Shown here: positions 1-64,000 of the stretch, piece after piece
Layout of the letters: every line of letters starts with the position of its first letter
How positions within the stretch are numbered: the stretch's first letter is position 1
NCBI GenBank assembly: GCA_043811005.1
Contig: JBDRNO010000218.1
Coordinates: 6,925 to 70,924 of the forward strand
Source of the DNA: Bacteroidota bacterium
GTDB lineage: Bacteria > Bacteroidota > Bacteroidia > NORP154
DNA: 64,000 nucleotides
Direction of reading: 5' to 3'
Notes under the pieces: model-generated
What the model was told of the DNA's origin: nothing
What the model saw: the letters and a program-made list of their open reading frames with translations, nothing else
Database searches by the model: none
Position numbers and translations under genes: made by a program

Positions 1-552
1 TAAATCTGCTGTTTTAATGGGTTTTTCAATTGGTGTTAATAAATCCTCTTCTTCTTTCTTTTTCTTTCTTTCATTTGCCTGCTTAATAAACTCAGTATTT
101 TCATCTTCAATAATTTTTTGAAGATCCCTGTCGAACATAATTATTTTCACATAATTATCTTCCAGATGTTTTATTCCTTTACCATAAACAGTATAATCCG
201 GATCAGTAATACCAACATAAACGGTTTTTATTCTTGCTTTTGAAGTCCGTTTGCAACAAGCTATTTTTGGAGGTGTTCTTTCAACACAAGGCTCAAGTGT
301 GGTAAACAAAATACAATCATCAAGTTTTTTGTTCCCAAGTTTTCTTTCAAGTAAGGTAAATTCCGCATGATCGCCATCTCTGAGTTCTCCTCTGTGAGCT
401 CTTTCAATTTTACCGTCCGGAAATAACAAAATTGTTCCAACCTTGGGCGGCACTTTACCATCTGGTCTTGGTTCATTCATGCTCTTATTCATCTCCTCAA
501 TTGCCAATTCCATGTAAGGCCTTGGATTAAATATTTCTTCTTTTTTTGCCAT
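1..552 (-). CDS. CDA-fold (RibD-like) zinc deaminase domain protein; 5' end complete, 3' end runs off the window
   Basis: Absent from the ORF track because there is no stop inside the window. ATG at 552, frame hand-translated and open to nt 1 (184 codons): MAKKEEIFNPRPYMELAIEEMNKS... Zinc-deaminase signature DGDHAEFTLLE ... TTLEPCVERTPPKIACC (H-A-E / P-C-x8-C-C, resembling the RibD TLEPC..TPPC motif). Starts 11 nt after the methyltransferase stop on the same strand. Confidence 0.6.
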   Translation of the reverse strand, partial: MAKKEEIFNPRPYMELAIEEMNKSMNEPRPDGKVPPKVGTILLFPDGKIERAHRGELRDGDHAEFTLLERKLGNKKLDDCILFTTLEPCVERTPPKIACCKRTSKARIKTVYVGITDPDYTVYGKGIKHLEDNYVKIIMFDRDLQKIIEDENTEFIKQANERKKKKEEEDLLTPIEKPIKTADL

Positions 553-563
553 AGTTCTTTATT

Positions 564-3500
564 TTATTCTTCCTCCCCATTCTCCAACTCTTTCCCCATC
601 CTGTATTTTATATCGTAATTGATAATAAAATCCAACTCCTCTGCCGTGAAACCGTAATGCTCGGCAAGGACGGTGTCTATTTCATCAATGATGGGTTTGG
701 ATAATCTTGGTTGAAACGATTGTATTTCAAGTATTCCTGCTCGCTTATCGTTTCGAATTTGAAAAATGGAATTCTCCACTAAATCTTTCAATAATTTGGC
801 TGAAAGAGATTCCATTATTTTAAGAATTGAATCGTCAATTTTATCTAATTCAACAGGGAACTTGAGAATTTCTCTTGAATTTACATTTCGGCAATCAGAA
901 AATGTAATGAAGAACCAAAAGAACAAATTACTATTTAAGACACATAATAAAGTATCTTTTTCATTTGCTGTTCCAACAGTTATTTCCTTTAATTCTGATG
1001 GTTCAATTTTATTTTTATGTTCATCGTAGATTACAGGTGGGTTTTCAAAGAACTGAATAAAATGCTGTAGTTTTCTTGTATATCTTACTTTATTGCTTGA
1101 TGACCTAACTATAACATTGGAAACCGTTAATTTCTTGTTTAATAAGGCTTTGAGAATTGATTTTTCAATATCAGAAGAAATTTTGGGATACCCACTAATA
1201 TTGAATAGATTATCCTTAACATCTTGAAATGAAAGTTTGCTAAATAAATTTTCACGCTCATCAGATAGCCACCTATAATATTTAGTGGTGAAATTAATTG
1301 AAGGGTCATTATTAGTACTGATAAAAATTGTTAACCTTTTATCTACACCGTCAAACAGCTTTGAAGGACGAACTCCAAAGTTTGAATAATAAAAACCTGT
1401 TTTACTTTTTGAGCAGACCTTGCGTAATGTGGAATATCCATCCGTTGAAACAATAGATATAGGAACAATCATTCCAATTCTTCCTTTAGAATTAAGCAAT
1501 GACAAAATTGCCCTTTCTATACACATTGCATATAAATCACCGCAAGGTACTGTTTCGTAGTTATTAAGTTTGCATTTCACATCTTTGAGTGAAACATAAG
1601 GCGGATTCCCAATCACTACATCAAACCCATCTTTGTCATGAATTATCTCATAAAACTCCGCAAACCAATGAAAAGGCTGGTGTGTTTCAATCCATTTTTC
1701 AAATTTCAAGCCTTCTGCTTGCTTATGTAGTAAAAGGTTTAATTCGTGATTCAGTTCTTTCAACCGTTTATTAAGGTCGTCTTTGGCAGTTTTAAAATCT
1801 TTGTAATCATCACCGGTGTTTAATTGTATTTCTTTGTATCGGGTGAATGCCCGTGCAACGATATCGCATTTTTCTTCAATTTCATTTTTAACAAGAGCAC
1901 CCATCATATCTTCAATCAGGCTTTTTTCCAATTCCTTTTCGGTTGCAAAACCAACAAGTGTATTTCCTGCCCTTATATTAAAATCAATATCCGGTAATGG
2001 TTCTAAACCTAAATTAGGTTTTCGGTAATCCACTTCAACTGTTGCCACTAATTTTAAAAATAAGCGGAGTTTGGCTATTTCAACAGCTTCATTCATTATG
2101 TCCACGCCATAAAGGTTTCGCAGTATGATGCTCTTGTATATGAAGTAGCTTAAATTTGGATGTTCGGGGCTTTTTACCTGTTCCAAAATTTCTTCAAAAA
2201 ACTTGTATTTTCCTTTAGCCGCTTCGGTAACAAAGTTTTCCATGCGCTGAATGCAACTTTCATAAAGCGGTTCTAAAATATTCATGGCTGCAAAAAGAAA
2301 TGCACCAGAACCACAGGTCGGGTCAATAATAGTAACGTTGTTGAGTGATTTGTAAAAATACTTCAGAAATTCATGGTCAGTTGTGCTTTCTACAACATCT
2401 TGTGCAAACTGGCGAATATTCAGGTTGTAGGTAATAAAATCATTGATGGTAGTTATTTCACCTTTTTCAATTTTGTTTTTTACTTCGGCATATCGGTTTC
2501 TGCGGTCAACTACTTCCCGCCATATTTCTGTCGGTAATGCAAATTTAGTTGGAGCAGCCTTGTTCCATTCTATACGTTTGCTAACATCTTTTATTCCAGT
2601 AGCTATTTTTGCGGGTAATTCTTCTTCAACTCCTTTTTTTACAGCATCGTAAATGTAAATGTCACCGCTTTGATTAGCAGATTGCCATATTTCACCATCG
2701 TTTAAAAATGCTTTTGGGTATTGGCGTTTTGTTTCATCAAACAAATAAGGTAGAATGCAATTTTTGCTGATGTAGTCAGTAATATCCTCCTTAGTGTAGT
2801 AAGCACCCATATTTGCCCTGTCGTTGATATACTTTTCAAAAATATATCCGATAACATCAGGGTTGATGTCCTTGCCTGTGGCTGTAATTCGTGTGTCGAG
2901 ATGCCATTCATACTGGTCGAAAAAATCAAAAATCCGTTCAAATGCTTTATCCTCAATGTCAATGGCGTTGTACATTTTCTCCAATTCGTGTTCGTCAAAC
3001 AAACCGCCATTGAGATAGGGAATTTTTCCGATTTCTATTTTAACTTCTTCCTTTTGATTAGTTTCATTTAAGCCCTGATGAAATAAAACTAAAAGGAAGT
3101 CCCGGTAAAATGAATAGAATTTATTTTTTCCTTTTTTAACCTGACAGGCATTTAATTTATCCCGCAGATAATTCTTGTTGTCATCCAAAAATCCCTTTTT
3201 TTGTATAAAATAGCAGAACATTAAGCGGTTAAGCATTAATGAAGCATACCATTCCTTGTTTACTTTTTGGTCAATTCCTTTAATGAAATTCAGAAATGAA
3301 GTATGCTCTTTTTTAAATTTATCATAAAACTGCTTTGTAACTTTTTCAGCGTTTGCATGGAAATTATCAGCCATTCGTTTTGTAACATCAACAATAGTAA
3401 TTTTTTCTTCTTCGTCCATTTCAAAGAAAATGCCTGATGCCCGCTGGTATAATAATTCAGGGTCTTGTGAAATGTGGTAGCGTGTTTCGGTAACTTTGGT

Positions 3501-3851
3501 TGGTTTGCCGGATTGTCTTACGACCAATTGCCAAATTTGCTCTTGGTTTTTAGCGTCACAGAAAATAATTAAATGCTCCTGAAACAGTTTTGTAACTTTA
3601 GTTTCAATTTTTTTACGGGTATTATAATCGGGAATAAGTCCTTTGTCGGTCGGATTGCCTGCCCGTTCCGCAGGCGGGCAAAGCAGGATTTTAAAACCAC
3701 TTTTTTCGGCAACTGCTTGTAGTGAAAAAGTAAAATTATCAACAGAAATGGGTTGTTTGGTTTTATCGTTATTCCAGCCCATTTCATTAAAAAGCATACG
3801 AAAATTGAACTGTTTTATGTAGCCGGAAAAATCATGTTTACTTATCGCCAT
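564..3851 (-). CDS. Large gamma-class N6-adenine DNA methyltransferase with C-terminal target-recognition region (Eco57I / type IIG / BREX PglX-like architecture)
   Basis: 1095 aa. SAM motif I IIDPTCGSGAFLF precedes catalytic motif IV VIGNPPYV (gamma order). Helical spacer with YLNGGLF and NPDVIGYIFEKY..GAYYT motifs typical of PglX/MmeI-type enzymes. N-terminal LFNEMGW domain. No recognisable PD-(D/E)xK nuclease motif seen. Confidence 0.85.
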   Translation of the reverse strand: MAISKHDFSGYIKQFNFRMLFNEMGWNNDKTKQPISVDNFTFSLQAVAEKSGFKILLCPPAERAGNPTDKGLIPDYNTRKKIETKVTKLFQEHLIIFCDAKNQEQIWQLVVRQSGKPTKVTETRYHISQDPELLYQRASGIFFEMDEEEKITIVDVTKRMADNFHANAEKVTKQFYDKFKKEHTSFLNFIKGIDQKVNKEWYASLMLNRLMFCYFIQKKGFLDDNKNYLRDKLNACQVKKGKNKFYSFYRDFLLVLFHQGLNETNQKEEVKIEIGKIPYLNGGLFDEHELEKMYNAIDIEDKAFERIFDFFDQYEWHLDTRITATGKDINPDVIGYIFEKYINDRANMGAYYTKEDITDYISKNCILPYLFDETKRQYPKAFLNDGEIWQSANQSGDIYIYDAVKKGVEEELPAKIATGIKDVSKRIEWNKAAPTKFALPTEIWREVVDRRNRYAEVKNKIEKGEITTINDFITYNLNIRQFAQDVVESTTDHEFLKYFYKSLNNVTIIDPTCGSGAFLFAAMNILEPLYESCIQRMENFVTEAAKGKYKFFEEILEQVKSPEHPNLSYFIYKSIILRNLYGVDIMNEAVEIAKLRLFLKLVATVEVDYRKPNLGLEPLPDIDFNIRAGNTLVGFATEKELEKSLIEDMMGALVKNEIEEKCDIVARAFTRYKEIQLNTGDDYKDFKTAKDDLNKRLKELNHELNLLLHKQAEGLKFEKWIETHQPFHWFAEFYEIIHDKDGFDVVIGNPPYVSLKDVKCKLNNYETVPCGDLYAMCIERAILSLLNSKGRIGMIVPISIVSTDGYSTLRKVCSKSKTGFYYSNFGVRPSKLFDGVDKRLTIFISTNNDPSINFTTKYYRWLSDERENLFSKLSFQDVKDNLFNISGYPKISSDIEKSILKALLNKKLTVSNVIVRSSSNKVRYTRKLQHFIQFFENPPVIYDEHKNKIEPSELKEITVGTANEKDTLLCVLNSNLFFWFFITFSDCRNVNSREILKFPVELDKIDDSILKIMESLSAKLLKDLVENSIFQIRNDKRAGILEIQSFQPRLSKPIIDEIDTVLAEHYGFTAEELDFIINYDIKYRMGKELENGEEE

Positions 3852-3854
3852 ATT

Positions 3855-4679
3855 CTATTTCAGTTTTGTTATTTGCCGATTAGCCATAAGCGATTTCATT
3901 TGGGTAATTGCTATTTGGTTCAATTGCTTCAATCGTTCAGGTTGGGATAAGCCTTGATTTATCAGTACTGCATTGATGCTTTCCATATTAGAAAGCACCA
4001 CCAATTGTTCAATAGTTGCTTCATCCCTGATGTTACCTTGTTTCTCAGGATTGGCATCCCGCCACTGCTTTGCTGTCGAACCGAATAAAGCTACATTTAG
4101 CATATCTGCTTCATTGGAATATACATAGTTTATCTGGTTTTTACTCAACTCTTTTGGAATAAGATTCTCTTTGATGGCATCGGTATGGATATGATAATTT
4201 ATTTTAGCAAGGGTTCGTTGCAAATTCCATTCAAGTTTTAGCCGGTCGTTTTCATCTTCCTTAAGTCGTTGGAATTCTTTGATAAAATAAAATTTAAATT
4301 CAGCACTTATCCATGTGGCAAATTCAAAAGCAATATCACGATGTGCAAAGGTTCCTCCATATCTTCCTGATTTAGATGTAATTCCAATTGCATTGGTGGT
4401 TTCTATCCATTTTTGCGGGGTAAGTGTGAAACTATTGGAGCCAGATTCATTTTTAAAAGCATCGAATTCGATGCTTTTAAAATTTGGATTATTCAATTGC
4501 TCCCATAATCCACAAAACTCTATAGCACTACGGGTACGAATCCAATTTTGAATAATGTAGTTCGTACGATCAGCATCTTTGTATCTTGCCATATCGGTCA
4601 GTGAAATGTAATCTGCTGACTTATCGGCAAACAATGCTATTTCCCGGCCTTTTACAATGATTGTCTTGTTTTTTGCCAT
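3855..4679 (-). CDS. KilA-N domain protein
   Basis: MAKNKTIIVKGREIALF..DYISLTDMARYK...NWIRTRSAIEFCGLWEQLNNPNF...GRYGGTFAHRDIAFEFATWIS matches the Bacteroidota KilA-N family often embedded in R-M loci. Start placed at the MAKNK ATG (4679). The track ORF extends to 4715 but would overlap the helicase 3' end. Confidence 0.75.
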   Translation of the reverse strand: MAKNKTIIVKGREIALFADKSADYISLTDMARYKDADRTNYIIQNWIRTRSAIEFCGLWEQLNNPNFKSIEFDAFKNESGSNSFTLTPQKWIETTNAIGITSKSGRYGGTFAHRDIAFEFATWISAEFKFYFIKEFQRLKEDENDRLKLEWNLQRTLAKINYHIHTDAIKENLIPKELSKNQINYVYSNEADMLNVALFGSTAKQWRDANPEKQGNIRDEATIEQLVVLSNMESINAVLINQGLSQPERLKQLNQIAITQMKSLMANRQITKLK

Positions 4680-4687
4680 GCCATGTA

Positions 4688-7600
4688 CTATTTGTTTATT
4701 AATCCCATTGAACAAATTATTTGAGGTTCTTTGTTGGGCATTTCATCCTGATTTACAATGCAAAGCTTATCTTCTTCACGCAAGGAAACGACAAGGTTAA
4801 CAAGATCTTCGTCAGAAATACCTGCTTTAAGCTGACGGTTCAATGTTTCCCTTGCGAATTCTTTAAATGGGTATTTATAAATATCATCAACGGCTTTCTT
4901 TAATGCATCGTTCACAAATATGGTATTTTCATATTCCTTACAATACCTGTCAAGACGCATGTAAACCCTGTATTTCGCACCGGTCTTTTTACCAAGTGAG
5001 CTACCGGTAATTTTCTCATCGACCCGGATATATTCAATACCTTTCTTTACAAGTTCATGATGTTTTAAGATTCTATACAGTGGTTCTACATCGGAGTTAC
5101 AAGCCGCTGCTTTTAGAATTGTAAGCTGTGATTGTGTAATAATATTTCCCTTGGTATTTACCCATGCAAGTACATCATTTTCATCATAAGTTCGGGTATA
5201 AACGATCACACCTTCTTTTTCAGCCGCCAGATTATTTTGTTTTGTAGCATAAATGACATTGGGTAAATTGGGTATTGTTTTTATAAATTCAGGTGTTTCA
5301 TCGGTTGCATTTTTCCATATTTGGAAAGCAAAAGAAGCTAAATCAACTTCGCTATCCCCATCTTCTTCGTCCAAAATACCAGATTTTTCGTTATAGAGAT
5401 CTTCAATATTAATTGGGTCGCCATCAAAAAAAACTTCATCGGATCCAACAACTTCAGCATTTTGACGTATGCGATTTGTAAGCCTGTGGCGCAGATTAAT
5501 TATTTGCTCAATTCCATCTTCCGGCAAAAACGAATAGCATATTATTTGTTCTGCCTTTTGTCCAATACGATCAACACGTCCTGCTCGTTGTATAAGCCTT
5601 ATTATTGCCCAAGGCAAATCATAATTCAAAATTATATGGGCATCCTGCAAATTCTGCCCTTCACTCAGAACATCTGTGGAAACTAAAACCCTGATGTCAT
5701 TTTTTGTTTCAGGTATTTTGTTGCTTACCGGACTAAAACGGTACGCCAATGCAGTTGGGTTTTCGCTATTTCCGGTAACGTGTTCAAGTTGTTCAAGTTT
5801 TCGGATTTTTAAATGCTCTGATAAATAATAAGCAGTATCGGCATACTGAGTAAATATCAGCACTTTTTCGTTTTTGTGTTTGTTAGATAACAGTTTGTGC
5901 AAAGCATTCAGTTTTCTATCTTCATTCACATTCCAATCGTTGCCTACTTTTAATATTTTTATTATATCAGAACAATCAGTTGACAATTGTTTGAGCAAAA
6001 CCGGAGCGAAAAATTCACTTCTTATCCAATCAAATTGATGTTTATACTTGCTGCTACTATACAATTCATAAACCTTTGATGCTTTTTTCAAATAAACATT
6101 TTCATTAAGTATAAAATTGATGGTATTTTCATCTTCACCATTATTATCAGTATCATTATCCTCCAGAAAATCATCAAGGTTTTGAGAAATGTTTTTGCCA
6201 ATAGGAACAGGTAAATTGTTTTGAATAGCATAGAAAAAAACATAGTTCCGCAAAATATGCCTGCTTATTGAAATAAGAAAAGAAAAGCCACTGCTTTCAA
6301 GTCTTTTAAAAAGATTTGTCCTGCAAAATCCCATTAATCGTTTTCCTGCACGTGATAAATTTGCTATGATTACTTCTTCCTCTTTAGTTGGTTTAATGGA
6401 AGGCTTTTGTAGTATATAATTTGCTAAACCGTAACGAGGCAAATCAAGTCCATTAATAATATCTACAACACTTTTGGAATATAGTTTTGCGTATTGGTCT
6501 TTTGGATTATCGGGGTTAAAGTCAAATTCAACTTTTTTAGGAATTCTATCAGGGAAATAAGACCGTGTTCCGTCTGAAAAAGTCAAATACTTTCTGTTTT
6601 TATCAGGGTCTAATTCTGCATAGTTTTCTTTAATAAAACTTCTTGTTCTGCGAACAAGATAAAGCCGCATTAATTCACGCCAATCATCTGCATAATGACT
6701 TTTTTCAAAAGCTTTAATACTGCGAATAAAAGTTTCTGTATGTTGTGCACCAAACTGTACTTGTCCGCCTATATTGTTTATATAATTTTCCGGACTAATT
6801 CCCAAATCTTTATCATCCGAAATAAAAAGACGAAGTTGATTTGATAAGTCCAAATAGGATTTGTTATAGGGAGTTGCAGAAAGTAAAATAACCTTACTGT
6901 CATTTTCTTCAAGATATGCTTTTATTGAACGATAACGACTACCCTGATCGTTTCGTAAGTTGTGGCTTTCATCTATTATTACAAGTTTATATCTGCGTAA
7001 ATCCGGCAGTTTTCTTTGTACTTCGCCTATTGAAATTACATTTGCCTTTAAATCATATCTGTTGATGTAGCCTGACCACATCGTTTTTAGATTTGGCGGG
7101 CAAATTACAAGCGTTGAATAGAAAAAATCCTCTTCAAATATTTTTGCTAAAGCACATGCTGTAATTGTCTTTCCTAACCCGACAACATCACCAATAAAAA
7201 CACCTTCGCGGCTGTTTAATTTTTTTGCTGCGATTAAAACGGCTGCTTGTTGAAAAGGCAGAAGTTCTTTTTTAAAGACTTTTGGAATTTTAAATTCATT
7301 CAATCCGGCTCTTGCTTCTTGTGAAAGATGATAAGCCATTTTCAGGTAAATATGATAAGGTGAAACCAAACGGTCTGCCGCCCAGCTATTATCAATGATA
7401 TCAATTAGTTCTTCAGTAATATCAATACACCAGCGATCTTTCCAACGATCATCAAACCATTTAGCTAATTTTGTTGCAGCATCCTGATCCATTACGTCAA
7501 CATTCAATTCTCCTTGTTTTGCAGGGCCGGCCAATGTCAGGTTACTGCTCCCCAAAAAACCAACTACCGGCACACGTTTATCTTCGCTGTAAGCTAAATA

Positions 7601-8047
7601 AAGCTTGGCATGCAAAGGATAGCGTAAATGAAGTTTAACGACTACCTTTTTATCTTTCATCTGTTGGCTTAACTTGCGTAAAGCCCCTTCATCTGCATCT
7701 GATGGCGTTCCAATTGTAAGTTGGTCTTTAAATTCCTGAGCTAATCGTTTTTTTAGTTTTACAGCTTCGTTTTGGTCGAGTATATAACCTTCATCCGCTT
7801 TGAAATAATCACGAAGTATGTCAACCGGTAATTTTTGCATACCAACTAATAGTCTGCATATTCTATGAAAATCATCCTTTTCTTCGGTTACTATTGATCC
7901 TGATAATGAATCAATTTTATCTGCAATTTCTTTCCAACCACGAAGATTAAAATAGCCTACACAAAAATCTGTTCTTTGAGAAACTTCTAAAGTTTCATTT
8001 AACCCTTGTGTAAGGTGGTTTTCAATATTGTCGTAAATCTTTGGCAT
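4688..8047 (-). CDS. PLD-family (HKD) nuclease domain fused to SNF2/SF2 helicase
   Basis: 1119 aa. N-terminal single HKD motif LHAKLYLAY..VVGFLGSSNLT. Helicase motifs GDVVGLGKT (I), LVIIDESHNLRN (II, DExH), LLSATPYNKS (III), STDVLSEGQNLQD (V), QRAGRVDRIGQ (VI). Confidence 0.85.
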   Translation of the reverse strand: MPKIYDNIENHLTQGLNETLEVSQRTDFCVGYFNLRGWKEIADKIDSLSGSIVTEEKDDFHRICRLLVGMQKLPVDILRDYFKADEGYILDQNEAVKLKKRLAQEFKDQLTIGTPSDADEGALRKLSQQMKDKKVVVKLHLRYPLHAKLYLAYSEDKRVPVVGFLGSSNLTLAGPAKQGELNVDVMDQDAATKLAKWFDDRWKDRWCIDITEELIDIIDNSWAADRLVSPYHIYLKMAYHLSQEARAGLNEFKIPKVFKKELLPFQQAAVLIAAKKLNSREGVFIGDVVGLGKTITACALAKIFEEDFFYSTLVICPPNLKTMWSGYINRYDLKANVISIGEVQRKLPDLRRYKLVIIDESHNLRNDQGSRYRSIKAYLEENDSKVILLSATPYNKSYLDLSNQLRLFISDDKDLGISPENYINNIGGQVQFGAQHTETFIRSIKAFEKSHYADDWRELMRLYLVRRTRSFIKENYAELDPDKNRKYLTFSDGTRSYFPDRIPKKVEFDFNPDNPKDQYAKLYSKSVVDIINGLDLPRYGLANYILQKPSIKPTKEEEVIIANLSRAGKRLMGFCRTNLFKRLESSGFSFLISISRHILRNYVFFYAIQNNLPVPIGKNISQNLDDFLEDNDTDNNGEDENTINFILNENVYLKKASKVYELYSSSKYKHQFDWIRSEFFAPVLLKQLSTDCSDIIKILKVGNDWNVNEDRKLNALHKLLSNKHKNEKVLIFTQYADTAYYLSEHLKIRKLEQLEHVTGNSENPTALAYRFSPVSNKIPETKNDIRVLVSTDVLSEGQNLQDAHIILNYDLPWAIIRLIQRAGRVDRIGQKAEQIICYSFLPEDGIEQIINLRHRLTNRIRQNAEVVGSDEVFFDGDPINIEDLYNEKSGILDEEDGDSEVDLASFAFQIWKNATDETPEFIKTIPNLPNVIYATKQNNLAAEKEGVIVYTRTYDENDVLAWVNTKGNIITQSQLTILKAAACNSDVEPLYRILKHHELVKKGIEYIRVDEKITGSSLGKKTGAKYRVYMRLDRYCKEYENTIFVNDALKKAVDDIYKYPFKEFARETLNRQLKAGISDEDLVNLVVSLREEDKLCIVNQDEMPNKEPQIICSMGLINK

Positions 8048-8207
8048 ATAATTAATTTAAATTCAAATGCGCCTTTTTCAAGATCAAGAATAGTTTTTCA
8101 GGTAATCCTATATGCATCATACTTTGCCCCGACATTCGACAAGGCAACTATATAGTATGATAGAGTTAAACTCAATGCACCGTCCACTCATCTTCGATAT
8201 CAAATGA

Positions 8208-8468
8208 TTACACAGATTTACCCATATCATATAATACATCCGGGCAAAAATCCAATCCGTTATTCCAATATATTGTTTCCCATTCGGGCTGTAACTTTAC
8301 ACTGTTAAAATAATCAGGATCCAATAGCGCTTTATATTTGCTGTTTTTTGTTTTACTTCTGGACTTTATTTTTTCTTCCAGATCAAGGATCTTTATCTCA
8401 CCCGTATTAAACCTTAAAGTAAGTTTATAAGGTTCTTTATTGATAATTTCTTTTATGAGATATAACAT
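8208..8468 (-). CDS. DUF2442-family small protein
   Basis: 86 aa; YKLTLRFNTGEIKILDLE ... IYWNNGLDFCPDVLY pattern typical of DUF2442. 7 nt downstream of the DUF4160 gene. Confidence 0.6.
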   Translation of the reverse strand: MLYLIKEIINKEPYKLTLRFNTGEIKILDLEEKIKSRSKTKNSKYKALLDPDYFNSVKLQPEWETIYWNNGLDFCPDVLYDMGKSV

Positions 8469-8475
8469 TTATGAT

Positions 8476-8739
8476 TTATTTTATTGGTTCAATTTTATTA
8501 ATTTCAGGATTATCTTTTTGGCTTTCTTCCCAATTTTCTATTAATTCATCTCTATGTAATTCAGTCCATGCCTGGATCAATCTCAACTGTTTTTTCGGAA
8601 AACTTCCTTCCATCAAGTCACCGGATTCTATTTCAAACCGTGCATTATACTCTCCATACCTTGCGTGAAAATGTGGTGGTGGATGATCATCTGCATACAT
8701 GGTTATAATTATTCCGAAAAATCTGCTTATCTCTGGCAT
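8476..8739 (-). CDS. DUF4160-family small protein
   Basis: 87 aa; MPEISRFFGIIITMYADDHPPPHFHARYGEYNA is the characteristic DUF4160 N-terminus. Confidence 0.65.
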   Translation of the reverse strand: MPEISRFFGIIITMYADDHPPPHFHARYGEYNARFEIESGDLMEGSFPKKQLRLIQAWTELHRDELIENWEESQKDNPEINKIEPIK

Positions 8740-8784
8740 ACCTTATTATTTAAAATTATCCTAATATAAAAAATTATAGGCATA

Positions 8785-9651
8785 TTACAATTCCGTTAAT
8801 TTCCCATAAGTCTCAGGTCTTCTGTCCCTGAAAAACTGCCATGTTGAGCGGACTTCATCTATCATATCGAGATCAAATTCCGCCACCAGCAACTCATCCT
8901 TATCTTCAGAAGCTTCAGCAATGATCTTACCTTTTGGGTCTACAAAATATGAAGTTCCATAGAACTTACCCAAATTCCACGGTTTCTCCTCCCCTACCCT
9001 GTTGATACATCCCAAAAAGTAACCGTTGGCAACGGCATGGGCGGGTTGCTCTAACTTCCATAAATATTGGGATAATCCTGCAACCGTAGCAGACGGATTA
9101 TATACTATTTCCGCCCCGTTCAGCCCGAGCACTCGCGCTCCATCGGGGAAGTGCCTGTCATAGCAAATATAAACACCGACTTTTGCATACTTGGTATCAA
9201 ACACAGGATAGCCCAGGTTCCCGGGTTTAAAAAAGAACTTTTCCCAGAACCCCGTTGTGTGAGGTATATGGTTTTTCCTGTACTTACCCAAATATTCGCC
9301 TCCGGCATCTATCACGGCAGCGGTATTGTACAAAAAACCGGGTTTTTCCTTTTCATAAACAGGTACAACGATGACCATATCATATTTTCTTGCATATTCC
9401 TGCAATTTTTCCGTTGTTGGGCCGGGAACAGACTCGGCAGATTCATACCACTTCTTATCCTGTCCGGGACAAAAATATGGCGTATTAAAAATTTCCTGCA
9501 GGCAAAGGATCTGAACACCCTGTTTACCTGCATCTTCAATATAAGGAATATGTTTTTGGTACATCGCATCCATTATCTCCTGGATTGTACCCTCTCCCTC
9601 GGTCATAGGGAGTGACATTTGAATCAAACCTGATTTGATTTTTCTTGGCAT
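8785..9651 (-). CDS. Beta-ureidopropionase-like carbon-nitrogen hydrolase (nitrilase superfamily)
   Basis: 288 aa. Glu-Lys-Cys triad contexts LCLQEIF, YRKNHIP, VGVYICYDRHFPD. Segment PYFC..WYESAESVPGPTTEKLQEYARKYDMVIVVPVYEKE resembles beta-alanine synthases. Adjacent to dihydropyrimidinase. Confidence 0.75.
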   Translation of the reverse strand: MPRKIKSGLIQMSLPMTEGEGTIQEIMDAMYQKHIPYIEDAGKQGVQILCLQEIFNTPYFCPGQDKKWYESAESVPGPTTEKLQEYARKYDMVIVVPVYEKEKPGFLYNTAAVIDAGGEYLGKYRKNHIPHTTGFWEKFFFKPGNLGYPVFDTKYAKVGVYICYDRHFPDGARVLGLNGAEIVYNPSATVAGLSQYLWKLEQPAHAVANGYFLGCINRVGEEKPWNLGKFYGTSYFVDPKGKIIAEASEDKDELLVAEFDLDMIDEVRSTWQFFRDRRPETYGKLTEL

Positions 9652-9756
9652 GGTTATTAGTTTAGAGTTTAATTTGTTAAAAAGGTTTTGAAGCTATTGT
9701 TTTTTACCACTCACTAAGAACACTTAGTTTCGCTAAGTTTTTATTTAAGTTATTCA

Positions 9757-11139
9757 TTATATGATCAGGGAAGTTTTTCCTCTTTTAATAAATTGCCCAC
9801 ATCCTTTGCCGATCTTAACTTCTCCATCATCTATAGCAACCTTTCCCCTTAACAAAACTGTCTTGCATTTGCCTGTCACTTCCCACCCTTCATAGCCAGA
9901 GTAATCACAGTTCATGTGGTGTGTATCAACAGAAAGGGTGTGCTTTTCTTCAGGATCAAATATAATTAAATCAGCATCAGAGCCAATAGCTATACTTCCT
10001 TTTTTGGGGGATAAACCAAATATTTTAGCTGCGTTTGTTGATGTAACCTCCACAAATTTGTTCAAACTGATCCTGCCCTTTTCAACTCCTTCCGAATATA
10101 TAAGTTCCATCCTGTGTTCAATACCCGGCATACCATTAGGTATCTTTGAAAAGTCATCCTTACCCATTTTCTTCTGCTCAAAAGTAAATGGTGCATGGTC
10201 GGTACCTATAACCTGTACAAGCCCCTGGTTCAATCCAGCCCATAATGTTTCCCGGTCTTTCTTTTCCCGCAGTGGGGGGCTCATCACCCATTTGGCACCA
10301 TCAAAATCTTTCTCATAAAGGGAAGCATCGAGTAGGAGATACTGAGGGCAAGTTTCCACAAATACCTTTTGATTCCTCAATGTTGCATTGCGCACTGCAT
10401 TCAGCGCACCTTCGCAGGTAAGGTGAACGATATATGCAGATACTCCGGTGTGGTTAGCCATGTCAATAAAGCGCCTGGATGCTTCGGCTTCGGTTATCTC
10501 GGGCTGGGACAGGTAATGGTATAACGGAGACAGTTTCCCTTCGGCTCTATGTTTTGCAACAAGATTATCTATTATATCCCCGTTAGTTGCATGAACCTGA
10601 ACAAGACCACCGAGCTCCTTCATCTGCTTCATCAGGGCTACCATCTGCCCGTCATCTATCATTAAAGCGCCCTTATATGCCATAAAGGTTTTAAAGGATG
10701 TTATTCCTTCCTTCTCAATAATATCTACCAACTCCATGCTTATCTTTTCGTTATAATCAGTAATGGCAATGTGGAATGAATAATCACCAAAGGTGTTTCC
10801 TTCTGACCTCCCACGCCATTCTTCAAGGGCTGAGGAAAGCGACTTTCCCTGCGTTTGTATTACATAGTCAATTACAGTCGTTGTTCCACCATGCAGGGCA
10901 GCACGGGTGCCGGTCTCATAGTTATCGCTTGTGAATGTTCCCATGAAAGGCATGTCAAGGTGAACGTGAGGGTCAATACCGCCCGGAAATACTAATTTGT
11001 CTGAGGCATCAATGGTTTGGTCTGCTTCAATATTCAAACCCTTTCCAATAGTAGAAATTGTTTCTCCTTCAATGAAGATATCGGCAATATAATCATCAGA
11101 TGCTGTGATGATCCTGCCGTTTTTGATCAGTATACTCAT
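9757..11139 (-). CDS. Dihydropyrimidinase / D-hydantoinase (cyclic amidohydrolase)
   Basis: 460 aa. Metal-binding GGIDPHVHLDMPF, carboxylated-Lys context SFKTFMAYKG, VHATNGD, GTDHAP motifs. Confidence 0.85.
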   Translation of the reverse strand: MSILIKNGRIITASDDYIADIFIEGETISTIGKGLNIEADQTIDASDKLVFPGGIDPHVHLDMPFMGTFTSDNYETGTRAALHGGTTTVIDYVIQTQGKSLSSALEEWRGRSEGNTFGDYSFHIAITDYNEKISMELVDIIEKEGITSFKTFMAYKGALMIDDGQMVALMKQMKELGGLVQVHATNGDIIDNLVAKHRAEGKLSPLYHYLSQPEITEAEASRRFIDMANHTGVSAYIVHLTCEGALNAVRNATLRNQKVFVETCPQYLLLDASLYEKDFDGAKWVMSPPLREKKDRETLWAGLNQGLVQVIGTDHAPFTFEQKKMGKDDFSKIPNGMPGIEHRMELIYSEGVEKGRISLNKFVEVTSTNAAKIFGLSPKKGSIAIGSDADLIIFDPEEKHTLSVDTHHMNCDYSGYEGWEVTGKCKTVLLRGKVAIDDGEVKIGKGCGQFIKRGKTSLII

Positions 11140-11227
11140 GTTGCTATTTTTTGAGACTGTGTTTATTTAATTATAATTTTGTACGAAAATAAAAAAAAGG
11201 AGCTTATAAATTTACATAATATTTACA

Positions 11228-13234
11228 ATGAATAAAGTAAGTTATTTATATCCACACAAGCTGGAGCAATTAAGAAAGTTCTCCTCCCGGCTTAACAGAA
11301 TGATGAATAATGGTTCTTTTTACCGTTTGTCATCACACAGACGTTATGTGCTCATTCAAAGGATCAAAAGGTTATATCGTCAATTGCAGAACTATATTCC
11401 TGAATTTAGATTAAAACACATACTTGGATCTGCAGCTCTTTTGCTTATAATGAATACAAAAATATCCAGCGCTCAAACATTTGGGCCTCCTCAAATAAAC
11501 CCTTTTGGATTAACCAACACCAATAATTCATTCCCAACTTTTGTTGATATTGATAGCGATGGCGACTATGATGCTTTTGTAGGTGAGTACTATGGCTTGA
11601 TAAAATACTTTAAGAATAATGGTAACAATACTAATCCATCATTTGCCGCACCTCAAACCAATCCATTTGGATTAGCTAGTGCTTTTTATCTTGCTGCTCC
11701 ATCTTTTGCTGATATTGACGATGATGGAGACCTTGATGCTTTTATTGGAGAAGGATATGGTGCAATAAGATATTTTGAGAATACAGGTAATAATACTGCC
11801 CCGGCTTTCGCTTCACCTCAAGTCAATCCTTTCGGATTGACAAATACCGACTACTATGCTTTCCCAACACATACAGACATTGACAGTGATGGAGACTACG
11901 ATATTTTTGTCGGGGAATACTACGGTGCTATTAAATATTTTGAAAACACGGGTTCCAGTACCTCACCAGCATTTGCATCACAACAGACAAATCCTTTTGG
12001 ATTAACAAATGTCGCAGGATATATTTCAACGCCATCTTTCGTTGATATTGACTGTGACGGTGACTTTGATGCTTTCATAGGCGGAGAGGATTATGGCAGC
12101 ATTACTTATTTTGAAAATACCGGATCAAACACTGCTCCTTCATTTGCTCCAGCTACATCCAATCCCTTTGGTATAAAAAGCACTGGTGGTTTTGCTGCCC
12201 CAAGTTTCGCAGATATTGACGGTGACGGGGATTTTGACCTTTTTATTGGGAATTACAACGGTTCCATTATTTATTATGAGAACACAACAACACCTGATTG
12301 TCCCTCACCTATCAGTCTGTCAGCAGACAATATCTCCTTAAACACAGCAGATCTATCATGGGCATCTACTAATCCCGGCACTGCCTATACACTTGAATAT
12401 GGACCTTCAGGATTTACACCCGGATCAGGAATCACGTTAGCTGGAACATCTGCTACCGGTGTTAATTCACAAAGCATATCCGGCTTGAATGCCACAACTC
12501 TATATGAATTCTACATTCAGGAAGACTGCGGTTCAGGCAATTACAGTGATAATGTTGGTCCGCTTTTATTCGCAACATCACCTGCAAATGACAATTGTAT
12601 TGGTGCAATACCTGTTAATTGCGGAGATATATTCTATGGATCAACCGTTAGTGCCACTACCGATACTCCAGATAGCTGTGGCACAACCAATGGTACAGGT
12701 GGCGGGGTATGGTTTTCTTTTACGGGAACAGGCGATACTATTAATGCTTCCCTATGCAATAGCAATTACGATACGAAAATAAGGGTGTATACCGGTACAT
12801 GCGGTTCATTAGTATGTATAACAGGCATTGACGATACCTGCGGGCTTCAATCAGAAGTTGAATGGCTCTCCCTTATGGATACTACATATTACATTCTCGT
12901 ACATGGATATGGCGATGAAGAAGGATTCTTTACCTTAAATATGTGTAATGCCATTAGTTCTATTAATGAAAGTATCCCGGAATTAAATTTTAATATTTAT
13001 CCCAACCCTGTTAGTCAAAACTTTAATATTGAAATAAGAGGAAAAAGGAATTTGAATAGTTCAACGTTAGAAATATATAATACCATCGGTCAGATAATGC
13101 TTAGGGAAAAACTCAGGGGTTGGTCTAACAAATATCATAAGGAAATTAGCACGGATGGTTTTACCAAGGGGATTTACTTCGTAAGATTAATATCAGAAGA
13201 TTATATTGTTGTCCGCAAGTTGATAATTCAGTAA
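11228..13234 (+). CDS. Secreted FG-GAP/VCBS-repeat protein with T9SS type A C-terminal sorting domain
   Basis: 668 aa. Six ~57-aa repeats NPFGL..P.F.DID.DGD.D.F.GE.YG.I.YFEN.G; FN3-like segment; C-terminal IYPNPVSQNFNIEI...GIYFVRL...KLIIQ sorting domain. Signal-like hydrophobic stretch only at aa ~65-82, so the true start is uncertain. Confidence 0.8.
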   Translation: MNKVSYLYPHKLEQLRKFSSRLNRMMNNGSFYRLSSHRRYVLIQRIKRLYRQLQNYIPEFRLKHILGSAALLLIMNTKISSAQTFGPPQINPFGLTNTNNSFPTFVDIDSDGDYDAFVGEYYGLIKYFKNNGNNTNPSFAAPQTNPFGLASAFYLAAPSFADIDDDGDLDAFIGEGYGAIRYFENTGNNTAPAFASPQVNPFGLTNTDYYAFPTHTDIDSDGDYDIFVGEYYGAIKYFENTGSSTSPAFASQQTNPFGLTNVAGYISTPSFVDIDCDGDFDAFIGGEDYGSITYFENTGSNTAPSFAPATSNPFGIKSTGGFAAPSFADIDGDGDFDLFIGNYNGSIIYYENTTTPDCPSPISLSADNISLNTADLSWASTNPGTAYTLEYGPSGFTPGSGITLAGTSATGVNSQSISGLNATTLYEFYIQEDCGSGNYSDNVGPLLFATSPANDNCIGAIPVNCGDIFYGSTVSATTDTPDSCGTTNGTGGGVWFSFTGTGDTINASLCNSNYDTKIRVYTGTCGSLVCITGIDDTCGLQSEVEWLSLMDTTYYILVHGYGDEEGFFTLNMCNAISSINESIPELNFNIYPNPVSQNFNIEIRGKRNLNSSTLEIYNTIGQIMLREKLRGWSNKYHKEISTDGFTKGIYFVRLISEDYIVVRKLIIQ

Positions 13235-13305
13235 CAAATAGAAGGATTTTAAAACAGCGGGTAAGTATTATGTAATATTATGTCAACTCTATCAACTTAT
13301 TGATT

Positions 13306-14133
13306 TTATATAAACTCTCTTAATACCTTTAAATTAACCTCATCCATATTTTTTTCCTTAGGAGTTTCCAATACCTTGGGGATATCAGGGAATTGTTTCA
13401 TGATTTGCTTGAAAGGTTCAATGCCTATTTTGCCTTTGCCAATATGTTCGTGCCTGTCCACCCTGCTGCCCAAATCAGCTTTTGAGTCATTTAAGTGAAT
13501 CACTTTAAGATTTTGCAATCCTATGATCTTATCCCATTTCTCCATAGTATCCTCAAATCCTCCTTTAGTCCTGATATCATAACCCGCGGCAAAAGCGTGG
13601 CAGGTATCAAAACAGGCGCCAATCCTTTCAGAGCTTACCATGTCCATGATCTCCCTTAAATGTTCAAATGTTCTGCCAATACTTGATCCCTGTCCAGCCA
13701 TATTTTCCAACAATATCATAACATTGGAATAATTCGTTTCATCAATAATTTCCTTCAGCGCTTCAGCAATGTTTTTAATACCTTCATGCTCACTCAACTC
13801 TTTTGGAAAGCCCGGATGTAATATGGTGAACTTTAATCCCAGGTCGTGGCATCTCTGCACCTCCCCTACCATCGCCCTGATGGCATTAACTTTTTTAACC
13901 TTATCGGGATTGGCTAAGTTTACCAGGTAAGAAGCATGAGAAAAGGCAATTTTGATATTTGCTTTATTAAAGCCGGTCTTGAATTTGTCCTGCTCTTCTT
14001 TCGTGAACTGCTTTTCTTTCCACTGCCGTTGGTTCTTGGTGAATATTTGAAAAGCATCAATTCCCAATGATGCAGCTTCCTCACAGGCATTATGAACGCC
14101 TCCGCTTATTGAACAATGAACACCAAGTAGCAT
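13306..14133 (-). CDS. nfo: Endonuclease IV (deoxyribonuclease IV)
   Basis: 275 aa; HASYLVNLA, HPG, LENMAGQGSSIG, CFDTCHAFAAGYD, HLNDSK..GSRVDRHEHIGKG motifs. Confidence 0.9.
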   Translation of the reverse strand: MLLGVHCSISGGVHNACEEAASLGIDAFQIFTKNQRQWKEKQFTKEEQDKFKTGFNKANIKIAFSHASYLVNLANPDKVKKVNAIRAMVGEVQRCHDLGLKFTILHPGFPKELSEHEGIKNIAEALKEIIDETNYSNVMILLENMAGQGSSIGRTFEHLREIMDMVSSERIGACFDTCHAFAAGYDIRTKGGFEDTMEKWDKIIGLQNLKVIHLNDSKADLGSRVDRHEHIGKGKIGIEPFKQIMKQFPDIPKVLETPKEKNMDEVNLKVLREFI

Positions 14134-14161
14134 TTAATTTATACCTTTTTTATTAATAATT

Positions 14162-15514
14162 TTATACACAATACCCATCAGCTATATCAATTGCCCGTGA
14201 GATAATTTCAAGACCTTCATCAATCTGCTCTTTAGTTATGCAGAGTGGTGGTGCAATGAATATCCAGTTCCACCGCACGAATGTAAACATGCCTGATTCA
14301 CGGATAAGGGCAGCCATTTTGTTAGTTACTTCCATTTCATTGGGTTTGGCATTCCAGGGTGTTATGGGTTCTTTTGTTTCGCGATTTTTTACCAGTTCAA
14401 TACAGCCAAATAAGCCGGTGTTTCGAAAATCACCAATAGAGGGGTGTTTTGTCTTCATTACCTCTACACGTTTCTCAAGATATTTTCCCATGTTTGCAGC
14501 ATTTTCTATAAGGTTTTCTTCCTCATAAACTTCAATTGTTGCCAAAGCAGCAGCACATGACACAGCATGGGCGGAATATGTCAGTCCTAAAGGCAGGGAT
14601 TTGTCATTAAAATAATTGGCAATTTCTTCTTTTACTATCATTGCACCTAATGGAATATAACCTGAGGTCAAACCCTTTGCCATGCACATAATATCCGGCT
14701 CCACTCCATGATGGTCAATACCAAACCATTTGCCTGTTCTGCCAAATCCGCTCATTACTTCGTCATCAATGATCAGGATACCGTATTTATCGGCAATGGC
14801 TTTTATCATTTTCCAGTAGCCGGGAGGGTATTTTATACAGCCGGACGAGCCGGATTCACCTTCCAGCAGTATGGCAGCAACACTGTCGGGGTTCTCAAAC
14901 CGTATCACCCGCTCAACATGTTCCGCTGCTTTCCGTGCGCACTCTTCAAGGGTTTTACTGCCCCATGGACAGCGGTAGAAATAGGGATTTTCAATATGAA
15001 CAATATTAGGCATCTGTTGGCTGTCAACAGGGTGTTTCCTGGGATCGCCACCTGCAGATATCGCTCCGTAAGTTGCTCCGTGATATGAACGGTATTGAGC
15101 AATGATCTTATGCCTTCCAGTGAATAATCGTGCCAGCTTGATCGCATTTTCGATGGCTTCAGCTCCTCCAAGTGTATAAAATGTCTTTTTTAATCCACCA
15201 GGGGTGATCTCTGCAAGTTTTTTTCCTAATTCACCTCTTACTTTTGTGATCATTCCCGGATAAACATAGCTCACTTCTTCCATTTGCTTCATAACAGCTT
15301 GCCGCACTTTAGGATGTCCATGACCTATGTTCACATTCATCAACTGTGATGAAAAATCGAGATAACGCTTGCCGTCCCTGTCATAAACATAAACGCCCCC
15401 GGCTCTTTCTATATTTATGGGATCCAACCCACTCTGCTTGGACCAGGAGAAAAGTGTGTAATTAAGGTTATTTTGCAGTATCTGGTCTTTTTCTGAGATC
15501 GTTTTTATTTGCAT
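14162..15514 (-). CDS. Class-III (omega) aminotransferase, likely beta-alanine/omega-amino acid:pyruvate transaminase
   Basis: 450 aa; YTLGGAEAIENAIKLAR, IIDDEVMSGFGRTGKWF, CMAKGLTSGY (PLP lysine context). Genomic context with pyrimidine-catabolic genes. Confidence 0.8.
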   Translation of the reverse strand: MQIKTISEKDQILQNNLNYTLFSWSKQSGLDPINIERAGGVYVYDRDGKRYLDFSSQLMNVNIGHGHPKVRQAVMKQMEEVSYVYPGMITKVRGELGKKLAEITPGGLKKTFYTLGGAEAIENAIKLARLFTGRHKIIAQYRSYHGATYGAISAGGDPRKHPVDSQQMPNIVHIENPYFYRCPWGSKTLEECARKAAEHVERVIRFENPDSVAAILLEGESGSSGCIKYPPGYWKMIKAIADKYGILIIDDEVMSGFGRTGKWFGIDHHGVEPDIMCMAKGLTSGYIPLGAMIVKEEIANYFNDKSLPLGLTYSAHAVSCAAALATIEVYEEENLIENAANMGKYLEKRVEVMKTKHPSIGDFRNTGLFGCIELVKNRETKEPITPWNAKPNEMEVTNKMAALIRESGMFTFVRWNWIFIAPPLCITKEQIDEGLEIISRAIDIADGYCV

Positions 15515-15595
15515 ATTATGAATGTTTTATTTGTTTATTTTCACTATTGTCCTAATAAATTTAAAAATTCAGATAAGGTCATCTATAAATATCAT

Positions 15596-15767
15596 GAGAT
15601 TCCTCTCCGCCAGCCGGCGGATCGGAATGACAGTCTTATTTAGAGTAAGGGGTGGGGGTAAGGGCGCGCTTTGCGCGCCCTTACTCCCACTTTCCCAACA
15701 TAACATAGTTGTCATTCCGAACGTAGCGAGGTCCCTCGTTCCTTGGGATAAACTCCGTGAGGAATCT
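15596..15767. repeat. Composite GC-rich REP-like palindromic element
   Basis: Outer arms gagattcctc..tccgccagccggcgga..tcggaatgacag (15596-15633) and gtcattccga...gtgaggaatct (15711-15767) are inverted at their termini. Central 18-bp stem gtgggggtaagggcgcgc-ttt-gcgcgcccttactcccac (15652-15690, one mismatch). A related copy lies at 26727-26769. Confidence 0.7.
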
Positions 15768-16019
15768 GTTATAATAAAATCTTATTTCATTTTTAAAATA
15801 TTCTTCCAAACCTTCTTCAGCTAAATTGGTCACTTCTTGATTTTTTCTTGCCCGTTTAAAGGAACGAACATATTTCAATCTTTTTAACTTTTCAAGAAAT
15901 CTTTTTAATGCAGTTTCCAATATTTGGTTTTTATTCTTATTTGATTTTTTTGCATAATAATCCAGTTCATTCAATAATTCTTTTGACAACGTACTGGTAA
16001 AAACTGTAGAATTTTTCAT
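15681..16019 (-). CDS. Ribbon-helix-helix (CopG-like) small protein; C-terminal ~30 aa read into the REP-like element
   Basis: N-terminal TSTLSKELLNELDYYAKKSNKNKNQILETALKRFLE is RHH-like. The last third (..IPRNEGPRYVRNDNYVMLGKWE) is encoded by the repeat at 15681-15767. Confidence 0.5.
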   Translation of the reverse strand: MKNSTVFTSTLSKELLNELDYYAKKSNKNKNQILETALKRFLEKLKRLKYVRSFKRARKNQEVTNLAEEGLEEYFKNEIRFYYNRFLTEFIPRNEGPRYVRNDNYVMLGKWE

Positions 16020-16041
16020 AGATATATTTATAAAATTAACC

Positions 16042-17511
16042 TCAGCTCATCCATCCAGTTTTAGCTTCCGGGTTCCACTTGGTGGTTGTCTTTTTGAGCT
16101 TTGTCCAGAATTCTATTGAGCTTTTACCCGTGATGTCACAAACGCCAAACTTGCTATCGTTCCAACCGCCAAATGAGAACGGTTCACGAGGAACGGGAAC
16201 GCCAATATTCACTCCGATCATTCCTGCGCTTGCCCTCTCCTTAACTTCTCTTGCTAAGCCACCGCTTTGTGTATATACTACGGCTGCATTTCCATAGTTT
16301 GAGCTGTTCTCAATCTCAATTGCCTCATCCATATCTTTGACACGAATAATAATAATAACAGGACCGAACACTTCCTCTTTGGCTATTGCCATACCAGGTG
16401 TTACCTGATCAATGAGAGTTGGTCCAAGATAAAATCCACCTTCTTTGCCTTTAACAACAGCATTTCTGCCATCAACCAAAACCTTAGCGCCTGCTTGTTC
16501 GGCTTCAGCAATACTCCTTTCAATTCGCTCTTTGGCTTGTTTGGAAATAATAGCTCCCATATTATCACCCGGTATAATTTTTTTTGCTTCTACACACATT
16601 CTATCCACGATATGGTCAACATCTCCAACACCAACCATAACAGCAGCAGCCATACACCTTTGTCCTGCACAGCCAGACATGGAAGCTACCACATCAGAAG
16701 CTGTCATTTCAAGATGTGCATCTGGTAATACAATCAGGTGATTCTTAGCCCCTCCCAAGGCAACACATCTCTTCAGGTTTGAAGTTGCCCTCTTGTAAAC
16801 AATCTTAGCAACCTTTGTTGAGCCCACAAAAGAAACCGCTTCAATACCCGGATGGTCACATATCGCTTCAACGATCTCTTTATCACCATTCACAACATTA
16901 AAAACACCATCAGGCAGACCTGCTTCTTTAAGCATTTGTGCTATTCTTATAGAGCTGATTGGGACTTGTTCGGATGGTTTCAATATCATACAATTTCCCA
17001 AAGCTATTATATTGGGTATAGTCCAGTGAGGGACCATGTGTGGAAAATTGAAAGGACTGATAGAAGCTACAACACCCAATGGCTTTTGATCCACCCTGCA
17101 TTCAACCCCCTTGCTGACTTCCATAACCTCACCTGCCACAAATTGCGGTAATGAACAGGCAAATTCAGTCAATTCTACACTTTTTCCCACCTCTGCTGTG
17201 GCTTCGCCCATGGTTTTTCCGTTCTCTTCGTGTACTATTGCAGCTAATTCTTTCATGTGCTTTTCCACTAAGGTTTTATAACGGTAAAACACCTGTACCC
17301 TTTCTTTGATAGGCATGCCTGACCATCCCGGGAAAACCGCCCATGCAGCTTTTACCGCTTCATCCAGGTCTTCGGCTTTTGATAAAGGAACGGTTGAAAT
17401 GATCTCACCATCAATAGGGCTGATAACGTCTAAAAGCTCATAACTTTTTGAAATAAATTTACCTCCGATGTAATTTTGCACCCCTGGGTATTTTATAGTT
17501 GATATTTCCAT
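16042..17511 (-). CDS. mmsA: CoA-acylating methylmalonate/malonate-semialdehyde dehydrogenase
   Basis: 489 aa aldehyde dehydrogenase. ISPFNFP, ILKPSEQVP, FVGST, ALGGAKNH, catalytic-Cys context GCAGQRCMA typical of MMSDH. Confidence 0.85.
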   Translation of the reverse strand: MEISTIKYPGVQNYIGGKFISKSYELLDVISPIDGEIISTVPLSKAEDLDEAVKAAWAVFPGWSGMPIKERVQVFYRYKTLVEKHMKELAAIVHEENGKTMGEATAEVGKSVELTEFACSLPQFVAGEVMEVSKGVECRVDQKPLGVVASISPFNFPHMVPHWTIPNIIALGNCMILKPSEQVPISSIRIAQMLKEAGLPDGVFNVVNGDKEIVEAICDHPGIEAVSFVGSTKVAKIVYKRATSNLKRCVALGGAKNHLIVLPDAHLEMTASDVVASMSGCAGQRCMAAAVMVGVGDVDHIVDRMCVEAKKIIPGDNMGAIISKQAKERIERSIAEAEQAGAKVLVDGRNAVVKGKEGGFYLGPTLIDQVTPGMAIAKEEVFGPVIIIIRVKDMDEAIEIENSSNYGNAAVVYTQSGGLAREVKERASAGMIGVNIGVPVPREPFSFGGWNDSKFGVCDITGKSSIEFWTKLKKTTTKWNPEAKTGWMS

Positions 17512-17635
17512 AACTTAAATATTAAAATGATTTGATTTGAATTTGATTTTATAACAAACATAAAATTTGAGATAAAATTAAAAATAAAATTTATAATTTT
17601 GCTTAATTATAAATTCTCTTAAGAAAATAAAACAT

Positions 17636-17854
17636 ATGGAAAGAATTACTATTAATCCGGAAATTTGTCACGGAAAACCTTGCATAAGAGGGATGAGATG
17701 GCCAGTTGAGGTTGTTTTAGATATGCTTTGTTCTGAAATGACAATAAACGAAATATTAAAAGACCATCCTGAACTTGAAAAAGAAGATATAATTGCAAGT
17801 TTGAATTATGCAAAATTATTAGTTTCAGGTAATGCGATTAAGAACGTTGCATAA
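17636..17854 (+). CDS. DUF433 protein (antitoxin-like)
   Basis: 72 aa; ITINPEICHGKPCIRGMRWPVEVVLDML is the DUF433 signature. Its stop overlaps the start of the next gene (ATAATG). Confidence 0.7.
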   Translation: MERITINPEICHGKPCIRGMRWPVEVVLDMLCSEMTINEILKDHPELEKEDIIASLNYAKLLVSGNAIKNVA

Positions 17855-18210
17855 TGAAAATACTGTGCGATGTACATATTTCTTACAAAATTGTTGATTT
17901 TTTTAACAATAAAGGGATTGAAGCCGTTCATGTAAATAATATTCTTGATAAATGGCATACAACAGATCAGGACATTTGTAAATATGCCAATGAAAATAAT
18001 TATGTTGTTGTCAGTAAAGATGTTGATTTTAGAAACAGTTATTTTTTACAAAAAACGCCTAAAAAATTAATTCGAGTTAACCTTGGTAATATTACAAACA
18101 GTGAACTGATTAAAATATTCAACAACAATTTAGCTCTTTTTGAAAAAATTTTTGATAAGGAAAGATTTTATATTGAGATTAATAAAGAAAATATATTTGT
18201 ATCAAGTTAA
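17854..18210 (+). CDS. DUF5615 / Mut7-C-like PIN-fold protein (toxin-like partner of DUF433)
   Basis: 118 aa; MKILCDVHISYKIVDFF..GIEAVHV pattern; translationally coupled to the DUF433 gene. Confidence 0.65.
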   Translation: MKILCDVHISYKIVDFFNNKGIEAVHVNNILDKWHTTDQDICKYANENNYVVVSKDVDFRNSYFLQKTPKKLIRVNLGNITNSELIKIFNNNLALFEKIFDKERFYIEINKENIFVSS

Positions 18211-18278
18211 TAATATTTGGTTAAGTTTTATATTCAATCATAATCTTCTATTCAAGGTTCCTCATATTTTTGTAGAAC

Positions 18279-19592
18279 ATGCATAGAAGATCCTTCACCG
18301 ATACCGTCAACTACTATTTTACGCGGTTCCGGGTTCAACCACCACAGATCAGCGACCCCGTTTCTTCCGGAACGGGAGTGATCATCGTTATACCCTGTTT
18401 CAACGAGCCCGGACTTGTTGAAACATTTGAATCCTTATGGCAGTGTGAGCAACCAAAAGGCGTTGTTGAAATAATTACGGTCATCAATTCCGGAGAAGAT
18501 GCTCCTGATGAATGCATAAGGCAGAACCGCCAAACATACAATGATGCGTTGAAATGGATAGGTTCACATCAACGTGAAAAGCTCGAATTTCACATTTTGA
18601 ATATTATAAACCTCCCTAAAAAACATGCAGGTGTGGGATTGGCAAGAAAGATAGGAATGGATGAGGCATTGCACAGGTTTGAAAATATAGGCTCGGCGGG
18701 TGTGATAGTATGCCTGGATGCAGATTGTAAAGTTGCTGAAAATTATTTAACGGCAATAGAAGATAACTTTGCCCACGGCAAGACAAATGCCGGCACAATT
18801 TATTTTGAACACGATATCAATAGAAAAAATAATAAAGTTTTAATCGAGGGGATCTTAAAGTATGAACTCTTTATTCGCTATAATGTGCGAGCACTAAAAT
18901 TCAGCGGTTTTCCTTATGCATATCATACCGTTGGCTCTTGTATGGCGGTAAGAGCTGATGTTTATGCTTTAGCCGGGGGTATGAACAAGAGAAAAGCCGG
19001 GGAGGACTTTTATTTTTTACATAAAATAATTCCTCTCGGAAATTTCGTTGAGATCAATAACACCTGTGTATACCCCTCACCAAGAATATCCGACAGGGTT
19101 CCTTTTGGCACCGGCAAAACCATGCTGGACTGGGTGAAAAAACATGAAGAGCCGGCAAGAGTCAAGGGACAAGGTCTAAAAGGGGAATTTTTAACATATA
19201 ACTTCTCAACATTTGAGGACCTGCGGGCATTAGTTCTTTCAGTTGATGCCTTGTACAACTGCCATGCGAAATCAAACTACGATGAATTGATGGAAAAACT
19301 TCCCTTATCTGTCAGGATATACCTTAAAGAAGAAAATTTTCATGAAAAGTTAACTGAAATAATTCAAGAGACCTCATCCCTTGTATCATTCAGAAAACGA
19401 TTTTTTGCCTGGTTTAATGGATTGAAGATCATAAAATTCGTTCATTATGCGAGAGATCACTATTATGAACAGGTTCCGTTACATGAAGCATGTAAGCTGC
19501 TACTTCGCAATAAGAATATTAAATTTGCCGATGAAGTGAAAGAGGTGGAATTATTACAGATTTTCAGAGAGTTGGATCGGGATTCTTTATAA
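18279..19592 (+). CDS. Family 2 glycosyltransferase
   Basis: 437 aa; VIIVIPCFNEP..., DADC (DxD-like) and GEDFYF motifs. Confidence 0.6.
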   Translation: MHRRSFTDTVNYYFTRFRVQPPQISDPVSSGTGVIIVIPCFNEPGLVETFESLWQCEQPKGVVEIITVINSGEDAPDECIRQNRQTYNDALKWIGSHQREKLEFHILNIINLPKKHAGVGLARKIGMDEALHRFENIGSAGVIVCLDADCKVAENYLTAIEDNFAHGKTNAGTIYFEHDINRKNNKVLIEGILKYELFIRYNVRALKFSGFPYAYHTVGSCMAVRADVYALAGGMNKRKAGEDFYFLHKIIPLGNFVEINNTCVYPSPRISDRVPFGTGKTMLDWVKKHEEPARVKGQGLKGEFLTYNFSTFEDLRALVLSVDALYNCHAKSNYDELMEKLPLSVRIYLKEENFHEKLTEIIQETSSLVSFRKRFFAWFNGLKIIKFVHYARDHYYEQVPLHEACKLLLRNKNIKFADEVKEVELLQIFRELDRDSL

Positions 19593-19608
19593 TGTAGTGA
19601 TTAATTAT

Positions 19609-20265
19609 CTATTCAAACCTGGCTATAACCGTTTCCCTGCCAGTGACTTTTTGATTTAACTCAACATCTATCTTTATATTTAAAGGAAGTAAAAGATCCA
19701 CACGCGAGCCGAATTTTATAAATCCAAATTCATCCCCCTGCGTTACAGTATCCCCTTCCTTACAATAATAAACTATTCTTCTGGCAACAGTACCTGCAAT
19801 CTGACGAACTAATATAGAAACTTTGTCGTTTTCGATCACAACGGTTGTCCTTTCGTTCTTTGAGGAAGATTTCGGGTGCCAGGCGACTAAATTTTCTCCT
19901 GGATGATATTTAAAATATTTTATGTTTCCGCTAACAGGATACCAATTGATGTGAACATCCAAAGGTGACATAAAAATGGATACTTGCTTCCTTTTTTCAT
20001 TAAAATATTCGGTTTCTTCTACTTCTTCAATAGCTACTATCTTACCATCTGCGGATGCTAAAATATTGTTCTCGTTAATTGTAATGTGTCTGTCAGGGCT
20101 CCTGAAAAACATCAAGATCATTATTAATAAAATAACAGAAACAACAGTGCTAATAATGTTAATGGTTCTGTTTCCAGGAACAAAGTAATATAGTAAAACA
20201 TTTACAATAATTAAAACAACTATTGCAATTAAGATTATTTCATATCCTTCTTTGTGTAGAGACAT
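19609..20265 (-). CDS. psd: Phosphatidylserine decarboxylase proenzyme
   Basis: 218 aa; N-terminal TM segments; self-cleavage site context FGFIKFGSRVDLLLP. Confidence 0.85.
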   Translation of the reverse strand: MSLHKEGYEIILIAIVVLIIVNVLLYYFVPGNRTINIISTVVSVILLIMILMFFRSPDRHITINENNILASADGKIVAIEEVEETEYFNEKRKQVSIFMSPLDVHINWYPVSGNIKYFKYHPGENLVAWHPKSSSKNERTTVVIENDKVSILVRQIAGTVARRIVYYCKEGDTVTQGDEFGFIKFGSRVDLLLPLNIKIDVELNQKVTGRETVIARFE

Positions 20266-20343
20266 TATGATTTAGTATCTAAAAAGTTAAATCTTTGCCA
20301 ATTTTGGCATAAAATTTTAATAAACGTTTCGTGAAGCATAATT

Positions 20344-20482
20344 GTTACTGGTTACTGGGTGCTGAGTACTGGTAGTAATCACTTCATAAAAAATGTTATC
20401 AAAATAAACCAGAAACCAGTTACCAGCCTTCGCAGGCAGTAGCCTGCTTTGGCAGGCGAAGGCCAGCAGCCAGAAACTGTAA
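20344..20482. repeat. Word-hairpin repeat plus GC-rich palindrome
   Basis: Arm ttactggttactgggtgctgagtactggta (20344-20373) faces arm aaccagaaaccagttaccag (20406-25). It is followed by ccttc-gcaggc-agta-gcctgc-tttg-gcaggc-gaagg (20426-20461). Confidence 0.7.
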
Positions 20483-20547
20483 CTTATGTAGTAATATATT
20501 TTTGATAATTTTTATCCTGTTTCGTTCTGGTTCGTCCACCTTATAAT

Positions 20548-21387
20548 TTATCTAATCAATTGCAGGTAAATAAAAACAAAAGGTGTTGAAAGCAGCAACC
20601 CGTCAAATCTGTCTAATATTCCTCCATGGCCAGGTAATATTTTGCCGGAGTCTTTAATATTTAAGCTTCTCTTGAACAACGATTGCACCAGGTCTCCCAA
20701 TGTGCTAAAAACAATGATAATAGCAGCTATTACCAACCAATCAACAACACCAAGTTCTGTAAAATAAATTGATATAATATATGCTATCACAAAACAGATC
20801 ACTGCACCTCCAATGCTCCCTTCCCATGTCTTTTTAGGGGATATTCTTTCAAATAACCTGTGTTTTCCAAAGTTAATCCCGATCAAATACGCAACGGTAT
20901 CATAAGTCCAAAGGAGAAAAAAGAATCCCAAAAGAATGTTTGGTTGGTAGCCTATTTCCGGATCGGGACAAACAATATAATTAATCATGGAAAGCGGAAG
21001 GGCTACATAAATAATTCCCAGAAAAGTATAGGCAATATTCGTAAACGGCTTTTGTGTCTTGCGGAATAGTTCAACAATAAAAAAAAGAAACAATATGGGA
21101 ATGATTAATAAGCATGTTAATCCTTCCCAATTAAATCGAAACAAGTTGGGTGGTATGGTGAAAACAAAAAATGTGTTAGACAAAAACAAAAGGAACGCTC
21201 CTATTACTCCGATTATTTTTTGTGGTTTTATGCCGTCTTTTTCAGATAATTTGTATAGTTCCCACGTCCCTAATACAGTGATAATTGCGAAAAGGACTAC
21301 AATTGCGAGTTGAGACAAAAGTATTGAGCCGATTATTATCGCTATAAAAAATACTCCTGTTATTGTTCTAGTAATCAAATTGCTCAT
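20548..21387 (-). CDS. cdsA: Phosphatidate cytidylyltransferase
   Basis: 279 aa polytopic membrane protein; signature SLFKRSLNIKDSGKILPGHGGILDRFDGLL. Confidence 0.85.
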   Translation of the reverse strand: MSNLITRTITGVFFIAIIIGSILLSQLAIVVLFAIITVLGTWELYKLSEKDGIKPQKIIGVIGAFLLFLSNTFFVFTIPPNLFRFNWEGLTCLLIIPILFLFFIVELFRKTQKPFTNIAYTFLGIIYVALPLSMINYIVCPDPEIGYQPNILLGFFFLLWTYDTVAYLIGINFGKHRLFERISPKKTWEGSIGGAVICFVIAYIISIYFTELGVVDWLVIAAIIIVFSTLGDLVQSLFKRSLNIKDSGKILPGHGGILDRFDGLLLSTPFVFIYLQLIR

Positions 21388-21590
21388 TACAACCTATTTT
21401 TTTTAATTATATGTATAGCCCTCAAAACATCTTTTTTATTCACATATAATTCTATCTCACCGAATAAATAGGATGAATCTTTCTTATTGATATCTATTGC
21501 CTGTATTCCATTTTCAGCTAATACCCCTTTTACTATCTCAATATTATTCACTTGTGTGGAGTTGTAAATATTTACCCAATCCTTTTCCAT
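21387..21590 (-). CDS. DUF2007 (putative signal-transducing) small protein
   Basis: 67 aa; position between the LUD gene and cdsA, and the pattern W..IY......A.IVKG.L...GI, as in flavobacterial DUF2007 genes. Confidence 0.5.
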   Translation of the reverse strand: MEKDWVNIYNSTQVNNIEIVKGVLAENGIQAIDINKKDSSYLFGEIELYVNKKDVLRAIHIIKKNRL

Positions 21591-21593
21591 TAT

Positions 21594-22304
21594 TCACTTA
21601 TTATCATCCACAAGGAAAACACAGACCTCTTTCGGGCCGTGAGCACCTATTATCAGTGTTTTTTCAATATCAGCAGTTCTGCTCGGCCCGGTAATGGTAG
21701 TGATCATAGAAGGAAGCTGGTCTCCGTATTTATCCCTGATACCCTGCAAGGCATCTTTAACATCCTGTACCAATTGCGATGTATATGCCAGCACAATATG
21801 TACGTCTGGAAAAACGGCTAATCTTCTTCCGGATGTTTGTTTGGATGAAATGAGGATACTTCCTGTCCGGGCAATTAAAAATTCGCAAAATGTAATTCCA
21901 GCAATGATCTTATCTGCTTGTTCAGGGGCGGATGCTGATATTTCAGGATCACTTTTTTGACTCTCCGGCAACCCGGCATCATCAGAATATGAAATTTCCC
22001 CTTTGTTTAATAATTCTTTTATATAATTTTCCAGGCAAAAAAGATTTTCCCATTTGGTCTCATTAACCAAACGTTTTAAATTATCAATGAATTCATTTTC
22101 ATTTTCACAAAAGACAAATTTCCCTGAAACCTCTGTGAACTGGCGGGCAAAAGTAATATCCATCTCAGACCTATCAGGATCAGAATAAGCATAAATGCCT
22201 TTATTAAAATCAATCTCGCTATGTAGCGATGTATCTGTTGACTTATGAATAAGGGCTTTCCTGACATTTCTCAGGATTTTTTCTCTTGAAGCGGTTTCTT
22301 GCAT
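21594..22304 (-). CDS. LUD-domain (LutB/LutC-like) protein
   Basis: 236 aa; conserved Bacteroidota position between ftsH and cdsA; C-terminal ..ITGPSRTADIE.TL..GAHGP.. motif of LUD domains. Confidence 0.6.
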   Translation of the reverse strand: MQETASREKILRNVRKALIHKSTDTSLHSEIDFNKGIYAYSDPDRSEMDITFARQFTEVSGKFVFCENENEFIDNLKRLVNETKWENLFCLENYIKELLNKGEISYSDDAGLPESQKSDPEISASAPEQADKIIAGITFCEFLIARTGSILISSKQTSGRRLAVFPDVHIVLAYTSQLVQDVKDALQGIRDKYGDQLPSMITTITGPSRTADIEKTLIIGAHGPKEVCVFLVDDNK

Positions 22305-22397
22305 ATTATTGATTGTTTAGTCAATTACATCTAAAATCTTTGCCACATGTGGCAACAATATTTGCACAAATGCACTGGAACTATGTTATATCAATGA

Positions 22398-22475
22398 TTA
22401 CGCGAATCGTTAATCAGGCGCGAATGAAGCGAATAGTATTCGCATAATTCGAGTTGAAATTAGCGATTCGCGTAA
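22398..22475. repeat. Nested inverted repeat built from CGCGAAT words
   Basis: ttacgcgaatcg (22398-22409) is the perfect reverse complement of cgattcgcgtaa (22464-22475). Inner gcgaata-g-tattcgc palindrome. Confidence 0.7.
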
Positions 22476-22492
22476 CTTTTATCATAAAACCT

Positions 22493-24715
22493 CTAAGGTT
22501 CTGGTTTGTCCAAGTTAGGTTGTTCTTCTTCGTTTTCCTTATTTTCTTCTGCTGTTTGTTTTGCTGTTTTTTTGTCTGTTCCAATATATTGTGTCATATC
22601 TTTCAGGGCATGCTTGTTGAGGGTGGTTTCATCTGTCTTGCTTTCAATTGTTTTCTCTTTCACCTTTTTACTGGTTTTTTCGGCATGTTCCAGCACTGGC
22701 AGTTCATTAGTTCCTTTTACAGACTTTTCTTCCGTATCTTTCTCACCGAAAGGTCTTTTTCCGATCAACCGTACCAGATCATCCTTGAAGATAACTTCTT
22801 TTTTAAGTAATTCTTTGGAAATTAGCTCTAATTCTTTTCTTTTTTTTAACAGTAATTTTTTTGTTCTTTCATAAGCATCTTGCACTATATTTCTAACTTC
22901 CTCATCAATGGTTTGTCCGGTGGTTTCAGAATAGGGTTTTGTAAAAGAGTATTCCCCTTGCTGCGGGTCATAGAATGAGATATTTCCTATTTTTTCATTC
23001 ATGCCGTACATTGTAACCATACTGTATGCAACCTTAGTTACGCGTTCCAGGTCGTCTAATGCGCCTGTTGTAATTTTACCGAAGATTATTTCTTCGGCAA
23101 CTCTTCCACCCAGGGTCATACACATTTCATCTATTAGTTTCTCGGTTCGGTATAAATATTGTTCTTTTGGAAGATATTGTGCATATCCAAGCGCTGCAAG
23201 ACCCCGTGGAACAATACTCACTTTAACCAGGGGGTTGGCATGTTCTAAAAACCAACCTGCAACTGCGTGTCCTGCCTCATGATAAGCGATAATTTCTTTT
23301 TCTTCGGGTGAGATGATCTTGCTTTTCTTCTCGAGCCCCCCTATCACCCTATCAATAGCATCCTGAAAATCCTTCATGCCAACAACCTTACTATTGTTTC
23401 TAGCAGCAATCAATGCAGCTTCATTACATACATTTGCTATATCTGCTCCTGCAAACCCGGGGGTTTGGGTTGCAAGAGTTTTTGCAGAGACATCTTTATT
23501 AAATTTTATCGGTTTGAGATGAACCTCAAATATTGCCTCCCTACCTTTAATATCGGGTCTGTCAATGGCAATTTGTCTGTCAAATCTCCCACCACGTAAA
23601 AGGGCAGAATCAAGTATTTCAGGTCTGTTAGTAGCTGCTAAAATAATAACACCCGAATTGGTTGAAAAGCCATCCATTTCTGATAAAAGAGAGTTCAATG
23701 TGTTCTCCCGTTCATCATTCGCACCTGTGAACTGCGCCCTGCTTCTCGTCCTACCAACAGCATCAATTTCGTCAATAAATATGATGCTCGGGGCTTTTGC
23801 CTTGGCTTGTTTAAATAAATCCCTAACCCTTGCTGCACCAACACCTACAAACATCTCTACGAAATCAGATCCTGTAAGAGAGAAGAAAGGAACGCCTGCT
23901 TCTCCTGCAACCGCTTTAGCGAGAAGCGTTTTCCCGGTACCTGGAGGACCGATCAGTAATACCCCTTTAGGTATTTTTGCGCCTAATTTTGTGTATTTCT
24001 GAGGTTTCTTAAGAAATTCAACTATTTCCTGGATTTCTTCTTTAGCTTCTTCCAGACTGGCAACATCTTTAAAGGAAATATTTATTTCATCAGTTGAATC
24101 AATAAGCGCTGCCCTGGACTTTCCTATATTGAAAATATTGCCAGGACCACCACCAACACCTCCGCTCATTCTTCTCATAATAAATATCCAAAGAGCGATC
24201 ATAAGAATAATAGGGAAAAGCCACCCGAGCAGCTCTCCTCCCCAGTTCTTACGCTTTTCATATACAGGCTCGATAATATCTTCTTCTGCAAACTCTGCTT
24301 GTGCTTCATCTAATTTTTTTACAAATATTTCAGGAGAGCCAATAGTGAAAAAGTAGTGTGGACCTGGATTTGGCGAACCACCAATAGCTTTCTGGCTAAC
24401 CTCATTATACTTTTCATCTGGCAAGAAATCTTTTTTAATATAAATTTCAACTATTTCATTATTAACAACCACTATTCTTTCAACTTCATATTTGTTTAGC
24501 ATCTCTCTTTCAAACTCCTGCCATGTTGTATCTTTTATACTTGAACCCCAATTAAGAAACTGTATCCCGAAAAAAACAAGGGCAATGATCGCATAAATCC
24601 AATATACACTAAATTTTTTCTTTTTTTGTGGATTTGACCTTTTATAAGCACCCCCCTCACCCTTTTTTTCCTGATGATCAAATTTTCCGCTTTTATTCTT
24701 TCCTTCTTTATACAT
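22493..24715 (-). CDS. ftsH: ATP-dependent zinc metalloprotease FtsH
   Basis: 740 aa; Walker A GPPGTGKTLLAKAVAGEA, Walker B IIFIDEIDA, SRH, zinc motif HEAGHAV; Lys/Glu-rich C-terminal tail. Confidence 0.95.
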   Translation of the reverse strand: MYKEGKNKSGKFDHQEKKGEGGAYKRSNPQKKKKFSVYWIYAIIALVFFGIQFLNWGSSIKDTTWQEFEREMLNKYEVERIVVVNNEIVEIYIKKDFLPDEKYNEVSQKAIGGSPNPGPHYFFTIGSPEIFVKKLDEAQAEFAEEDIIEPVYEKRKNWGGELLGWLFPIILMIALWIFIMRRMSGGVGGGPGNIFNIGKSRAALIDSTDEINISFKDVASLEEAKEEIQEIVEFLKKPQKYTKLGAKIPKGVLLIGPPGTGKTLLAKAVAGEAGVPFFSLTGSDFVEMFVGVGAARVRDLFKQAKAKAPSIIFIDEIDAVGRTRSRAQFTGANDERENTLNSLLSEMDGFSTNSGVIILAATNRPEILDSALLRGGRFDRQIAIDRPDIKGREAIFEVHLKPIKFNKDVSAKTLATQTPGFAGADIANVCNEAALIAARNNSKVVGMKDFQDAIDRVIGGLEKKSKIISPEEKEIIAYHEAGHAVAGWFLEHANPLVKVSIVPRGLAALGYAQYLPKEQYLYRTEKLIDEMCMTLGGRVAEEIIFGKITTGALDDLERVTKVAYSMVTMYGMNEKIGNISFYDPQQGEYSFTKPYSETTGQTIDEEVRNIVQDAYERTKKLLLKKRKELELISKELLKKEVIFKDDLVRLIGKRPFGEKDTEEKSVKGTNELPVLEHAEKTSKKVKEKTIESKTDETTLNKHALKDMTQYIGTDKKTAKQTAEENKENEEEQPNLDKPEP

Positions 24716-24774
24716 TAATGATATTTTTTTATTTTAAAATTACTTGTTATAAAATAAGTTCAGATTTTAATATT

Positions 24775-25173
24775 TTATTTCAACTTTGTTTGCTTTAAAA
24801 GACCTTCTTGACCTGATAGGTATTCGGGATCAGCATCCGCCCATAAACCTTCCAAATTATAATATTCTCTTGTTTCTTTCAGGAAAACATGCACTACAAT
24901 ATCAATATAATCCAACAATATCCATTTGGCATTTTCGTAACCTTCCTTATGCCAGGCATTTACACCTGTATGTTTTTTTACCTCTTCTTCAATGAAACTT
25001 GCTATTGCATTAACCTGTCTTGAAGAATCACCATGACAGATCACAAAATAATCGCAAAAAGCATTCTCAATTTTTTTCAGGTTAAACTTAATTATATTTT
25101 CTCCTTTTTTATCCTGAATGACTTTTATAATAAAGTCAACTAATTTTGAAGTTCCATCTGATCTTTTCCTCAT
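24775..25173 (-). CDS. rsfS: Ribosome silencing factor RsfS
   Basis: 132 aa; ..DYFVICHGDSSRQVNAIA..., W.LLDY.DIVVHVF pattern. Confidence 0.85.
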   Translation of the reverse strand: MRKRSDGTSKLVDFIIKVIQDKKGENIIKFNLKKIENAFCDYFVICHGDSSRQVNAIASFIEEEVKKHTGVNAWHKEGYENAKWILLDYIDIVVHVFLKETREYYNLEGLWADADPEYLSGQEGLLKQTKLK

Positions 25174-25431
25174 TCAAATCTAAATGTCAATATTTATAAA
25201 TCAAATTACGAAGTTAAATTCTTATTTTGCATTTGCAGGTACAAAAATAATCATTTCTTTTGCATTAAGGATATAGCTTCTCAAATTTATTGTATCCAAA
25301 TTTCAAAGAAGTCTATTTTTCCCGCAAAGAGCGCAAAGTTTTATCTTAATTAATAATAGCGAACTTTGCGGGCTTGGCGTGCTTTACGGGAGATAAAATA
25401 GCCCATTAAATTTTTGTTTATTTTTTAATCA

Positions 25432-25449
25432 ATCCGATAGCTATCGGAT
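25432..25449. repeat. 18-bp perfect palindrome atccgatagctatcggat (member of the TCCG-NN-AGCT-NN-CGGA family)
   Basis: Perfect dyad. It is a 15-bp insertion relative to the otherwise identical 28-bp sequence at 37571-37598. Confidence 0.85.
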
Positions 25450-25458
25450 TACAAAGTT

Positions 25459-26289
25459 ATGTTCTTAAAAAAAATGTATCGAAGTGAAACATTATTTATT
25501 GGACATAGGATAATAGAATTAAACTCTGTTGGCTCAACAAACAGCTATGCAAGCGAATTATTGAATCCCGATTTTAATCAAAATAATGTTATTGAGGGAA
25601 CGATAGTTCTTGCCTGGTCGCAGTATTCCGGGAGAGGTCAGAGGGGATACAATTGGAAAAGTGAACCATTTAAAAATCTTACTTTAAGCATTATCCTTTA
25701 TCCTGCATTTTTAAGGGCAGAAGAACAATTTATGCTCAATAAGGTGATCTCTCTGGGTGTTTGCGACTATGTATGTAAGGTACACCCCTGTCTCCTACCA
25801 AAGGGAGGGGAGAGCCGACACTCGAAAAGCCCTTCATCTGTGAAAATCAAATGGCCCAATGATATTAATATTGGAGATGAAAAAGTTGCAGGCATATTGA
25901 TAGAGAATTCAATAAGAAATAATAAAATTGTTAGTTCTGTCATTGGTATTGGCTTAAACGTGAACCAAACCCGTTTTAGCAGCGCTATTCCCAATCCCGC
26001 TTCGCTTAAATTAATAATAGGAAAAGATTTTGACTTGAGAACTTGCTTAAGCGAGTTGTGTTCTTTTATTGAAGCCCGTTATTTACAATTAAGATCCGGT
26101 AAAATTGAAAGAATTGATAGTGATTATTTAAAATCTCTGTACAGATACATGCAAGAGAGTTCTTATGAGATCCAGGGAAAACGATTTAGTGCAAAAATAA
26201 CAGGTGTATCAAACCAAGGAAAACTGGTTTTAGAAAAGAAAAGCGGAACTAAAGTGGAATGTGATTTTAAAGAGATTAAATTTATATAA
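25459..26289 (+). CDS. birA: Biotin--[acetyl-CoA-carboxylase] ligase
   Basis: 276 aa; GRGQRGYNWKS (GRGRxGRxW), KIKWPNDI, VAGILIE motifs. Contains an odd GC-rich ~16-aa stretch (aa 108-125). Confidence 0.8.
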   Translation: MFLKKMYRSETLFIGHRIIELNSVGSTNSYASELLNPDFNQNNVIEGTIVLAWSQYSGRGQRGYNWKSEPFKNLTLSIILYPAFLRAEEQFMLNKVISLGVCDYVCKVHPCLLPKGGESRHSKSPSSVKIKWPNDINIGDEKVAGILIENSIRNNKIVSSVIGIGLNVNQTRFSSAIPNPASLKLIIGKDFDLRTCLSELCSFIEARYLQLRSGKIERIDSDYLKSLYRYMQESSYEIQGKRFSAKITGVSNQGKLVLEKKSGTKVECDFKEIKFI

Positions 26290-26290
26290 G

Positions 26291-26464
26291 AACATAATTT
26301 CATTAATTGATTAAAAAAGAAATTATATATATAATTGAGTTAAGAATAAATAAGCTAATGTTGCTGGGTACTGGTTACTGGGTGGTTGTACTGATTTCGT
26401 AGTCTGAGTATAAAACCAACAACCCCGAACCAAGAACCCAAAGCCCAGAAACTGATTATTAAAT
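26291..26464 (+). repeat. Dispersed ~180-bp hairpin repeat, copy A
   Basis: Aligns by eye along its whole length with the reverse complement of 37415-37598. Shared segments: aacataa..attgattaaaaaa, aattgagttaa, taatgttgctgg, core gtactg..gagtataaaac.aacaacc, and terminus ctgattattaaat. Internal GGT-word arm faces an ACC-word arm. Confidence 0.8.
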
Positions 26465-26497
26465 ACTAAAAAAGTTAAGTTCTAAAATAAAGCTTTG

Positions 26498-26513
26498 TCC
26501 GCCAGCTGGCGGA
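26498..26513. repeat. 16-bp palindrome tccgccagctggcgga
   Basis: Perfect dyad; identical copies at 26742-26757 and 48182-48197. Confidence 0.85.
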
Positions 26514-26726
26514 GGCTTTGCGGGAGGATAAAACATTGCAATGGAGCGATGCGGAATTCACGAGGCATATTCGCTTAATTAAAAATCCTTTATTATCAAG
26601 TGTTTCCGATGAGTTTCACCTCAAATATTACCCCAAAACTGAACTAAATAGCACTATTTCGGGGTAATGTTTTCCTAATAGTGTTCTTTTCGCCAGATTA
26701 ATATAAAAATTGCTGTTCATTACCGG

Positions 26727-26769
26727 GAGATTCCTCACTCCTCCGCCAGCTGGCGGATCGGAATGACAG
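26727..26769. repeat. GC-rich REP-like element (gagattcctc..tccgccagctggcgga..tcggaatgacag)
   Basis: Near-identical to 15596-15633. Contains palindrome 26742-26757. Abuts the 5' end of the transposase ORF. Confidence 0.75.
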
Positions 26770-26779
26770 TGATTGTTTT

Positions 26780-28027
26780 TTGGTAAGGAGGGAGAGCGAA
26801 TTTCCCTCACGAACACCTATCCCGAAAAATTCATTATTATACGGTTTGCTCACAGATTTCTCAAAACAACTACCAGATGAACGGGATCCATTGCGCATTA
26901 CTCACGGTATGGACAAACTCATCAAGCAGCGTGTTTTCCTTCAGTGTCTTGGTTATGAAGATTGCAACGACAGTGATGAGTTGTCCCATGATCCTTTACT
27001 CAAGGAGTTTTTGGAAAAGAGTCTGGCTTCTCAACCCACACTGAGCCGGTTGGAGAATAGCGTGGATAAACATACGATAAAGGATTTATTGGAATATTGG
27101 ATTGATCGTTATGTATCAAGTATTGACCCTTCCCGTACTCATATTGTTATAGATGTTGATTCCACTGATGACCCGACTTATGGCTGCCAGCAACTGTCCA
27201 TGTTTCATGGTTACTATTACCATCATATGTACCACATTCTTTTGTTTCATGACGCTCATACCGGGCAGGTGATACTTCCTTTTCTTCGAGCCGGCAATAC
27301 CCATACTGCTGCCGGTGCGACAGCATTATTGAAAAGAATCGTGGAAAAGATACGCAAGCGCTTTCCAGGGATGAAGATCACCTTACGGGCAGATTCAGGA
27401 TTTTCCGGCCCGGACATCTACCGCCTGGCACAAAGGATGTGTCTTAAGTTTTGTATAGGCATACCGACCAACCAACGACTCAAAGCTTTAACATTGGACA
27501 GCGAAAAAAAAGTAGTTAAAAAATATGTCAGTAAGAATATCAAACATCAACGAGTGGTTGGCCCTTTTTTATACCGGGCCAAAAGCTGGGATACCCCACA
27601 AAATGTATGGGCCAAGGTTGAATCTACCGGAAAAGGATTGAATGTGCGTTATATTATCAGTAATATCGAGCAAAAAGGAAAAGATATCTATTTCGGGTTC
27701 TATGTTCATCGTGCCGAGGCCAGCGAGAACAGGATCAAAGAGTTGAAGAACATGTGCTATGCAGACCGCCTGTCATGTCATAGTTTCTATGCCAATTTCC
27801 TGAGGTTATTCTTCAGCTGCCTGTCTTATGAACTCATGCGGTTGCTCAAGGATGTTATAATCAAAACAAACTACAAAAAAGCCAGCAAGTGGCAGGTACA
27901 TAATATCCGCCTGTTCTTACTCAAAATCGGGGCCTGTGTAAAAAAAAGGGTACGCACTATTACTATCTGCTTCTCAAGAGCTTTTCCAAGACAGGCTTTG
28001 TTCAGGCAGGTGGCTGCTCTTTGTTAA
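26780..28027 (+). mobile_element. IS1380-family DDE transposase gene, probably 5'-truncated or degenerate
   Basis: 415 aa. LASQPTLSRLEN, IVIDVDSTDDPTYG, HGYYYHHMYHILLF, LRAGNTH, ITLRADSGFSGPDIY motifs match the IS1380 layout. No ATG start: TTG inside the REP-like element, frame closed at 26699. About 30 N-terminal residues expected from family members are missing. Terminal inverted repeats not identified. Confidence 0.7.
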
Positions 28028-28358
28028 GCAACCTTTTTTCCATGGTTTCCCTCAAGTTGAGCACCCAATCAACAGGGGGAAATAATGTCCAAACTTTGGT
28101 TTTTGCACGGGTTTGTCGCAAAAACAGCTATTACTTTAGTCAAATGTTGCTCTATCTGCAGAACTGCCTACAGAATTTTCGGATATAGTGCTTTCGAAAC
28201 AGGTTTGATCAGTGATTTAACTTTCAGGGACACGCTCAAGTCTTGTCAAAATCGCCCAATGAATAATGCGGGCTATAAAAACAAACAAGATAGTGAGTAA
28301 ATTCCGATACTATAAAATAAAGTCACTTTCATTGGGAAGGGGATGAAAATCCAAGAGT

Positions 28359-28760
28359 CTAATCATTTATCTCTTTCAACTTCTCCACAAGCAAATTAAA
28401 AAAATTCTGCAGTAGATTTTCCACCAACATTTCCATCATAGGATCAAGTTCGGATTCAAATACTAATTGAGAGTTACACTTATCTTTATCAGTATTATCT
28501 ATTTTACAGCTCAGATTAAATTCAAAAGGGGACTTTACAGTAGATTCAATCCTGATCTCCGAGTTGGGTAGCCTGTCAACGATATGCATACCGATAACTG
28601 GCACTCCTTGTAAGGTAAAAGAACATTCATCTATGGTAGATTCAAAGTTTATAACCTGGTTAGGCATTATTTTTTCAAAATTATTGAAATCACTCAGAAA
28701 ATTGTAAATATTCTCAGAAGAGTTGTTGATTTCAACCTTTTCGCTTTCAATTATCGTCAT
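28359..28760 (-). CDS. SRPBCC (START-like) family protein
   Basis: 133 aa; pattern ..SSENIYNFLSDFNNFEKIMP.. typical of small SRPBCC proteins. Overlaps the upstream hydrolase stop by 4 nt. Confidence 0.45.
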   Translation of the reverse strand: MTIIESEKVEINNSSENIYNFLSDFNNFEKIMPNQVINFESTIDECSFTLQGVPVIGMHIVDRLPNSEIRIESTVKSPFEFNLSCKIDNTDKDKCNSQLVFESELDPMMEMLVENLLQNFFNLLVEKLKEIND

Positions 28761-29635
28761 TTTTTAACAGTATTACTCAATAAAAACGATTTTACATCCA
28801 TTGCAGATTGCTCGGGAATCTCGTCCATAGGTACATGTCCTACATTTTCATATAGAATAAGTGTAGAATTTGGAATATCATTTTTGAAACGATAGCCATG
28901 TTCAACAGGTACCCATGTGTCTGCTTCCCCCCAAAGTATAAGAGTTGGCGATTTAATGTTTTTTATTGCATCTGTATTTCTATCAAATTTCGTATTGGCT
29001 ATGGTAATAAAAGCTTCTTGATTGCCATCCATTAAAAACAGTTCATAATAACGTTCAATTAGCTCTTCTGTGATTTTTTGTTGATCGTAATAGACTTCTT
29101 TGAGAAACCTCTCAATTAATTTGCGCGTGGCCACATATTTGATGAATTTGTTAATGAACGGTGTCTGTGCCATTTTAAAGGGTAGAGGGTAATCTTTTCT
29201 TTTAATATATCCGGCAGCATCAATCAGTATCATCTTATTGATCCTCTCAGGATATTCAAGAGCAAATTCCCAGGCAATCCAACCACCTAATGAACTACCT
29301 GCAATATTGCATCGTTCAACCTGAAGTTCGTTTAATAGTGTTTGTAAGCATGTCATGTAAACGCTCTTGGTGTATTCAGCATTGGTGATATGCCCGGTTA
29401 ATCCGAAACCCGGAAGGTCCAACCTGATGATCCTGAAGTCATTGGATAGCTCTTGTGTCCAGCTATCGAACGTATGAAGCGAAGAAAGCGCTCCGTGAAG
29501 CAGTAATAATGGGTATGTATCAGAAGAGATTGACTCCCTGTTTCGGCATTCCTCATCACGGTAATGTATCTGCATTCCATTTATTTCCATAAACCTGGAG
29601 TGCTCATTTATATATTTTTCCTTTATCTTTTCCAT
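28757..29635 (-). CDS. Alpha/beta-fold hydrolase
   Basis: 292 aa; LLLLHG oxyanion region, nucleophile elbow AGSSLGG, C-terminal GHVPMDE. Confidence 0.75.
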   Translation of the reverse strand: MEKIKEKYINEHSRFMEINGMQIHYRDEECRNRESISSDTYPLLLLHGALSSLHTFDSWTQELSNDFRIIRLDLPGFGLTGHITNAEYTKSVYMTCLQTLLNELQVERCNIAGSSLGGWIAWEFALEYPERINKMILIDAAGYIKRKDYPLPFKMAQTPFINKFIKYVATRKLIERFLKEVYYDQQKITEELIERYYELFLMDGNQEAFITIANTKFDRNTDAIKNIKSPTLILWGEADTWVPVEHGYRFKNDIPNSTLILYENVGHVPMDEIPEQSAMDVKSFLLSNTVKK

Positions 29636-30003
29636 AGTAGTTTAAAAAAACGAAAAATAGAAATAATATCTTAAATTAGTAGATCAAAATTAAATAACTT
29701 TTCAACAATTTATAATCACTGACATTATTGCAGAATTATGTGCATTTTTATGCCATAATTGCAGGTTTTTAAATAAATGATAAACTGGCTATTAGCCGAA
29801 TATTTCTTCACGGAAAAATTATATACCTGACAGAATCATTCCCATCTAATTGATATTCAGCTATTTATATTTTATTTTTAAAAACCTTATAGGAATAACA
29901 GATATTCATTACAACTGATATGGCATAGATATTGAAGTATGCGTGCATAACTAATTTAAGTTTAACCTTGTTCCGCAATAACGGCACAAATAAAAATTAA
30001 GTC

Positions 30004-30360
30004 ATGAAAAATGAAAGCATTTTTAAGAAAGTCATCTATGCAGGCGTAGGATTGGCTGCAGTAACTGTTGACAAAATTGAAGAAACTGTTAACGAACTCG
30101 TTGATAAAGGAAAACTTTCCGACAGCGAAGGCAAAAAAATCGTTAAAGATTTCTTCGCAAAAACAGATGAAAAAAGAGAAGAATTCGAAGAAAAATTAAA
30201 AACGACAGTAAAGGAGGTCGTTGATAAGTTCAATTTCCTCAAAAAGGATGATTACGAAGTTTTAAAGAAGCGGGTAAAAGAACTGGAAGATGAGTTGGCA
30301 AAGAAAACAGACGATAGTAAAACTTCTCCCGGTAAAGTAAAAGCTACTGTTGTTAATTAA
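30004..30360 (+). CDS. Phasin-family-like coiled-coil protein
   Basis: 118 aa; GVGLAAVTVDKIEETVNELVDKGKLS..EGKKIVKDF resembles COG3937 phasin-like proteins. Followed by a terminator. Confidence 0.45.
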   Translation: MKNESIFKKVIYAGVGLAAVTVDKIEETVNELVDKGKLSDSEGKKIVKDFFAKTDEKREEFEEKLKTTVKEVVDKFNFLKKDDYEVLKKRVKELEDELAKKTDDSKTSPGKVKATVVN

Positions 30361-30388
30361 CAGTATATAAAGATGGCTGAAAAATGAA

Positions 30389-30429
30389 ATGCCAGGTCTG
30401 TATTATATAGATCTGGCATTTTTTTTTTA
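30389..30429 (+). terminator. Rho-independent terminator
   Basis: atgccaggtct-gtattatat-agatctggcat (11-bp stem, one mismatch) followed by a run of 10 T. Confidence 0.8.
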
Positions 30430-30680
30430 CACATTATCTAAAAAATATTTACTATTGTAGTGAAAAGGACATAGCTAGGCAAATTTATTAAAAAGGAATT
30501 AATCGGAAACTTCAATGCTTATTTTAATATTTACCTATCTACTATTTACCCGCTCTGTCCTTGTTATTTGTTATTAGTTATTGGTTATTTGTTAAAAAAG
30601 ATGTATCTATGTGCCATTTACACCAAGGTGCATAAATTATGGAATATATAGCAGGAAATAAATCTTTCTAAATTTGAAAC

Positions 30681-30793
30681 AAGTAGGCAATTAACAATAG
30701 GCAGTAGGCAATATGTTTTTTTACCAACTGCATACTGCCAACTGTCAACTTGCCTATTAACATCAACAAAATTATCGTCCGATAGCTGACGGA
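30681..30793. repeat. TGCCAAC/TGCCTAC-word hairpin element ending in palindrome tccgatagctgacgga
   Basis: Arms aagtaggcaattaacaataggcagtaggcaa / ccaactgcatactgccaactgtcaacttgcctatt, then aacatcaacaaaattatcg, then the palindrome at 30778-30793. Homologous copies at 33201-33305 and 48182-48269 (reverse). Confidence 0.75.
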
Positions 30794-30820
30794 TGGTAAA
30801 TTTGCTTTTTTAAGAACCTA

Positions 30821-32555
30821 ATGATAACCATCCAGACTTTTAAAAATATTAAGCGAATACAAAAGATCATACAGGTTTTAATAAAGTATGGTTTTGAAGA
30901 GGTAGTAACGCATACTCCGTTAAAGCAGTTGGTCCCTAAAAAATTGCGATTATCCTGGTTACGGCAGTCTAGACCTGTCTTTGAATATACAGTCTGGGAG
31001 CGCATCAGGATGGTCTTTGAAGAGTTGGGGGCTTCATTCGTCAAACTAGCACAAGTATTAAGTAACCGTACGGATATGCTGCCCGAACCATTGCTCAAAG
31101 AATTTGAAAAACTCCAGGATAAAGTCCCCCCTTTTGAATTTAGTATAGTTAAATCTATAATTGAGAAAGAGACAGGGAAAAAACTTGAAGATACTTTTGA
31201 ATGGTTTGACCAAACACCTCTCGCATCAGCATCTATAGGTCAGGTACACCGTGCAAGATTATCCTCCGGAGGCAGATCCATGCCTACCGACAAGCAAGGC
31301 GCCTTCGGCGGGAATGAGGGGAGATGTTGTTGTTAAAGTACAACGTCCAGGAGTAAAAGAGATAATAAATACTGATATTGACATTCTGACTGAAATCGCC
31401 AGACGGGGTGAGAACTATTTTGAAAAGAATGGTATTACTAATGTTCTTGACGTTGTGAACACTTTTAAGAAAACCATACAAAAGGAGCTGGATTACAACA
31501 GTGAAGCCAGAAATATTGAGCAATTTCGTTTGTATTATATAAATAACAAGAATTTCTACGTGCCTTATGTATATAAAGAAATTTCAACCGACAAGGTTTT
31601 GATAACGGAATTTGCTGAGGGTTGTAAGATAACTGATCTTGAACAATTAAAGGAATGGGGAATTGATCATGTGCAGTTAGCCGAAACTGGCATGCACATC
31701 TATTTATCTCAAATTTTTGAACATGGATTTTTCCATGCCGATCCTCATCCCGGTAATATCATCATCAAAAAAGACGGAGTTATTTGCCTTATAGACTTCG
31801 GAATGTCAGGTAAATTGATAAAAAGGGATAAATATGCGTTTGCAGGATTATTTATAAGCATGGCTCAGCAAAACCCTCAGCGGATGGCTGATAATTTTCA
31901 ACGGCTTGCCATTACACATCAGATAACGAACAGAAAAGTTTTTGAAAGTGACTTGAACGACATCATCGAGGATTTTACCATGCTGGATGTTAGTGAAAGC
32001 AATATGGCTGAACTAGCGGTACGTTATCAGAAAATTATTTATGACTATAAAATGAAAGTACCTGGGGGTGTTTTCCTGATACTTCGCGCATTGGCAATCC
32101 TTGAAGGTATAGGCAAAACTCTGCACCCTACTTTGAACATATTTGAGTTTGTAAAGCCGTACGGAGCCAAACTACTTAAAGAACAATATTCAATTGGGAA
32201 TATTTCGGAAGAAATTATATACCGGTTTACTCAATTTGATTATTTCCTGAGAAGTTTCCCCCGTGAAATGAATGATATTTTGAGAAAAATCAGAAAAGGA
32301 GAACTACATATTGAAGTTGAAGATAAAAAACACGACCATTTCAGAAAAAAAATGGAGATTGTAGCAAACCGGCTTATTCTGGCTTTTATAATAGGAACAC
32401 TTATTATAGCATCTTCAATAATGATGACCACTGATCATACCTCTGGAATTACTACTTCAAACGGCATACCTTACTTCAGCATATTCGGATTCTCTTTATC
32501 GGCTTTTTTGGGATTTATATTATTTGTTTCTATGTGGAGAAGCGGGGGGGAATAA
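30821..32555 (+). pseudogene. ubiB: UbiB/ABC1 (AarF) family atypical kinase, reading frame broken by a GC-rich insert
   Basis: ORF 30821..31336 carries ..LASASIGQVHRARL. ORF 31251..32555 continues in the +1 frame with ..GDVVVKVQRPGV...HADPHPGN...IDFG. In intact family members about 5 residues separate these motifs; here 58 nt (31262-31319, much more GC-rich than its flanks) intervene. Confidence 0.75.
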
Positions 32556-32580
32556 ATTTAAGGTTCATCACAATAATTGA

Positions 32581-33180
32581 TCAGAACGGAATATGAATTA
32601 TCCCAATCTGGATCAATCCAACCATAAAACCTACAACAGCACCTATAAATTCGATGAATCTGAACTCACTTTCAAGAATGTCCAAAATCAGCTTTTCCAA
32701 TTGTGCGGTAGAAAAGACAGCAACTTTCTGCCGGATTATTTCCTCGATATCTAAAGAAGCTTCAATATTAGCAACAGTCTGGTCAATCATCTCAGGTGCT
32801 ATTTTATTCATCTCGTTCATAAATTCCTGTTTTATTTTTATTTTGGATTTCTTTCTTACGAATAAAGATATCACCGGATATTTGGATGGAAAAGTGTTTT
32901 CGAGGTAGTCCTCGAGTTTTCTTTCAATATTTTGATTGATCTGAGCAACATTTTTGGGGTGTTTGATGATCGCCTGAATTTCTTTAACGGATAACAGGTC
33001 ATCCGCAACAAGTTTACCGATCTTTACAGCCAATAACTGCTGCCTTTTAGGAAACACTCCCTGTATTTCGAAAAACAGGATCTTTACCTTCTTCCGGGGA
33101 TGAAATAACATTTTAACCGCCAGAAAATTTGTAAACCAACCTATTACGGCTGCGATTATCGGAAGTGTATAGATGAACAT
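32581..33180 (-). CDS. DUF445-family membrane protein
   Basis: 199 aa; IGWFTNFLAVKMLFHPRK...GVFPKRQ pattern. Confidence 0.55.
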   Translation of the reverse strand: MFIYTLPIIAAVIGWFTNFLAVKMLFHPRKKVKILFFEIQGVFPKRQQLLAVKIGKLVADDLLSVKEIQAIIKHPKNVAQINQNIERKLEDYLENTFPSKYPVISLFVRKKSKIKIKQEFMNEMNKIAPEMIDQTVANIEASLDIEEIIRQKVAVFSTAQLEKLILDILESEFRFIEFIGAVVGFMVGLIQIGIIHIPF

Positions 33181-33200
33181 TAAATTTTACTAAATATTAT

Positions 33201-33305
33201 GCAAGTAGGCATCCGATAGCTAACGGATTGACAGTAGGAAGTAAGCAATTTTTTCTTTTATACCAACTACATACTGTCAACTTGTCAATTAACACCAACA
33301 AATTA
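33201..33305. repeat. TGCCAAC-word hairpin element with palindrome tccgatagctaacgga inserted in its left arm
   Basis: gcaagtaggca[tccgatagctaacgga]ttgacagtaggaagtaagcaa...taccaactacatactgtcaacttgtcaattaacaccaacaaatta. The homologous copy at 30681 lacks the palindrome at this position. Confidence 0.75.
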
Positions 33306-33325
33306 AAGCTAATATGTAAGTCTTT

Positions 33326-33979
33326 TTAAACCTTAAGGGTCCATTTCCAATTACCTGGGTCTTCCCTCCAGCTCTTTAGTACAGTAAGTTCCTTGTCATT
33401 GATGTATCCTGATTGTAATGCTTGCTGAATAAGTATTTCGTAGTTGCATAAAGTAACTAACGGGCATTTGGCTTTATTGAAATTGTCGGAGGCTACCTTA
33501 AATCCATAAGTAAATATAGCAACCATACCCTTAACGATACAATCTGCTTCTTTCAACGCTTTAACGGCATTTATACTGCTTTTTCCGGTTGATATTAAAT
33601 CTTCAACAACAACAATTGATTGACCGGGTTGTACATTTCCCTCTATCCTTTTTTTTAGTCCGTGTTTTTTATCATCAGTACGAACATATACGAAAGGTAA
33701 TCCCAACTGTTCTGCAGCCAGTACCCCGTGAGCTATCCCGGCAGTTGCAACTCCTGCAATAACATCCGGTTTCCCGTATTTTTCAAAAATGGCAACAGCT
33801 AATTGCTGGCGAATATAGGTTCTGATATCCGTATATGATAATATTTTCCTGTTGTCACAATATATGGGTGATTTCCAACCGGAAGCCCATGTAAAGGGAT
33901 TTGCAGGTTGCAATATTATTGCTTTAATTTGCAGTAGGGATTTGGCTATTTTTAATGCCGTTTCTTTATTTAAAATCAT
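33326..33979 (-). CDS. pyrE: Orotate phosphoribosyltransferase
   Basis: PRPP motif IVVVEDLISTGKSS; N-terminal ..PFTWASGWKSPIYCDNRK. Start set to Met-12 of the track ORF (MILNKETALK..), which fits family N-termini. Confidence 0.85.
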   Translation of the reverse strand: MILNKETALKIAKSLLQIKAIILQPANPFTWASGWKSPIYCDNRKILSYTDIRTYIRQQLAVAIFEKYGKPDVIAGVATAGIAHGVLAAEQLGLPFVYVRTDDKKHGLKKRIEGNVQPGQSIVVVEDLISTGKSSINAVKALKEADCIVKGMVAIFTYGFKVASDNFNKAKCPLVTLCNYEILIQQALQSGYINDKELTVLKSWREDPGNWKWTLKV

Positions 33980-33986
33980 GCTGTAA

Positions 33987-34598
33987 ATGTATAAAATTTT
34001 CATTAATGACAAGCCACTTATTTTAACTGATGATATAAATTATTATCGGGAAGCGGAGTACAGCATACTTTTAAAGTTTGACACAACAGAGGGCTTACTG
34101 CTTGCAGTAGAAGCATTAGAGAGCCAGGAGAAAGTTGAAAGTTTATTTGTTGTTCATGATGACCTGGCATATTTATGGGAAGCTTTTAGCTCAAATTATA
34201 CTATTATTGAAGCAGCCGGCGGGATGGTTAAAAACCCGAAGGATGAAATACTATTTATTCACCGCCTCAACAAATGGGATCTGCCTAAAGGAAAAATAAA
34301 AGAAGGCGAAAATCCTGAAAAGGCAGCTATCAGGGAAGTAGAGGAAGAATGCGGCATAAGTGAACTATCAATAATAAAGCTATTACCCCCAACCTATCAT
34401 ACATATACCCGGGACAATAAAAAGTTATTGAAAAAAACATATTGGTTTGAGATGTATTATAAAGGGGACAACCGGTTAAAACCTCAAGCAGAAGAAGAAA
34501 TTAAGGAAGCGAAATGGTTTAGCGAGAATGAGATCAATAATATTTTAGATAATACATACAATTCAATAAGGGAATTGGTTGATTTGTATATTGGTTAG
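33987..34598 (+). CDS. NUDIX hydrolase
   Basis: 203 aa; Nudix box GKIKEGENPEKAAIREVEEECGI. Confidence 0.8.
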   Translation: MYKIFINDKPLILTDDINYYREAEYSILLKFDTTEGLLLAVEALESQEKVESLFVVHDDLAYLWEAFSSNYTIIEAAGGMVKNPKDEILFIHRLNKWDLPKGKIKEGENPEKAAIREVEEECGISELSIIKLLPPTYHTYTRDNKKLLKKTYWFEMYYKGDNRLKPQAEEEIKEAKWFSENEINNILDNTYNSIRELVDLYIG

Positions 34599-34654
34599 TT
34601 AATTATTAAAGTTATATTCTTGACTGTTTAATACTTAATATCCCATTTCTCCAA

Positions 34655-36157
34655 TTACCAATTTTCTTTACTTCCAACCTTTGATTTTTTTGTTTTTGGT
34701 TTTGTTAATTCATAAAACAACCTTTCTATTCCACCACTAGGTCGCTTCGCAGGAGATTGCTTAAGATTGCCATCTTTATCAATTAAAAAATACATAGGGA
34801 TTGATCTTATATTGTAATCCTTTTTCACCTTCTTATAGTTACCATAATGCAGGAATGTCCAGCCCATGCCGATATGCCCTATATCATACTTGTTATTCTT
34901 CAAAAATTCCTTCATGGTTGAAAAATGTTTATCAGTTGATATACTGATGAACTCAATTTGGTCACTATATTTTTCTTTTAGCTTGACAGTTAATCTCATT
35001 TCCTGTAAACAAGGTGCGCACCATGTTGCCCAGAAGTCCAAATAAACATATTTGCCCTTAAAATCGCTTAACTTTACCAGATTTCCATATTGGTCAAACA
35101 GCTCAAAATCAGGGGCTTTTGAACCAGAACTTAATTTCAATAATAACTTTTTGATGTTTTGAGCGATCTTTTTATGTTCTGCAATTTGGCTTTTTACACC
35201 AATCGAATCTAATATATCAAGGATGCTATTTTTCTTAAACTCAGGTTTGTAGTAAATTTCATGCAATCCCTTTAACAATATCAATTCTCTTAATGTGTCG
35301 TTATTTAATAATTTGTCTTTACCCAGATCTCTCATCAGCTCTTCATAACTTTTATTCACATTGACAATAGTTGTTATGCCTTCGCCTTCAGGAGATAAAG
35401 ATTTCATCAAGAGGTGATTGGAAAAATAATGAGTTATAAAATCCATGTATTCATAATGGCTACTCTTTACAGGAACTGATAAGATATATTTTTCTTCCAT
35501 CAATTTCTTGTTGTTTTTAAGTGTTATTTGTTCAATTGAGGCAAATTTGTAATGCATAAATGTTTTAAAATAACTGTTCCCGGTTCCTGTTCCGGCAGTA
35601 TGGGGATTGGAATATTTTTCATTCATCATAACAATAAAGCTGTCTGCTTTTGCCTTTCCTCCGCCCTGTATAAGTATAGGATAATATTTATAAATGAATT
35701 CATTATAATGAATGTTAAAATCTCTTATTATAATATTCAATTCTTTATCGTCAGCATTTATGAACTCTATTTGTTTTTCGGTTTCTGTATCCGGAGAAGG
35801 GGAAAGGTCAGCATTATAGTGCGGAAAAATTATTTCATATATTAAACCCGGTTCTATGTAAAGTGTTTTGTCTGTTTCATCTATCCTGATCTTAGCATAA
35901 GTTGTATATGGAATACTGTCTTTCCGCAGTAACTTATGAGGGGGCGGGAATATTAATTCGAAGTTTCCCTCATCATCAATCTTACTTGCAGCTAATTCTT
36001 TTTCAGTGAAAGCCAGGTAGTCATCATAAACTATCACGGATATCTCCTCTCCTTCATAACCTGTGGTTTTGCCTTTAATGGTAATGTTTTGAGCAAAACA
36101 ATCAGTAATAAATATAAGGAAATAGGTTAATATAAAAAAAATAGAAAACCTGATCAT
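34655..36157 (-). CDS. TlpA/AhpC-family thioredoxin-fold thiol-disulfide oxidoreductase with N-terminal extension
   Basis: 500 aa; signal peptide; C-terminal domain with YVYLDFWATWCAPC active site. Confidence 0.75.
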   Translation of the reverse strand: MIRFSIFFILTYFLIFITDCFAQNITIKGKTTGYEGEEISVIVYDDYLAFTEKELAASKIDDEGNFELIFPPPHKLLRKDSIPYTTYAKIRIDETDKTLYIEPGLIYEIIFPHYNADLSPSPDTETEKQIEFINADDKELNIIIRDFNIHYNEFIYKYYPILIQGGGKAKADSFIVMMNEKYSNPHTAGTGTGNSYFKTFMHYKFASIEQITLKNNKKLMEEKYILSVPVKSSHYEYMDFITHYFSNHLLMKSLSPEGEGITTIVNVNKSYEELMRDLGKDKLLNNDTLRELILLKGLHEIYYKPEFKKNSILDILDSIGVKSQIAEHKKIAQNIKKLLLKLSSGSKAPDFELFDQYGNLVKLSDFKGKYVYLDFWATWCAPCLQEMRLTVKLKEKYSDQIEFISISTDKHFSTMKEFLKNNKYDIGHIGMGWTFLHYGNYKKVKKDYNIRSIPMYFLIDKDGNLKQSPAKRPSGGIERLFYELTKPKTKKSKVGSKENW

Positions 36158-36220
36158 TGTTTAAATGGTTAAATGGTTCGATTGTTAAATTGTTCAATTG
36201 TTGAATTGCTAAATTCAATC

Positions 36221-36682
36221 TTAAATCAAATCGACTCCTTCAGGAACAAACTGGCTTGCATCACCGCCACAACTCAGTATATCACGAACAATTGTTGAAT
36301 TTATTGCCGATAATTCAGGGATGGAAAGGATAAATACGGTTTCGATCTCAAGTACCATTGCTTTGTTCATCAGGGCGATAGTGCGTTCAAATTCAAAGTC
36401 GGCAGATGTTCGGAGACCCCTTAATATATATTGAGCATTTATTTCATTACAGAAGTCAACTGTCAACCCTTCATATTTCTCTATTCTTACTGTTACTTCA
36501 TTGACAAAGACCTTATTAAGCCAATCAATTCTTTTTTCTAAAGGAAAATAATGCTCTTTGGTAGAATTAATGCCAATAGCTATCACGATCTCATCAAAAA
36601 GAGGAATAGCCCTTTTAACAATTGATTCGTGCCCTTTTGTGATAGGGTCAAAAGAGCCGGGGAATACTGCGGTTTTTTTCAT
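36221..36682 (-). CDS. coaD: Pantetheine-phosphate adenylyltransferase
   Basis: 153 aa; AVFPGSFDPITKGHESIV, ILRGLR, ISST-like motifs. Confidence 0.9.
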   Translation of the reverse strand: MKKTAVFPGSFDPITKGHESIVKRAIPLFDEIVIAIGINSTKEHYFPLEKRIDWLNKVFVNEVTVRIEKYEGLTVDFCNEINAQYILRGLRTSADFEFERTIALMNKAMVLEIETVFILSIPELSAINSTIVRDILSCGGDASQFVPEGVDLI

Positions 36683-36814
36683 GGTGAAATATTAAAGGCA
36701 AGCATAAAGCCAGTTTTTATTACCAAATTTTCAAATTCAGTCGAATCTACAGTTATAAATAAACGTAATAGTATATTTTATATTACCAAATATACCAAAA
36801 TATAAAAAATCAAC

Positions 36815-37345
36815 TCATAAAAATATACTAAAATTCACCTCCCCATATCTCCTCTTCTCCAAAAAATGTTTATGTTTAGAAAAATCAGTCTTTTTTTTAT
36901 GTTCAATGATCAGCCAGCCGTTATTTTTTAAGAGCTTATTATCAAACACCAATTCAGCGATCAGATCAATACCTTCCAATTCATAAGGGGGGTCAGCAAA
37001 GATAATGCCATAATGATCCTTACAATCTGCGAGGTATTTAAACGCATTGTTTTTAATAATGTTAATATTTTCAAAACCCAATGCTAGTGTAATTTTCTTT
37101 ATGAATTGTAAGCACTTATGGTTCACATCAACTGACGTAATGTCATTTGCCCCTCTCGATGCAAATTCATACGATATATTTCCCGTCCCGGTAAAAAGGT
37201 CAAGGACATTTAAGCTCTCAAAATCGAAATAGTTGGACATGATATTAAACAAGCTCTCTTTTGCAAAGTCAGTTGTAGGGCGTACGGGAAGGTTTTTAGG
37301 AGGATTTATCCGCCTCCCTTTATGTGTTCCGCTTATGATCCGCAT
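36815..37345 (-). CDS. rsmD: 16S rRNA (guanine966-N2)-methyltransferase
   Basis: 176 aa; MRIISGTHKGRRI, LDLFTGTGN, FADPPYE. Confidence 0.85.
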   Translation of the reverse strand: MRIISGTHKGRRINPPKNLPVRPTTDFAKESLFNIMSNYFDFESLNVLDLFTGTGNISYEFASRGANDITSVDVNHKCLQFIKKITLALGFENINIIKNNAFKYLADCKDHYGIIFADPPYELEGIDLIAELVFDNKLLKNNGWLIIEHKKKTDFSKHKHFLEKRRYGEVNFSIFL

Positions 37346-37414
37346 AAGGTTAGCTAATTAATAGTATCGGAATTTCAATATTTAAACCCGATATGCTGTT
37401 AATTAATCTTTTAA

Positions 37415-37598
37415 ATTTAATAATCAGGTGCTGGGTGCTGGGTTCTGGGCACTGGGTTCCAGGTTGTTAGTTTTATACTCAAACTCTGTAACCAGTACAT
37501 ACCACCCAGCACACAGCAACCAGTATCCAGCAACATTATCTTATATATAATTAACTCAATTTAAAATATTTTTTTTAATCAATTTACAAAGTTATGTT
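37415..37598 (-). repeat. Dispersed ~180-bp hairpin repeat, copy B (inverted relative to copy A)
   Basis: Reverse complement aligns with 26291-26464. Contains the empty-site version ttttttaatcaatttacaaagttatgtt (37571-37598). Confidence 0.8.
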
Positions 37599-37619
37599 AT
37601 GTATTAATGAATTAATTAA

Positions 37620-39299
37620 TTATCTTTTTCCAGGTTTTATTTCTTGGGTGATTATATAACCAAAATTTTCAATATCGAAATCAACTCTATCTTTAAATGG
37701 AAGATAATATTCCTGAAATACTCCAGTAGGATTTAATGAGATTAAACTATCATTAACACTTATTTTTACTTTCATTTTGAAATTATCCGGTACTTCTTTA
37801 GCCCACCTGTAATGCAATGTTCCTGCTTCATTATTTTCCGGATCAAACCAATACTCTAATACCGGAGGATTTATTTCTTTTAAGTAAAGGTCAAAATAAG
37901 GACTAAAATCTCTCCCGCTCTTTTCATTGAAAAAAGCAATAAATTCATCGGCAGTAATATTGCTTTTTGCGAATTCAATTTGAGCCGCCTTCAATATTTT
38001 AAAAAATAAATCATCATTTTCTAATTGCCTTCTTAAAGTATGCAATAAAGCAGCTCCTTTACTGTAAATGTCAAGATCTTTGTAATTTACCCAGCTATTG
38101 TATCTGACACCACATGGCTTTAATACTGCTCTCTTATTTACTGTGCCATAAGTAAAAGACCTTACTAACTGGTTGTAATCTTCTTCGCCATACATCCTTT
38201 CAACTATCAACGCATCTAAATATTCTGCAAATCCTTCATGTAGCCACATATCGCAGTAATCAAAAGCGGTTAAATTATTACCCCACCACTCATGTCCTAA
38301 TTCATGTGCAAGGATAATGTCAATATCTCTCCAATTATTTTGATATTCACTTCCCATCGCTATAGCCGATTGGTGCTCCATAGCTGAAAAAGTAGATTCA
38401 ACAAATTTACATCCATCGTTCCACCAGGGATAGACGCCAAATAATTCTTCCAAATGGTTCATGATCAACGGTGTTTGATCATAATACTTATTAGCTTTGA
38501 ATTTATTGTAACTTAAAGCATATACCTGAATTTGCCTTTGGACACCTTCAATATCCACGTAATCCTTTTCAATCTTCACGAAATCACCCACATTAAAAGA
38601 AATATTGTAAACATTAATTGGATTTTTTACTGACCAGTGATATACTTTCTCGTTTTTATTTATACTTACACTATCTAATTTCCCATTTGCCACACCAACT
38701 AAGTCGTTTGGAACGCCAACATGAATAGAACAGCTATCAGGTTCATCATATAATAAGTCTTTACAGGGCATCATAAAATGAGGTCCAACTGCCTCAGTTT
38801 GAGAAGAGATCCAGGGCTTGTCATTTTCATCCCTCTTCCATTGTATCGGGCCTTCCTTTAACAGATTTACCGGCTTGCCTTGATACGAAATTTCAACCTC
38901 TATCAATTCGTTTAATTTTAAATCCTGATTGAATATCAGGAACAAAACATCTTTCTTCCGCTTCCATTTTTTTAAAGGATAACTGCTTTTAATATGATTG
39001 ATCTTCAAATGTCTCTGTAAGTCTAACATAATACTATCTTGTCTTTCAACCACTTTAAATTGTAATTTCATTACAGCATTTATTGATTTCTCTACTGGAT
39101 TTACACTTACATACCAATCATAATAGGTTATATCATAACATGACCTATAAGCATTAACCGAACCTTTGAATTCATCCCACTTTGAAAACCGGGGAAAGTG
39201 TGTCTTGGCAGAAGGTAAAAAATATTTAGTGAATGGAATATAATGACAAGATTGGAATATAATAAAGCAAAGAATATAGATATAAAATTTCTTCTTCAT
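37620..39299 (-). CDS. M1-family zinc aminopeptidase
   Basis: 559 aa; HELGHEWWGN (HExxH) and WLHEGFAEY downstream Glu motif; N-terminal signal/lipoprotein-like sequence. Confidence 0.85.
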   Translation of the reverse strand: MKKKFYIYILCFIIFQSCHYIPFTKYFLPSAKTHFPRFSKWDEFKGSVNAYRSCYDITYYDWYVSVNPVEKSINAVMKLQFKVVERQDSIMLDLQRHLKINHIKSSYPLKKWKRKKDVLFLIFNQDLKLNELIEVEISYQGKPVNLLKEGPIQWKRDENDKPWISSQTEAVGPHFMMPCKDLLYDEPDSCSIHVGVPNDLVGVANGKLDSVSINKNEKVYHWSVKNPINVYNISFNVGDFVKIEKDYVDIEGVQRQIQVYALSYNKFKANKYYDQTPLIMNHLEELFGVYPWWNDGCKFVESTFSAMEHQSAIAMGSEYQNNWRDIDIILAHELGHEWWGNNLTAFDYCDMWLHEGFAEYLDALIVERMYGEEDYNQLVRSFTYGTVNKRAVLKPCGVRYNSWVNYKDLDIYSKGAALLHTLRRQLENDDLFFKILKAAQIEFAKSNITADEFIAFFNEKSGRDFSPYFDLYLKEINPPVLEYWFDPENNEAGTLHYRWAKEVPDNFKMKVKISVNDSLISLNPTGVFQEYYLPFKDRVDFDIENFGYIITQEIKPGKR

Positions 39300-39397
39300 G
39301 AATCCATTCTTTTGGCTTTAATTGCTTGCAATGTCTCTGAATAAATAGCGTTTTAATGCTGTTTTAAACAAATCAAAAATAAATTACTTTTCCTTAA

Positions 39398-39472
39398 ACT
39401 CTTCCAGGTCGGCGACTCTGGAAGGTTTAATAAAAAAAACGACCTTCCAGAGTCCGAAGGACCTGGAAGAGT
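39398..39472. repeat. Nested perfect inverted repeat (CTTCCAG words)
   Basis: A actcttccaggtc / B gactctggaaggt / loop / B' accttccagagtc / A' gacctggaagagt. Both 13-bp pairs are perfect complements. Confidence 0.8.
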
Positions 39473-39517
39473 CGAAAACTCCTATATTAAAAATCTGTGT
39501 AACCGTTGATAATCTCT

Positions 39518-40432
39518 TTAATCTGTGTTCAACAAATACTGACTGAAAAGGTTATAATAAAAATGTTTTGGTGTATCATTGAACAGGTAGCTATACTCAA
39601 AACTGTCGCTCCTTTCCCCTAAGCTAATATTCCTGATATACTTGTAAAGCAATGAATAATGATCGGAATTTTTTTCTATTTCCCCAATCAATACTAATTC
39701 CTGGTTTTCGGGATTTAATTGAAGCTGTTCGCAAACAAATAGAATGTAATAAACAAAGTCCTCTTTTGTCTGATAGTCAAATGAATTAAAGAGTATCAGG
39801 TTTTTGCCATCTAATACCACAACATCAAAGTGAGAATCACGGAAATGAATGATCAGCTTTTTATCATTGTGGTTTTTATATTGGATCAACAGCCCTTCAA
39901 TCAGTGAACTTGAATGATGGAATATACTAACACCAGGAAATGCATTTTTTAATGTACTATCAACGCATTGTGGCAGAATGTACAGGTTTAGTGAGTCCAG
40001 ATTACTCAATTTATCAGCAGCAACTTTTTCATCCTTATCAATGGAATGATTAAAGCCCAGGTAATCTTCCTCGTTAGATTTTTCAAATAATGGAGTTGGG
40101 ATTAATGTTGATCTGTTATGTACTATTAATGCACTTGCCGATTTATATCTCATTTGCAGCAAGTCATTTTTTTGGATCAATTTGTCGAGTATAACGCATA
40201 GAGAAACGGAATTTTGAATCCTTTCAAAATGCCAGGACTCCAAGCCAATATATTTATTGCGTTTGGTATTGAGTATACAAAAAGAAAATCCCTCCAAACC
40301 GAGTTGAAGGGACAGATGATATTGTGATAACAAATTTTTATCAAATGATTCGTCAATAAGACTTATGGCTGGGTGCTGGGTGCTTGTTACTGGGTGCTTG
40401 TTACTGGGTGCTTGGTGCTGGTTAATAGTCAC
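39518..40432 (-). CDS. DUF3822-family protein (start uncertain)
   Basis: YHLSLQLGLEGFSFCIL... pattern, and the conserved flavobacterial neighbourhood with rsmD/coaD. The only in-frame start is a GTG inside the heptamer array, so the first ~22 codons are repeat-encoded. Confidence 0.55.
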   Translation of the reverse strand: MTINQHQAPSNKHPVTSTQHPAISLIDESFDKNLLSQYHLSLQLGLEGFSFCILNTKRNKYIGLESWHFERIQNSVSLCVILDKLIQKNDLLQMRYKSASALIVHNRSTLIPTPLFEKSNEEDYLGFNHSIDKDEKVAADKLSNLDSLNLYILPQCVDSTLKNAFPGVSIFHHSSSLIEGLLIQYKNHNDKKLIIHFRDSHFDVVVLDGKNLILFNSFDYQTKEDFVYYILFVCEQLQLNPENQELVLIGEIEKNSDHYSLLYKYIRNISLGERSDSFEYSYLFNDTPKHFYYNLFSQYLLNTD

Positions 40433-40556
40433 TGTTTGCTGGTTACTGGTTGCTGTTTGCTGGTTACTGGTTGCTGGATGCTGGTCACTGGTTGCTGGAT
40501 GCTGGTTGCTGGTTGCTGGTTACTGGTTGCTGGATGCTGGTCACTGGTTGCTGGTT
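40368..40556. repeat. Tandem heptanucleotide array, 27 units of RCTGGTT in unbroken 7-nt phase
   Basis: Hand-sliced units: gctgggt gctgggt gcttgtt actgggt ... actggtt gctggtt. The 28-bp blocks 40466-40493 and 40522-40549 are identical. Confidence 0.9.
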
Positions 40557-40597
40557 TAACCTGTGAAATTTGAGTTGCGAAGCGAATATTTCACTAG

Positions 40598-40880
40598 GAT
40601 TACTTGATATTGGATATTAGATGTTTGATATTCTTATAACACCGATTACACCGATTTTAATGATTACACAGATTTGTCATTGTCAATTGCCTACTGCTTA
40701 CTGGTTGCATGGTTGTTTGATAGTTTTTATTGCTTACTGCTTATTGTATCCGAACAATCCCCGCTTCTCCGTTTCGCCCACTCTCCGATTCCAAATTTCA
40801 ATAATTGCCAACTGCCTACTGTCAACTGCATACTTATCGCTGGGCACCAGTCAATTAATGTAATTTTTTACCAATAATCT
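40598..40880. repeat. Consecutive blocks of different short-word tandem repeats
   Basis: NGATNTT x5 (40598-40632); caccgatta-type 9-mers (40641-40675); TGYMWAC heptamers (40674-40708 and 40803-40835). No credible ORF. Confidence 0.75.
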
Positions 40881-40903
40881 TTAATCAACAATCTGTAATC
40901 AAT

Positions 40904-41515
40904 TTATTCTCCCCAGTTACCACTTGTTGAGGGTTCTTCCATGGATCCTACCTTTAATCCATCGTTCAGGTCAATATCTTCGTTTTTCATGTCTAAACCC
41001 TGGTAAATAACTCCATAACTTGCAAAAACTTCAAACACCTTAACTCTTACCTTTCCTTTTTCTACTTCTCCTGCCCGAATCCTGAATTTCTCACCCCTTC
41101 CAAATGGTATACGGGGCAACGAGTCAATATGGAACGAAGCCAAATGATCTTGCAGGTAATTTGAGGAAAAAATGGAATCTTTAACATTAATATATGATGT
41201 GTCTCTTGTCACAATGCCCATTTGAACTGCTTCTTCTTCACTTAATGTATCAGGCACGGTACCTACTGCCATAATTAGAGGAAAAGAATCATTCTTAACA
41301 AAATAAAGGAGAGAATCAAAATTGTCTGCATAAAAGTCATTTACCATTTTAAAAGCGATTTGAGCGGTTCTGATATCTTTTAACCGTTCGATAACAAAAT
41401 CCCGTCTGTGCATTGTTTCCTTTTCAAATTTGATTTTACTGGCTATACTGTCATAAACGAAATATAATAAAACGATTATTATTAGCCACAATACGATTTT
41501 GAGGATTGGTTTCAT
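40904..41515 (-). CDS. Hypothetical N-terminally membrane-anchored protein
   Basis: 203 aa; one N-terminal TM helix (ILKIVLWLIIIVLLYFVY); no motif recognised. Confidence 0.4.
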   Translation of the reverse strand: MKPILKIVLWLIIIVLLYFVYDSIASKIKFEKETMHRRDFVIERLKDIRTAQIAFKMVNDFYADNFDSLLYFVKNDSFPLIMAVGTVPDTLSEEEAVQMGIVTRDTSYINVKDSIFSSNYLQDHLASFHIDSLPRIPFGRGEKFRIRAGEVEKGKVRVKVFEVFASYGVIYQGLDMKNEDIDLNDGLKVGSMEEPSTSGNWGE

Positions 41516-41685
41516 GTTTTTTTGTATTTTTATTAAGATTGCAAAATTATAAGTTTTTTTGATTCATCAACAAATTTTGAGTAATATCTTAAACGTATCA
41601 GAATTTACTCACTATATTGTTTATTTTTAAGAGTACAACAATTTTACAATTTTGTAGTTATTATTCCTAACGCAGCAAAAGAATA

Positions 41686-42822
41686 ATGAATAAATTAAAA
41701 AATATAAATTTTTTACACCGTTATTCAACAGGGTTAATACTTTTTACCCCGTCATTAGACAGGGCTTTGCTTTTCTGCTTTCTACTTTTTACTTTATCCC
41801 AAGAACCCGGGATCGCCCAGATAGGAGGTAATAACACTTATGGATTTCTAAACCTGGTGACATCTGCAAGGGTCTCGGCTTTGGGGGGAAACGCAATATC
41901 AATAAAAGACGGGGATTTGAACCTCGCCTGGCACAATCCATCCTTACTGGATAGCAATATGCACAATCATCTTGCATTGAATTTTGTAGATTATTTCTCT
42001 GATATTAATTACGGCTCTGTAATTTATTCCAAAACTTATGAGAAGTATGGGAGTTTTAGTGCCGGTGCTCATTATATTCATTATGGAACATTCATTGAAG
42101 CAGATGAAACGGGCAGGATCATTAAAGAATTCACAGCAGATGATTATGCTTTAATTATCGGATGGGGGAAAAATGTAGTCCCTAAGAACTACTCTGGAAA
42201 TTCAGTATTTTCAATCGGAGCAAATCTGAAGATGATATTTTCCATGCTTGAACAATACACTTCTTTTGGAGCAGCCCTTGATTTGTCAGGCACCTATCAT
42301 AATGCCGGCAGAGGACTTACTGTAACAACAGTTGTTAAAAATGCAGGAATACAATTGAAAGGATACAATAAAAAAAACAGGGAACCATTACCTTTTGAAA
42401 TTCAACTGGGTATTTCAAAAAAACTTAAACATGCACCATTCCGGCTATTAGTCGTTGCCCAACACCTTGAAAAATGGGACATGACATATAAATACCCAAA
42501 TAGCTCTGTTCCCGATATTGATCCCATAACCAATGAAGAGATCAAAGAAGAGAAAAGGACCGGGGATAAGCTTATGCGTCACTTTATCATTGGAGGAGAA
42601 TTCCTTATCACTAAAAACTTTCACCTCCGGGCTGGCTATAATTACCAGCGCAGAAAAGAGCTACAGGTCTCAACAAGAACTGCATTAACAGGATTTTCAG
42701 GGGGATTTAGCTTTAAGGTTTATAAATTCAATATTGGCTATGCAAGAGCATCATATCACCTGGTTGGTGGTCCTAATTACTTTACTATTACTACAAATTT
42801 ATCGGAGTTTTATACGAAATGA
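41686..42822 (+). CDS. porQ: Type IX secretion system outer-membrane protein, PorQ-like
   Basis: 378 aa beta-barrel-like protein. N-terminal GGNNTYGFLNLVTSARVSALGGNAISIKDGDLNLAWHNPSLL matches my recollection of the PorQ family. Overlaps the cmk start by 4 nt. Confidence 0.6.
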   Translation: MNKLKNINFLHRYSTGLILFTPSLDRALLFCFLLFTLSQEPGIAQIGGNNTYGFLNLVTSARVSALGGNAISIKDGDLNLAWHNPSLLDSNMHNHLALNFVDYFSDINYGSVIYSKTYEKYGSFSAGAHYIHYGTFIEADETGRIIKEFTADDYALIIGWGKNVVPKNYSGNSVFSIGANLKMIFSMLEQYTSFGAALDLSGTYHNAGRGLTVTTVVKNAGIQLKGYNKKNREPLPFEIQLGISKKLKHAPFRLLVVAQHLEKWDMTYKYPNSSVPDIDPITNEEIKEEKRTGDKLMRHFIIGGEFLITKNFHLRAGYNYQRRKELQVSTRTALTGFSGGFSFKVYKFNIGYARASYHLVGGPNYFTITTNLSEFYTK

Positions 42823-43505
42823 AAAAAATTACAATCGCGATAGACGGTCACTCATCCTGTGGAAAAAGCACTCTTGCCAAGGATATGGCAAATCGGCTTG
42901 GCTATGCTTATATTGATACGGGAGCAATGTACCGGGCTTTTACGCTATATTGTTTGAGGAATAAGATCATTGCTGATGAAAATATTAATATTAACAAAAT
43001 CGATGAAGCTCTCAAAAACATAAACATCTTTTTTAGACACAATCCTGATACAAATATTTCCGAGACTTACCTGAATGGGGAAAATATTGAAAACGCGATC
43101 CGGCAAATGCCGGTATCGGAAATTGTTTCTAAAATAAGTGAGATTAAAGAAGTACGGCAAAAAATGGTAAGCATTCAGCAGGAAATGGGTAAAAAAAAAG
43201 GAGTTGTTATGGAAGGAAGGGATATTGGCACGGTTGTGTTTCCCAATGCTGAGATGAAATTTTTCATGACCGCTGATATTGATGTTCGCGCTAAAAGAAG
43301 ATATGAGGAGCTAATAGCTAAAGGTTTGGATGTAACCTTTAATCAAGTGAAAAAAAATCTCCAAAAAAGGGATGAGAAAGATTCACACAGGGAAGAAAGC
43401 CCATTAGTTCAGGCAAAGGATGCTATTGTCTTAGACAGCACCAACATTAATCAGCAGCAGCAATTGGAATTTGCTTTGAAGTTGGTTGATTCGTTGATCG
43501 GTTGA
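42819..43505 (+). CDS. cmk: Cytidylate kinase
   Basis: 228 aa; IAIDGHSSCGKSTLAKDMA..GYAYIDTGAMYRA, GRDIGTVVFP. Confidence 0.9.
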   Translation: MKKITIAIDGHSSCGKSTLAKDMANRLGYAYIDTGAMYRAFTLYCLRNKIIADENININKIDEALKNINIFFRHNPDTNISETYLNGENIENAIRQMPVSEIVSKISEIKEVRQKMVSIQQEMGKKKGVVMEGRDIGTVVFPNAEMKFFMTADIDVRAKRRYEELIAKGLDVTFNQVKKNLQKRDEKDSHREESPLVQAKDAIVLDSTNINQQQQLEFALKLVDSLIG

Positions 43506-43531
43506 TTGCTTTACGTTAATATTAGTTTTAT

Positions 43532-44835
43532 TCAAAAGCATGAACTTTTTTCTTTTTCCTTATTTTTAATTTCCCAAAAATACCAATCCCTCAATCCCCA
43601 TAATCCTTTAATCCCCCAATCCCCCAAAACATCATCAACACTTTTTGCATCTTCAAAAAAAGAGAGAATTTGCTGCAATACTTCATCAACGGTTGCATCG
43701 GGGCAGGATGCTCCGCTGGTGAGGATAATATCAACGTGTTGCTTTTTAGGCAGAAAATCCTTTGTTTCCTTCATCTTATCGTTGCGATGATCATAATGCC
43801 GTATCAGATTTCCCGAAAGGATCTCTTTAGCAGATGAAATATAGTATGTTTTTCCGGTGTACCGTGATTCGCATAATTCAACAAGATGTGATGTGTTAGA
43901 ACTGTTGTATCCCCCAACCACAATTGCCATATCTACTTGCAGCTTTAATAAACCGCGGGTGGCTTCCTGGCTATCATTGGTTGCATAGCAGAGGGTATCC
44001 CTTGTGTCGGCAAAATGGCTTTTCATATCCTTCATGCCATATTTCCCGATCATAGTGCTTTTTAGAAAGGTTGCTATCTCTTTAGTCTCAGTAGCGAGCA
44101 TTGTTGTTTGATTAACCACACCTATCCTTTTAAAGTCCTTTGATGCATCAAACCCATCTGAGAACCTACCTTAAAAAGGGTGTGAAATTCATTAACATCT
44201 GTTTTACCTGAGATTATTCCTGCTAATTCCTTTGCTTCATCCAAATTTTTTATAATTAATGACGGAGCATTTATAGTGCTGTGCGAAAAGGTTGCCTTGG
44301 TTTCTTCATGGTTGTGCTTGCCGTGAATTATTATGGTATAATTGTCTTTCCCGAGCTTTTCAGACCTGTTCCACACCTTTTCTACAAAAGGACAGGTTGT
44401 GTCGTACTTACGCGTGTTTATTCCAATATCTTTGAGCTTTTTTTCTGTTTCCGGCGTTGTTCCGAAGGCGGGAATTATCACTATATCACCGGGTTTAAGC
44501 TCATCCCATTCAACAAACTGATTGCCTTCTGTATCCATAATAAATTTGATCCCCCTTTGTTGCAGGTCACTGTTAACATCGGGATTGTGTATCATCTGGC
44601 TTAGGAGGAATATTCTTTTGCCTGGATTCTCTTCAAGCGCCTGGTATGATATCTCAATTGCATTCTCTACACCGAAGCAGAAACCGAAGTGACGCGCTAT
44701 AAAAAACCTCACCACACCAAAATCCATTACAGTAGGAGAAAAATCCTTTTTCCTCGGATCCTGCTGCCTTCGCATTTCCTTTATTCTTGAAATTACAGAA
44801 CTTCTATAAAATACAGGGATTTTGAATGCTTTCAT
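43532..44835 (-). pseudogene. ispH: Long-form 4-hydroxy-3-methylbut-2-enyl diphosphate reductase, split by a 1-nt frameshift
   Basis: ORF 44122..44835 (..FGFCFGVENAI.., TTCPFV, HGKHNHEE) and ORF 43532..44119 (VVNQTTM.., DTLCYAT, VVGGYNSSNTSHL) are the two halves. Extending the second frame upstream gives GRFSDGFDASKDFKRIGVVNQTTM up to a TAA at 44171-73. The frames meet at the run cctacc-tt-aaaaa-ggg (44165-44180). Confidence 0.8.
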
Positions 44836-44840
44836 ATTAA

Positions 44841-44938
44841 CTGGTTGCTGGATACTAGATGCTGGATATTAGATATTTGTTATTGTCATTGTTAATTGTC
44901 TACTGTCAACTGCCTGCTTTCAACTGGATTCTGGTTAA
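44841..44938. repeat. 14 heptamers in one continuous phase whose word drifts CTGGTTG > CTGGATA > TTAGATA > TTGTCAT > TGTCAAC > TGCCTGC > TGGTTAA
   Basis: Hand-sliced from 44841. Lies immediately upstream of the ispH start (44835, minus strand). Confidence 0.8.
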
Positions 44939-45110
44939 GTTGAAATATCAAACAGGACAAAGTTAATTATAAATTCGTCATATTATTTCAAACCGGTTGG
45001 TGTAAATCTCATAGGAAGTTCTTTTATGTTGAATAAGACTTTTTACGCTTCAATTTTCATTAGCTGGACAAACTGTTTCGGTTTACGTTGGGAATAATCC
45101 AGGTTAATAT

Positions 45111-45166
45111 CATCCATCTCCCATCAACCATCTCACATCTCACATCAAATATATTCCATCGAATAT
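45111..45166. repeat. 8 heptamers, most ending in CAT
   Basis: catccat ctcccat caaccat ctcacat ctcacat caaatat attccat cgaatat. Confidence 0.75.
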
Positions 45167-45353
45167 TCCATCATAAATTTTTCCTTTCCACAATAAAATT
45201 ATATCTTTACACCCGCTTTTTGAAAAAGCATGAGACAAAAAACTGTTTTCGCCCATTTCCCTGTCCTTTATGAAACAGGGAATATGCAGTTAATGTTAAA
45301 CCCCTTCTGTAACTGGCGATATTGCAGGATACAAAATTTACCATGTAATATAT

Positions 45354-47483
45354 ATGGAAGAAGAAAAAACAAAAGAAACAAAACAGGAAACAACTGAAAA
45401 TGTTGAGGTAGCTGAACAACAAAAAAACGAAAATAAAACCGTTTCCCCTTCCCAAAAAGACGATACATCCGTCAATACCCCGACTGTCACCACCGAAGAA
45501 AAAGAATTCGACTGGAGCAAACTCGATATTAAAAAGGAAAATATTTATGATCCTGAAGAAAGGGCTAAATTGGAAGCCATGTATGACGAAACACTAAAAT
45601 CAATTGTCGAGCATGAGGTAGTTGATGGGTCAGTGGTCGCAAAAAACGATAGGGAAGTTGTGGTAAATACAGGATATAAATCAGACGGTGTTATCTCTTT
45701 GTCAGAATTCAGATATAACCCTGATCTGAAAGTAGGTGATCCGGTTGAAGTATATATTGAAATTCAAGAAGACAAAAACGGACAATTAGTGCTTTCGCAC
45801 AAAAAAGCCAGAGTACTTAAGGCATGGGAAAAAGTTAATAATGCCCTTAATACCAACGAGGTTATTACAGGATTTATCAAGTGCAGAACAAAGGGGGGAT
45901 TGATCGTTGATGTGTTTGGCATTGAAGCATTCCTGCCTGGTTCTCAAATTGAGGTTAAGCCCATTCGCGATTATGATGTTTATGTTGGTAAGAAGATGGA
46001 ATTCAAAGTTGTTAAGATCAATAAAGAATACAAAAATGTTGTCGTTTCACATAAAGCGCTTATAGAAGAAGAGCTTAAAGAACAGAGAAAAGAGATCATT
46101 TCCAAGCTCGAAAAAGGTCAGGTGCTTGAAGGGACTGTTAAAAATATTACCTCTTACGGTGTTTTTATGGATCTAGGAGGTGTTGATGGATTGATTCACA
46201 TTACCGATCTTTCATGGGGCAGGATAGCACATCCTGAAGAAATTGTAGTGCTTGACCAGAAGCTAAACGTTGTAATTCTCGATTTTGACGAAAAAAAGAC
46301 GAGGATTCAGCTCGGACTAAAGCAATTGATAAAGCATCCGTGGGATTCATTAGATGAAAAGAAATTTAATGTGGAAAATAAAATCAAAGGAAAGGTGGTA
46401 GTAGTTGCTGATTATGGTGCTTTTATTGAAGTTGCCCCTGGTGTTGAGGGACTGGTTCATGTTTCTGAAATGTCGTGGTCACAGCATCTGAGAAGCGCCC
46501 AGGATTTTTTGAAAGTAGGCGATGAAGTTGAAACAATTATATTAACTTTAGATAAGGAAGATAGAAAAATGTCTCTTGGCATTAAACAGTTAGTACCTGA
46601 TCCATGGAAAGATGTTGATAAAAAGTATCCTGTAAAATCTAAACATAAAGGAATTATCCGCAACATTACCAACTATGGCATTTTTGTTGAACTGGATGAA
46701 GGTGTTGACGGTTTGATCCATATTTCAGACCTTTCATGGTCTAAAAAGATCAAACACCCATCCGAATTTGCCAATTTAGGTGATGAGATCGAAGTTGTAA
46801 TTCTAGATCTGGATATTGATGAAAGAAAGGTAAGCTTAGGTCATAAACAATTGGAAGAAAATCCATGGGATATATTTGAAACTGTATTTTTGGTTGATTC
46901 TGTACATAAGGGAACAATTACAAGTATTACTGAAAAAGGGGCTATAGTAGCTCTGCCTTATGGTGTTGAAGGGTTTGCCCCTACACGCCATCTTTTTAAA
47001 GAAGATGGTGACAAAACTCAGGTTGATGAATCCAAGGACTTTATTGTTCTGGAATTTTCTAAAAAAGCCAAGAGAATTTTAGTTTCCCATACTAATATTC
47101 ATAAAAAAGAAGATCCCGAAAAAACAATTGAAAAAACCAATATTAAAGAAAAAAGCGAAAAAGATAAAACAGGAGATATCAAGAAGAAATCAAAAGCTGT
47201 TAAAAAAGCAGTTAAAAAAGTAAGAAGTGGCTTGGAGACAAGCAGATTGGGTGATATAGAAGCATTATCTTTATTAAAATCTAAAATGGATAAAACGGAT
47301 ATGGAGGAAAAGGTTAGAGCCGAAAAGAATCTTGCTGAAAAACAGGAACGGGATGATGAAGCAGGAGAGGAAAAAACAAAAAAAACAGGAAAACCCACCC
47401 CAAAAAAAAGCATTTCTCCTGAACCTGTAGCATCAGGTACTAAAACCGAACCCAAAAAAAAATCATCATCCAAAAAAAAATAA
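45354..47483 (+). CDS. rpsA: 30S ribosomal protein S1 with acidic N-terminal and Lys-rich C-terminal extensions
   Basis: 709 aa; six S1 (OB-fold) repeats (e.g. G.V..G.V..I..YGVFMDLGGVDGLIHI.DLSW). About 55 extra N-terminal and about 110 extra C-terminal residues. Confidence 0.9.
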   Translation: MEEEKTKETKQETTENVEVAEQQKNENKTVSPSQKDDTSVNTPTVTTEEKEFDWSKLDIKKENIYDPEERAKLEAMYDETLKSIVEHEVVDGSVVAKNDREVVVNTGYKSDGVISLSEFRYNPDLKVGDPVEVYIEIQEDKNGQLVLSHKKARVLKAWEKVNNALNTNEVITGFIKCRTKGGLIVDVFGIEAFLPGSQIEVKPIRDYDVYVGKKMEFKVVKINKEYKNVVVSHKALIEEELKEQRKEIISKLEKGQVLEGTVKNITSYGVFMDLGGVDGLIHITDLSWGRIAHPEEIVVLDQKLNVVILDFDEKKTRIQLGLKQLIKHPWDSLDEKKFNVENKIKGKVVVVADYGAFIEVAPGVEGLVHVSEMSWSQHLRSAQDFLKVGDEVETIILTLDKEDRKMSLGIKQLVPDPWKDVDKKYPVKSKHKGIIRNITNYGIFVELDEGVDGLIHISDLSWSKKIKHPSEFANLGDEIEVVILDLDIDERKVSLGHKQLEENPWDIFETVFLVDSVHKGTITSITEKGAIVALPYGVEGFAPTRHLFKEDGDKTQVDESKDFIVLEFSKKAKRILVSHTNIHKKEDPEKTIEKTNIKEKSEKDKTGDIKKKSKAVKKAVKKVRSGLETSRLGDIEALSLLKSKMDKTDMEEKVRAEKNLAEKQERDDEAGEEKTKKTGKPTPKKSISPEPVASGTKTEPKKKSSSKKK

Positions 47484-47557
47484 CTAGTATCTTGTATGTC
47501 TAAATACCGGAATTCAATAGTTAAAAACAAGTTTAATAATAGAATCATAAGTGCTTT

Positions 47558-47591
47558 ACCCCGTATATTATCAAAGTGCGGGGTTTTTTTT
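47558..47591 (+). terminator. Probable rho-independent terminator of rpsA
   Basis: accccg..(loop)..cggggt stem followed by 8 T. Confidence 0.6.
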
Positions 47592-47604
47592 GTCTTGAAA
47601 TGAG

Positions 47605-48159
47605 ATGAAACCAAGAATTATCTTAAATAGCAAACACTTTGAGCTGACCATCAACAGGTTATGTTATCAATTAATTGAAAATCACAATGACTTTAGTGAT
47701 TCTGCACTTATTGGTTTGCAGCCCAGGGGTATATACCTGGCACAGAGAATCCACGATGAATTATCTGTAATTCTTTCCACCTCCAGCAAAAAAAATATCG
47801 AAATTCTTCACGGAAATATTGATGTTACCTTTTTTAGGGACGATTTCAGGAGAAGGGAATATCCAATTACTCCGAAATCAACACGGATGGATTTTGTTGT
47901 GGAAAACAAAAATGTGATACTCGTTGATGATGTGCTTTATACAGGACGTACTGTCAGGGCAGGCATGGAAGAAATATTGACTTACGGCAGGCCAAAACAA
48001 ATTGAACTTCTGGTGTTTATTGACAGGAGATTCAGCCGGCATTTGCCCATAGAGCCCAATTACGTTGGCAGTTCAGTTGATACCATTACTTCTGAAAGAG
48101 TAAAAGTTGAATGGAAAGAAATGGAAGGGGGAGATAAGGTTTATTTATATACACCATAG
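47605..48159 (+). CDS. pyrR: Bifunctional pyrimidine operon regulator / uracil phosphoribosyltransferase
   Basis: 184 aa; PRPP motif VILVDDVLYTGRTVRA; LIGLQPRGIYLA. Confidence 0.85.
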   Translation: MKPRIILNSKHFELTINRLCYQLIENHNDFSDSALIGLQPRGIYLAQRIHDELSVILSTSSKKNIEILHGNIDVTFFRDDFRRREYPITPKSTRMDFVVENKNVILVDDVLYTGRTVRAGMEEILTYGRPKQIELLVFIDRRFSRHLPIEPNYVGSSVDTITSERVKVEWKEMEGGDKVYLYTP

Positions 48160-48181
48160 GCTCTTAAAAATTCGTTATTGA

Positions 48182-48269
48182 TCCGCCAGCTGGCGGATGG
48201 ATAATTTTGTTGATATTAACAGACAATTGGCAGTTGGCAATTTGTTCTTTTTGCCAACTGTCAACTGCC
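48182..48269. repeat. Palindrome tccgccagctggcgga plus TGCCAAC-word hairpin element (reverse orientation)
   Basis: Reverse complement reads ggcagttgacagttggcaaaaagaacaaattgccaactgcc..ttaatatcaacaaaattatcca-tccgccagctggcgga, the same layout as 30681-30793. Confidence 0.75.
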
Positions 48270-48451
48270 GATTTGCATCAAAATTGCAAAAACTCATTTT
48301 TCCCGCTAAAAGCGGTCTTTATTTAAAATTGAATTTTAAATAAACGTAGTACCTAATCCGTAAAATCTTGACGCAATTCAAAATATTTTATTTGTTTAAC
48401 AGTCTAAGCCAATGATATAATAGCATTAAGACAAAAAACAAAAAGAAATAA

Positions 48452-49381
48452 ATGCAAAGCAACCTTAGTGTTAACCACCTGTTGGGTATAAAATATCTTA
48501 CTGTAGATGACATTAATTTGATCCTGCAGTTAGCTGATAATTTTAAAGAAGTTATCAACCGCCCCATTAAGAAAGTGCCTTCTCTTAGAGATATTACTGT
48601 AGCCAACCTCTTTTTCGAAAACTCTACCCGGACCAGGTTGTCCTTTGAATTGGCTGAGAAGCGTCTTTCTGCTGATGTGATTAATTTTTCTGCATCTTCC
48701 TCATCATTAAAGAAAGGGGAAACACTGATTGATACTGTAAATAATATCCTCGCAATGAAAGTGGATATGATCGTCATGCGACACCCTAATCCCGGTTCCT
48801 GTATTTTTTTGTCAAAACATATTGATGCCAAAATTATAAATGCCGGTGACGGAGCACATGAACACCCGACCCAGGCATTGCTGGATGCCTATTCCATTAG
48901 AAAAAAACACGGCTCTGTTAAGGGAAAAAAGGTAGTTATTGTTGGAGATATATTACATTCAAGAGTTGCCTTATCCAATATTTTTTGCCTGCAAAAGTTA
49001 GGAGCAGAGGTAATGGTATGCGGTCCAACAACCCTTATGCCTAAATATATCAGTTCCTTAGGCGTTAAGGTTGAGTATAATTTACGAAAAGCCCTTGAGT
49101 GGTGTGATATTGCAAATATTTTAAGAATTCAGCTCGAACGGCAGGAGATCAAATATGTCCCTTCTTTAAGGGAATATACAATGCTGTATGGAGTGAACAG
49201 AGAGCTGCTGGATTCATTAAAAAAGGAGATAACCATAATGCACCCAGGACCTATCAACAGGGGAGTAGAAATTACAAGTGATGTAGCTGATTCAAAACAA
49301 TCAATCATCCTGGAGCAGGTCGAGAATGGTGTTGCCGTTAGAATGGCTGTGCTTTATTTGTTGGCGGGGAAGATTAAATGA
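48452..49381 (+). CDS. pyrB: Aspartate carbamoyltransferase catalytic subunit
   Basis: 309 aa; STRTRLSFE, HEHPTQALLD, HSRV, MHPGPINRG. Confidence 0.9.
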   Translation: MQSNLSVNHLLGIKYLTVDDINLILQLADNFKEVINRPIKKVPSLRDITVANLFFENSTRTRLSFELAEKRLSADVINFSASSSSLKKGETLIDTVNNILAMKVDMIVMRHPNPGSCIFLSKHIDAKIINAGDGAHEHPTQALLDAYSIRKKHGSVKGKKVVIVGDILHSRVALSNIFCLQKLGAEVMVCGPTTLMPKYISSLGVKVEYNLRKALEWCDIANILRIQLERQEIKYVPSLREYTMLYGVNRELLDSLKKEITIMHPGPINRGVEITSDVADSKQSIILEQVENGVAVRMAVLYLLAGKIK

Positions 49382-49487
49382 ATTCAGAACTCACTCCTGG
49401 CTCAAAAATAGCGCCAGTAAAGTATCTTTAGTTTAAGTAAAATTTGGAATAGTAAAATTTATCAAGGATTGATCAGGAGTACTGAAT

Positions 49488-51569
49488 TCATTCCTCCTCC
49501 GCATCTTCCATAGCATCTTCAATTTTCGCCTTTTCCTTTATTATATCAATATCAAGCGTCCCAACAACTTTTAATTCGGTTCTCCTGTTTAACTGCCTGC
49601 CTTCGGGATTATCGGAGCCATCTGGGTTTGTGTTGAGTGCTATGGGCTGGGATTCACCGTAGCCCTTTGCGATAAGACGTTTTTTACTGATCCCTTCCTT
49701 TCTTAGAAATTTCACCACACTCTCGGCTCTTCTTTGTGATAGCTTTTCATTATAGAGATCATCACCCTTACTATCGGTATGAGCGCTGAGCTCAACAATT
49801 ATTTCCGGGTTTTCATTTAAGATAGAAACCAGCAAATCAAGAGTTTTATCTGATGCCGGGCGGAGTGTTGCCTTATCAAAATCATAATAAATATCTTTTA
49901 AAACAATGGCTTTGTTCAATTCCAGTTTTTTTAACGGTAACTTTACGTGAAGAGTATCGGATTCCTCGAGGTCAAGAGTGCTTACCATTGCGCTATTGGA
50001 AAAGTACCCACTTTTTGCAGCACTTATTTTATATAACTTATTTTGATTTAATGTAAAAAAGAAAAGTAAATCCTTAACTGTTGTTACTTCATCTATAAGT
50101 ACTTCTTCCCAGCCTTTATCAATCAAATTCAGTTTGATTTTAACCTCTTCCAGTATAGTTTGTGTTGAATCATCTGCATCATAAGCAAAGCCATCAACAG
50201 CAAAATTAAGCACTTTGTGCCAATCGAACCTGAAGATGTCATCACAGCATGTTTCACTTTTCAGGGCAATAACACCCGGTCTGTTAGAAACAAAGTACCC
50301 TCCTTTTCTGTCGGAAACAAAATACATGTCATCTACACGGGAATTCAAGGGGTATCCAATATTTTGCGGATCTGACCATTTACGCAGATTACCTTCAGTC
50401 ATAAAAACATCATAACCGCCTATGCCTGGATGCCCGTTGGAACTAAAGTATAAAATATTGGTTTTGCTATCAAAATAGGGCGTTAATTCATCATTCAGCG
50501 TATTTATCTTTTTCCCTAAATTTTTTGGTGTTTTACGAACGGCAAAATCTCCTTGCTTTGAAGTTATAACATACCATAAATCCAGTCCTCCTATGCTGCC
50601 GGGCATGTCTGATGCAAAATATAGAATATGTGCCCCTTTTTTATAAGGGGCAACTGTTGGGTGTGTGCTGGTAAATCCCGGCATATTGATCAATTCATCC
50701 AGCTTTACCGGATTTTCCCAATTCCCGTTTTCGTAATCGCTCTGGTAGATTGAACATAATAATTTACCCTCATCATTTTCTTCACAACGGGTAAAAAAGA
50801 ATTTTTTAAGGTCCGGTGAAAAAGCACCGTTGGCAACATCAGCATTTGAAACATTTACTATTTCAGGCAGCAATTCTCCTGTATTCCATTTTCCGTTATC
50901 TTTCTTCGATTGGTAGAGGCGGAATTTAGCGCCTTTATATACTCCATCCTCTGCAATAATAATAGTATCGGTCCTTAAAGAAGCGTACAATAACAAACTG
51001 TCACCTACTGGAAAAGGAGCTGCTTCTGTATATGCTGCATTTACGGCTTTCCCAAGATGTTCAATTTTAACCTCAAGGGGTTTTTTGATAGCTTCAATTG
51101 CATAATCGCACCCTTTTATTTCATTATCCGCAAGTATTTTATGATTTTTTGAATTTTCCCCGCGATATGAATTCTTAAATTTTTCAAATTCTAATTTGGC
51201 TGCTTTATAATCACCATTCATTTTTAATGTAAGGGCATATTTATATTGTGAAAAAGGATATTGCACAAGGTTTTGTAACTTTACCTGTTCATAATGCATC
51301 TCCGCATTCTTGTAATCACGGGAGTTGTAATATGATTCCGCAAGTTTATATGCAACATCCACGTCATCGGTTTCATCAAGCACTTCCTGATAATAATGAG
51401 CAGCATCGTAGTAATATCCTTCACCGTAAAATTTATCAGCCAATTTTAGTTTGCTTTTCCACGTTAAGCCACCTTCACTGCCCAATCTACTCATCTGGCA
51501 ACCCCAGAAAGAGGTGAAGATCAATACAAGTACTAAAATAGCAAGAATGTTATGTGTCGTCTGTTTCAA
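49488..51569 (-). CDS. OmpA-family protein with TPR and beta-propeller-like regions
   Basis: 693 aa; signal peptide; TPR-like YY..A..YY repeats; C-terminal OmpA domain ..FDKATLRP...AHTDSKGDDLYNEKLSQRRA...NRRTELKV. Confidence 0.8.
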   Translation of the reverse strand: MKQTTHNILAILVLVLIFTSFWGCQMSRLGSEGGLTWKSKLKLADKFYGEGYYYDAAHYYQEVLDETDDVDVAYKLAESYYNSRDYKNAEMHYEQVKLQNLVQYPFSQYKYALTLKMNGDYKAAKLEFEKFKNSYRGENSKNHKILADNEIKGCDYAIEAIKKPLEVKIEHLGKAVNAAYTEAAPFPVGDSLLLYASLRTDTIIIAEDGVYKGAKFRLYQSKKDNGKWNTGELLPEIVNVSNADVANGAFSPDLKKFFFTRCEENDEGKLLCSIYQSDYENGNWENPVKLDELINMPGFTSTHPTVAPYKKGAHILYFASDMPGSIGGLDLWYVITSKQGDFAVRKTPKNLGKKINTLNDELTPYFDSKTNILYFSSNGHPGIGGYDVFMTEGNLRKWSDPQNIGYPLNSRVDDMYFVSDRKGGYFVSNRPGVIALKSETCCDDIFRFDWHKVLNFAVDGFAYDADDSTQTILEEVKIKLNLIDKGWEEVLIDEVTTVKDLLFFFTLNQNKLYKISAAKSGYFSNSAMVSTLDLEESDTLHVKLPLKKLELNKAIVLKDIYYDFDKATLRPASDKTLDLLVSILNENPEIIVELSAHTDSKGDDLYNEKLSQRRAESVVKFLRKEGISKKRLIAKGYGESQPIALNTNPDGSDNPEGRQLNRRTELKVVGTLDIDIIKEKAKIEDAMEDAEEE

Positions 51570-51610
51570 CTGAAAAAAGTTATATGTTCATAATTCCTGA
51601 TTACATATCA

Positions 51611-51645
51611 CCAATTGCCAACTGCTTACTGCCAACTGCCTACTG
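51611..51645. repeat. 5 heptamers CYWAYTG (TGCCAAC-word family)
   Basis: ccaattg ccaactg cttactg ccaactg cctactg. Confidence 0.75.
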
Positions 51646-51648
51646 TTT

Positions 51649-52671
51649 TTAAAGTCTCTTACACGGTACTGACGTTTTTATGCCAAGCTTGGGATTGGCG
51701 TTAAAAAGATAAATCAAAGAAAACTCAAAAGCTCCCTTGCCATTGCTTGCTGCTCTCAATGATGAGACATTGATATCATAACTAAAAGCGAATTTATAAT
51801 TATTGTATACTATTCCAGGTACGAGAATAATTGCATCCGAGACCCTGTACCATGCACCAAAAACAAGTGAAACATTTAATACCGGTGATTTTTTCAAATT
51901 ATAAAGCGCATTTGATCCGATAAGAAATTCCTTATCTTTTGTTTGCCCTGCAAAAAGAAATTCAGGCAAAAGAGTGGTCTTTTCATTAAGGTCATATATT
52001 GCACCAGCGTTAAATAAGCATCTCATGTTCAAACTATTATTATCTGCCTCATAAAAACTTTCATTTGGAGTTGTAAGATTAAAAAGTGATAATCCGGAAA
52101 ATATTTTAAGTCTTTCATCATATAAATAATTCCATAACCCACCTATATGAATATTTGGATACAAAAAGGAATTGGAAGAATAAATTTCGCCACTTTCCAG
52201 TTCAGGTTTATAAAAGACACTTTCATATTGATTATGAAAACGTAAATCATCATAATTCACACTTTTCTGAACAATCCCCGCTTCAATCCCCAAGCTCACA
52301 AGATGGCGGGCATCTGCTCCTATTCTTTTGTGATATGCAAAAGAAGCAGTCGCGGTTTGAGTCGTCAGTTCTGCTATGCCTGATTTATCAGAATACAAAA
52401 CAAGTCCAACACCTAAAAAGTCATCCTTAATTATTTCCTTGTTAATTTTCCTGTCAAAAAAACCTGAGTAAGTTACATAAGGTACGGTAAAGCTGGACCA
52501 TTGATTCCTGTAAATCAATCCAACGCGGTAATCACCATCGAAATGACCTGTCATTGCAGGATTTAACAGCAATGGTGATGCGTAGTATTGGGAGAAGTGG
52601 ATATCTTGACCATAAACTTTTAGGAAAATAAATAAAGTAAACAAAATTATGTTTAATATATATTTCATCAT
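51649..52671 (-). CDS. PorP/SprF-family T9SS membrane protein
   Basis: 340 aa; N-terminal QDIHFSQYYASPLLLNPAMTG signature; C-terminal ..GAFEFSLIY. Confidence 0.85.
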   Translation of the reverse strand: MMKYILNIILFTLFIFLKVYGQDIHFSQYYASPLLLNPAMTGHFDGDYRVGLIYRNQWSSFTVPYVTYSGFFDRKINKEIIKDDFLGVGLVLYSDKSGIAELTTQTATASFAYHKRIGADARHLVSLGIEAGIVQKSVNYDDLRFHNQYESVFYKPELESGEIYSSNSFLYPNIHIGGLWNYLYDERLKIFSGLSLFNLTTPNESFYEADNNSLNMRCLFNAGAIYDLNEKTTLLPEFLFAGQTKDKEFLIGSNALYNLKKSPVLNVSLVFGAWYRVSDAIILVPGIVYNNYKFAFSYDINVSSLRAASNGKGAFEFSLIYLFNANPKLGIKTSVPCKRL

Positions 52672-52696
52672 GCGTTTAGTGTTTCCTGTTTCCTGT

Positions 52697-53110
52697 TTAG
52701 TGTTTTTTTTTGATTTTTTCCTGTTTGTACTTTTGGCCCCTGATGTCAGTAGAATTAAGATAATCTATAAGCCCTTTTATCATTTTGCCTATATCATCAG
52801 CAAGAGTATAAAGTTCATTAAATTTTGCTTTTGTAATGTATTCTTGGTCTAATATTCTGTATAGTTGTGAACGTAATTCACCTGATGAACCTTTTGCATA
52901 ACCTAAGAATTGTATAAATTCACCATTCCCACCTCTTTCAAAACCCTCTGCAATATTGTCCATAATAGATCCGCTGGAATCTGTCATTTGATCTTTCAGC
53001 TTAAAATCTTTAGACAGACCTCCTGTTTTGGTAATTTCATAAACTTTTTTAGACAATTCTCTTGCCTTTTGCCAAGCGATTATGTCTTCAAATCTCTCAA
53101 TTGTAGCCAT
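52697..53110 (-). CDS. Four-helix-bundle protein (23S rRNA intervening-sequence protein family)
   Basis: FEDIIAWQKARELSKKVYEIT..., DQMTDSSGSIMDNIAEGFERG..EFIQFLGYAKGSSGELRSQL. Start set to MATIERF (53110). Confidence 0.8.
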   Translation of the reverse strand: MATIERFEDIIAWQKARELSKKVYEITKTGGLSKDFKLKDQMTDSSGSIMDNIAEGFERGGNGEFIQFLGYAKGSSGELRSQLYRILDQEYITKAKFNELYTLADDIGKMIKGLIDYLNSTDIRGQKYKQEKIKKKH

Positions 53111-53183
53111 TTTTTTATTAATACCCCATATTAAAAAAATCAACTCTAAACAGACAACTCTAAACCCTGAATAAAAAAACTAA

Positions 53184-55139
53184 TCATCTCAGTAAAATAA
53201 CTTCCCCATTCCCATCCTGAGTTTTTCCGCTTAATGTCTCTTCAACAATATAATAATAAACATATTTCCCAATTTCCTGCGGTTCTCCCTTGAAAGTTCC
53301 ATCCCATCCCCCGGTCAGATCCTGTGTTTCAAACACTACCTGTCCCCAGCGGTTAAATATCTTAAATTCAATTAATTTGTTAAAACCAACAGTTAAAAGA
53401 TAAAGAACATCATTCTCTCCATCATTATTAGGGGTAAAAGCATTGGGTACAGCCACCAAAGGATCAACAACATGAACAGTCACGGAATCCTTATTCCTGC
53501 ATCCATCTGAGGAGGTTCCGGTTACGATAAAATCAGTTGTTTCAAGAGGGGTAGCAACCGGGTAGGGAATTGTATCATTATCAAGAACATCGGCTGGATA
53601 CCACTCATAACCGGCTGCACCAACAGCGAATAATTGAACACTTTCGCCCAGGGTAATATAGATATCTTCTATTCCTGCATTAGCTATTATTACCGGTAAA
53701 GGATAAAATGTAACTGAACGCATGGCAGTGTCTTTACATCCTTCATCAGTGGTAACGATCAATCTAACTTGACAATTCAAAGTATCACTATAGATGTGTT
53801 GGGGATCCTGTATGTTATCTGTTTCCCCATCTTTAAAATCCCATTCCCACGCAACAATCTGTCCGCTCAGACTATCGGAAAATGAATTATCAAAAAAACC
53901 CACCGTATCAAACACACAAACTTTATCGTATTGGATCCTTGCTTCCAAAGCCGGTGGAAGAGGAAGATCAATCATTACAGTATCAGCACATTCAAATTCC
54001 ATATTTACGATCAAAGTAATAGTATATGTAGTATCAAGGGCTGGAAAAACATAAGTTGGATTTTCTTCTGAGCTAGTATCTGTGTCAATAGTGTCTATAC
54101 CAAAATCCCAGAAATATGTTTCCGGCTTAAACCCGGTATATGTAAAATTAACGATCCTTGGATCGCAGTGGTCGGGTTCGGCAATAAAATCCGGATATGC
54201 GTCTTCAATGCATGGGGCGACATAAAACTGAAAATCCCTTTTATTGGTGGATAATAATACTCCATTCCTGTATTCCGACACACATACTGCAAAAACATAC
54301 ACTCCCTCTTTTTCAGGAGTCCCTGTCAACAAACCGGTTTGAGAATCAATTTTAAATGAATCAACAGGGGCATATATCGGATACGAGCCGCTATAAGGAG
54401 GATTAGTAATGTAAGGAACAGTATAAAGATATGATGGCGGTAAAGCAGGATTGGGAGCTGCCCCCCATGATGAAAAGTTGAATTCATCTGCATCGCATAG
54501 TTCATACACCAATGAATCTCCATCAGGGTCAGTGGCTGAATGGTCGTAAACAAATTCTGCATCCAGGCAAATGATAGTTGGGGGAAGCGTATTAAAATAT
54601 GGTGAGCTATTACACCCTGCCGTAGCTGTGTCAGGTATATTGATATACCAACCGGCTCCAACATCAGGTTGATCGGGACAAGGGGGTAATACAATGTTTT
54701 CTATATCCCATGTTCTGCAACAACGTTGGTAAGTAAAACTAAAACCCCCGGGCGAAAATGGTAAAAATGCCTTTGCTGTAAAGACTCCTTCCTCAATACA
54801 AATATCAGGAGGAGCAAATAAACAAACATTATAAGTATTGTTTTCCAATGTATCTGTTGGAGGTAAAAACATATTGAAGTTTTTAACCTGGTTCTCTGAC
54901 ATATCATATATTGTAACATATATCACCGAATCGAAATCAGCAATTGGCTGCGGAGAAGCACAGCCCCAATGAAAGCCCATACATTCCCTGTATAGCTTGA
55001 CAGTAAATTGATAATAATTGGTATTGGGGTCTAAACACTTGTATATAAGTTCACCGCCAACAATGTGGGTTGATTGTGCTGGATTATATAGCGTAAAACA
55101 CAATACAAATACTAATAAAAAACGGAATAATAATCCCAT
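53184..55139 (-). CDS. T9SS type B (gliding-motility-associated) C-terminal sorting domain surface protein with PKD-like domains
   Basis: C-terminus PNAFTPNNDGENDVLYL...FKIFNRWGQVVFE...GWDGTFKG...GKYVYYY. Start set to MGLLFRFLLVFVL (signal peptide) so it does not overlap the upstream porP/sprF-like gene. Confidence 0.8.
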   Translation of the reverse strand: MGLLFRFLLVFVLCFTLYNPAQSTHIVGGELIYKCLDPNTNYYQFTVKLYRECMGFHWGCASPQPIADFDSVIYVTIYDMSENQVKNFNMFLPPTDTLENNTYNVCLFAPPDICIEEGVFTAKAFLPFSPGGFSFTYQRCCRTWDIENIVLPPCPDQPDVGAGWYINIPDTATAGCNSSPYFNTLPPTIICLDAEFVYDHSATDPDGDSLVYELCDADEFNFSSWGAAPNPALPPSYLYTVPYITNPPYSGSYPIYAPVDSFKIDSQTGLLTGTPEKEGVYVFAVCVSEYRNGVLLSTNKRDFQFYVAPCIEDAYPDFIAEPDHCDPRIVNFTYTGFKPETYFWDFGIDTIDTDTSSEENPTYVFPALDTTYTITLIVNMEFECADTVMIDLPLPPALEARIQYDKVCVFDTVGFFDNSFSDSLSGQIVAWEWDFKDGETDNIQDPQHIYSDTLNCQVRLIVTTDEGCKDTAMRSVTFYPLPVIIANAGIEDIYITLGESVQLFAVGAAGYEWYPADVLDNDTIPYPVATPLETTDFIVTGTSSDGCRNKDSVTVHVVDPLVAVPNAFTPNNDGENDVLYLLTVGFNKLIEFKIFNRWGQVVFETQDLTGGWDGTFKGEPQEIGKYVYYYIVEETLSGKTQDGNGEVILLR

Positions 55140-55143
55140 TGTA

Positions 55144-55178
55144 TTGATTTTTGATATTAGATATTGGATATTAGATCT
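55144..55178. repeat. 5 heptamers TNGATNT
   Basis: ttgattt ttgatat tagatat tggatat tagatct. Same word family as 40598-40632 and 44848-44875. Confidence 0.7.
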
Positions 55179-55215
55179 TGTTTTCATTTGAAATCTATAA
55201 TATAAAGCAAAGAGC

Positions 55216-56247
55216 TTAAAACTCCGGACAACTAACATCCTGAACAATTGCCCTTGATGATTTAATTATATAAATTAATGCAACTTCAATACTTCCACGC
55301 CCATTGCTTGTTTGGTTTAAACTGGATACATTTATATCATAGCTTATTGCGAGCGTTAAATTGAAATATTCCAAGCCTGTCATAAATATCAAAGCATCTG
55401 AATTAGCCCAGTACCTGTACCAGGCGCCCAGCCGTATAGCTGCATCAGAAGAGGTATTATATCTGACAGCCGTTCCGAAATTTACTTCATTAGATGCATC
55501 CTGCCTCATGTAAAGGATACTCGGAAATACATCCCATTGATGAGTGATAACAAAAGCCGCTCCTCCCTGTAATGATGTTCTGGTGGATAAATAATTCTTC
55601 TCGTTCGAGTTCAGAAAATTAATTGTGGGTCTTGATAAATGATAAGTAGAAACCCCAAGGTAAAACTTCATTTTGTTAGACAGCGTATAATTCCACAACA
55701 CCCCTGCATTAACATCAGCATAAGTAATGCTGGTGGTTTGAAAAGTTTCAATTGTTGCTCCCCCTGATACGCCATTGGCAATCTCCCTCTCAATTTGGTC
55801 GCCAAAACGCAATAGATTAGGATCAAAGCCCATCTGCACCATGCCTCCCTGGGCACCCATGGAGAAAATATGTTTCCCTTTACCGGTCATGTCCCTATGA
55901 TATGCGAGAGAGCCAAATATACCTGAAGTGGAAAGATCGCCCTTGCCTGCCTTGTCACTGAATGCGCTTACGCCAACACCTGTCATATCGGCAGCTTTCA
56001 TGTATTTGTCTAAAATATGCATGTCATAAGATGCCGAAAAGGTAACATAAGGATCACCCCCGGTTGCCATTTTCCATTGACTCCTGTAATTACTGGCAAG
56101 CCGGTATTTACCGTTATAGAACCCTGTTTGTGCCGGGCTAAGGGTAAGAGGTGAAAAATAGAACTGGGAGAAATGGATGTCCTGTCCTTGTGATTTAAGG
56201 ATGGAAAAAATGAAAAATATGAGAATGTATAAAGTATGTTTTGTCAT
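55216..56247 (-). CDS. PorP/SprF-family T9SS membrane protein
   Basis: 343 aa; QDIHFSQFYFSPLTLSPAQTG signature. Confidence 0.85.
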   Translation of the reverse strand: MTKHTLYILIFFIFSILKSQGQDIHFSQFYFSPLTLSPAQTGFYNGKYRLASNYRSQWKMATGGDPYVTFSASYDMHILDKYMKAADMTGVGVSAFSDKAGKGDLSTSGIFGSLAYHRDMTGKGKHIFSMGAQGGMVQMGFDPNLLRFGDQIEREIANGVSGGATIETFQTTSITYADVNAGVLWNYTLSNKMKFYLGVSTYHLSRPTINFLNSNEKNYLSTRTSLQGGAAFVITHQWDVFPSILYMRQDASNEVNFGTAVRYNTSSDAAIRLGAWYRYWANSDALIFMTGLEYFNLTLAISYDINVSSLNQTSNGRGSIEVALIYIIKSSRAIVQDVSCPEF

Positions 56248-56270
56248 TATTGAAGTTGTTGTTTTATGTT

Positions 56271-56514
56271 GCTACGAAATACGAAAATATACGAATGTAC
56301 GAAAACACGTTTTTAATATAAATTTACAATTCTTTTTGAAACAGCATTTTGATAAAACTTCTCTTTATGCCCAAAACCCACTTCTGTCCATACATTAAAC
56401 AAAACCCCTATTATTTGATAAGATAATTCAGGATAAACTAAATCCTTTTTTTTTTAACTTACTTGACTGCATTATTCTTTTTCGTATATTCGTAAACATT
56501 TCGTATTTCGTAGC
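56271..56514. repeat. Inverted repeats built from TACGAAA words, flanking a 212-bp AT-rich segment
   Basis: gctacgaaatacgaaa (56271-56286) is the perfect reverse complement of tttcgtatttcgtagc (56499-56514). Further acgaa words extend both arms (to 56309 and from 56478). Confidence 0.8.
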
Positions 56515-56522
56515 TGCTCACA

Positions 56523-59500
56523 TCATCTAATCAACGTAACATTCCCGCTCACAGGCCCGATTTCCACATCTTTGATCGTAGTTGCAGTTAACAACCAGGT
56601 ATATACTCCAACTTCCATATCTTTTCCCGTTTTCATGTGTCTGCCATCCCATCCTTGATCAATACTACTTGTTTCAAAAATCATTTCTCCCCAACGATTG
56701 AATATTTTAAAATTAAAATCCTCAAGCGCTTCCCCCTCCCTTCCTAATATATCATACACATACAATATATCATTCAATCCATCACCATCAGGGGTGAACG
56801 CATCGGGGACTTCGGGTTCAAATTCAAAAGGTATTACTTCAATTGTAATAGTAGCTGAGTCAACACAGCCGGTCTCATCGGTTATGGTTACAATATAAGT
56901 TGTAGTGGTATCAGGATTTGCCAAGGGATTAGGTACATCAGTATTATCAAGACCTGTTGCAGGAATCCATACATATTCAATCCCACCACTTGCATTAAGC
57001 ATTATCTGGTCACCTAAAAATATGGTCGTATCATTTCCTGCATTTACAACAGGAAGATCATTAACAATAACTGTAAAAGTATCTGTTTTAGGAGGACAGA
57101 TTGAATCATAAGTGACAGTTACAGTATAATCTGTACTAACCACAGGGTATGCAACAGGGTCTGGTATAGTGGTATTAGAAAGCCCCTGGCTTGGGTTCCA
57201 TACATACTGAATAACCCCTTCAACATAAACATTGAGCTGTGTGCTGTCGCCAAGACATATCTCATCATGATCAGGTATGATATCAGGATGTCTTACAACT
57301 CTCACAATAATATAAGCAGAAGCAGGACAACCGTTATCCACTTTTACTATATATGAAGTTGTGGAATCAGGTGAAACTATCAAGGTATCACCACCAAAAG
57401 CTTTTAAAATGTCTCGCAGGATGACACCATCAGATATCCATGTAAATTGGTTATCTACACCAAACTCTGTATTAGCTGCAGTGAGTTTTATTGTTTGTCC
57501 TTCACAAATTGTAGTATCAGGTTTAGGGGAAGTCTCAATAATTGTATTAGGTAATACAGTTACTGTAATCTCATTATAATCACAATATGAAACATCATTA
57601 TCACATTTATTACAAGCCCCGATAGAGATGGATACAGAGCCATATATTTTCCACGCAACCGTAATTTCATTATTTCCATGAACTATAATTTCACCGATGC
57701 TATCGGCATCAAAACCCCATTCATAAAAGGTATTTGCAGTAAAATTAACAGAATATGTAACAGTATCTCCCACGCATACCAGATCAGGACCAGATATCTG
57801 AACCTCGGGCATTAGATCTACAGTAAATGTCAGAGTATCTGATATGGGACCCCAACAATCTCCTCCTGATTGTTTTTCCTGAACAGTAACTGAATAGGAA
57901 CCTGAAGGAAAGTTATCAACAGTAAAGCATATAGTTGGCCAGGCTGGGTGTCCGTTTTGTCCAGGTGTCCATGTAAAAGGCAAAAACCCAGGTTCAAACT
58001 GTATAATATATTCTGATGATGGTACCTGGGCATTATAAATTGTTATACATAAAAAATCTGTTGTATCACAAACTATGGCACTTGGCACTACTTCAAATAT
58101 AAGTGGAATACCTGATACCCCGCCAATTGTTAAGCGAATCACACTTCCCAATAGGTTTGTTATATCAGACCCGTCAGTAGCAATAATTCGCATATAATAC
58201 ATTCCCAATTGTAAACCAAGTGCGTAATAATCGGGAATGGGAGGGATGCAAATCTCTAATTGACCTGAAACTGTATCAAACAATATGCCCAGGTCACCTT
58301 CATTTACTATTGTCATTGCCGGGGGATACATTGGTGGGTCGCCAGGGGAAAGAAGCTGAACTATAAATTCATTGCCGGGATTGTAGAATATAGCTGAATC
58401 GAAGGTATTAATATCAACGGGAATATAAAAACACACACCATTGGTATCCGTAATACAAACACTGGTATCCTGGGCTTCATTTGTTTTTATGTCACATTCC
58501 ATAATACAGAAAGGGCCCCAGGGAACAGTTGTAGTATATGGTGCTACTGTGTCATTAAGAGCAGGATTTGTTGACACTATTCTGAGATAATAATTACACC
58601 CAGGTGGCACAATGGGAATTTGTCCGCTAATTGAGCCGGGTGATACAGGTGGCGGATAAATTGCCGGGTCAAAAGTTTGTGTGCTTCCTAAGGGACCTCC
58701 CATCACATAAGCAGTATCATCAAAACTGCCGGTAGAATCAGACAGTTCTAAATAGTACTCATTCCCGGGGTTAAATGCGCCATAAGAGAAAAATTTCACA
58801 TCTATAACGCTATAAATGCAAACGGGTTGCTGACCAGCAGGCAAACCTGGCATGTTAGTAGTGTCAAGAGGATCATAATATGGGTCTTGTAACACAGCAG
58901 GTGGCGGCAGGGCAATTTCCATGTTATCCGGGCAATCAATAATTTCAATACAAACAGTATACGGCTCTCCTATAATTATCGGTGGAGTAAGCCGGACTAC
59001 CCGGAATGTGTAACATGAGCCAAACGGCATTGAAGTAGGGAATTTCACTCCCCATGAAGAAGGAAGGGCAAAAGTGACAGGTGGATCAAATGCCGGTAAA
59101 GTAAATTGATAACTCCAGAGAAAAGTAGAGTTGGTGAAGTCTCCTGCTGAATCTGACATTTCAATTACATATACTCCAGCACATAAGCTGTCATTAACAG
59201 TAAACCAAAATTCAGGAGAATTGAGGTCTTCATGACAGATAGGGCTTGAAATGAAATTTACGGCTTCAATTGAGCTCGCATCATAATTTTCATAAAATGC
59301 TACCAGCATGATATCATCAATTGAAAAGGGTAAGCTGTCATTGGTATTAATATTATCGTTTGTCCATTTGAAAGCAAACGTGAGGTTACTAAGACCAAGA
59401 AAAGCCGGGTCTTCAATACTCGAAAAATTCCATTTATCAACAGCATTGTATTTTGTTCTGCTGCCTGTACCGGGTGTGCTGGTTGCCAGTGTCCAGGTTG

Positions 59501-59960
59501 CTCCTCCATCAAGGCTGTAATAGACTTCTCCGTAATCTGCAGGTGATGCCTTGGCAAGCCACCAAAAATTAAAAACGATCCTCGTAAAACCAAAGGTGCA
59601 AAAGCTGGTGTCAAGTTCTGCCCAGCGCACCGAAGTAATATTGGGATTATAATTGGAGTTTAATGCAGAACTTGCTAAGTCTTTTATATGCAGATAACTG
59701 CCCCCTGGATTGCCGATCTGCCCAATAGTTCCTCCTGTTGAATCCTGCGGGGGAGTATTGGGATAAACTCCATTACCATCGTACTCATCATTTACAAACC
59801 AAAAATTAGTACCGGTTCCACCACCTGAATTGAGAAGAAAACTATGGTCAGGGGCATCTTCAAAATTTTCAAAATATTGAATTGTAAAATTTTGCGAGTA
59901 AGCTACATGGCTGTATAAGACAACAAAAAGCAGCAAAAATGTATTTTTGAACTTTATCAT
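56523..59960 (-). CDS. Large T9SS type B C-terminal sorting domain surface protein
   Basis: 1145 aa; signal peptide; C-terminus PDAFTPDGDGLNDILYV...FKIFNRWGEMIFE...GWDGRHMK..GVYTWLL. Confidence 0.8.
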   Translation of the reverse strand: MIKFKNTFLLLFVVLYSHVAYSQNFTIQYFENFEDAPDHSFLLNSGGGTGTNFWFVNDEYDGNGVYPNTPPQDSTGGTIGQIGNPGGSYLHIKDLASSALNSNYNPNITSVRWAELDTSFCTFGFTRIVFNFWWLAKASPADYGEVYYSLDGGATWTLATSTPGTGSRTKYNAVDKWNFSSIEDPAFLGLSNLTFAFKWTNDNINTNDSLPFSIDDIMLVAFYENYDASSIEAVNFISSPICHEDLNSPEFWFTVNDSLCAGVYVIEMSDSAGDFTNSTFLWSYQFTLPAFDPPVTFALPSSWGVKFPTSMPFGSCYTFRVVRLTPPIIIGEPYTVCIEIIDCPDNMEIALPPPAVLQDPYYDPLDTTNMPGLPAGQQPVCIYSVIDVKFFSYGAFNPGNEYYLELSDSTGSFDDTAYVMGGPLGSTQTFDPAIYPPPVSPGSISGQIPIVPPGCNYYLRIVSTNPALNDTVAPYTTTVPWGPFCIMECDIKTNEAQDTSVCITDTNGVCFYIPVDINTFDSAIFYNPGNEFIVQLLSPGDPPMYPPAMTIVNEGDLGILFDTVSGQLEICIPPIPDYYALGLQLGMYYMRIIATDGSDITNLLGSVIRLTIGGVSGIPLIFEVVPSAIVCDTTDFLCITIYNAQVPSSEYIIQFEPGFLPFTWTPGQNGHPAWPTICFTVDNFPSGSYSVTVQEKQSGGDCWGPISDTLTFTVDLMPEVQISGPDLVCVGDTVTYSVNFTANTFYEWGFDADSIGEIIVHGNNEITVAWKIYGSVSISIGACNKCDNDVSYCDYNEITVTVLPNTIIETSPKPDTTICEGQTIKLTAANTEFGVDNQFTWISDGVILRDILKAFGGDTLIVSPDSTTSYIVKVDNGCPASAYIIVRVVRHPDIIPDHDEICLGDSTQLNVYVEGVIQYVWNPSQGLSNTTIPDPVAYPVVSTDYTVTVTYDSICPPKTDTFTVIVNDLPVVNAGNDTTIFLGDQIMLNASGGIEYVWIPATGLDNTDVPNPLANPDTTTTYIVTITDETGCVDSATITIEVIPFEFEPEVPDAFTPDGDGLNDILYVYDILGREGEALEDFNFKIFNRWGEMIFETSSIDQGWDGRHMKTGKDMEVGVYTWLLTATTIKDVEIGPVSGNVTLIR

Positions 59961-59988
59961 AAATTGGTATTTTAAAAAAATTAATATG

Positions 59989-60549
59989 TCAGAATATCTC
60001 TCTTAAATTAATCCTAAATCCAGGTAATATAAAGGATGATTCAAGAATCTCGGGTTTTTTAAATGTTTTAAATACTTCATAGTTCTCTTTTTCGTTCAAT
60101 AGGAATATTTCAATTAATTCTTCTTCAGGATAAACTATCCAATATTCCTTTACTCCAAATCTTTCATATATAACTTTTTTCGTAACAGTATCCCTGTAAA
60201 CACTTCCCTGTGATATTATTTCCACCACGAGGTCGGGGGCTCCTTTTATGTTTTTCTCTTCTATTATACCTGTACGTTTTTTTGAAATAAACATAATATC
60301 GGGCTGGACCGTAACTTTTTCATCAAAGAAAACATCACAAGGAGCATCAAGTACTTCTCCGAGATGATTATCATTCACAAATTTCCTCATCACATATTCG
60401 ATCCTGCCGGAGATTACCTGATGATTGGTAAAAGGTGCCGGCTCCATGATTATATCACCATCAATAAGCTCACACTTGCTGTCGGCAGGAGTTAACCGGC
60501 AATAATCCTGATATGTGTATTTTTTCTTATTTTTTACCGTTAATTCCAT
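59989..60549 (-). CDS. Uma2-family (DUF820) PD-(D/E)xK endonuclease-like protein
   Basis: 186 aa; ..CELIDGDIIMEPAP...QPDIMFI...GAPDLVVEIIS....D...K...Y...GV.EYWIV pattern. Confidence 0.8.
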   Translation of the reverse strand: MELTVKNKKKYTYQDYCRLTPADSKCELIDGDIIMEPAPFTNHQVISGRIEYVMRKFVNDNHLGEVLDAPCDVFFDEKVTVQPDIMFISKKRTGIIEEKNIKGAPDLVVEIISQGSVYRDTVTKKVIYERFGVKEYWIVYPEEELIEIFLLNEKENYEVFKTFKKPEILESSFILPGFRINLREIF

Positions 60550-60551
60550 AA

Positions 60552-62069
60552 TTATTCTAAAATAATTTTCCTCACAAATACTTTTTTGCCTGTATTAATT
60601 TTAATGAAATACATTCCTTTGGGTTTACTTGTGAGGTCAATAATTTGCTGTATGGACGAGGTATGTTTTGACTCTACAATATATTTCTCCCTAAATATTT
60701 CCTCCCCGATCAGGTTATAGATTGAAACATCAATATCCCTATCTTTACTTAAATAATAATTAATATATATAATACCAGAAGATGGTATTGGAATAATATT
60801 TACCATTTCAATACTTTCATATTCTTTAATATTAACAGATGAATCAAGTACTTCTATTAGCTTATTTATACTATCACTACATCCGCTACTTGTATTAACT
60901 GCATAAAGCCATACTGTAAAAATTCCTATGCTGTCATAAATGTGCACAGGATCCATAACAGTGATTGTTGAGTCATCTCCAAAATCCCATAACCATGAAT
61001 TCGCACCAAAACTAATATTATCAAAGCTTATGGAATCTCCAACAATAACTGTATAAGCGCCTGTAATAAAATCAGCATGAATTGAATCAATAGTTAGGGA
61101 TTTTATTATGGTATCACTCCCATAAGCATTGGTTGCAATTAGAGTTATATAATATGTGCCGGCATATTGATAAGTATTGATTACCTGTGCATTGCCCGAG
61201 ACGGAGTTTCCATCGCCAAAATCCCATATCCAGTTGGTTGGGAAAAAAGCAGAGTAATCGGTAAATTCAACTATACCTTGACATTCATCAATAAAACTAT
61301 AAATAAAATCTGCGTCAGGCGGCACGGCAGCTGCTTGAATGATCACACCGTAATCTTCTGCTTGCCCGTATGTTAAAGCAGAACATGGCGCTGGAGGGGC
61401 TACACCTACATAATCCGAGGCAACCCGCATACGAAGCATTGTGCCGGTTACTGCATTTTGTGGAATGAAAAAGATTCCTGTATGGTATTGTTTTTGATTA
61501 TCTGAAGTGAATACCAATTCATTGATCGAATCAAAGGTTCCATCATTGTTGTAATCAATCCATACACGCACATTTTCTTCCCAATCAGGATTTGTTTGAA
61601 CTGAAATGGTATCTTTAGAACCAACTAAAGTATTTGTGAAATTAAAACAACTATAATCCGTATAACCTTCAATTAAACTTCCTGTTGTATTATTGATATT
61701 ATTGTAGAAAACATTATATATTCCTATATCCATTGAAGTGTTAATAACTGTAGGAGTACAAGCGGGTAAATCCGGACCTTTAATAATTGTGATATAATCA
61801 ATTTTTATCATTGTATCCTGTCCATAATCATTGAAGACGATCATGGTTACTGTAAATGTCCCTGTATCGGTATATACATGAGAAGGATCCTGAACAGAAT
61901 CTGTTCCACCATCACCAAAGTCCCAGTACCAGGAAGAAGGGAAATTGCTTGACATATCAGTAAAATTCACTACTGCTCCCAGGCAATTATTGGTATTTCC
62001 TGCTGTAAAATCAGCAACAGGGGGTATGGTATCAGGCTTGTAAAAAAATTGCATATTGGGCCTGTTCAT
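60552..62069 (-). CDS. PKD-domain protein with T9SS type A sorting domain; probably the C-terminal part of the upstream ORF
   Basis: 505 aa; three PKD-like W.WDFGDG repeats; C-terminal ..IPIPSSGIIYINY...VSIYNLIGEEIF...GMYFIKI..KIILE. Same reading frame as 62193..64000. Confidence 0.75.
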   Translation of the reverse strand: MNRPNMQFFYKPDTIPPVADFTAGNTNNCLGAVVNFTDMSSNFPSSWYWDFGDGGTDSVQDPSHVYTDTGTFTVTMIVFNDYGQDTMIKIDYITIIKGPDLPACTPTVINTSMDIGIYNVFYNNINNTTGSLIEGYTDYSCFNFTNTLVGSKDTISVQTNPDWEENVRVWIDYNNDGTFDSINELVFTSDNQKQYHTGIFFIPQNAVTGTMLRMRVASDYVGVAPPAPCSALTYGQAEDYGVIIQAAAVPPDADFIYSFIDECQGIVEFTDYSAFFPTNWIWDFGDGNSVSGNAQVINTYQYAGTYYITLIATNAYGSDTIIKSLTIDSIHADFITGAYTVIVGDSISFDNISFGANSWLWDFGDDSTITVMDPVHIYDSIGIFTVWLYAVNTSSGCSDSINKLIEVLDSSVNIKEYESIEMVNIIPIPSSGIIYINYYLSKDRDIDVSIYNLIGEEIFREKYIVESKHTSSIQQIIDLTSKPKGMYFIKINTGKKVFVRKIILE

Positions 62070-62192
62070 AGAAGTTGAGCCGGTAGTAATGCTGCAAACA
62101 CCGCTGGCATCCTGGTTGAGCCAAATTAAACTGTTAAATAAATTTGTTGAATAATAATGCTTGGCATTAGCTACGAATGAGCTATTGTTGAA

Positions 62193-64000
62193 TCAAGTCT
62201 CTATCAGAAGATGTGATGTTCCGTCCCAATAAAAAGGAGAGGAAAAGGCATGAATGTTCCAGCCGGCAGTTTCGGTGTATGTTTGAGGACCCCAAACAGG
62301 AGTTAACCCAACATCATCAAAAACGGTAGTAGTAACACTATTAGTTGTGTTTTTTATTTTTATGGTAAAGTCTTGCAAGGGTATACCAGCTGGTACTGCA
62401 ACATTAAATGCAAGGTTATATATCCAACCATGTGCCTTCATACCTGCATTTATCAATTCAGGTGCCTGTATGATAATTTGATGTTTTGCACCCCAGTAAT
62501 AATTTCCATAAGGCGCAGGATAACCTGTATTCGAATTAGTAGAAGTACCATAACCGATTGTAATATTGGAATCACAAATAACCTGAATATTGGTTATACT
62601 ATCATTTGTTGCGACACTATCAGCCGGCAAGCTTGTCCATGCATCAAAAACATAAGTGCCGTAAACAGATAAATCAGCAGGTGTTGTGAAAGTATAGCTT
62701 AAGGTATCATTAGGATTCAACAGAGAATATATGGTCTCATTTACTGGTGGTCCGCCATCAACACGGTATGAAACAGGTATGGTATCCTGTGGATCGGAGC
62801 CAAAGTTCTTCACTCTTATTGTAACATCTTCATTTGAACTCAAACCGAAGCCAGAAATTGGTTCATCAATAGCAATAACTCCTACATCATTTGCAAAGGG
62901 ACAATAAAAATTCACTGAAATAGCAAGTGAAGCGGACCATGAAGTCCAAGAGGCACCTCCATCATTTGAATATTTAAAATTTTCATCTGTATCAGTGTAA
63001 TCAGAAGAAGTACCTGCAAGACTACTACCTGTTGCACCTGTATTCATACCATCGAGCAGGGCCCAATATTTCGTGCCGGCAGTAACTGGTATACTAAGTC
63101 CATTTATATTGAACCAGTTACCTGTCGGAGAAGGATTGATAAGTCCGCTTTCCCATAAAACTGCACTTTCATCTGGATTTCCAGAGCCATCGTCAGGAGC
63201 AATAGCAATTCTAATTTCACCTTCAGCAGCACTTTCCTGTAACCATACGCCAACACTTGAAATTGTACTAATATCAGCAAAAAATGATTGTCCGTAAAAA
63301 TTACTTCCGGTTTCACCCACAGTACCTATAGTGCCTGTTTTGGCTGTATATTCATCAATAATCGTATCTCCACTGGTTAACGAATATGCTGAAAAATTTT
63401 TGATCGTATCATTAGTATTATCAGCATCTGTGCTTAAAGCGGTCCATGCATCAAAAAAATAGGTTCCTTGAGTTGATAGATTAGCAGAGTCGGAAAAAGA
63501 AAATATTGCGGTATCACCGGGGTTAAGTGTGGCAAAAATAGTATCAACCACAGCGCTTCCTCCATTAACGCGATACGACACAGGAATAGTATCCTGTGCA
63601 GAAGTGCCAAAGTTTTTAACACTAACCGTAACATTTTCGCTTGTGCTTAAGGAGCAGCCGGAGTATGGTGAATTAATGGCAATAACCCCAACATCGTTAG
63701 GTGGTGGTTCAGAAATATAGATATCATCCACACCAAAACCTTCATCGGTTATGCTGACATTTGAATAAAAAACAAAACGGATCCTAACATCTGCTAGTCC
63801 GGAAAGTCCTGTTAATTCATGTCTGGCTGTCCTCCATATTCCGCTTGTATCGGAACTGCCATCCCACCAATTGTTGGCAGCATCATTATACCAGTTGATC
63901 CCCCCTGATGAACCAGTACCAAGCTTTATCCATGTTGATCCACCATCAGTACTGTATTCTACCCATCCTTCATCACAACAGGATTCAGTTGAATAAATAT
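62193..64000 (-). CDS. N-terminal/central part of a giant surface protein (two CARDB-like repeats); 5' end beyond the window
   Basis: The track ORF starts at a GTG (63731), but I hand-translated the frame and it stays open to 63998 (..CCDEGWVEYSTDGGSTWIKLGTG..IRFVFYSNVSITDEGFGVDDIYI..). Two ~100-aa repeats NDVGVIAI..P.SG..LS..E.VT..VKNFG...QDTIPVSYRV.GG. Ends at TGA 62193-62195. Confidence 0.75.
   Translation of the reverse strand, partial: IYSTESCCDEGWVEYSTDGGSTWIKLGTGSSGGINWYNDAANNWWDGSSDTSGIWRTARHELTGLSGLADVRIRFVFYSNVSITDEGFGVDDIYISEPPPNDVGVIAINSPYSGCSLSTSENVTVSVKNFGTSAQDTIPVSYRVNGGSAVVDTIFATLNPGDTAIFSFSDSANLSTQGTYFFDAWTALSTDADNTNDTIKNFSAYSLTSGDTIIDEYTAKTGTIGTVGETGSNFYGQSFFADISTISSVGVWLQESAAEGEIRIAIAPDDGSGNPDESAVLWESGLINPSPTGNWFNINGLSIPVTAGTKYWALLDGMNTGATGSSLAGTSSDYTDTDENFKYSNDGGASWTSWSASLAISVNFYCPFANDVGVIAIDEPISGFGLSSNEDVTIRVKNFGSDPQDTIPVSYRVDGGPPVNETIYSLLNPNDTLSYTFTTPADLSVYGTYVFDAWTSLPADSVATNDSITNIQVICDSNITIGYGTSTNSNTGYPAPYGNYYWGAKHQIIIQAPELINAGMKAHGWIYNLAFNVAVPAGIPLQDFTIKIKNTTNSVTTTVFDDVGLTPVWGPQTYTETAGWNIHAFSSPFYWDGTSHLLIET

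Follow-up and report, generated by a model that had tools for sequence, protein, structure and literature searches.

A net insertion of 49 nt at positions 31271-31319 lies inside the sole ABC1/UbiB kinase gene of a Bacteroidota MAG, at a codon boundary that also carries unrelated inserts in a sister lineage. The insertion, with its exact net size and position, is demonstrated. The frame break that accompanies the insertion may come from one extra base, introduced by faulty assembly or by a mutation of very recent date, and the gene may accordingly be intact or broken. Positions are those of the window, the whole stretch of 64,000 nt that was analysed, which has a GC content of 36.5%; positions elsewhere in the genome are given as contig and coordinate. 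The MAG comprises 4.6 Mb at 38% GC in 310 contigs and is 83% complete, and the kinase gene is on its contig C218.

A 49-nt insertion in a single-copy kinase gene

The kinase gene occupies 30821-32555 of the forward strand, is present in a single copy and is flanked by genes that serve as synteny anchors. The order Phasin then ABC1 is found in the gene tables of loci L021, L024 and L025, and the order ABC1 then DUF445 in those of L025 and L026. The features of the region are as follows.

30004..30360, forward strand: Phasin-like gene, upstream synteny anchor common to the loci of relatives (ORF list)
30821..31270, forward strand: N-terminal part of the UbiB/ABC1 kinase gene, codons 1-150, ending ..ASIGQVHRARLSSG (ORF list, Pfam)
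31263..31272, no strand: 10-bp palindrome CCTCCGGAGG across the left junction, present in the reconstructed empty site too (sequence)
31268..31270, forward strand: GGA (Gly150), final codon 5' of the insertion (sequence, Pfam)
31271..31319, forward strand: net 49-nt GC-rich insertion (Pfam continuity, motif spacing, empty relatives)
31271..31284, forward strand: small hairpin GGCA-gatcca-TGCC (sequence), the sole helix kept in the centroid fold
31296..31314, forward strand: AAGGCGCCTTCGGCGGGAA module, a CGCC-TTC-GGCG hairpin resembling the GGCGCCTYTGGCGGAA module of a dispersed repeat family (nhmmer E=0.023)
31314..31316, forward strand: ATG inside the insertion in the downstream frame, starting the 413-aa gene-caller ORF P0003 (ORF list)
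31320..32555, forward strand: C-terminal kinase part in the +1 frame, stop included (ORF list, Pfam, homologues)
31334..31336, forward strand: TAA ending the upstream frame (ORF list)
32581..33180, reverse strand: DUF445-like gene, downstream synteny anchor (ORF list)

The insertion, which is ~62-63% GC, is placed between Gly150 (GGA) and the GGA GAT GTT.. of the catalytic-lysine strand. The part of the gene 3' of it is in the +1 frame relative to the 5' part, and with this shift across 31271-31319 the gene is left without a single uninterrupted reading frame. The upstream frame (30821..31336) reads ..ASIGQVHRARLSSG GRSMPTDKQGAFGGNEGRCCC* and ends at the TAA at 31334-36, 21 codons past Gly150. 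The frame one base rightward is open from 31251 to 32555 and reads ..MRGDVVVKVQRPG.., and there is no stop within the insertion in either of the two. The gene is thus split as assembled, as a sequence-only reading of this DNA had reported.

The extent of the insertion was determined from the continuity of the Pfam ABC1 profile (PF03109). Profile positions 1-54 match residues 97-150 of the upstream piece, ending at G150 (nt 31268-70), and positions 56-241 match the downstream piece from the D encoded by GAT at 31323-25, with scores of 64.4 and 187.6 bits against a curated cut-off of 22.9. The GGA at 31320-22 then accounts for the one remaining profile position, and the excess in the kinase gene is therefore exactly 49 nt (31271-31319), with boundaries that slide by up to 2 nt owing to GG|GG. 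The same boundaries emerge from the alignment with orthologues that the sequence-only reading had proposed for defining them, the relatives being empty at this point. That reading had described 58 nt of GC-rich sequence between the two conserved motifs, of which 49 nt are inserted and the remainder are the TCC TCC GGA codons of the gene itself. Its central claim, that a foreign GC-rich segment of roughly 49 nt had landed in coding sequence, is upheld by Pfam continuity, by the motif spacing and by the empty site in relatives.

Removal of exactly 49 nt yields a 561-aa protein, equal in length to the products of the nearest relatives of the kinase, P0001 (76% identity) and P0002 (74%). Both halves are otherwise intact. 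The ASIGQVH A-rich loop, the VKVQRPG lysine strand, HADPHPGN and DFG are all present in invariant alignment columns, and the C-terminal part runs GDVVVKVQRPG .. HADPHPGN .. DFG .. followed by two C-terminal hydrophobic helices. The insertion occurs once in the window, where the expected number of copies is 0.

A codon boundary shared with relatives

At this site the coding sequence is continuous in orthologues both of the same family-level group (~62% identity) and of other families, and all have L-x-x-G-x-[DE]-V-V-V-K-V. Among the best 120 database homologues, 117 carry both the GQV[HY] and the [V]K[VI]QRP motif, and the distance between them is 11 residues in 115 of these. Removal of 49 nt from the kinase gene restores the spacing of 11 residues, and removal of 52 nt, corresponding to a hop from GGA to GGA, gives 10. 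Same-species sequence was not found in the collections searched, in which the best non-self match was 76% identical.

The two exceptions to the spacing are P0005 (586 aa, from an NCBI MAG labelled Cytophagales) and P0004 (611 aa). Both are longer at the very place of the kinase insertion, by 25 and 27 residues (FESTNDEARSTNDEFRTSSFVLRTS and a variant of it) that are in frame. At the DNA level their insert is a near-perfect palindrome of 75 or 81 nt between GGA GGA and GGA GAG, and P0002, which is 94% identical to P0004/P0005, has an empty site. The palindrome arm consists of a repeated heptamer word and has 28 matches in its own genome against 0 for a reversed control. This palindromic repeat is unrelated to the 49-nt insertion and the codon boundary is identical; no orthologue was seen to carry the 49-nt segment as ordinary protein sequence, the finding that the sequence-only reading had named as counting against it. 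In a MAFFT alignment of 119 homologues the sole internal indel of at least 4 residues lies after residue 150 of the window protein, and in a maximum-likelihood tree the window protein is sister to the group of P0002, P0004 and P0005 with support of 89/94. The simplest history is that unrelated sequences were inserted twice, independently, at the one codon boundary, although a single old insertion may instead have been followed by precise loss and complete sequence turnover. A survey of the insertion site across the order of the host (8 genomes) revealed no further cases. A fragmented orthologue in genome G007 was considered as a candidate and rejected, its fragmentation being due to N-rich sequence and not to inserts.

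The position of the boundary in the fold can be judged from an AlphaFold model of P0005 (mean pLDDT 80), in which the insert appears as a coil of ~29 residues that joins strand 140-147 to strand 177-183; pLDDT falls below 50 for residues 153-173. In the hairpin in question the strand of the A-rich loop (ASIGQVH..) is followed by that of the catalytic lysine (VVVKVQRPG), and the hairpin tip is five residues ahead of this lysine. The kinase insertion site is accordingly modelled as a disordered beta-hairpin tip before the catalytic-lysine strand. The PDB relatives 5yjz and COQ8A (4ped/5i35) align without gaps across the junction once the 49 nt are removed, the matches to 5yjz and 4ped having E values of about 1e-27 to 1e-29. 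The alignments and the model together point to this site as the one place in the UbiB/ABC1 family that tolerates extra residues, a predicted permissive surface loop.

Origin of the segment and other inserts in the genome

A second copy of the 49-nt insert was absent genome-wide in a blastn-short search, and with it the other copies that the sequence-only reading had thought worth seeking. Four 21-22-mers of the insert had no match in genome or metagenome contig collections, comparison with viral contigs, plasmids and phages returned only chance matches (E=0.5) to GC-rich mycobacteriophages, and there was no match in Rfam. The small hairpins that had been described, GGCA-N6-TGCC (31271-84) and the palindrome AAGGCGCCTT (31296-305), are both present, but the 80-nt insert region folds no better than shuffled sequence (-22.3 kcal/mol against a shuffle mean of -23.2; z=0.28). 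With folding not above chance, the insert is not palindromic in its own right.

A resemblance to intergenic elements at 15596 and 26727 had also been suggested. These elements form a real family, GAGATTCCTC..CGGAATGACAG, the right end of which, CGGAATGACA, has 49 occurrences in the genome, mostly in such elements. The insert shares with them only GGCGG..GGAATGA and the likeness proved weak: gapped chain alignment of the insert with the GAGATTCC..GGAATGACAG family gave p=0.01-0.02 against shuffles and 0.01-0.07 against real GC islands. The best relative genome-wide is an intergenic element at C240:52339-52385, identical at 31/39 nt ungapped (nhmmer E=0.023), for which blastn gave 28.9 bits against a shuffled-query null of 25.6 +/- 1.7 (maximum 30.8). 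This element belongs to a dispersed family with ..CCTGCCTCCCGGCAGGCGAGGCGCCTCTGGCGGAA.. (C29, C309, C218:245 and others), copies of the same type being found at C29:20651, C309:19158 and C210:11569. A profile that includes the C240 element scores the insert at E=5.6e-4, a value that is circular in that the element was chosen for its likeness to the insert. An iterative profile of this type built without it drifted to the larger TCCGCCTYTGGCGGAAAA family and scored the insert at E=4.6. These comparisons are suggestive of the insert being, at best, a decayed fragment of a dispersed GC-rich hairpin repeat.

The REP/BIME-like repeats of this genome comprise the GGCGCCTYTGGCGGAA / TCCGCCTYTGGCGGAAAA family and the GAGATTCC..CGGAATGACAG family, and members of the dispersed repeat family also sit in genes as in-frame inserts (e.g. 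C175:34329-34364). Like these repeats, the kinase insert has a CGCC-TYY-GGCG hairpin followed by G(G)AA. The similarity is marginal, and the insert has the family's left hairpin only in degraded form. A MITE was considered and rejected, as the ends of the insert, GGCAGATCC.. and ..GGGAATGAGG, are not complementary and there are no terminal inverted repeats. The direct repeat at the insert is only the 2-nt GG (or GGA/GGAG), its extent being ambiguous. Neither junction yielded a signal. The word at the right junction, AGGGGAGAT, has 26 occurrences against 21 expected, which is no over-representation, and was put down to coincidence. The word at the left junction, CCTCCGGAGGCAG, has 26 near-matches, mostly on the reverse strand of genes for repeat-domain surface proteins; a few (C16, C26) are in an intergenic hairpin element, and this too was put down to coincidence.

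Inserts of a similar kind were sought across the genome by running tblastn with the translations of 857 long ORFs, taken from 0.9 Mb of sequence of the family-level relatives G005 and G001, and this gave 271 good orthologue comparisons. About a dozen of the 271 conserved genes carry in-frame GC-rich inserts that add 9-51 residues when set against the relative (among them those at C97:1162, C266:23402, C101:16229, C271:18911/19031, C192:17102 and C298:10682, and further ones at C175:34269, C19:2942/4242, C21:2036 and C1:40430). Out-of-frame GC-rich inserts were found in none of the 271. A genome-wide scan for GC islands at which the frame switches likewise revealed no second split gene. It returned 25 candidates, eight of which change frame: the kinase gene on C218, a frameshift in a run of eight C residues on C197, and six others that were rejected as split genes, having stops in all three frames across the junction and the look of intergenic hairpins. 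Since the inserts of this genome are kept in frame, they are evidently translated, not skipped or spliced.

Short repeat-derived segments that are translated as surface loops are already known, as in the Rickettsia palindromic elements (RPE) and in further repeats inserted within genes (reviewed in PMC10969869). The kinase insert resembles these in being a short, probably repeat-derived segment inside a conserved protein gene at a surface-exposed permissive position, in a genome that has many in-frame inserts and with a sister lineage that has a palindromic multi-copy repeat at the same codon. It differs in that it is 49 nt long as assembled, a length not divisible by three, single-copy and not detectably palindromic, and in its host, a Bacteroidota MAG. 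The comparison with Rickettsia drawn in the sequence-only reading is therefore apt for the genome as a whole but fits less well the kinase insert itself, which is not palindromic.

The same survey provides a measure of small indels. Single-base frameshifts were present in ~4-5 of the 271 genes, i.e. ~2% of surveyed genes (C205:25295; C147:40478, in an A-run; C78:~300; C105:~305; and the C8 run on C197), which corresponds to an indel rate of ~2e-5 per nt. One further case is found on the contig of the kinase gene, 13 kb away, where the sole ispH/LYTB copy is split by a 1-nt frameshift into pieces matching profile positions 3-155 and 144-266. Organisms that depend on the MEP pathway cannot do without ispH. 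GcpE is present in this genome and HMG-CoA reductase was not found in it. It follows from the split ispH, together with GcpE and the lack of a detected HMG-CoA reductase, that at least some of the single-base frameshifts are probably consensus errors of the MAG.

Explanations of the frame break

The explanation that we favour, and to which we would give about an even chance, is that the gene tolerates a 48-nt loop insert and has one base too many, either spuriously, through assembly error, or by a mutation of very recent date. A short GC-rich segment, probably a decayed fragment of a dispersed hairpin repeat, would have inserted into the sole UbiB/ABC1 kinase gene and would have landed at the beta-hairpin tip, the sole tolerant place of the protein family. 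The inserts of this genome are translated as floppy surface loops, and we infer that the original insert was likewise in frame, its 48 nt giving a loop of ~16 residues (RLSSG-GRSMPTDKQGAFGGNE-GDVVVKV). The frame would then have been broken by one extra base, for which the G4 run at 31318-21 is one possible site; this base may have entered the MAG consensus by error or the genome by very recent change. That a change of one base would give an in-frame loop of ~16 aa had been foreseen in the sequence-only reading; the 48 nt do read as GRSMPTDKQGAFGGNE, and the composition of this loop is typical of the other translated inserts of the genome. The position of the insert is also consistent with this explanation. 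The chance that a random gene-killing insertion falls on the same codon boundary is ~0.3% in a 1.68-kb gene, and placement at the sole permissive hairpin tip would be expected under selection for tolerance.

Some considerations count against a loop plus one base. At the rate given above, the prior chance of an indel in one given 50-nt stretch is ~1e-3, with ~0.2 such events expected when all inserts of the genome are taken together. The shared site could also be explained by a preference of the insertion mechanism for this target. Lastly, UbiB is missing from about half of the relatives searched, and a true pseudogene would be tolerable.

The main rival is a direct pseudogenising insertion, in which a true 49-nt out-of-frame insertion of a repeat-derived fragment would have inactivated a dispensable gene and left a young pseudogene with no other lesion. 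We regard this as a serious possibility and a distinctly less probable one. The sequence as assembled gives just such a product, with a stop in the upstream frame 21 codons past G150, and the proportion of surveyed genes that are frameshifted (~2%) could represent a normal pseudogene load. The gene is single-copy, yet of the 41 genomes searched (G000 included) just 20 had a UbiB-family gene and 21 lacked one, so that it is probably dispensable. Two observations are harder to accommodate: a random lethal hit would seldom (~0.3%) coincide with the sole permissive codon boundary, which has also been used independently, and no other out-of-frame GC-rich insert was found in a genome with about a dozen in-frame ones. 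The coincidence could reflect target preference, given that GGA|GGAGA, within a purine-rich tract, is found at both filled sites; against this, another copy of the repeat of the relative is not flanked by GGA, and target preference is unsupported for that family. The boundary proposed as a hot spot follows the second glycine of the beta2-beta3 turn, in the purine-rich tract. That GGA|GGAGA is a hot spot for insertion by the repeat machinery, or that the frame-broken copy is still expressed through a hop or as two pieces, we consider unlikely.

Very unlikely, in our view, is a frame break that is real and is overcome by a ribosome hop, by a +1 shift or by two polypeptides that reassemble. A hop would run from the GGA at 31268 to a downstream GGA at 31311 or 31320, and a shift would be a +1 event at GGG AGA. 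The bypass gap of phage T4 gene 60 is 50 nt, and the 'byps' of Magnusiomyces mitochondria are GC-rich. The kinase gap resembles these in being ~50 nt long, GC-rich within AT-rich coding sequence and flanked by GGA, with matched codons at its edges (31268-70 and 31320-22; also 31311-13). As in gene 60, the first GGA is in the 5' arm of a hairpin, here the sole stable small one, and GAGG lies ahead of the second, or landing, GGA. Unlike these systems, the gap has no stop or hungry codon after take-off, the next codon being GGC (16.2 per 1000 in long ORFs). Within its 63% GC there are premature landing triplets (GGC three times, GGG, and GGA at 31311), and the product of the hop would be one residue short, with a spacing of 10 aa as against 11 in 115 of 117 homologues. 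The case is a single one in the genome, and the insert is carried by no close relative. A +1 shift is made less likely by the frequent use of AGA (8.9 per 1000 codons), and removal at the RNA level is at odds with the other inserts of the genome, all of which are in frame and hence translated rather than skipped. Judged by codon usage, gap content and product spacing, translational bypass and +1 frameshifting were both rejected under published criteria, such as a stop or hungry codon after take-off (bioRxiv 10.1101/2022.08.31.505936).

The version with two pieces would consist of an N-terminal polypeptide of 171 aa and a 413-aa piece started at the ATG of the insert, from ORFs that overlap by 23 nt. 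The in-frame ATG is just 5' of GDVVVKV and the upstream stop follows 20 nt after it. The split would be at a surface hairpin tip, and proteins divided at sites of this kind can complement; on the basis of the reading frames a restarted C-terminal piece is conceivable.

An assembly artefact, in which the 49 nt would come from a chimeric read, from the graph path of another population or from a local mis-join, is highly improbable: the genome is a fragmented MAG (310 contigs, 83% complete) and the insert has no other copy in it or in the collections searched, but both junctions are clean, the flanks line up with orthologues nucleotide for nucleotide, short GC-rich inserts within genes recur here and in independently assembled relatives, and no plasmid, phage or viral match suggests a contaminant source.

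The kinase insert is another, probably repeat-derived, intragenic insert of the RPE type, an ordinary event for an insert-rich genome. As this MAG has single-base frameshifts in core genes, the call of 'pseudogene' that had been made for its sole UbiB-family gene is not yet to be trusted. If the frame break were real and the protein still made, the gene would represent a rare case of bacterial chromosomal recoding or a naturally split kinase, which the evidence does not favour. Unrelated inserts from two lineages share one codon of the UbiB fold, and this provides a precise and recurrently used insertion point in the UbiB/COQ8 kinase fold that would be useful for engineering or annotating the family.

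Single-base frameshifts in G000

The sole ispH/LYTB gene of the genome (G000) is broken in two by a 1-nt frameshift, with readings of ..NEFHTLFK and ..FDASKDFKRIGVVNQTT on either side. Because HMG-CoA reductase was not found in G000 and GcpE is present, the gene is presumably essential and its frameshift probably an error of the consensus sequence. Five other single-base frameshifts relative to orthologues, taken together, affect ~2% of the 271 genes surveyed.

window 44100-44220 (G000:C218:51024-51144), minus strand, ispH/LYTB frameshift adjoining a T5/A5 run
C205:25292-25301, frameshift, PYTYxWN motif of a repeat-domain surface protein
C105:300-313, frameshift, PYTYxWN motif of a repeat-domain surface protein
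C147:40477-40479, frameshift within an A-run
C197:2570-2577, frameshift within a C8 run
C78:295-307, frameshift

Relatives of the kinase gene

The C-terminus of the kinase homologue P0004 is ~23 residues longer by way of a heptamer-word repeat (..TRMTIYELRMTITMTITSDGCI) at the 3' end of its gene (L023:3200-3279), and this is the same repeat as in the kinase loop of P0004 and a second homologue, P0005. At L009 (G007:C88:11313-14276) in a relative, the apparent fragmentation of the UbiB orthologue results solely from abundant N and ambiguous bases.

Inserts and hairpin repeats

By reference to family-level relatives, conserved G000 genes carry in-frame GC-rich inserts of 9-51 aa, several of which contain the word TCCGCCAGC(T)GGC(GGA) or TCCGCCTCTGGCGGAAAA.

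In-frame GC-rich inserts
C1:40430-40480
C19:2942-3094
C19:4242-4307
C21:2036-2095
C97:1162-1194
C101:16229-16255
C175:34269-34391
C192:17102-17143
C266:23402-23428
C271:18911-19057
C298:10682-10735

At least 49 loci across the genome hold copies of a dispersed hairpin with the form GAGATTCCTC(ac)..loop..CGGAATGACAG, and one subfamily has the palindrome TCCGCCAGCTGGCGGA in its loop. Profiling of the C240-type intergenic element brought out a second, large repeat family whose members are double hairpins of the form (GTCAGCCAGAGGCTGA)TCCGCCTYTGGCGGAAAATTCCGAT, with ~30 further copies in G000 beyond the five located below. In a third, GC-rich hairpin, CCTCCGCAGGCAGTAGCCTGC..GGCAGGCGAAGGCC, with three intergenic copies, the initial 13 nt are one base off the left junction of the kinase insert, CCTCCGGAGGCAG.

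Hairpin repeat copies
window 15596-15640 and 26712-26769, dispersed hairpin
C126:13430-13471, double hairpin
C11:3120-3164, double hairpin
C103:4068-4111, double hairpin
C237:7213-7240, double hairpin
C286:13361-13398, double hairpin
window 20419-20479, GC-rich hairpin
C16:3858-3910, GC-rich hairpin
C26:30190-30230, GC-rich hairpin

What the first reader, a model, noticed from the sequence alone, without database searches (positions are those of the whole stretch)
40368..40880. Half a kilobase of non-coding DNA made of successive short-word tandem arrays, led by 27 in-phase heptamers that overlap a gene start
40368-40556 is 27 consecutive RCTGGTT heptamers with no phase slip and an internal 28-bp higher-order duplication. 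It is followed by blocks of NGATNTT heptamers, caccgatta-type 9-mers and TGYMWAC heptamers up to about 40880.

The same word families recur in many other intergenic regions:
- GGT words at 20344, 26365, 37427 and 44841
- TGCCAAC words at 30681, 33201, 48225 and 51611
- GATATT words at 44848 and 55144
- NNNNCAT words at 45111
- CGCGAAT words at 22398
- TACGAAA words at 56271

They are often arranged as two complementary arms, and 7-nt periodicity dominates. The only available start (GTG 40432) of the DUF3822 gene lies inside the array. A change of one unit would therefore shift its frame, a slipped-strand phase-variation geometry, although the units are degenerate and the gene is not an obvious contingency locus. 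I know of no described function for such heptad word arrays.
Basis: seen in the sequence. Interest (0 to 1): 0.6.

Follow-up and report, generated by a model that had tools for sequence, protein, structure and literature searches.

The report
Expanded heptamer-repeat satellite at gene start
The half-kilobase of 7-base repeats is real: it is an unusually swollen copy of a repeat element scattered through this uncultured Bacteroidota genome, of a known but unexplained bacterial repeat class, and it has overrun the start of a conserved gene, most likely as tolerated junk and not as an on/off switch.

Summary
Observation confirmed. 40368-40556 is 27 in-phase heptamers, followed by blocks of 7-, 8- and 9-nt words.

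The genome holds 1074 period-7 arrays, against 169 after local shuffling. 73% lie in the 13.5% of DNA outside long ORFs.

The stretch did not grow locally on its own. It is an expanded copy of a dispersed composite with a conserved word order: CTGGKTN > CTGGATR > TTRGATA > TTGTCAT > TGCCWAC. I found 27 such loci. Copies differ by whole units. The composite was not found in 400 other genomes of the class.

The same word families form the arms of an 82-copy hairpin element and of cassettes around Avd-like PF05635 genes.

Heptamer excess in intergenic DNA is already described (Mrazek 2007 as cited; Rehm 2015; MacGregor 2015). This scan has noted it in hundreds of genomes.

GTG 40432 is the only start that keeps the conserved N-terminus, and a change of one or two units loses it. 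However, the translated units are degenerate and the gene is a widely kept Bacteroidota gene, so a switch is unlikely.

Best reading: slippage-driven satellite-like DNA that has replaced the gene's leader and first codons.

The parts
40368..40556 (+). A block: 27 in-phase heptamers, consensus GCTGGTT (RCTGGKT). 40368-40423 is 8 units of the GCTGGGT/GCTTGTT/ACTGGGT type. 40424-40437 is the two most degenerate units (AATAGTC ACTGTTT). 40438-40556 is 17 units with a 56-nt higher-order repeat.
   Evidence: TRF; unit list; per-position conservation.
39518..40432 (-). DUF3822 gene, 304 aa from GTG 40432. Residues 2-22 are encoded by array units. The Pfam domain starts at residue 27.
   Evidence: ORF list. 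Pfam PF12864, E 9.9e-72, residues 27-269. Homologue N-termini. The same protein is on record at NCBI.
40430..40432 (-). GTG, the only canonical start that keeps the conserved N-terminal ISLIDESFD segment. It lies in the two degenerate units and has an A-rich upstream context (CAAACA).
40557..40605 (+). Non-periodic spacer with a small inverted repeat, GTGAAAT...ATTTCAC (40563-40594).
40606..40632 (+). C block: GATATTN heptamers x3.9.
   Evidence: TRF; the same family occurs at other loci.
40639..40674 (+). D block: ACACCGATT 9-mers x4.
   Evidence: TRF. Found in the same position in the composites at C129 and C210.
40673..40745 (+). E/F' block: TTTGTCATTGTCAATTGCCTACTGCTTACTGG... heptamers.
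   Evidence: Lag-7 identity 0.57-0.67; shared with other composites.
40759..40792 (+). G block: CCCCGCTTCTCCGTTTCGCCCACTCTCCGATTCC, period about 8.
   Evidence: The same words follow the E/F blocks at C23, C169 and C293. They also form the arms of the PF05635 gene at C309.
40806..40829 (+). F block: TGCCAAC/TGCCTAC/TGTCAAC heptamers x3.4.
   Evidence: TRF; BLAST matches to about 30 other loci.
40872..40902 (+). CAACAATCTGTAAT 14-mer x2.2, abutting the stop of the upstream gene.
   Evidence: TRF.
40904..41515 (-). Upstream co-directional gene (203 aa, no Pfam match). Its stop faces the F end of the composite.
44841..44938 (+). Compact copy (about 14 units) of the same composite, with the same word order. 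Its CTGGTTG end lies 5 nt from an ATG on the opposite strand.
37367..37588 (+). Copy of the 82-copy hairpin element, with (GGTGCTG)n and (ACCCAGY)n arms.
   Evidence: nhmmer E 6e-54; sequence; RNA fold z = -4.1.
26303..26493 (-). Second window copy of the hairpin element.
   Evidence: nhmmer E 2.7e-46; sequence.
52674..53166 (-). PF05635 (Avd-like, 23S rRNA IVS protein) gene with inverted short-word arms at 53141-53166 and 52674-52702.

Best explanation
What it is (shown). The stretch is one greatly expanded copy of a lineage-specific, dispersed composite of short-word tandem arrays. The word order is CTGGKTN, CTGGATR, TTRGATA, (ACACCGATT), TTGTCAT/TGTCAAT, TGCCWAC, plus a CTCCGTTTC/CCCACTC block. 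It belongs to the bacterial heptanucleotide-repeat class.

How it changes (inferred). It behaves like satellite DNA. Copies gain and lose whole units, in steps of 7 nt and multiples of 14, 28 and 56 nt, by replication slippage or unequal exchange. Such arrays are tolerated only where no reading frame or signal is destroyed.

What happened at this locus. The first block grew until it met the first conserved residue of DUF3822. It replaced the ancestral leader and the first 14-32 or so codons. The gene now most likely begins at a GTG formed by the two most degenerate units, so 9 units are translated as a low-complexity tail (TINQHQAPSNKHPVTSTQHPA).

Status of each step.
- Shown: the anatomy, the genome-wide excess, the shared word order, the whole-unit differences between copies, and the frame geometry.
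- Inferred: slippage as the motor, the absence of a dedicated function, and the use of the GTG.
For: Genome-wide excess.
- 1074 period-7 arrays of 262 unit types against 169 after shuffling; 73% lie outside long ORFs.
- Perfect duplications are in excess only for units of 7 nt or more.

A dispersed family with a fixed order.
- 27 composite loci exist. The CTGG-type blocks precede GATATT in about 16 loci and follow it in about 3. The junction GATATTTGTTATTGTCAT is exact in 5 loci.

Change by whole units.
- Arm lengths of the hairpin-element copies are 15/22/29/36 and 35/42/49 nt.
- One arm can expand far more than the other: 19 against 3 octamers at C250, and TAACTGA x13 at C126.
- The array itself holds a 35-nt exact internal duplicate.

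Not conserved.
- Orthologous DUF3822 loci of relatives have no array. A 52%-identical homologue has a TAnnTTTG promoter box and an ATG instead.
- The closest relative by DUF3822 identity has no CTGG-type arrays at all.

No sign of a strand-specific role.
- There is no orientation bias relative to flanking genes: 206 against 206.

Arrays stop at constraint.
- Five other CTGG arrays end 2-5 nt before an ATG. Here the array ends 1 nt before the codon of the conserved Ile of ISLIDESFD.
Against: - The conserved word order shows dispersal of a composite, but I found no transposition or conversion mechanism and no target duplications.
- Unit positions are unequally conserved (CT and G strong, positions 1 and 6 weak). 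That could reflect a recognised motif.
- CTGG arrays show an 11:1 asymmetry for lying with their 5' end next to an antisense start codon. This could mean a leader function.
- The sense transcript of the spacer is less structured than all 100 shuffles (z = +3.05). That would suit translation initiation without a Shine-Dalgarno sequence.
- Why 7 nt is preferred remains unexplained.
- No reads or strains were available to show ongoing slippage.
Confidence: 0.6

Rival explanations
1. Cis-acting leader. In the sense transcript, the (AACCAGC)n array and the following blocks form a long, unstructured, C/A-rich 5' leader. This leader either promotes translation initiation in a phylum that does not rely on Shine-Dalgarno pairing, or it is an array of sites for a single-strand-binding regulator with a footprint of about 7 nt (cold-shock or S1-type), as MacGregor proposed for TAACTGA repeats.
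For: - The sense RNA folds worse than all 100 shuffles.
- 11 solo CTGG arrays have an antisense ATG-ORF within 40 nt of their 5' end, 5 of them within 2-5 nt, against 1 on the other side.
- There is a precedent for heptamer repeats placed just upstream of start codons, and for CspB binding one heptamer per monomer (PMC4679880).
Against: - Period-7 arrays as a class show no orientation bias (206 against 206) and are densest in convergent spacers.
- Composites lie in both orientations: 11 antisense and 7 sense.
- Only 15% of solo CTGG arrays abut a start codon.
- Any non-self-complementary direct repeat folds poorly, so the z-score is a built-in property of such repeats.
- The control side is not the true end of the composite.
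Confidence: 0.15
2. Product of an active element. The arrays are arms, or solo remnants of arms, of hairpin cassettes of the 23S-rRNA-intervening-sequence type, whose full form carries an Avd-like PF05635 gene. An activity encoded by or associated with the element would make, copy or spread the heptamer arms, and this stretch would be a stack of such arm material.
For: - The genome has 16 PF05635 genes.
- 10 of the 16 have an inverted-repeat match of 14 or more between their 170-nt flanks, against 1.3% of 300 control genes.
- Their arms use word families A (C204), E (C273) and G (C309) of the composite.
- Relatives show the same layout.
- An 82-copy gene-less hairpin element has A-type arms. 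In some loci its arm runs on into the composite, as at C62 and C100.
Against: - This stretch has no complementary arm and no PF05635 remnant.
- PF05635 copy number does not track array density in the five relatives sampled: 9, 8, 2, 2 and 4 genes, against 1.6, 6.8, not measured, 8.7 and 1.0 strong arrays per 100 kb.
- No enzyme or mechanism is known.
- The association may only mean that hairpin cassettes and arrays accumulate in the same permissive spacers.
Confidence: 0.12
3. Slipped-strand phase variation of DUF3822. Changes in unit number downstream of GTG 40432 would switch the gene on and off.
For: - 9 units lie between the only usable start and the conserved region.
- Seven is not a multiple of three.
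- Simulated changes of plus or minus 1 or 2 units remove the start, leaving only TTG 40333, which cuts off the conserved segment.
- Heptamer tracts do drive phase variation in Haemophilus influenzae hmw1A (paper PMC8262952, listed).
Against: - The translated units are degenerate, with at most two identical neighbours. Known switches use long perfect tracts.
- DUF3822 is kept in 26 of 31 related genomes and is not a surface or restriction-type gene.
- Arrays of this kind are everywhere in this genome whatever the neighbouring gene.
- No polymorphism data exist.
Confidence: 0.05
4. Assembly artefact. The length or composition of the 189-nt array was produced by short-read assembly of a metagenome bin.
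For: The genome is a 310-contig bin at 83% completeness. Many repeat copies lie at contig ends.
Against: - The units are degenerate enough to give unique words. The longest internal exact duplicate is 35 nt.
- The reading frame into DUF3822 stays open.
- Hundreds of independent arrays in this and other genomes show the same features.
Confidence: 0.03

Closest known systems
Heptanucleotide long simple-sequence repeats of prokaryotes (Mrazek, Guo and Shah 2007, read only as summarised in PMC4679880 and PMC4692102)
   Same: Tandem 7-nt units are the most over-represented long repeat, they lie mainly between genes, and polymerase slippage is the proposed cause. All of this holds here.
   Different: In this genome the arrays are also organised into dispersed composites with a fixed word order and into hairpin elements. 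The summaries I read do not describe that.
GGGAATC and GGGGA(C/T)T heptamer repeats of Xanthomonas and Nostoc (Rehm et al. 2015, PMC4692102)
   Same: Intergenic arrays with heterogeneous units, some positions conserved and others free, 2-26 units long, with some inverted pairs. Length and sequence differ between close relatives.
   Different: Those words are G-rich and can form quadruplexes. GCTGGTT has no G3 run. The host phylum differs.
TAACTGA repeats and heptamer assemblages in Beggiatoaceae, cyanobacteria and five Bacteroidetes (MacGregor 2015, PMC4679880)
   Same: Long arrays lie in Bacteroidetes spacers alongside other heptamer repeats, are absent from the orthologous spacers of relatives, and often sit just upstream of start codons. 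This genome has its own TAACTGA array, 17.0 copies by TRF with 12-13 perfect units, at C126.
   Different: The unit at the finding is GCTGGTT. Here TAACTGA is the expanded arm of a hairpin. The composite word order was not reported in that paper.
STRR heptamers of heterocyst-forming cyanobacteria (Mazel et al. 1990; the words CCCCAGT, TTGGTCA and CAACAGT are recalled from memory and were not checked)
   Same: Dispersed tandem heptamers in several word families. ACCCAGT, TTGGTCA and CAACAGC-type words occur here.
   Different: The phylum differs. Word identity is only approximate and rests on my memory.
Simple-sequence contingency loci, for example the heptamer tract of Haemophilus influenzae hmw1A (PMC8262952, PMC12721329; seen only as titles and abstracts)
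   Same: A tract whose unit is not a multiple of three lies between a start codon and the body of a gene.
   Different: Those tracts are long and perfect, vary between cells, and control surface proteins. Here the translated units are degenerate and the gene is widely conserved.
Hairpin cassettes carrying an Avd-like PF05635 gene (23S rRNA intervening-sequence protein; Avd homology noted in PMC10053308)
   Same: The arms are built from tandem short words of the same families as in this stretch.
   Different: The stretch has no inverted partner and no such gene.

Membership tests
Heptanucleotide long simple-sequence repeats (5-11 nt class) | Head-to-tail repeats of a 7-nt unit, longer than chance allows | tested here: met
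   27 units with 0 indels. Runs of 3 or more perfect units: 67 in the genome against 0 after shuffling.
Heptanucleotide long simple-sequence repeats (5-11 nt class) | Genome-wide over-representation, mainly between genes | tested here: met
   1074 arrays against 169 after shuffling; 73% lie in the 13.5% of DNA outside long ORFs. The lag-7 autocorrelation peak appears only there.
Heptanucleotide long simple-sequence repeats (5-11 nt class) | Not conserved at orthologous sites of relatives | tested here: met
   No array lies upstream of DUF3822 in 11 relatives or in two metagenome homologues.
STRR of heterocyst-forming cyanobacteria | Host is a heterocyst-forming cyanobacterium | tested here: not met
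   The genome encodes DUF3822, earlier notes report PorP/SprF and T9SS cargo genes, and its closest named relative is a Bacteroidetes MAG.
STRR of heterocyst-forming cyanobacteria | The specific words (recalled as CCCCAGT, TTGGTCA, CAACAGT) | tested here: inconclusive
   Words one mismatch away, and TTGGTCA itself, occur here. The reference words come from memory because the paper was not held.
TAACTGA repeat sets (MacGregor 2015) | The unit is TAACTGA | tested here: not met
   The unit here is GCTGGTT. A TAACTGA array does exist elsewhere in the genome, at C126.
TAACTGA repeat sets (MacGregor 2015) | Placed a few nt upstream of a start codon in one orientation | tested here: inconclusive
   Five CTGG arrays end 2-5 nt before an ATG, but the class as a whole has no orientation bias.
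Simple-sequence phase-variation locus | Tract inside the reading frame or promoter, with a unit that is not a multiple of 3 | tested here: met
   9 units lie downstream of GTG 40432. A change of plus or minus 1 or 2 units loses the start.
Simple-sequence phase-variation locus | Long run of identical units that makes slippage frequent | tested here: not met
   At most 2 identical neighbours occur in the translated part and 3 in the whole array.
Simple-sequence phase-variation locus | Unit-number polymorphism within a population | not testable with these tools
No near-identical locus exists in the public contigs searched.
PF05635 hairpin cassette (intervening-sequence type) | Two inverted arms of tandem short words | tested here: not met
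   No complementary arm lies within 40300-40950. The sense RNA is less structured than shuffles.
PF05635 hairpin cassette (intervening-sequence type) | Avd-like four-helix-bundle gene between the arms | tested here: not met
   The only ORFs inside the stretch are array-encoded. The nearest PF05635 gene is at 52.7-53.1 kb.

The most novel reading that the evidence does not exclude
Heptamer arrays are not passive slippage products. An active, templated process tied to the Avd-like PF05635 hairpin cassettes writes and spreads them. The fixed word order of the composite (CTGGKTN > CTGGATR > TTRGATA > TTGTCAT > TGCCWAC) would then be the trace of that process, and would explain the long-noted preference of bacteria for 7-nt repeats.
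Probability: 0.1. Interest if true: 0.8.

Novelty: new member of a known kind. Interest (0 to 1): 0.35.

Why it matters
Intergenic heptamer repeats have been reported in cyanobacteria, Xanthomonas, Beggiatoaceae and a few Bacteroidetes for decades, without a mechanism or a function.

This genome is a rich case for three reasons:
- Arrays make up a visible share of its spacer DNA.
- They are organised into two dispersed families whose copies differ by whole units.
- The same word families flank Avd-like genes.

The locus also shows what such an array can do to a gene. It has overwritten the leader and the first codons of a conserved gene, which now appears to start inside the repeat. For annotation, the practical lesson is that start codons and N-termini next to such arrays should be treated with caution.

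Tried and rejected
- Strain variants: the upstream protein has no exact match on record. The metagenome scan gave at most 57% identity. The DUF3822 protein is a singleton cluster.
- Rfam: nothing at gathering thresholds in the window. The permissive search returned only chance-level microRNA-type hits.
- Complementary arm for the 27-unit array: none found.
- Composite junction in 400 genomes of the class: only single one-mismatch hits, at the rate of the reversed control and with no array context.
- PF05635 copy number against array density in five relatives: no simple relation.
- First control for inverted flanks, using shared 7-mers: uninformative because of AT-rich low complexity. I replaced it with an ungapped-match score.
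- A small ORF that reads through the hairpin-element consensus: rejected, because arm lengths differ by 7 nt between copies and so cannot keep a frame.
- Papers of Mrazek 2007, Mazel 1990 and Vioque 1997: not held. They are cited only through papers that summarise them, or from memory as marked.
- Promoter search in the spacer: I looked by eye for a Bacteroidota TAnnTTTG box on the gene strand and saw no exact match. I did not pursue this further.
Full report
**The observation**

The window is contig C218:6925-70924 of a 4.6-Mb metagenome bin with 310 contigs and 37.8% G+C. The closest named relative is a 'Bacteroidetes bacterium' MAG.

Tandem Repeats Finder reports 40368-40556 as 27.0 copies of a 7-nt unit with no indels, plus a 56-nt higher-order repeat. 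The units are RCTGGKT variants. Positions 2, 3, 5 and 7 are well kept, and positions 1 and 6 are loose.

Downstream of the array come these blocks:
- a 49-nt non-periodic spacer
- GATATTN heptamers
- four ACACCGATT 9-mers
- TGTCATT/GCCTACT heptamers
- an 8-nt-period CTCCGTTTC/CCCACTC block
- TGCCAAC heptamers
- a 14-mer doublet that abuts the stop of the upstream gene

Two (22398 and 33201) are weak.

**More than chance, and genome-wide**

- The genome has 1074 period-7 arrays of 262 unit types, against 169 in a locally shuffled copy. Periods 8, 14 and 21 are also raised.
- 73% of the period-7 arrays lie in the 13.5% of DNA outside ORFs of 100 codons or more.
- Base autocorrelation peaks at lags 7, 8, 14 and 21 only in that fraction.
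- Perfect tandem duplications outside long ORFs number 623 against 81 for 7-mers and 221 against 23 for 8-mers. There is no excess for 4- or 5-mers.
The periodicity is real.

**What the stretch is**

BLAST of 40557-40903 against the genome shows that each block recurs at many loci, and that C129 carries several blocks in the same order.

I marked six word families and counted ordered pairs. The order proved strongly directional. There are 27 loci with two or more families. The CTGG-type blocks precede GATATT in about 16 of them and follow it in about 3.

Written in heptamer register, 18 loci show the same stepwise gradient: CTGGTTG, CTGGATA, TTGGATA, TTAGATA, TTTGATA, TTTGTTA, TTGTCAT, then TGTCAATTGCC/TGCCAAC. 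Several continue into the CTCCGTTTC block. The number of units per block differs from locus to locus, and the flanks are unrelated.

The window holds a compact copy of about 14 units at 44841-44938.

The junction GATATTTGTTATTGTCAT is exact at five loci here. In 400 other genomes of the class it appears only as single one-mismatch hits, at the rate of the reversed control and without array context.

So 40368-40880 is an expanded member of a lineage-specific dispersed composite. It is not a set of arrays that arose on the spot.

**Related repeat families in the same genome**

Neighbouring arrays are inverted 62 times and direct 9 times.

The CTGG/CCAG pairs belong to an element of about 245 nt with conserved flanks and loop. 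It has 82 copies.
- Arm lengths across copies are 15, 22, 29 or 36 nt and 35, 42 or 49 nt, which are whole-heptamer differences.
- 39 of the 82 copies lie between two co-directional genes, about 12 nt after a stop and about 10-20 nt before the next start.
- The neighbouring genes are unrelated housekeeping genes.
- The element was not found in seven genomes of the same family.

Earlier notes of this scan led me to test PF05635. The genome has 16 such genes.
- Ten of the 16 have an inverted match of 14 or more between their flanks, against 1.3% of 300 control genes.
- Their arms include the CTGGGT, TGTCAT and CTCCGTTTC families.
- One arm can expand far beyond the other: 19 against 3 octamers at C250, and TAACTGA x13 at C126.
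- Relatives show the same layout.
- PF05635 copy number does not track array density in the five relatives sampled.

**Relatives**

| Genome | Strong period-7 arrays per 100 kb |
|---|---|
| This genome | 7.0 |
| G014 (another family of the class) | 8.7 |
| G005 (same family) | 6.8 |
| G001 | 1.6 |
| G401 (the relative closest by DUF3822 identity) | 1.0 |

G401 has no CTGG-type triple array. G005 carries a 27.7-unit TGGGTGC array. The trait is therefore patchy within the class.

**The gene start**

The DUF3822 domain begins at residue 27 of the GTG-started ORF. Homologues start 14-32 residues before a conserved (I/L)SL(I/V)DE(S/A)FD segment, nearly always at ATG. A 52%-identical homologue has a TAnnTTTG box and an ATG there.

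In this window the array ends 1 nt before the ATA that encodes the conserved Ile. The only canonical start upstream is GTG 40432, which lies in the two most degenerate units. The next start, TTG 40333, would remove the conserved segment. The NCBI record uses the same GTG.

The other two frames are closed by TAA/TGA inside the array. Simulated changes of plus or minus 1 or 2 units downstream of the GTG lose the start.

Against a switch:
- The translated units are degenerate, with at most two identical neighbours.
- The gene is kept in 26 of 31 related genomes.
- Arrays occur next to all kinds of genes.

**How it most likely works**

Several results fit satellite-like growth by slippage or unequal exchange, limited only by selection on neighbouring signals:
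- whole-unit differences between copies
- one-sided expansions
- the 35-nt internal duplicate
- absence from orthologous sites
- no orientation bias (206 against 206)

Five other CTGG arrays stop 2-5 nt before an ATG. Here the array stops at the first conserved codon.

I rate this reading at 0.6. The alternatives are:
- A leader function remains possible. The sense RNA is less structured than all shuffles, and there is an 11:1 asymmetry.
- An active process linked to the PF05635 cassettes is the most novel reading that the evidence does not exclude.

**Known or new**

Rehm et al. describe intergenic heptamer excess, heterogeneous units, inverted pairs and variation between close relatives in Xanthomonas and Nostoc. 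MacGregor describes long heptamer arrays and assemblages in Bacteroidetes spacers that relatives lack. Both cite Mrazek 2007 for heptamers as the commonest long repeat and for the slippage idea.

This scan has noted the class in hundreds of genomes.

The finding is a new member of a known kind. The fixed word order of the composite and the array-encoded N-terminus are details specific to this genome.

**Limits**

Unit-number polymorphism and assembly accuracy are therefore untested.
- Gene calls used for the statistics are crude ORF sets.

Noticed in passing
window 37367-37588 (+) and 26303-26493 (-); 82 copies genome-wide: A dispersed element of about 245 nt with conserved flanks and loop, whose hairpin arms are heptamer arrays that differ between copies by whole units. 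39 of the 82 copies sit between two co-directional genes, about 12 nt after a stop and 10-20 nt before the next start. A perfect TAnnTTTG box (TAACTTTG) lies on the gene strand just after the stop. It could be a terminator-plus-promoter cassette or a MITE.
   Followed up: partly
window 52674-53166 (-); 15 further loci in the genome (L097-L112): 16 Avd-like PF05635 genes. Ten have inverted short-word arrays in both flanks, against 1.3% of control genes. The arm words include families seen in the finding.
   Followed up: partly
G000:C250:4522-4673 and 5063-5086; G000:C126:1540-1841: Strongly one-sided arm expansion: 19 octamers against 3 around a PF05635 gene, and TAACTGA x13 (MacGregor's heptamer) as the grown arm of a hairpin.
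   Followed up: partly
hairpin-element copies at C129:24191, C26:20583, C212:13963, C57:450, C22:942: A GC-rich palindromic insert (GCCTTCGCAGGCCGTAGCCTGCTTTGGCAGGCGAAGGC type) sits inside the right arm of several copies. It may be related to the small GC-rich hairpin insert noted earlier in this window.
   Followed up: no
L045 = G005:C165:1101-4145, positions 1469-1740: A genome of the same family but another genus has a 27.7-unit TGGGTGC array followed by 9.7 units of GGTTCTT. This is the same word family and the same size as the finding, at an unrelated locus.
   Followed up: partly
whole genome: Octamer arrays are also far above expectation: 620 against 187 arrays, and 221 against 23 perfect duplications outside long ORFs. 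Units of 4-5 nt show no excess, so the excess starts at 7 nt and is not confined to 7.
   Followed up: partly
G000:C260:56544: The perfect (CCTGTTT)x3 reported earlier as a frameshift in a secreted peptidase gene is present. It fits active heptamer duplication in this lineage.
   Followed up: partly
window 40563-40594: The only non-periodic part of the spacer holds a small inverted repeat, GTGAAAT(N18)ATTTCAC, directly upstream of the 27-unit array on the gene strand.
   Followed up: no
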